Positions 1 to 5,726 of a stretch of 5,726 bases of DNA are shown in pieces; within the stretch, counting starts at the first letter, position 1; each line of letters begins with the position of its first letter. The translations under genes were made by a program, and so were the position numbers. Where the stretch lies: the IMG/VR virus record IMGVR_UViG_3300045988_000721, positions 1 through 5,726 of that record. One strand, written 5' to 3'. Below the pieces are notes generated by a model that worked only from the letters and a program-made list of their open reading frames with translations, searched no databases and was not told the DNA's origin. The stretch is from a virus.

Positions 1-55
1 AGGTTGATAGTTTTAGTTTTTCGTGCGGTGACATTGAACATGCGTTTATCTTTTC
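1..55. repeat. Terminal redundancy, copy 1 (identical to 5672-5726). This is a circular-assembly overlap, not a biological repeat.
   Basis: I compared 1-55 (aggttgatag...atcttttc) with 5672-5726 base by base and they are identical. An ORF reads continuously through the junction. Confidence 0.9.
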
Positions 56-65
56 GCATATTCAT
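1..65 (-). CDS. 5' portion of a 33-aa highly basic ORF that wraps the circular junction (65->1 then 5671->5635). Candidate small DNA-binding/packaging protein, J / ORF8(VP8)-like.
   Basis: Hand translation gives ATG at 65-63 and MNMRKDKRMFNVTARKTKTINLSQKPMRGGIRL, with TAA at 5637-5635. There are 10 Arg/Lys and 1 Asp in 33 aa. The ATG starts 4 nt after the TAA of the 75-aa ORF, and the stop lies 16 nt before the VP5-like ATG. There is no strong SD, so reinitiation coupling is plausible. Confidence 0.5.
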   Translation of the reverse strand, partial: MNMRKDKRMFNVTARKTKTIN

Positions 66-69
66 TTTC

Positions 70-297
70 TTACGATATGCCATTGTTATACCCTCTTTTG
101 ATAAGTTCAAGTTCGATTTCTTGTGTAAAGCTCTTTAAGTGCCAGATTTCGTCTAGCATCTTCTTTGCGGTTTCTATGTCCGCTATCTTGCGCAAGAGCT
201 TATATTGCGCGTTAATTTCTTTGTATTTTTTTTCGAGAATGTTTCTCAGTTCGTCTTCGGTCTGGTCTCTGACGTTCCAACTTTTGTTTAAGGCCAT
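70..297 (-). CDS. Hypothetical 75-aa protein, hydrophilic and probably all-helical or coiled-coil. No family recognised.
   Basis: ORF on the same strand as all phage genes and tightly packed between neighbours. A weak purine-rich RBS (gagaaagag) lies 8-16 nt upstream of the ATG at 297. There is no TM segment, signal peptide or recognisable motif. Confidence 0.55.
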   Translation of the reverse strand: MALNKSWNVRDQTEDELRNILEKKYKEINAQYKLLRKIADIETAKKMLDEIWHLKSFTQEIELELIKRGYNNGIS

Positions 298-422
298 GTC
301 TATTACTCTTTCTCGTTCGCTGCGTCCTTCAGTGCGTGATAGATCTCATCGAGCTTCTCAAGAATGTTCATCATGAGTTTGATGGCTTCCTTGGCGTCCT
401 TAATGCTGATAAGTGCTATGGT

Positions 423-815
423 TTACACCCCCTTTCTGTATTTTGTGTTGCGGGTATCAAAGTGCACCCACGATTTATAGACGATGATGCCGCAAGAATT
501 CGGTGCCAGCTTGTCAAGCTCTTTTGCTACCTCCTTCGGCGCCATGTCTTTTACGATGATATCAGCCGCCATGCCGCGCATGTGGAAGCTGTATTTTGCT
601 CCGCCTACTTTTTTGTTATGCTCTGGTGTTCTGTAGCCGCTTGTTATAATAACTGGCTTTTTGATTGTTTCGCGTAGGATGTCTAGTAGGATTGCTAGAT
701 ACTCATCTACAAAGACAATTGGTGACCCATCTTTACACGCGAATTCTTTTACTTTGAAGTGTTTTGTGATTTTGATTTCTGCTTGTTCGTCTAATATATA
801 CGCTTTAATTTCCAT
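423..815 (-). CDS. Zinc D-Ala-D-Ala carboxypeptidase-like cell-wall peptidase, Peptidase_M15_3 / M15A family. Candidate endolysin or peptidoglycan-remodelling enzyme.
   Basis: 130 aa. The N-terminal F-x-x-x-EF-x-C motif (HFKVKEFACKDG) is present. SGYRTPEHNKKVGG is followed by SFH-MRGMAA-D, which gives the zinc triad H78-x6-D85 plus H118 in WVHFD, and all three are intact. Strong RBS aagaggt at 823-829, 7 nt before the ATG. A sigma70-type promoter lies immediately upstream. Confidence 0.85.
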   Translation of the reverse strand: MEIKAYILDEQAEIKITKHFKVKEFACKDGSPIVFVDEYLAILLDILRETIKKPVIITSGYRTPEHNKKVGGAKYSFHMRGMAADIIVKDMAPKEVAKELDKLAPNSCGIIVYKSWVHFDTRNTKYRKGV

Positions 816-836
816 GGCTGTTTACCTCTTTTTTGT

Positions 837-865
837 ATTCTATCATATAATCGCCGAATTTTCAA
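837..865 (-). promoter_or_regulatory. Sigma70-type promoter reading into the peptidase gene and plausibly the whole gene ring.
   Basis: On the minus strand: TTGAAA (865-860), a 17-nt spacer, then TG-a-TAGAAT (extended -10 at 845-837). An RBS follows at about 823-829 and the ATG at 815. Confidence 0.6.
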
Positions 866-922
866 GGGTTGCGTTAGCAACTTTTGGAATTTCGGCGGTT
901 TCGCCGTTAGGCGTTTTCAACA

Positions 923-931
923 TTTTCCACA
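923..931 (+). promoter_or_regulatory. DnaA-box-like 9-mer TTTTCCACA, fitting the relaxed consensus TTWTNCACA.
   Basis: Direct read of 923-931. It sits in the first unit of the tandem repeat. Confidence 0.35.
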
Positions 932-942
932 TAGTTTTCAAC

Positions 943-951
943 TTTTCCACA
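943..951 (+). promoter_or_regulatory. Second DnaA-box-like 9-mer TTTTCCACA, same orientation, 20 nt from the first.
   Basis: Direct read of 943-951. It sits in the second unit of the tandem repeat. Confidence 0.35.
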
Positions 952-1019
952 TTGTTAAACTTTAGCACAATAGAGCGTTTCAACAATTCAACAAGTTTTT
1001 AACATTTCTTTTAACAATA

Positions 1020-1038
1020 GTTTCTTTCATAAAGAAAC
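1020..1038. repeat. AT-rich perfect inverted repeat GTTTCTTT-cat-AAAGAAAC (8-bp arms, 3-nt spacer).
   Basis: I paired 1020-1027 with 1031-1038 base by base. Possible operator or protein-binding palindrome. Confidence 0.6.
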
Positions 1039-1114
1039 GTTATTGCGTTATTTTTTAATGGTTTTCAACTTTTTAACTACCTCTACTACTACGGCTACAA
1101 CAAGTTAATAAATA

Positions 1115-1162
1115 TATGCGCGTGCGTGCGTGCGCGTTTACGCGCGCGTATGCGTGCGCATA
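1115..1162. other. Long hairpin with a 22-bp stem and TTTA loop, built from two perfect alternating purine-pyrimidine tracts (1112-1137 and 1140-1163). Z-DNA-prone.
   Basis: Pairing 1115-1136 with 1141-1162 gives 17 Watson-Crick pairs plus 5 G-T pairs on the window plus strand. Those 5 positions become A-C mismatches on the minus strand. Confidence 0.7.
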
Positions 1163-1185
1163 CCTTTGAGCGCTTTAGCGCGAAC

Positions 1186-1240
1186 CGGTGTCCGCGCGAT
1201 TTCAGCGCGGTCAGCGGCTGATCAGTCAGCCGCGACACCG
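1186..1240. other. Compact three-way junction: a closing 7-bp helix enclosing two GC-rich hairpins.
   Basis: P1 is cggtgtc 1186-1192 paired with gacaccg 1234-1240. Hairpin A is cgcgc 1193-1197 / gcgcg 1205-1209 with a 7-nt loop. Hairpin B is gcggctga 1214-1221 / tcagccgc 1226-1233 with a 4-nt loop. All pairs are Watson-Crick. Confidence 0.6.
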
Positions 1241-1253
1241 TGCCAATAGGGGG

Positions 1254-1286
1254 TACGGGGGACGCGAGCGGAACGCGGCCCCCGTA
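1254..1286. other. GC-rich hairpin with 8 + 4 bp separated by one A/G mismatch and a 7-nt loop. On the plus strand it is followed by a T-rich tract, so it is terminator-like in plus orientation only.
   Basis: tacggggg 1254-1261 pairs with cccccgta 1279-1286, and cgcg 1263-1266 with cgcg 1274-1277. Downstream on the plus strand is tttcttgataattttaat. Downstream on the minus strand is ccccctattgg, which has no U-tract. Confidence 0.55.
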
Positions 1287-1341
1287 TTTCTTGATAATTT
1301 TAATCACTGAATAGGCTGATACATGGAGCCTTTAAACGGCT

Positions 1342-1377
1342 CTAGCCCAGTACCTTACTTGATAGGTACTGGGCTAG
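1342..1377. other. Perfect 14-bp hairpin with an 8-nt loop (plus TACTTGAT, minus ATCAAGTA), 15 nt downstream of the VP4 stop. Candidate origin or single-strand initiation structure, or an RNA 3'-end element.
   Basis: ctagcccagtacct 1342-1355 pairs perfectly with aggtactgggctag 1364-1377. There is no U-tract on either side, so it is not a canonical intrinsic terminator. Confidence 0.7.
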
Positions 1378-1391
1378 GTGACACCAAAATC

Positions 1392-2414
1392 TTATAAACC
1401 GCCCTTTTGGAGCTTTACAGACTTTTTGACAACTCTTTCTTTTGTCTTTAAATCCTCTGCGAAATCTGCATTTTTATACTTGAGTCGGTTTTGTTCGATT
1501 ATTGCTTTCTGCCTGTTTCTTTTGATTCTCCATAATCGTTCTGGGTTTTCTGCTTCCATCATTTTTTCATAGTATCGCGGAATTTGTGCTTGTTTCCCGT
1601 TGGTGCACTGAATATATCCTTTTTTCCAGATTTCTTCTTTGTGTTCTTGGTAATAAGTATCGCCAAGTCCTGGCTTTAGGCTCATACATGCAAATGGTTT
1701 TTGCTGGCCTAGCTCGTAGTATTGATTAGCTTTTTTTCCGTCAATTTCGTACATTTTTTTTGTAACATAGCCTGCAACATATCTATAGGTCTGTGGTGTT
1801 GCTTGTGCTATCTGTATTTGACCCATTTTCCATAGATTGCACATCCATTCACTTGTGTAATATCCGTTATGCCTTATTTTATAGATTTGTTTTAGGTCTG
1901 TTGGTTTCCATCCATATAAAATCATATGGTAGTGCGGTCTTGCTGTCTGTTCTCCGTACTCTCCTGCACAGAAATAGCGTAGTTGGCCCTTGTAAGCCTT
2001 CCTGAGACGTTTTAAGAACTTTTGTATATCCGGATATAGCAATGTTTGTACGCTCTCTGGTGCCTTTTCTCCCGGCTTCCAGACGTATTGAACTTTACGC
2101 ATGATTTCTCCTGTTTTAATTATCATTCCCGGTACATGGTCATCATCATAAGTTAGTGTGATAAACCACACTTCTTCTTTCGGCCATGCTCTGGCTTCTA
2201 GCTCTATTCGTGTTGTCCAGTCCTCTCTCTGTCGGATTCTGCATCCAATGCATTTCCCACATGGTATTAACATTACTTTTGGGTTGTACATCAAATCTTC
2301 ATATTTCATCTGTTTCCCGGCTAACTCAGAAAAGCGGGCAAGTGACATCACTCGCCCGCTTATTTCTTTGTTTTCCGGGTTGTACAGTCTTATAAGTGGC
2401 TTGTAACAACTCAT
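1392..2414 (-). CDS. VP4: Replication initiation protein VP4, an HUH rolling-circle endonuclease of the Microviridae gene A/VP4 type.
   Basis: 340 aa. It has the N-terminal CGKCIGCR zinc-finger-like motif, RCR motif 1 FITLTYD, the HUH motif in RPHYHMILYG and the two-tyrosine motif 3 YRYVAGYVTKK. Its ATG overlaps the VP2 TGA as ATGA (2411-2414). Confidence 0.93.
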   Translation of the reverse strand: MSCYKPLIRLYNPENKEISGRVMSLARFSELAGKQMKYEDLMYNPKVMLIPCGKCIGCRIRQREDWTTRIELEARAWPKEEVWFITLTYDDDHVPGMIIKTGEIMRKVQYVWKPGEKAPESVQTLLYPDIQKFLKRLRKAYKGQLRYFCAGEYGEQTARPHYHMILYGWKPTDLKQIYKIRHNGYYTSEWMCNLWKMGQIQIAQATPQTYRYVAGYVTKKMYEIDGKKANQYYELGQQKPFACMSLKPGLGDTYYQEHKEEIWKKGYIQCTNGKQAQIPRYYEKMMEAENPERLWRIKRNRQKAIIEQNRLKYKNADFAEDLKTKERVVKKSVKLQKGGL

Positions 2415-3265
2415 CTTAAATAGTCACCTGGCTTTTTCTTTTCGCCGTAATCTCCCGTTTTGTTTTGCGGTTTTGTAAATTCTTGCTTTCTGCCCTGTTT
2501 TGGCGTTGCTTTTTCGACTGCTTCTTCGGTTGCCTTGTCGGTTTTATCTCCGATTTCTGTTAGCGCTTTTTGCATTCCGTAAGGTGTCAAGTGCGTTTCG
2601 CTTAGCATTTGTTGCCAGCTTTGCGCCGCGTTGTACCAATCTGATGTGCTCCAACTGCTGCTACTGTATGCGTTTGGCACAAATCCTCCACTTCTGCTTA
2701 CCCCTAATGCGCTACTACTTGCAAGCCCTATACTTGCACCGCTAATTGTCCCGGCGCTACCTCCGGGTGTGCTCGCGCCCCCGTTTGCGAATGCTAGTAT
2801 AGGATTGATTCCTGCTTTTTTCATGTCTTCTACGGCTCTTTGATAGGCCGTGCTTGACATTCTTTCTTGCCATTCCCTGTTTTTCATGGCTTCGGTGCTG
2901 TTAAAATTCATTGCTGCCGTGTTTTCGATGTGGTTATAAATGCCTTGTGCAATTGCACTTAAGGTGTTATATCCCATTTGTTTTAACATGGAGCCGCTAT
3001 TGAATTGACTTTGCCTTTCTGCTTCCCCTGCTTGGTATTGATATGCACCTTCCAGCCATTTTTGCACCTGCTCGATGTTCGTTCCTGCTTGGCTTCCGCT
3101 TTGTGAATGTCCTCCGCCTTGGCTTACGCTGCCGCCTTGGCTTTGTGAATTTCCTGTCTGTCCCCATCCGCCGAATGCTCCGCCTATGTTTTTTACTGCT
3201 CCTGCAATGCTTCCTATTGCGTTGGCTCCTGCGCCAACCATTGACATAATGGTTAATGGATCCAT
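2411..3265 (-). CDS. VP2: Minor capsid / DNA pilot protein VP2.
   Basis: 284 aa. The N-terminus is hydrophobic and Gly/Ala-rich (MSMVGAGANAIGSIAGAV), followed by a Gly/Ser/Gln low-complexity tract. The central motif STAYQRAVEDMKKAGINPILA is characteristic of gokushovirus VP2. The gene sits directly after VP1. Confidence 0.85.
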   Translation of the reverse strand: MDPLTIMSMVGAGANAIGSIAGAVKNIGGAFGGWGQTGNSQSQGGSVSQGGGHSQSGSQAGTNIEQVQKWLEGAYQYQAGEAERQSQFNSGSMLKQMGYNTLSAIAQGIYNHIENTAAMNFNSTEAMKNREWQERMSSTAYQRAVEDMKKAGINPILAFANGGASTPGGSAGTISGASIGLASSSALGVSRSGGFVPNAYSSSSWSTSDWYNAAQSWQQMLSETHLTPYGMQKALTEIGDKTDKATEEAVEKATPKQGRKQEFTKPQNKTGDYGEKKKPGDYLR

Positions 3266-3293
3266 TTTAAAATAGCCCGGATTTCTCCGGGCT
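3266..3293 (-). terminator. Intrinsic-terminator-like hairpin between VP1 and VP2: 8-bp GC stem and GAAA tetraloop in mRNA sense, followed by a U-rich tail.
   Basis: In minus sense: A-GCCCGGA-GAAA-TCCGGGC-T then ATTTTAAA then ATG(VP2). The stem pairs 3274-3281 with 3286-3293. It begins 10 nt after the VP1 TAA. Confidence 0.5.
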
Positions 3294-3303
3294 TCCTCCT
3301 TTC

Positions 3304-4989
3304 TTACAGCTTATACAGGCCCGGCACGCTATACAACGGCATCCGTCTTGTGGTTTTGTTTGCCACTCGCACGGCTCCGAAAAATTGCGGTTCGCTCTGC
3401 ACGATTAGTGTTCTTGCAATCTCTTCTTTGCCCTCTGCCATCCATTCTTGACTGAGTGTTGGCACAGCGTTGTAGTTGTCGGCGTAGTGCCAGAAATCTA
3501 ACGTCCCGTTTGCGTTGCTTCTCATGAGGCCAGATACTCGGTTTGGCTTCATGCGGTAGTCTGCCCATGCTTCCTGATAGCCGAATGTCTCTTCGTCAGT
3601 TGCTTCACCGGTTAGCATGATTTCTTTCTTCTTTACTGGCTGTTCGCCGAGATTTGCAAACTGTGGTACATAGTAGTCTAGCCTGTCGCGTCTGCTCCAG
3701 AATCGTTCCAATCCCTGCTGGTAACTGCGGTTGTGTCGTACACACGCAACACCGATTACAAACCCGTGCTCTTCAAAACTCTTTGTGAAGGAGCTTTCTC
3801 TGATAGGTGTTACGGATATTGCACCGGTTTCACCGATGGGTGTATCGTTTTCCGTCTGCTGGCCGCTGGTCTGTACAATCTGGTTTACGTTGACTTGGTA
3901 TCTGCCGCCTCCCAGATATTCCGGAATTTGTACGGTTTTATCACTGATTGTCACATCCCATAATGCGCGTACCTGTTCGCGGTACCGGCTGCCACCTCTG
4001 GCCAATGCTTCATAGTACTGCTGCACTGCTACGGCCTGTCTTAAGTCGTTGATTGTTGTTGCTGTTACGTTGCTCAGGTCTGCCGCTATTCTTTCGCCTG
4101 CTTTTGCGCCGCTGCTGATATATCCCAAAACTGCACGCGCTTTTTCATCTGTATTATTGTAATTTTGGGTCATCATTTGAGTTACTGAATGGTGCAGGTA
4201 CCCGGCTTCATTTGTCCAAGTTCCGTTGTTTTTAAGGTCTTGAATCGTTAATGGGTTGTCTTTTGCGTCTGCCCAATATATTGGTGCATTTCCGGTCATT
4301 GGCATCGTAATTTCCGGCCCACGCTGTGGGTAAGGCATACAGGATGTGAAGTAGTCGTGGTATTTGTTTACCGGAAGCAGATTCCCACCTAGTACTGCGT
4401 TTTGCAGGTCGGTTTCCAGTGTTTCCGTTTTTTCTGGCGTAAATTTGTATGTCACGTCTGCGTCGTCGCTTTTTAACACTGCCATGTTTTCCACGTTTTC
4501 ATCTCTAAAAAATTCGTTCCAGATTTTGACATATGCCCTGATTGGTAATGCGTTGATGCTGAATGGTTTTTTGATTTTCGTAGGCACACCCATGTAGTCC
4601 AAAATGGACTTTTCATTAGGTGCCGGGTTTGGTGTTGACGCATTGATTTTAATCTGTGGTACTGCGTATTCCTTGGTAGGCATCCATGGTGTTTCTTCAA
4701 CCTCACCCATGAAATGTCTGAAGTTATCCCACAAGATTCTGTTTGGCGTGTAGAAGTAGTAGAAATCAATGAATGCATCATCCATGACCGGATATTTCGG
4801 TGTGCTCATACGGATAATTGCCGTTGTGTCTACTTGGAAAGTGTCTCCCGGTAATACTTCGTCTACGAAAAATGGAATTAGTTTGCCGGAATCAAATGTG
4901 GTCAAGATAGTCTGGTCTCTGTTGAATCTTGTTCGGCTTGCGTGCATTTCCGGAATCTGAAGGAAATGTCTTTCATTATTTCTGTTCAT
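3304..4989 (-). CDS. VP1: Major capsid protein VP1 (Microviridae F-protein family, gokushovirus-type).
   Basis: 561 aa. The N-terminus is typical of the family (SRTRFNRDQTILTTFDSGKLIPFFVDEVLPGDTF) and the length fits gokushovirus VP1. Strong SD ggagga 5-10 nt upstream of the ATG. The start overlaps the VP3 end by 14 nt. Confidence 0.95.
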   Translation of the reverse strand: MNRNNERHFLQIPEMHASRTRFNRDQTILTTFDSGKLIPFFVDEVLPGDTFQVDTTAIIRMSTPKYPVMDDAFIDFYYFYTPNRILWDNFRHFMGEVEETPWMPTKEYAVPQIKINASTPNPAPNEKSILDYMGVPTKIKKPFSINALPIRAYVKIWNEFFRDENVENMAVLKSDDADVTYKFTPEKTETLETDLQNAVLGGNLLPVNKYHDYFTSCMPYPQRGPEITMPMTGNAPIYWADAKDNPLTIQDLKNNGTWTNEAGYLHHSVTQMMTQNYNNTDEKARAVLGYISSGAKAGERIAADLSNVTATTINDLRQAVAVQQYYEALARGGSRYREQVRALWDVTISDKTVQIPEYLGGGRYQVNVNQIVQTSGQQTENDTPIGETGAISVTPIRESSFTKSFEEHGFVIGVACVRHNRSYQQGLERFWSRRDRLDYYVPQFANLGEQPVKKKEIMLTGEATDEETFGYQEAWADYRMKPNRVSGLMRSNANGTLDFWHYADNYNAVPTLSQEWMAEGKEEIARTLIVQSEPQFFGAVRVANKTTRRMPLYSVPGLYKL

Positions 4990-5386
4990 TTGCTTCCTCC
5001 TTCTGCACCTTTTCTTGTGCGGCTTCCTGTGCCTTTTTCAGCTCTTCCAGCTTCATGGCTTTTACTTGTGCCGTTGCCATCATCTGGTGATACTCGTGTA
5101 TGTTCTGTGGCCATCCGGTAATATCCGTGATAGGCGTTTCTTTCTTGGATAGTGCTCCCTGTGACAGACTTGCCATAAAGGCTGGATCGAAACTCGCTTT
5201 CTTCACGATGTTTTTGATGTCACATTCGTCCGAATAGCTTTCAATTTCTGCTTGCACGTCAATACTCTCGGTTTCCTGTAGGTACTCTTTGCCGTTCTTG
5301 TCCTTTGCCCAGATGTATTGTTTTCGTTCGTTTTTGCCCGGTTCAGAAAAGAGGGGCTTTCGCCCCTCCTCATATCGTTTATTCAT
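4976..5386 (-). CDS. VP3: Internal scaffolding protein VP3.
   Basis: 136 aa, located directly upstream of VP1. It contains DECDIKNIVKK, matching the conserved ECDINNI(V/L)KK-type motif I recall from gokushovirus VP3, and an acidic/Lys-rich helical C-terminus. SD GGAGGG lies 9 nt upstream. It overlaps the VP5-like stop by 8 nt (ATGAATAA). Confidence 0.8.
   Translation of the reverse strand: MNKRYEEGRKPLFSEPGKNERKQYIWAKDKNGKEYLQETESIDVQAEIESYSDECDIKNIVKKASFDPAFMASLSQGALSKKETPITDITGWPQNIHEYHQMMATAQVKAMKLEELKKAQEAAQEKVQKEEANEQK
5345..5368 (-). terminator. Terminator-like hairpin located inside the first 42 nt of the VP3 coding sequence: 7-bp GC stem, GAAA tetraloop, TTTTCT tail.
   Basis: In minus sense: GAGGGGC-GAAA-GCCCCTC-TTTTCT. 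The stem pairs 5351-5357 with 5362-5368. It encodes EEGRKPLFS. Its function is uncertain and could be an attenuator, an RNA stability element or a translational pause. Confidence 0.3.
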
Positions 5387-5618
5387 TCGGTTTGCCCTCC
5401 CATACCTTTTCCTTGTCGTTCTGGAAGTTGCCCTGTTCGTCCTCGAAATCAGCCAGTTTGTAGCCGGTGTAGTCCTGCGGGCTCTGCCCGATGAAGGTCT
5501 TCTCGTCTTTTGCCATTACGTTGCACATGCGTGCAAAGGTCGCGTTGTTTTTGCTTTCGCCTACCCATGCATAGCACTTTGCTACGTTGTCCCAGATACC
5601 ATAATAGGAATGAATCAT
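5379..5618 (-). CDS. VP5: Small non-structural protein, VP5-like (gokushovirus ORF5 family).
   Basis: 79 aa. The pattern Y-x-I-x-D-x-x-A-x-x-Y ... A-R-M, followed by P-x-D-Y-x-x-Y-x-L-x-x-F-(E/D)-x-x-x-G, fits my recollection of the VP5 family. The position immediately upstream of VP3 is as expected. RBS aaagga lies about 9 nt upstream. Confidence 0.6.
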   Translation of the reverse strand: MIHSYYGIWDNVAKCYAWVGESKNNATFARMCNVMAKDEKTFIGQSPQDYTGYKLADFEDEQGNFQNDKEKVWEGKPNE

Positions 5619-5634
5619 TGTTTTTGTCCTTTCT

Positions 5635-5726
5635 TTACAGCCGGATGCCTCCGCGCATGGGCTTCTGACTCAGGTTGATAGTTTTAGTTTTTCGTGCGGT
5701 GACATTGAACATGCGTTTATCTTTTC
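5635..5726 (-). CDS. 3' portion of the same 33-aa basic ORF. Bases 5672-5726 duplicate 1-55, and the first 10 nt of the ORF lie beyond the window end in this copy.
   Basis: Same reading frame as 1-65 across the junction, with stop TAA at 5635-5637 (plus-strand tta). The C-terminus PMRGGIRL resembles, from memory, the C-termini of gokushovirus ORF8-type basic proteins. Confidence 0.5.
   Translation of the reverse strand, partial: KDKRMFNVTARKTKTINLSQKPMRGGIRL
5672..5726. repeat. Terminal redundancy, copy 2 (identical to 1-55). The unit genome length is 5,671 nt.
   Basis: Exact 55-nt match to the window start. Removing one copy closes the circle. Confidence 0.9.

Follow-up and report, generated by a model that had tools for sequence, protein, structure and literature searches.

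A holin-less M15_3 peptidase in a clade of gut gokushoviruses, most likely captured from the endolysin of a Clostridia tailed phage

Gene organization of the gokushovirus genome

The stretch of viral DNA analyzed here (the window; 5,726 nucleotides) is a complete circular gokushovirus genome, made up of 5,671 unique bases and a 55-base terminal redundancy. Every recognizable gene lies on the minus strand (Table 1), and this coding strand is compositionally skewed, with 37% A and only 18% T. The closest GenBank record is Human gut gokushovirus SH-CHD14 (KX513877), with core genes that are ~85% identical in nucleotides. The accessory region beyond VP4 holds a gene for a predicted zinc peptidoglycan peptidase, followed by two conserved small genes, which we call o38 and O75, and by a J/VP8-like ORF. 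The gene array headed by the peptidase, all of it on one strand, is closed at its distal end by a perfect hairpin just 3' of the VP4 stop codon, a possible terminator or origin element; an Rfam scan over the window gave zero matches. In a search for the host by way of prophages, no relative of the capsid was found in 185,000 genomes, and microvirus genes were absent from all of the bacterial loci that carry peptidase homologs. Whether the host envelope is monoderm or diderm is a matter on which we can only infer.

Table 1. Features of the window, with coordinates counted from its first nucleotide
Feature	Position	Strand	Remarks
VP5	5379-5618	minus	
VP3 scaffold	4976-5386	minus	
VP1 capsid	3304-4989	minus	
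VP2 pilot protein	2411-3265	minus	
VP2 N-terminal Gly/Ala-rich hydrophobic segment	3194..3250	minus	residues 6-24, IMSMVGAGANAIGSIAGAV; Kyte-Doolittle 1.47
VP4 replication initiator	1392-2414	minus	
Accessory region, including peptidase gene	1391 down to 1	minus	
Perfect 14-bp stem hairpin	1342..1377		15 nt 3' of VP4 stop
Sigma-70-like promoter (plausible), TTGAAA-17-(TG)-TAGAAT	837..865	minus	extended -10; 22 nt upstream of peptidase start codon
Shine-Dalgarno-like AGAGG	824..828	minus	8 nt upstream of peptidase ATG
M15_3 (MEROPS M15A-like) zinc peptidoglycan peptidase (predicted)	423..815	minus	130 aa, ATG start, catalytic domain only
o38, acidic amphipathic-helix protein	303..419	minus	38 aa; between peptidase and O75; conserved
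O75, soluble helical-hairpin protein	70..297	minus	75 aa; always ~120 nt downstream of peptidase
J/VP8-like ORF	crosses window junction		39 aa, pI 12; after O75

Family, active site, and predicted fold of the peptidase

Profile searches place the product of the peptidase gene in the Pfam family Peptidase_M15_3 (PF08291; E=1.2e-21, 77.3 bits against a cutoff of 23.2), with the match spanning residues 19 to 120 of the protein and positions 2 to 108 of the 108 in the profile. There is a weak second Pfam match to PF05951 (M15_2) and a strong one to the "endolysin" family PHROG 894 (E=3.2e-44). The VanX (Peptidase_M15) and VanY families gave no Pfam match to the protein, and VanY-type structures reached an E value of ~0.05 at best in profile searches, the solved structure nearest by sequence being the Zn DD-carboxypeptidase 1LBU (E=2e-5). 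We consider the assignment to Peptidase_M15_3 to be sound. The predicted zinc ligands H78, D85, and H118, which form the pattern H-x6-D ... H, are invariant together with R62 and D120 in all 34 sequences of an alignment, in which residue numbers run one lower than the peptidase numbering used here, and in 169 to 171 of 173 peptidase ORFs that we retrieved from a set of 183 related microvirus contigs. A C-terminal tail of the form YRKG(V/I/M) is near universal among the microviral peptidases. Codon-position entropy is 1.15 bits at third positions against 0.54 at first and 0.38 at second positions, and this roughly threefold excess of the third position over the second indicates that the protein is under purifying selection.

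An AF2 model of the peptidase is of moderate confidence (pLDDT 71). In a Foldseek search of the PDB, its best match was the ShhN domain 6dmy_B (probability 0.97, TM 0.53), a match whose weakness reflects the low confidence of the active-site loops in the model, and in BFVD it recovered viral M15 peptidases with E values down to 3e-10 and TM scores of 0.67 to 0.70. The modeled structure thereby points to the hedgehog/DD-peptidase (LAS) fold. An earlier reading of this DNA from its letters and ORFs only (the sequence-only reading) had called a 130-aa Peptidase_M15_3-type enzyme with a full zinc triad at this locus and had proposed HMM and structural checks of that call; the call holds in both respects, through the Pfam match, the LAS fold, and the alignment of the 1LBU motif described below. 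The active site is intact, and the protein is predicted to be catalytically competent as a soluble zinc peptidoglycan peptidase.

Promoter and expression

The same reading had made the peptidase the first gene after the only clear promoter. Its position stands, and the promoter is better described as plausible. Taken alone, the number of such sites is not above chance (5 found against 8.5 expected). In at least 64 of 145 relatives, matching hexamers recur at a distance of 15 to 30 nt ahead of the peptidase start codon, and their recurrence despite diverged spacers argues that the element is probably real. As the promoter-proximal first gene, the peptidase gene is presumably active as soon as expression of the genome begins. 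Such early expression is compatible either with an endolysin that is harmless in the cytoplasm or with a slow-acting enzyme directed at precursors.

Absence of a conserved holin, signal peptide, or membrane partner

We scanned all of the frames of the circularized genome for hydrophobic segments with a 19-residue Kyte-Doolittle window, a crude transmembrane (TM) predictor, applied to ORFs of at least 20 aa with shorter ones ignored. No minus-strand ORF of that size in the window reaches 1.4 besides the N terminus of VP2, whose Gly/Ala-rich segment is the only membrane-like segment on the coding strand; the hydrophobic ORFs of the window are all antisense. No TM-like ORF that could represent an overprinted membrane protein of the phiX174 E type was found in the three coding-strand frames of the circular genome. 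The peptidase shows neither a Sec signal peptide nor a SAR domain, its N terminus MEIKAYILDEQAEIKITKHFK being charged, and the longer N-terminal variants of the ORF in relatives likewise lack a hydrophobic window. Across 150 related genomes, a coding-strand ORF scores 1.6 or more in only 5, and none of these ORFs is conserved. These results uphold the statements of the sequence-only reading that the peptidase has no N-terminal signal or SAR-like segment and that no minus-strand ORF of the accessory region is hydrophobic; the nearby TM or holin-like ORF that it had named as able to remove the puzzle was not found as a conserved gene in these genomes. The VP2 segment might be proposed as a membrane-perturbing element, and peptidase-less relatives keep an equivalent segment (1.36 to 1.64) and have no TM ORFs either.

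The antisense strand exceeds 1.6 in 150 of 150 genomes, with a median maximum of 2.64, a property that follows from the skewed base composition, since a coding strand with so little T disfavors hydrophobic codons. On this ground we rejected hydrophobic plus-strand ORFs, such as those at 661-1002 (113 aa) and 1378-1572 (64 aa), as holins and regard them as compositional artifacts of the T-rich antisense strand. Two further ORFs were rejected as partners of the peptidase, one of 47 aa (843-986) and a GC-rich one of 70 aa (1095-1307); of 84 genomes, only 11 carry the first and 3 the second, and neither ORF is hydrophobic.

Loci of peptidase homologs in Clostridia served as a positive control. At 23 of 29 of these, TM ORFs lie on the same strand within 1.5 kb, often abutting the peptidase gene, and several of them match the PHROG holin families 199 and 263. 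The comparison of these loci with the holin-less viral clade suggests that donor-type genes work with holins, whereas the microviral copies do not. Neither form of the canonical cassette, an endolysin paired with a holin or one with its own Sec or SAR export signal, is found in the window. How the peptidase is delivered to the wall without a holin is a real puzzle that extends across the clade.

The downstream small genes o38 and O75

Peptidase, o38, and O75 always occur in this order, and in nearly all of the genomes the two small genes directly follow the peptidase. We found o38 in 147 of 150 genomes, and its codon-position entropies of 0.42, 0.19, and 1.07 bits make it the most constrained gene of the three-gene module. 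It is the only strongly amphipathic peptide among the candidate viral products (hydrophobic moment 0.70) and carries a net charge of -2.3. In the window, its start codon has become ATA (417-419) with the loss of the ATG, an internal ATG lies at 372-374, and the frame continues that of the peptidase two codons after its TAA. We rejected stop codon readthrough fusing the peptidase to o38 as a general mechanism, as this in-frame layout is found in only 9 of the 147 genomes, the window included.

O75 is likewise under strong purifying selection as judged by codon-position entropy. AlphaFold models it with confidence as a helical hairpin (pLDDT 88), fold searches with the model returned only generic helical hairpins with no informative structural neighbor, and the protein matches no Pfam family. 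The family was found in microviruses only; among loci retrieved via O75 alone, the peptidase lies immediately upstream in 46 of 47, and no O75 homolog was found beside the Clostridia peptidase homologs.

A degenerate DNA search with the core motif of o38 recovered a sister clade of eight genomes that share the same backbone (VP1 ~45% identical) and lack the peptidase. All eight carry o38 and an ORF weakly similar to O75 (HMM E ~1e-4), which suggests that the linkage of the small genes to the peptidase is phyletic rather than functional. Although co-occurrence is perfect within the clade, we therefore rejected o38 and O75 as peptidase-specific partners; on present sequence comparisons they appear to belong to the backbone. 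This weakens the suggestion that one of the neighboring small ORFs might encode a partner: the products of the two conserved genes are soluble, and o38 is retained where the peptidase is missing. The existence of the sister clade also implies that such viruses are apparently able to exit without the enzyme, and the peptidase may be an enhancer instead of the lysis effector.

Distribution, allele exchange, and origin

The sequence-only reading had proposed a survey of how often microviruses carry this gene and beside which neighbors, and the survey places it, with o38 and O75 downstream, throughout the clade. A search of ~5.8 billion proteins with the peptidase returned 1,683 clusters, the top 120 of which are 66 to 93% identical to it and lie mostly on contigs of 5 to 6 kb. 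The gene is present in 76 of the 80 IMG/VR contigs that are nearest by capsid sequence, the remaining 4 being mostly truncated, and its locus between VP4 and VP5 is fixed among relatives. It is now a fixed gene of a large gokushovirus clade from the mammalian gut, and gokushoviruses are among the most abundant phages of that habitat. The copies at this locus differ far more than their surroundings. The peptidase of KX513877 (ARQ16046.1) and the unannotated one of KT264792 are only 63% and 50% identical in amino acids to the copy in the window, in genomes whose core genes are each ~85% identical to those of the window, which implies that peptidase alleles are exchanged at a fixed site. Kirchberger et al. 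(PMC9239249) have noted recombination of the peptidase, with which this pattern agrees.

The nearest nonmicroviral homologs are 40 to 50% identical over the whole catalytic domain, share the active-site residues, and come nearly all from Clostridia (Lachnospiraceae, Oscillospiraceae, Faecalibacterium, and others); one of them resides in a clear tailed-phage prophage that includes genes for terminase and portal. M15 domains are also embedded in very large phage proteins (700 to 1,300 aa) that are possibly lysins of the tail or tape measure. The most likely origin of the microviral gene, judged from these relationships, is capture from the endolysin of a Clostridia tailed phage or prophage.

Published work already covers the gene, its origin, and the role presumed for it, and the sequence-only reading erred in implying that the observation was unexplored. 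In 2012, M15_3 peptidases of human-gut microviruses, five Gokushovirinae and six Alpavirinae, were described by Roux et al. (PMC3394797). These authors assigned the gokushoviral copies a source among Faecalibacterium-like Firmicutes, observed holins next to the bacterial homologs, and suggested that the enzyme serves as an endolysin. Gokushovirus M15_3 peptidases are mentioned again in later work (PMC7062461, PMC9239249, PMC11499846), and in the KX513877 entry the gene at the corresponding position is already annotated as "peptidase M15". These papers on microviral peptidases do not discuss the lack of a holin. What we add is the measured, clade-wide absence of a conserved membrane ORF, set against the holins beside donor-type phage genes, and the conserved module of peptidase, o38, and O75.

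A predicted exit endolysin and its alternatives

We favor, with moderate confidence, the view that the peptidase is an exit endolysin, a domain captured from a tailed phage of Clostridia that accumulates inside the cell and breaks down the wall once the membrane barrier fails. The transcription unit would run, in rightward order, through promoter, peptidase, o38, O75, J-like protein, VP5, VP3, VP1, VP2, and VP4. The folded peptidase would build up in the cytoplasm and would cut stem-peptide bonds of the wall after the cytoplasmic membrane has ceased to be a barrier, so that it presumably acts on mature peptidoglycan at lysis. Its access to the wall would be holin independent, by way of membrane damage or collapse of the proton motive force (PMF) late in infection. 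Viral products that might inflict such damage are VP2 in excess, by means of the hydrophobic Gly-rich segment at its N terminus, and the o38 peptide with its amphipathic helix; both are weak candidates, the former scoring only 1.47 and the latter being acidic. Another conceivable route is leakage at high enzyme levels, as for some mycobacteriophage LysA proteins, whose overexpression leads to holin-independent lysis (PMC6116114).

Some members of the M15 clan act on cytoplasmic precursors, and the peptidase could instead remain inside the cell as a "protein antibiotic" that cuts the stem-peptide bond of precursors, whether soluble or lipid linked. With UDP-MurNAc-pentapeptide, lipid II, or D-Ala-D-Ala as its target, it would starve or poison wall synthesis until growing cells lyse, as an enzymatic analog of phiX174 E or Qbeta A2. 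We regard this as unlikely, and a shade less likely still is the specific scenario of precursor-destroying single-gene lysis that evolved from a conventional endolysin after its capture by a genome too small for a holin. Such a mode of action would agree with the failure to find an export device of any kind in 150 genomes, with a promoter-proximal gene expressed from the start, and with a DD-carboxypeptidase as the nearest solved relative. It would also have parallels, in that a block of murein synthesis is the classical lysis mode of small phages (PMC3394797) and VanX, of the same clan, provides a precedent for lysis without export: according to the summary of Sohya (2014) in PMC11514776, cytoplasmic overexpression of VanX lyses Escherichia coli by blocking D-Ala-D-Ala incorporation. 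The enzyme itself, however, is 40 to 50% identical, across the entire domain, to phage endolysins that are associated with holins; its active site shows no remodeling, and its Pfam matches are to M15_3 and M15_2 rather than to the VanX and VanY families. Moreover, canonical peptidase and amidase endolysins build up in the cytoplasm of tailed-phage hosts with no early lysis.

Equally doubtful is export with the help of a viral partner, in which o38 or O75 would be a secretion chaperone or membrane-active helper that carries the signal-less peptidase across the membrane. The invariant gene order, the strong selection on both small genes, the amphipathic helix of o38, the confident hairpin of O75, and the in-frame placement of o38 behind the peptidase stop in nine genomes would all suit such a role, and Gp1 of phage Ms6, a small nonmembrane protein that mediates holin-independent export, provides the precedent (PMC6116114). 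Against it stand the sister clade that keeps o38 and the O75-like ORF with no peptidase to export, the failure to find an O75 homolog beside the Clostridia peptidases, the acidity of o38, which is unlike typical membrane-lytic peptides, and the lost ATG of o38 in the window. Least probable of all, in our estimate, is a peptidase carried in or on the virion for local digestion of peptidoglycan during genome delivery rather than exit. The large phage proteins with M15 domains noted above are possibly lysins of this sort, and Gp7 of the microvirus Ebor was detected in virions, but in trace amounts only (PMC11980548). The peptidase gene is part of the nonstructural accessory region, with no fusion to VP2, the pilot protein, and peptidase-less relatives share the same VP1 and VP2 architecture. 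A T=1 capsid, furthermore, has little spare volume.

Two lysis strategies are known in small phages, namely, murein-synthesis inhibitors and holin-endolysin cassettes. If a holin-less M15 peptidase does suffice for lysis, it would represent a third and would also provide a very compact lytic enzyme of 130 aa, possibly active against Clostridia.

Comparison with known systems

The genes of Roux et al. and KX513877 share with the window the Pfam family, subfamily, habitat, VP4-VP5 locus, inferred Firmicutes origin, and proposed endolysin role. The endolysins of Clostridia tailed phages and prophages (PHROG 894; e.g., that of Faecalibacterium phage FP_Toutatis) have the same active-site residues at 40 to 50% identity, but they are usually adjacent to holin-like TM genes and often fused to extra domains (200 to 390 aa), whereas the microviral enzyme is a bare 130-aa domain without a holin. 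In 1LBU, the zinc D-Ala-D-Ala carboxypeptidase of Streptomyces albus G (MEROPS M15A), the SxHxxGxAxD zinc-binding motif aligns with that of the peptidase over an alignment of only ~45 residues, so that bond specificity is not transferable; it is moreover a secreted enzyme of 213 aa with an additional N-terminal domain, unlike the microviral protein. VanX, the D-Ala-D-Ala dipeptidase, is a zinc peptidase of the same M15 clan from a different Pfam family.

Gp7 of Ebor (proposed Tainavirinae) is likewise an accessory muralytic enzyme of a microvirus, active in vitro on crude peptidoglycan (PMC11980548), whereas the activity of the enzyme in the window is predicted from sequence. Ebor belongs to another microvirus lineage with a Gram-negative host and has a predicted 45-aa membrane protein, Gp1, of which the clade studied here encodes no conserved counterpart. 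The Gp1-LysA pair of Ms6 resembles the layout described here in that a signal-less endolysin has a small soluble protein encoded alongside it, and its delivery in Ms6 is holin independent. Both o38 and O75 are small nonmembrane proteins encoded next to the endolysin as in the Ms6 arrangement; they are not limited to endolysin-bearing genomes, o38 being present in the eight peptidase-less ones, and Ms6 retains holins for timing. Like the gokushovirus, phiX174 is a small-genome phage of minimal coding capacity without a holin-endolysin cassette. Its E protein, overprinted in another gene, is anchored in the membrane and inhibits murein synthesis, whereas the gokushovirus offers no coding-strand TM frame and has a hydrolase as its candidate effector.

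Small genes downstream of the peptidase

Immediately downstream of the M15 peptidase lies o38, a small soluble ORF shared by 147 of the 150 related genomes and under the strongest constraint of any gene in the accessory region. The GenBank relatives examined seem to carry no annotation for it. In the window genome its start codon is ATA in place of ATG, and this codon is in frame with the peptidase TAA, two codons past the stop. The same in-frame layout of the two genes is seen in nine genomes, and the ATA start in only three, all within that set. The combination hints that in the sub-lineage of the window o38 might be coupled to the peptidase by termination-reinitiation or by read-through.

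The next ORF, O75, is confined to microviruses (583 protein clusters) and matches no Pfam family; structure prediction confidently yields a two-helix hairpin. The name "adenine C2-methylase RlmN" that some JGI records give it seems to be a misannotation. Its 3' end is overlapped by a strongly basic ORF that crosses the circular junction of the window and is present in 149/150 relatives; this is probably a J/VP8-like DNA-condensing protein.

Features of the window discussed in the text (positions in the window)
Feature	Position	Strand	Description
J/VP8-like ORF	81-83 down to 1, then 5671-5635	-	39 aa, pI 12, MAYRKKMNMRKDKRMFNVTARKTKTINLSQKPMRGGIRL
O75	70-297	-	75 aa, conserved
o38	303-419	-	38 aa, acidic, amphipathic helix, consensus MALISIKDVKQAIRIMMQILEKLDEIYHALHD...
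o38 start/peptidase stop junction	417-425	-	reads TAA-ACC-ATA
Inverted repeat	849-900		24 nt, 79% complementary, overlapping the -35 region of the peptidase promoter
GTTTTCAAC(A/T)TTT repeat, four copies	913-1074 (at 913, 934, 995, 1061)	+ coordinates	non-coding, between VP4 and peptidase
GC-rich island	1101-1300		59.5% GC vs ~38% elsewhere
Alternating purine-pyrimidine palindrome	1110-1167		inside GC-rich island, GCGCGTGCGTGCGTGCGCG...
GC hairpin	1254-1286		inside GC-rich island
Inverted repeat	1342-1377		perfect 14 bp, 8-nt loop, directly 3' of VP4 stop
VP2 residues 6-24	3194-3250	-	Gly/Ala-rich, hydrophobic, N-terminal in pilot protein

A sister clade without the peptidase

Eight gokushoviruses of 5.3 to 5.5 kb (L208, L211, L215, L220, L221, L236, L270, and L274) form a sister clade (VP1 ~45% identical) in which neither the peptidase nor an ORF with a membrane-span-like segment was found. 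The position of the peptidase is taken there by two different soluble ORFs of ~70 aa each, while o38, the J-like ORF, and VP5 are all retained; o38 occurs also in genomes that lack the peptidase. Within the window, the coding strand encodes a membrane-like segment only at the N terminus of VP2, and this segment is kept in both clades, with and without the peptidase.

Non-coding elements between VP4 and the peptidase

The four copies of the GTTTTCAAC(A/T)TTT repeat, which on the coding strand read ...GTTGAAAAC, are possible iterons, regulator sites, or stacked -35-like elements, and the inverted repeat at the peptidase promoter could serve as an operator. The perfect inverted repeat following VP4 may act as a terminator or as a hairpin of the replication origin. 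A 70-aa ORF (1095-1307) runs across the GC-rich island but is present in only 3/84 relatives and is therefore probably not a gene.

Viral and cellular relatives of the peptidase

The GenBank annotation of the gokushovirus KT264792 covers only VP1 to VP5; its accessory region also encodes an M15 peptidase of 128 aa, 50% identical to that of the window, together with o38 and O75, all three of them unannotated. The closest cellular homologue, also with 50% identity, comes from a Lachnospiraceae MAG (L085:5998-6393) and is a bare peptidase of 131 aa. No ORF with a membrane-span-like segment was found within 1.5 kb of it, and it sits in a tailed prophage between the genes for the small and large terminase subunits, an unusual site for an endolysin.

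Follow-up and report, generated by a model that had tools for sequence, protein, structure and literature searches.

Modular anatomy of a gut gokushovirus intergenic region with a candidate nick hairpin and putative priming hairpins, shared in part with Rep_1 plasmid-like elements

The non-coding gap at positions 816-1391 of the window, the 5,726-nt stretch of virus record IMGVR_UViG_3300045988_000721 analysed here, is probably a replication-control region assembled from exchangeable modules, in which a nick origin is combined with priming hairpins resembling those of single-strand origins. Gokushoviruses are among the most abundant single-stranded DNA phages of the human gut. In the literature searched, no mapped nick site and neither replication origin was found for any gokushovirus. 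The region offers testable candidates, namely, a nick hairpin, exchangeable covarying priming hairpins, and an AT-rich repeat unit that is independent of orientation. Its architecture is common to 57 IMG/VR contigs and approximately 64 GenBank records, and the same modular gap is present in approximately 90 related gut gokushoviruses. Read on the + strand, which is complementary to the mRNA, the proposed module order would be a promoter region, a repeat unit, a GC-rich hairpin block, and a nick hairpin. We infer that each module has the biochemical role given below and that the + strand is the strand that is nicked and folds.

The genome is a circle of 5,671 nt, the window ending with a 55-nt terminal redundancy, and the 576-nt gap occupies 10.2% of it. 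Every long open reading frame (ORF) is on the minus strand. As the initial annotation had noted, the gap lies immediately downstream of rep, between its stop codon (1392-1394, minus strand) and the next gene. The VP4/Rep gene (1392..2414, minus strand) ends at 1392 and encodes a protein of 340 amino acids that matches PF23343 (named 'REP_ORF2-G2P'; 5.6e-17) and carries the HUH motif RPHYHMILYG and the two-tyrosine motif YVAGYVTKK. The downstream neighbour, a peptidase M15 gene (815..423, minus strand), starts at 815. A recount reproduced the composition first reported for the two halves, with 42 G+C in 160 nt (26.25%) at 921-1080 and 108 in 160 nt (67.5%) at 1121-1280. In 160-nt windows, both the lowest and the highest G+C contents genome-wide fall inside the gap (25.6%, start 914, and 68.1%, start 1124). 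The genome mean is 44.5% (standard deviation, 6.0), and the coding regions are intermediate, as had been thought, with a range of only 31.9% to 56.9% outside 700-1400. The self-complementarity ascribed to the GC-rich half was confirmed, since 1079-1391 folds as single-stranded DNA at -84.8 kcal/mol (z = -8.5), a stability that none of 100 shuffles attained. Very stable folds were obtained for both strands (-84.8 versus -76.1 kcal/mol). No frame-conserved ORF crosses this half and no Pfam match was obtained, in line with the earlier view that it has no credible ORF; protein coding by a 70-amino-acid ORF at 1095..1307 was rejected, this ORF having no Pfam match and an unconserved frame. A search for tRNA and tmRNA genes found none.

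The gap had also been described as oversized, and its size and AT/GC bipartition as anomalous. Neither description survives the comparison with relatives, in which 488 to 756 nt separate the same two genes and both properties are the norm in approximately 90 genomes. The gap is a gut gokushovirus region and is neither junk nor unusual for its clade. The modules found in the gap of the relatives are a promoter, AT-rich repeats with a 27-nt block, a (GY)n palindrome, a cassette slot, and a hairpin with CTTGATA in its loop. The distance from the 27-nt block to the terminal hairpin varies from 65 to 271 nt across relatives because different cassettes fill one slot. This modular anatomy is conserved, and signals of the origin type do sit in the gap, where the initial annotation had expected the origins.

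The terminal module is a perfect 14-bp hairpin (1342..1377, + strand) with the loop TACTTGAT, a candidate Rep nick site (dso). CTTGATA at 1358-1364 covers the loop and the first stem base and is identical both to the core of the phiX174 origin at its annotated nick (CAACTTGATATT) and to the pC194 origin; with phiX174, the identity at the nick position extends to the 8-mer ACTTGATA. The core CTTG/ATA of phiX174/pC194-type dso sequences is thus present at 1358-1364 and again at 1290-1296, in a genome whose Rep has HYH and YVAGYVTKK. The phiX A protein likewise has a two-tyrosine motif, YVAKYVNKK. Among 49 distinct versions of the hairpin, the inner pairs and the loop are conserved and pairs 8-12 covary. 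An early impression of a 7:1 asymmetry between G:T and A:C in this hairpin failed the full count and was withdrawn, the wobbles being inconsistent (15 G:T versus 14 C:A at the loop-closing pair, plus 3 others). With CTTG/ATA displayed in the loop and followed by GTGACACC, the hairpin is most likely the nick site of the phage Rep (HUH, two tyrosines), and a nick here would both start and end rolling-circle synthesis.

The nick-type hairpin is homologous with those of Chp2 and other microviruses. The Chp2 hairpin CTAGCGTATAACAG-TCTACTTGAT-CTGTTATACGCTAG-GTGA, with the loop TCTACTTGAT and the tail CTAGGTGA, is a clear homolog of 1342-1381, and further homologous hairpins occur in three environmental microviruses (L158, L163, and L201). 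A back-translation search for relatives of the L163 Rep returned L163 alone. The conserved tail GTGACACCAAAATC (1378..1391, + strand) abuts the rep stop codon; it is common to L070, L071, L158, L163, and L201, is shared in part by Chp2 (CTAGGTGA), and may be a putative Rep-binding segment. The hairpin, with the loop ACTTGAT, is put forward as a candidate pan-gokushovirus nick hairpin. Chp2, SpV4, L158, L163, and L201 are without the (GY)n palindrome, the cassette slot, and the repeat array.

Between the AT-rich half and the nick hairpin lie the palindrome and the cassette. The (GY)n palindrome (1115..1162, + strand), of alternating purines and pyrimidines, forms 22 uninterrupted pairs on the + strand by using G:T wobbles, and on the coding strand its hairpin is broken by A:C mismatches. 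The + strand hairpin is the stabler one in 64 of the 66 distinct versions with DNA parameters and in 65 of 66 with RNA parameters (-36.9 versus -25.6 kcal/mol for the palindromes); as a control, only 5 of 29 segments taken from coding sequence in the window had the stabler + strand. The palindrome's strand asymmetry is thus an observed property. The palindrome accounts for roughly one quarter of the GC island.

The 166-nt GC-rich hairpin cassette (1163..1328, + strand) is lineage specific, with a CCTTT direct repeat at either border (1163-1167 and 1329-1333). Its parts, on the + strand, are a small hairpin (1170-1181), a three-way junction (outer stem 1186-1191/1235-1240, with hairpins at 1192-1210 and 1214-1233), a conserved unpaired stretch GTGCCAATAGGGGG (1241-1254), a hairpin with the loop AGCGGAA (1254-1286), and the pC194-like TCTTGATAAT (1289-1298, including CTTGATA at 1290-1296), after which comes a recurrent AT-rich sub-module ending in CTGAATAGGCTGATACATGG (1303-1326). 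A small hairpin, GAGCC-TTTAAAC-GGCTC (1326..1342, + strand), joins the cassette to the terminal hairpin. Across versions of the cassette, 95.6% of cells are paired and 9 of 36 pairs have compensatory double changes; none of 500 shuffles was as good, and slid controls reached 28% to 50%. The unpaired segments are conserved in sequence. The cassette is precisely absent in L014, and other relatives have different cassettes or none, so that it is an insertion/deletion unit with defined borders.

The initial annotation had suspected something extra in the GC island, such as an acquired element. This stands for the cassette, which is an indel, covaries, and is shared with plasmid-like elements, and it fails for the palindrome, which is a clade-wide element and not an acquisition. 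The palindrome is absent from three relatives (L025, L035, and L200) and the cassette is missing from many, and neither is essential. A cellular origin of the cassette was considered and rejected: a 22-mer occurs in one Pseudohongiella metagenome-assembled genome and in two GC-rich contigs, with dissimilar flanks, and a 15-mer anchor search gave chance matches only. Free horizontal exchange of cassettes within the clade is likewise unsupported at this scale, the identity of the intergenic region tracking that of rep.

The palindrome, the cassette, and the nick-type hairpin, that is, the third (hairpin block) and fourth (nick hairpin) modules, are also found in gut Rep_1 (pC194-type) plasmid-like elements of about 4.4 kb, with identities of 65% to 83%. 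Four such elements carry the module (L070, L071, L202, and L203; PF01446, about 1e-49); identity is 83% in the cassette (with L070) and 80% in the hairpin plus tail. The shared structured module is roughly 500 nt long, the microviruses and the Rep_1 elements have different initiator families, and the palindrome/cassette part is oriented the same way with respect to the nick-type hairpin in phages and plasmid-like elements alike. A blastn search with 1106-1391 against the 72,556 plasmids of PLSDB gave no match. If the nick hairpin is Rep-specific, its presence with two Rep families (VP4 and Rep_1) is unusual, a point against the proposed reading. The sharing points to an exchange of origins between phages and plasmids or to satellite-like hitch-hiking in the same hosts.

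Single-strand origins (sso) are structured, host-specific, cassette-like, and strand-specific parts of replicons that are active only on the displaced strand and in one orientation (PMC5703833, PMC4595007). Conserved intergenic hairpins with compensated pairs also stand next to rep in other microvirus clades, among them the small roodoodoo- and reekeekeeviruses, where they were tentatively tied to second-strand initiation (PMC9865509). The generic features of an sso, a non-coding sequence with extensive intrastrand pairing under selection, are found here (z = -8.5; 9/36 compensated pairs; no conserved ORF). The palindrome together with the lineage-specific cassette is most likely a single-strand origin, whose hairpins, once single stranded, would be recognised by the host RNA polymerase, primase, or primosome for priming of the second strand. 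Assignment to a known class (ssoA, ssoU, ssoT, ssoW, or ssoL) is not indicated, 1106-1391 having no match in PLSDB. The hallmarks of ssoA are the RSB and CS-6 (TAGCGT/A); CS-6 was not found in the window, where the nearest sequence is TAGCGC (1176-1181).

On the promoter side, the sole promoter-like site in 700-1500 is of the sigma-70 type (TTGAAA-17 nt-TAGAAT with an extended -10 TG; 837..865, minus strand; 10/12 matches). It is the putative promoter of the peptidase M15 gene, ahead of which lies a Shine-Dalgarno sequence, GAGG (828..825, minus strand). An imperfect 24-nt inverted repeat (849..900; 79% complementary, with a 4-nt spacer) overlaps the -35 element. Not all relatives have this repeat, which could be an operator or a hairpin. 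The AT-rich array (902..1080) consists of nine TTTC(A/C)AC / TTTTAAC repeats in one orientation throughout, with repeats 1-4 phased at about 10 nt, and contains a small hairpin (902-913) and an inverted repeat (1000-1042). Thirteen matches to the repeat occur genome-wide, nine of them in the array, compared with 4.8 ± 2.3 in shuffled sequences, none of 200 of which reached 13. The array is kept in 60 to 61 of 62 relatives. It is followed by the 27-nt block CTCTACTACTACGGCTACAACAAGTTA (1081..1107), which reads TAACTTGTTGTAGCCGTAGTAGTAGAG on the coding strand. An exact pattern with one N matches the 57 IMG/VR contigs, among which the invariance of the block is demanded by the search pattern itself; the block is near-identical in the GenBank relatives and in further contigs.

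The array and the 27-nt block behave as one unit: two relatives (L100 and L149) carry both in inverted orientation at the same position, with all else unchanged and with the inversion bounded by CG-rich self-complementary tracts. The block contains, on the coding strand, AACTTGTTGTA, which is similar to the loop of SpV4, but a nick site there is unlikely given that these two genomes have the block inverted and everything else the same. Because either orientation is functional, action on duplex DNA is most likely, probably as an 'enhancer' for protein binding or unwinding. A cluster of DnaA boxes (TTWTNCACA) in the AT-rich half was also considered and rejected: only 2 matches were found, a number reached by 28 of 200 shuffles, and at the would-be box positions the relatives carry TTTTCAACA, the repeat consensus being TTTC(A/C)ACA, which is no DnaA box.

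The orientation of the origin module is its most unexpected property. This genome carries every gene on the minus strand but the nick motif on the + strand, unlike a typical dso, whose motif shares the strand of the genes. In phiX174, Chp2, L158, L163, L201, and the typical Rep_1 element L204 the motif is on the coding strand, as is a hairpin of SpV4 whose loop is related, though a looser match. The module is therefore inverted relative to the genes in comparison with Chp2, SpV4, and the three environmental microviruses. Per genome, CTTGATA occurs 2.22 times on the motif strand and 0.05 times on the coding strand, a difference that is confounded by composition and shared ancestry. A tentative possibility is that the clade nicks, displaces, and packages the strand complementary to the mRNA, as a 'negative-sense' microvirus, and that the Rep_1 elements could swap origins with it or be replicated and packaged by it as satellites. 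If the hairpin defines the displaced strand, the clade would be an exception to the microvirus rule of coding-strand packaging. Two points of polarity weigh against a replication origin on the + strand: a functional strand antisense to all genes contradicts the textbook polarity of Microviridae, in which the coding strand is packaged, and leading-strand synthesis from such an origin would run head-on to transcription. Also counted against the replication-control reading are the missing palindromes and cassettes of some relatives, the lack of a PLSDB match, the unrecognised ssoA hallmarks, the inconsistent wobbles of the terminal hairpin, and the very stable folding of both strands. Base skew (T>A and G>C at third codon positions of the non-coding strand) is uninformative as a marker of the packaged strand because phiMH2K has the same third-codon skew and because in L158 and L163, where motif and genes share a strand, the skew still goes with the coding strand. 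An analysis of polarised substitution spectra among relatives was abandoned, VP1 being too saturated (median difference, 30%).

The hairpins might instead be a terminator or insulator cluster, or stabilisers of the mRNA 3' end, that closes the VP1-VP2-VP4 transcript and has no role in replication. Their position does suit this, since the last gene of the unit directly precedes them and the only strong promoter lies downstream, the palindrome on the coding strand is followed by ATATATTTATT, and hairpin clusters can, as one report describes, end transcription in the absence of a U-tract (PMC8355165). However, a scan of 700-1500 for intrinsic terminators gave 0 sites on either strand, and in 65 of 66 versions the mRNA strand has the weaker palindrome hairpin (RNA parameters). 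Conservation of sequence in both the loop TACTTGAT and the unpaired stretches is something a terminator would not require, L163 has a separate canonical terminator ahead of the homologous hairpin, and the module is present in plasmid-like elements too. This explanation is thus unlikely as a replacement for the replication-control reading, although a terminator role is compatible with an origin role. A structured ncRNA that spans the GC island and is transcribed from the + strand, as the initial annotation had suggested, would account for the covarying stems alongside conserved unpaired segments, for the larger advantage of the + strand with RNA parameters (window, -143.6 versus -126.4 kcal/mol; palindromes, -36.9 versus -25.6 kcal/mol), and for the hairpin at 1254-1286 being followed by TTTCTTGATAATTTT on the + strand. 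Covariation, however, cannot separate folded single-stranded DNA from RNA. A promoter search in 700-1500 gave none for the + strand; in the minimal relatives, none of the + strand hairpins is followed by a T-tract; and the cassette is dispensable. No Rfam family came near its gathering score; the best match, mir-1277 (31.9 bits against a cut-off of 81), is spurious, and all matches are hairpin look-alikes of the palindrome. An ncRNA is accordingly considered quite improbable.

A view of the cassette as selfish, a mobile hairpin of the MITE or REP-like kind that moves among small replicons with no benefit to the phage, would fit its patchy presence, its short direct-repeat borders (CCTTT), its occurrence in two unrelated replicon types, and the several cassette families that use one slot. 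Yet it is present in a single copy per genome, always beside the nick-type hairpin in one slot and one orientation, and its identity tracks that of the adjacent rep gene. No copies were found in cellular genomes, where the only match is the bare 22-mer with dissimilar flanks, and the conserved unpaired segments suggest recognition by a protein, all of which makes a purely selfish element very unlikely. The abrupt change in composition, and nothing else, speaks for an assembly or chimeric artefact. This reading is already refuted, practically beyond doubt, by the recurrence of the same junctions in dozens of independently obtained contigs and GenBank genomes, drawn from separate studies, and by the compensatory changes in the stems. 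The grounds that had been named for discarding a structured element do not apply either: a conserved coding frame was looked for and none is present, and covariation is present in the cassette stems.

Under the replication-control reading, the region can be set beside several known systems. In the textbook arrangement, the dso precedes rep and is on the rep coding strand, as the dso-type motif is in L204. Firmicutes rolling-circle plasmids (pC194/pUB110-type, with dso and sso) are alike in the CTTGATA nick core with an HUH initiator, in a non-coding, heavily paired, and strand-specific block on the strand of the nick site, and in cassette-like exchange among replicons (PMC5703833), whereas the present replicon, a microvirus, is encapsidated and has a VP4-type Rep, and the module is antisense to all genes. 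phiX174 shares the need for a hairpin signal in second-strand synthesis (PMC9865509). Unlike here, its origin (30-nt ori in gene A) is inside a gene, on the coding strand, and outside any hairpin loop, and its n'/PriA primosome assembly hairpin occupies a separate F-G spacer, whereas both signals are clustered here in the 576-nt gap on the non-coding strand. The Ff phages (f1/M13) have no sequence similarity to the region, differ in virion type and Rep clade, and carry the f1 signals on the coding (viral) strand. Their intergenic region of 508 nt, after the last gene, contains several hairpins (packaging signal, minus origin, and plus origin with the nick), which are adjoined by an AT-rich replication enhancer and then by the promoter of the next gene. 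A further likeness is the match of the Rep here to Pfam 'REP_ORF2-G2P'. The same layout of hairpins, AT-rich enhancer, and promoter in one large gap is seen in the Ff phages and here.

The window comprises a 5,671-nt circular genome and a 55-nt terminal redundancy, and the minus strand carries all of its long ORFs, namely, VP5 (5618 to 5379), the VP3 scaffold (5386 to 4976), the VP1 capsid protein (4989 to 3304; PF02305, 1e-141), VP2 (3265 to 2411), VP4/Rep (2414 to 1392; PF23343), and, beyond the gap at 816 to 1391, peptidase M15 (815 to 423). The G+C counts reported in the initial annotation for an AT-rich and a GC-rich 160-nt stretch of this gap (42/160 and 108/160) are exact. The lowest (25.6%) and highest (68.1%) G+C values of all 160-nt windows in the genome fall within those two stretches, with a mean of 44.5% (standard deviation, 6.0) and a range of 31.9% to 56.9% elsewhere. 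Folding of 1079 to 1391 as single-stranded DNA gave −84.8 kcal/mol (z = −8.5) for the plus strand, which is opposite to the genes, and −76.1 kcal/mol (z = −7.1) for the minus strand. The finding is real and is best explained by a composite replication-control region next to a promoter, which would combine an enhancer-like array of repeats with a nick-type origin hairpin and with single-strand-origin-like hairpins, among them an exchangeable cassette. This kind of region is already known; the particular module, its sharing between a microvirus clade and Rep_1 plasmid-like elements, and its inversion relative to the genes are new.

Among GenBank phages, blastn retrieved 64 records of gokushoviruses from the gut (human, pig, monkey, and other samples). 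The matches fell in the AT-rich half of the gap and in its final 70 nt, skipping the middle of the GC island. The same peptidase-VP4 gap spans 488 to 756 nt in annotated relatives, which leaves the earlier view of an anomalous gap unsupported for this lineage. In addition, 57 IMG/VR contigs matched a 27-nt pattern drawn from the gap, and many more matched a 14-nt loop pattern; since the 57 contigs were selected by the 27-nt pattern itself, the lack of variation in that block among them is partly an artifact of the search. In the plus-strand alignment, the window and its relatives share a layout that comprises, from the peptidase side, the promoter of the downstream operon (865 to 837, minus strand; an extended −10 promoter, TTGAAA-17-TAGAAT), an AT-rich array in which TTTC(A/C)AC/TTTTAAC repeats keep a single orientation (copies within 915 to 1077), the block CTCTACTACTACGNCTACAACAAGTTA (1081 to 1107), an alternating purine-pyrimidine palindrome (1115 to 1162), a variable slot, and a terminal hairpin (1342 to 1377, plus strand) with a perfect 14-bp stem and the loop TACTTGAT, after which come GTGACACC and the stop codon of rep. 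In some relatives the slot is empty; in others it holds a GC-rich hairpin cassette, of which there are several unrelated kinds. The block and the hairpin are therefore 65 to 271 nt apart, the window being at the long end. Within the window sublineage, the gap (92 to 94% identity) is as conserved as rep (91 to 93%), and VP1 is less conserved than either. VP1 identity is 82 to 89% in genomes (L017, L030, L048, and others) whose gap and rep reach about 92 to 94%, and the median VP1 nucleotide distance across the relative set is 30%. Rapidly evolving capsids would fit this contrast, and so would recombination of structural with replication modules.

Judged from its sequence, the terminal hairpin looks like a candidate Rep nick site. 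Its loop contains CTTGATA (1358 to 1364), and the window Rep has an HUH motif and YVAGYVTKK. For comparison, the origin in the phiX174 record is CAACTTGATATTAATAAC, with the nick annotated after G. The pC194 origin is TTCTTATCTTGATAATAAGG (PMC7072734), and the window has TCTTGATAAT at 1289 to 1298 besides the loop motif. The hairpin was compared in 49 distinct versions: the three inner pairs (5 to 7) never change, pairs 8 to 12 covary (e.g., CG/AT/TA and GC/CG/AT), and 42 versions have the loop (T)ACTTGAT, with variants in the remainder. The initial annotation was right about where the putative origins lie. The cultured gokushoviruses Chp2 and SpV4 have ACTTG(A/T)T in the loop of an intergenic hairpin. 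In Chp2 (L094, 2905 to 2950), the counterpart is CTAGCGTATAACAG-TCTACTTGAT-CTGTTATACGCTAG-GTGATAGC in the VP3-ORF8 spacer, where a perfect 14-bp stem is followed by CTAGGTGA, as in the window; the SpV4 hairpin (L096, about 512 to 544; loop ATTACTTGTTATA) is a looser match, and both are on the coding strand. Three GC-richer environmental microviruses (L158, L163, and L201) carry CAGTACC...TACTTGATAGGTACTG...GTGACAC. The terminal hairpin is older than the gut clade. The literature searched contained no functional assignment for it or for its Chp2 and SpV4 counterparts.

The lineage-specific cassette of the window (1163 to 1328), which together with the conserved palindrome makes up the GC island, is bordered by CCTTT direct repeats and is cleanly absent from L014, a relative with the same backbone. 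As had been suggested, the GC island includes a structured addition whose borders are defined. It is carried by L017, L030/L065, and L048, and a variant in L020, L066, and L068/L072 has a simple hairpin in place of the three-way junction. The structure proposed on an eight-sequence alignment combines a three-way junction with two hairpins, one of them small and the other with the loop AGCGGAA. In it, 95.6% of cells are paired, and 9 of 36 pairs have changed on both sides. The pairing score was matched by none of 500 shuffles, and slid controls reached only 28 to 50%. Unpaired segments, such as GTGCCAATAGGGGG, are invariant, and other cassette families keep complementarity despite wholly different stems (e.g., GGGGTTGACC...GGTCAACCCC versus GGGGGAGACC...GGTCTCCCCC). 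The suggestion of a noncoding RNA found no support, as no Rfam family came near its cutoff, and a search for tRNA and tmRNA genes returned none. A 70-amino-acid stop-free stretch across the island was rejected as a gene; it shifts frame among close relatives, is broken in L030, and had no Pfam match. The palindrome is common but dispensable, since it is wholly absent from three gut-clade genomes (L025, L035, and L200), which have a short unrelated hairpin instead.

A 22-mer of the cassette matched two human gut contigs of a different backbone, L070 and L071, which encode a Rep_1 protein of the pC194/pUB110 family (PF01446; E value of about 1e-49) sharing 27 to 29% identity with Reps of small Staphylococcus and Lactiplantibacillus plasmids. 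Apart from Rep_1, they contain no ORF of capsid size, and a Pfam/PHROG scan of their scanned ORFs yielded nothing else significant. The palindrome, cassette, and hairpin all lie on one strand in the same order as in the window (660 to 1195 in L070 and 820 to 1400 in L071). The (GY)n palindrome is 65% identical to that of the window, the cassette is identical at 106 of 128 positions (83%), and the hairpin, GGGCACAGTACC-CAACTCGAT-AGGTACTGTGCCC followed by GGTGACACCAAAAT, at 39 of 49 (80%). Two more elements, L202 and L203, have the same layout. These four human gut contigs of about 4.1 to 4.5 kb carry a Rep_1 of 525 to 538 amino acids and two small ORFs, and lack a capsid gene. On the strand opposite to their own genes, they carry a gokushovirus-type palindrome and cassette and a CTNGATA hairpin; a single Rep_1 protein cluster represents 101 member sequences. 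The module matched no plasmid in PLSDB, and the sole match in cellular genomes was the bare 22-mer with dissimilar flanks. The L070-type elements could be plasmids with which the phage swaps origin modules, or else satellites that it replicates and packages. In rolling-circle plasmids, the structured, host-specific, strand-specific, cassette-like noncoding part is the single-strand origin (PMC5703833, PMC4595007), and mainly by this analogy the palindrome and cassette may be read as a second-strand priming signal.

Nine of the 13 genome copies of the AT-rich repeat lie within 915 to 1077, and 13 copies were reached in none of 200 shuffles. The array is kept in 60 to 61 of 62 relatives. The repeats and the 27-nt block (about 200 nt) are inverted in place in L100 and L149 (within about 1343 to 2134 in L149, compared with L137), whose promoter, palindrome, cassette, hairpin, and genes keep their normal arrangement. 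The inverted segment is flanked by two CG-rich self-complementary tracts, GCGCTGTGCGCG...TACGCGCATGTGCGCG, which suggests that it arose by recombination between (CG)n-like repeats. The repeat unit is therefore orientation independent. This speaks against the block acting on one strand, for instance as a nick site, and favors action on the duplex, such as protein binding, bending, or unwinding, in a role comparable to that of the AT-rich enhancer that adjoins the f1 origin. A reading of the repeats as DnaA boxes was rejected.

In the window and in the 83 relatives surveyed, CTTGATA lies on the strand opposite to every gene. The L070-type elements share this arrangement; phiX174, Chp2, SpV4, the three environmental microviruses, and a typical Rep_1 element (L204) have the motif on their coding strand instead. 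The palindrome independently supports the plus strand as the folding strand: it reads (GY)n on this strand, where G:T wobbles keep 22 pairs, versus A:C mismatches on the coding strand. Among 66 distinct versions, the plus-strand hairpin is the more stable in 64 (DNA parameters) or 65 (RNA parameters), compared with only 5 of 29 coding segments of the window genome. Base skew, which tracks the coding strand regardless of the motif strand, and the wobble asymmetry of the terminal hairpin, which is inconsistent, were discarded as strand evidence. The antisense motif and the palindrome asymmetry leave two explanations: either the clade nicks and packages the noncoding strand, or the role of the terminal hairpin tolerates inversion. 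Packaging in phiX174 hinges on the origin and not on other sequence, and transcription needs the duplex form anyway, so packaging of the noncoding strand is viable in principle; we consider it possible but rather doubtful. Across 91 gut-clade genomes, the motif strand has 2.22 copies of CTTGATA per genome and the coding strand only 5 copies overall (0.05 per genome), versus about 0.24 per genome estimated for the coding strand from composition. An extra copy about 250 to 300 nt into rep, on the antisense strand, is shared by 48 genomes. Third codon positions of VP1 (3304 to 4989, compared with L094 to L097) are T rich (45 to 55%) in Chp2, SpV4, and phiX174 and T poor (13 to 18%) but A and C rich in the gut clade, phiMH2K, L158, and L163; the split among gokushoviruses may reflect host codon usage or mutation bias.

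Strong Shine-Dalgarno sites (GAGG and GGAGG) are present at 816 to 835, at 4981 to 5000, and at other gene starts. Together with the extended −10, the peptidase M15 lysis gene, and the module sharing with Rep_1 plasmids, they point toward a host of the Firmicutes type. The only strong promoter has its −35 element overlapped by an imperfect 24-nt inverted repeat (849 to 900), which occurs in the closest relatives but not clade-wide and may serve as an operator or as a hairpin that occludes the promoter. A recurrent submodule, ...CTGAATAGNCTGATACATGGAGCC (1324 to 1304, minus strand), forms the mini-ORF ATG TAT CAG CCT ATT CAG TGA (MYQPIQ*), with the variants MYQTIQSIK*, MYRFIQSIK*, MYQSIQ*, and MYQSRQ* at homologous positions in relatives, and could be a leader peptide or simply a conserved DNA motif.

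Follow-up and report, generated by a model that had tools for sequence, protein, structure and literature searches.

Microviruses are treated as positive-sense single-stranded DNA (ssDNA) phages, and a taxonomy paper describes their genes as all pointing one way. In phiX174, the 30-nt site of the initiator gpA (CAACTTG/ATATTAATAACAC...) lies inside gene A, in the sense of the genes and not in a hairpin loop. Its core, CAACTTGATA, falls on the viral strand at the RefSeq rep_origin feature 'origin of viral strand synthesis'. The phages Chp2 (NC_002194, 2903-2951) and the cultured EC6098 (NC_048874, 1681-1726) carry an element built as a stem, ..ACTTGAT, the returning stem and CTAGGTGA / CAGGTGACACC. 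In Chp2 it reads CTAGCGTATAACAG-TCTACTTGATC-TGTTATACGCTAG-GTGATAGC, and both phages have it on their T-rich strand, the sense strand. Outside the phages, the CTTGATA core is found in the double-strand origins of rolling-circle plasmids as well: a pC194 origin fragment, TTCTTTCTTATCTTGATAATAAGGG, contains it (PMC7072734). The Rep of pC194 is an HUH protein of superfamily I that cuts at CTTG/ATA. Single-strand origins (the G4 oric hairpins, the M13 minus-strand origin, ssoA/ssoU) are long, imperfect, non-coding hairpins that work in one orientation only, on the displaced strand.

We analyzed a stretch of viral DNA of 5,726 nt, hereafter the window. It is a circular gokushovirus genome, in which bases 1-56 are repeated at 5671-5726 to leave a unit of 5670 nt. 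The closest GenBank records are gut gokushoviruses of human, monkey and pig, at ~85% identity. Every open reading frame (ORF) with homologues is carried by the minus strand:

70-297, minus strand, 75-aa ORF
423-815, minus strand, M15 endolysin
1392-2414, minus strand, VP4 Rep, the replication initiator
2411-3265, minus strand, VP2 pilot protein
3304-4989, minus strand, VP1 capsid protein
4976-5386, minus strand, VP3 scaffold protein
5379-5618, minus strand, VP5

The spacer between VP4 and the endolysin gene (816-1391, 576 nt) contains all of the structures studied here:

849-900, plus strand, AT-rich 24-bp hairpin adjoining the endolysin start (19 Watson-Crick pairs, 4 G-T, 0 A-C)
859-1077, all on the plus strand, nine direct TTTTCAAC-like, iteron-like octamers, several of them as adjacent pairs
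1115-1162, plus strand, 22-bp hairpin of alternating purine-pyrimidine (GC/GT) tracts, from the fold (arms 1115-1136 and 1141-1162)
1170-1181 and 1186-1240, plus strand, GC-rich hairpin cluster, the second part branched with inner hairpins 1192-1210 and 1214-1233, from the MFE and centroid folds
1254-1286, plus strand, GC-rich hairpin with 13-nt arms (1254-1266 and 1274-1286) that are 92% complementary
1290-1296, plus strand, upstream copy of CTTGATA, from a heptamer search
1341-1387, plus strand, putative rolling-circle (viral-strand) origin of 47 nt, from a covariance model and conservation

A minus-strand ORF of 70 aa with a GTG start (1095-1307) inside the structured island is without family match and is probably spurious.

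The putative origin is organized around a perfect 14-bp hairpin (1342-1377), whose arms at 1342-1355 and 1364-1377 are 100% complementary. ACTTGAT occupies the hairpin loop at 1357-1363, with the heptamer CTTGATA at 1358-1364, and a 3' box, CTAGGTGACACC, lies at 1374-1385 on the plus strand. In the 47-nt element the stem covaries, and ACTTGAT and CTAGGTGA(CACC) do not vary. The initial annotation had likened CTTG/ATA to the cleavage site of phiX174, and rightly: the annotated phiX174 origin has exactly the core ACTTGAT(A). In both phages a conserved block follows 3' of the cut site, which is predicted in the case of the window, and the element is on the T-rich strand. Unlike the phiX174 origin, the window element lies between genes, in the antisense direction to all of them, and is part of a 14-bp hairpin. 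Chp2 and EC6098 share its architecture, but they carry the element on the gene-sense, T-rich strand, whereas in the window clade it is antisense and the coding strand is A-rich. The pC194-family plasmids differ from the window in that nothing is packaged and the flanking recognition sequences are different.

The adjoining VP4 gene encodes a protein that matches Pfam REP_ORF2-G2P (5.6e-17) and phrog_942, a replication initiation protein family (7.8e-110), and that is 31% identical to Chp2 VP4 (1e-38). phiX174 gpA aligns to its HUH block (E 2e-4). The HUH motif reads PHYHMILY and the two-tyrosine motif (YxxxY) reads YVAGYVTKK; the HUH motif and the paired tyrosines (YVAGYV) are common to the phiX174 and window initiators. 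From these motifs, VP4 is predicted to be a gpA-like HUH initiator with two catalytic tyrosines that acts on the 1341-1387 hairpin. By analogy with the phiX174 site, we predict the nick between G1361 and A1362 (ACTTG/AT).

Comparison with relatives had been put forward by the initial annotation as a check on the heptamer and on the G-T positions of the 22-bp stem. Of 80 fetched loci with VP4 relatives, 58 retained the entire VP4-to-endolysin spacer, including four GenBank relatives. The loop CTTGATA is present in 58/58 of these spacers, always antisense to the genes, and a gene-strand copy in 0/58. Its distance to the end of the VP4 protein match is 25-52 nt, except for 127 nt in one relative, and it stands in the nearly invariant context AGCCCAGTACC-TTACTTGATA-GGTACTGGGCT-AGGTGACACC. 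Stem changes among the relatives are compensatory, with CCCAG/CTGGG replaced by CCTAG/CTAGG or CCAAG/CTTGG. The 22-bp hairpin is likewise kept, with C/T changes opposite G.

The element is not confined to these close relatives. A scan of viral contigs with the pattern ACTTGAT-N8-14-CTAGGTGA returned at least 120 stretches, mostly microvirus genomes of 4-6 kb; the element occurs in more than 100 further microvirus contigs, and a 42-nt consensus of it matches 406 GenBank microvirus records. ACTTGAT and CTAGGTGA are invariant across an alignment of 56 distinct versions, and the stem covaries, with 62 double-change cells against 19.1 +/- 2.9 after shuffling (0/500 shuffles) and 7-25 when the pairing partner was slid. 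A covariance model built from this alignment, R1, scored the window at 1341-1387 with 63.9 bits on the plus strand (E 2.5e-15) and 13.9 bits on the minus strand. It also recovered the element in Chp2 (43.1 bits), EC6098 (44.6 bits) and MG945825 (36.2 bits). An R1 scan of phiX174, SpV4 and phiMH2K yielded no significant match, the phiX174 site reaching only 4.7 bits; a relaxed pattern found ACTTGATAAGCAAGGTTTAGGTGA on the SpV4 sense strand at 1641, where there is no hairpin.

The orientation of the element relative to the genes is paralleled by base composition. ssDNA phages carry an excess of T at third codon positions (PMC3278643). At four-fold degenerate sites, counted on the sense strand, T exceeds A in phiX174 (T.61, A.07), SpV4 (T.65, A.28), Chp2 (T.49, A.25) and EC6098 (T.41, A.12), and the bias is reversed in the window (T.11, A.49). 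The cultured phage phiMH2K has a coding strand rich in A and poor in G. Among the first 70 microvirus-size contigs with the element, the sense T-A skew averages +0.42 (minimum -0.14) in the 53 that carry it on the gene strand and -0.61 (maximum -0.38) in the 17 that carry it antisense, so that the two classes do not overlap. In a set of 103 contigs, T exceeds A in 69 of the 81 same-orientation genomes and A exceeds T in 21 of the 22 antisense genomes (Fisher p 1.6e-12). The remaining 12 of the 81 show a slight A>T bias, down to -0.40, which means that the skew is not fully diagnostic. The two orientation classes do not differ in GC skew; under simple cytosine deamination, one would expect C to be depleted.

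Two pattern matches were set aside as chance hits. L188, the sole exception among the 22 antisense contigs, is without the hairpin and without VP1/VP4 homology, and L107 has a 14-nt spacing and a skew that does not fit.

A rough neighbour-joining tree of the longest ORF per contig placed the antisense genomes in at least four separate lineages: the window clade, L130 with L145, L166, and L158, the last of which falls within a group of same-orientation relatives. Two more antisense genomes, MG945825 and L203, are outside this tree. In small antisense genomes, the inverted element keeps its usual place, the spacer directly upstream of VP4, which follows VP3 wherever VP3 was identified; the window clade carries it just past the end of VP4. 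Compositional asymmetry therefore tracks the element, not the direction of transcription.

Within the window clade, three further measures separate the strands. Parsimony over 81 VP4 genes and 54 four-fold sites, read on the plus strand, gave C>T at 0.079 versus G>A at 0.047, G>T at 0.032 versus C>A at 0.010, and A>T at 0.019 versus T>A at 0.009. A plus strand that is single-stranded for part of the time should show rates biased in this way. For the 300-nt stretch upstream of the origin hairpin, the better fold is that of the plus strand in 54/59 spacers, by a mean of -4.0 kcal/mol, whereas shuffled sequences lean the opposite way (+2.2) and the observed value lies below its own control in 58/59; related spacers share ancestry, so counts over these 59 overstate their independence. 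In the window itself, the segment 1090-1400 folds at -84.8 kcal/mol on the plus strand (z -7.96) and at -76.1 on the minus strand (z -6.14).

The third measure is wobble pairing. The initial annotation had described a 22-bp stem at 1115-1162 with five G-T pairs that exist on the plus strand only, and its coordinates were right. Counted by hand, the stem has 17 Watson-Crick and 5 G-T pairs (1122-1155, 1123-1154, 1126-1151, 1128-1149 and 1131-1146), and in the minus-strand fold it splits into internal loops. The asymmetry turned out to be general. In 94 distinct intergenic hairpins of the clade, called with a finder that scores G-T and A-C equally, the plus strand has 221 G-T against 31 A-C pairs, and the long stems have 180 against 12. 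The genome-wide baseline in other gokushoviruses is 393 G-T versus 296 A-C, a ratio of about 1.3-2 to 1. Diverged homologues of the AT-rich hairpin at 849-900 keep their pairing as well, with 2-4 G-T and 0-1 A-C. Whether it arose by selection for pairing or by deamination of an exposed strand, the G-T excess speaks for the plus strand being the single-stranded form. The window hairpins are like single-strand origins in that their pairing is plus-strand-specific, a structural likeness from which we infer function; unlike that parallel, they vary greatly among relatives. The 22-bp hairpin is a candidate structure of packaged ssDNA and possibly part of a complementary-strand origin.

These asymmetries bear on the premise, taken over by the initial annotation from convention, that the gene strand is the packaged strand. 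Read conventionally, the window would be a positive-sense virus that packages the minus strand; its origin hairpin would act as double-stranded DNA or a cruciform, neutral to orientation, and its A-rich coding strand would reflect host codon usage or some other bias. The family is described as positive-sense, by convention. The origin stem has 19 G-T against 21 A-C wobbles, as expected if both strands must fold, A is slightly above T in some same-orientation genomes, and GC skew is uninformative. As the origin stem has no wobble asymmetry, the strand assignment relies on the similarity of the core to phiX174 and pC194 and on the skew. Yet in at least four separate lineages, the nested L158 among them, a flipped element goes with a flipped skew, the directional substitution rates in VP4 are asymmetric in the matching sense, and pairing in the intergenic hairpins is far better on the plus strand. 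An element tied to expression should also hold its orientation to the genes, which the 1341-1387 element does not, and rolling-circle replication, as established for phiX174, displaces and packages the strand that was nicked. Hence, the premise looks wrong, since composition and substitution asymmetries follow the element, and we consider the positive-sense reading unlikely.

The reading that we favor is that 1341-1387 on the plus strand is a rolling-circle origin and that the plus strand is nicked, displaced and packaged, which would probably make the window a negative-sense microvirus. The identity of the core to the phiX174 origin core, the presence of the heptamer in the pC194 origin, and the HUH motif with paired tyrosines in VP4 together argue for a rolling-circle origin. 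Because all genes are on the minus strand, packaging of the plus strand would make the virion strand complementary to the mRNAs. The initial annotation had offered, as one explanation, origin elements that act on the complementary strand. With the asymmetries following the element and not the genes, it is simpler to read the plus strand itself as viral.

In the mechanism that we propose, VP4 would cut the plus strand of the replicative form in the hairpin loop (ACTTG/AT, 1361/1362) and become covalently joined to the 5' end. A host polymerase would displace the plus strand, which would then be circularized by re-ligation and packaged. The hairpins at 1115-1286 and 849-900 would be structures of the packaged single strand. 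After infection, the host would make the coding strand, most likely starting in the plus-strand hairpins at 1115-1286 and perhaps at 849-900, and transcription would then run leftward from the promoter-like site at 865-837.

The machinery, an origin and initiator of phiX174 type, is known; the arrangement is new. Our full-text searches turned up no description of a microvirus whose origin is inverted relative to its genes or that packages the non-coding strand. Parallels exist in other systems. Anelloviridae and Circoviridae resemble the state proposed for the window, in that they package a strand complementary to all or only some of the mRNAs, but their hosts are eukaryotic. Circovirus-type Reps belong to superfamily II and have one tyrosine, a helicase and a different nonanucleotide; anelloviruses are not known to encode such a Rep. 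Genome types of eukaryotic ssDNA viruses have been defined by how the origin stem-loop is oriented with respect to the ORFs, according to one account (PMC5656780). In mitochondria, inversion of the control region reverses the strand skew, as another study describes (PMC13602327). There, too, flipping an origin relative to the genes flips the asymmetry at synonymous sites, which is an analogy and not homology, the replication system being entirely different.

If the favored reading is true, microviruses do not all package DNA of one sense, and the sense has changed several times by inversion of an element of ~50 nt. With the element as a guide, thousands of metagenomic microvirus genomes could be oriented in a simple way and their packaged strand predicted. 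For these gut phages, strand-specific detection methods and library protocols for ssDNA would register the opposite strand, and the flip in synonymous-site composition could mislead both host prediction from codon usage and phylogenies. In the antisense lineages, replication would run head-on to transcription.

A bolder version would have gokushoviruses repeatedly flip the origin relative to the genes so that virions of the resulting lineages, the abundant gut clade of the window among them, carry the template strand, which RNA polymerase may read directly on entry from a folded hairpin promoter. We hold this version to be quite improbable. The AT-rich hairpin at 849-900 overlaps the minus-strand promoter-like site at 865-837. 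It is the candidate for such a hairpin promoter, overlapping the -35 of the predicted endolysin promoter; with a promoter of this kind, expression could start before or together with complementary-strand synthesis.

The structured island could instead encode a plus-strand RNA. The initial annotation had read the GC-rich hairpin at 1254-1286 and the T-rich run behind it as an intrinsic terminator, and had suggested an antisense structured non-coding RNA ending there. G-T pairs would fit G-U pairs in RNA equally well and so explain the G-T asymmetry, and TTTCTTGATAATTTTAAT does stand directly 3' of the hairpin in the window genome. The T-run, however, is gone in the nearest relatives (L005, L007 and L009), which have GGGATATTGTTTAATTTC in its place. 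A terminator consensus scan listed no plus-strand terminator and did not list 1254-1286, so the terminator interpretation is not supported. A promoter scan found no plus-strand site near the island, its only plus-strand match being at 3222-3250, and a search of the whole window against Rfam 15 (E<=1) returned only sub-threshold miRNA models on the GC/GT repeat, at 26-32 bits against gathering thresholds of 81-100. Conservation of the spacer is lowest at 1160-1305, and the whole 1160-1290 segment is not kept in more distant relatives. Within it, the 1170-1240 cluster shows compensatory changes in the closest relatives (for example GCGGCTGA/TCAGCCGC versus GCAGCTGA/TCAGCTGC) and is missing from more distant ones. 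The most widely conserved intergenic block among GenBank gokushoviruses is 914-1158. A plus-strand RNA would also leave the conserved, origin-like element and the genome-wide skew unexplained. Thus, the antisense RNA is without independent support, and we judge it very unlikely.

The upstream heptamer is a different case from the loop copy. Two CTTGATA copies occur on the plus strand of the window, at 1290-1296 and 1358-1364, exactly as the initial annotation had reported, and none on the minus strand. As a cue, this held for the loop copy, which is invariant in the relatives, and not for the 1290-1296 copy, which is missing from L005, L007 and L009 and to which R1 gives no match. Another subclade has a second copy, TCTACTTGATAGA, at a nearby but non-alignable position. 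The upstream copy is probably incidental or recently arisen. Two copies are not significant on their own, with 0.60 expected over both strands and 25/200 shuffles reaching two. That chance count, the lack of conservation of the upstream copy and the T-run, and the ease with which C-to-T changes in a (GC)n tract yield G-T pairs without selection would all suit pure coincidence in a low-complexity, Z-DNA-prone GC/GT tract beside an ordinary palindrome, but this is hardly credible given a loop element that is invariant over hundreds of genomes with a covarying stem (which contradicts chance for that element), a G-T excess shared by unrelated AT-rich hairpins, and plus-strand folding that beats its own shuffled control in nearly all relatives (58/59).

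Two other kinds of candidate site in the spacer were rejected. Two TTTTCCACA at 923 and 943 fit the DnaA-box consensus TTWTNCACA, and 28/200 shuffles also reach two. A 28-bp XerCD/dif site like that of enterogokushovirus prophages, suspected from GTGCGCATA at 1154-1162, gave no match in a search that used the arms of the E. coli dif consensus and allowed 3 mismatches. The TTTTCAAC-like octamers number 16 in the window, compared with 7.9 +/- 2.6 in shuffled sequence, and nine of them form the cluster at 859-1077.

The first and last 56 nt of the window are identical (1-56 and 5671-5726), so it represents a complete, circularly permuted genome of 5670 nt. Rolling-circle synthesis in which the plus strand is the leading or displaced one would meet transcription head-on at all genes of the window, the opposite of the arrangement in phiX174. 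Outside the origin hairpin, the window carries the following elements in the spacer between VP4 and the endolysin gene and beyond the endolysin gene:

70-297, minus strand: 75-aa ORF downstream of the endolysin gene
849-900: AT-rich hairpin of 24 bp, whose plus-strand form has four G-T pairs and no A-C pair
859-1077, plus strand: nine direct copies of TTTTCAAC-like octamers, several in adjacent pairs
1112-1136 and 1140-1163: unbroken alternating purine-pyrimidine (GC/GT) tracts of 24-25 nt, forming both arms of the 22-bp hairpin

The only match to the 75-aa ORF is a weak one, to a PHROG of unknown function (E 0.0016). The octamers, all on the plus strand, fall in the stretch of the spacer with the widest conservation, where positions 914-1158 match numerous gokushoviruses in GenBank. 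Either VP4 or a host protein could use them as iterons; two of the copies also fit the DnaA-box consensus, which is not significant. The AT-rich hairpin is retained across subclades, its arms diverged yet still pairing. Of the promoter-like sites preceding the endolysin gene, it overlaps the best one (865-837, minus strand) and covers its -35 element. Alternating purine-pyrimidine tracts are a classic Z-DNA-prone sequence type, and in the replicative form the 22-bp hairpin could therefore also act through a structure that depends on supercoiling.

Many small gokushoviruses (loci L090, L111, L114, L123, L133, L139, L155, L160 and others) carry, immediately 5' of the origin hairpin, a short GC hairpin whose loop is of the GAATA type, exemplified by CGGCCGAATAGGCCG and CCCCTGAATAGGGG. 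The window clade, the close relatives whose origin element is antisense to the genes, conserves a block, CTGAATAGGCTGATACATGG (1307-1326), with a possible relationship to these hairpins. Some spacers of this clade (L030, L039, L041, L047, L056, L066, L075, L078 and L082) also contain a second copy of ACTTGATAG, embedded in TCTACTTGATAGACTGAATAGG, which precedes the origin hairpin by about 60 nt. In rolling-circle replication, two direct copies of a nick site would be expected to give rise to deletions; the second ACTTGATAG copies may be left over from aberrant termination, or may lack activity.

In the cultured Bdellovibrio phage phiMH2K (L087, NC_002643), four-fold sites on the coding strand are rich in A and poor in G (A.47, T.23, C.22, G.08), and by this composition its antisense strand therefore looks like the viral, or packaged, strand; a scan of NC_002643 with the origin model, a covariance model built from aligned versions of the element, returned no significant match. 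On the sense strand of SpV4 (L086), just upstream of VP1 at ~1641-1664, ACTTGATAAGCAAGGTTTAGGTGA is similar to both invariant origin blocks, without a hairpin, and could be the SpV4 origin.
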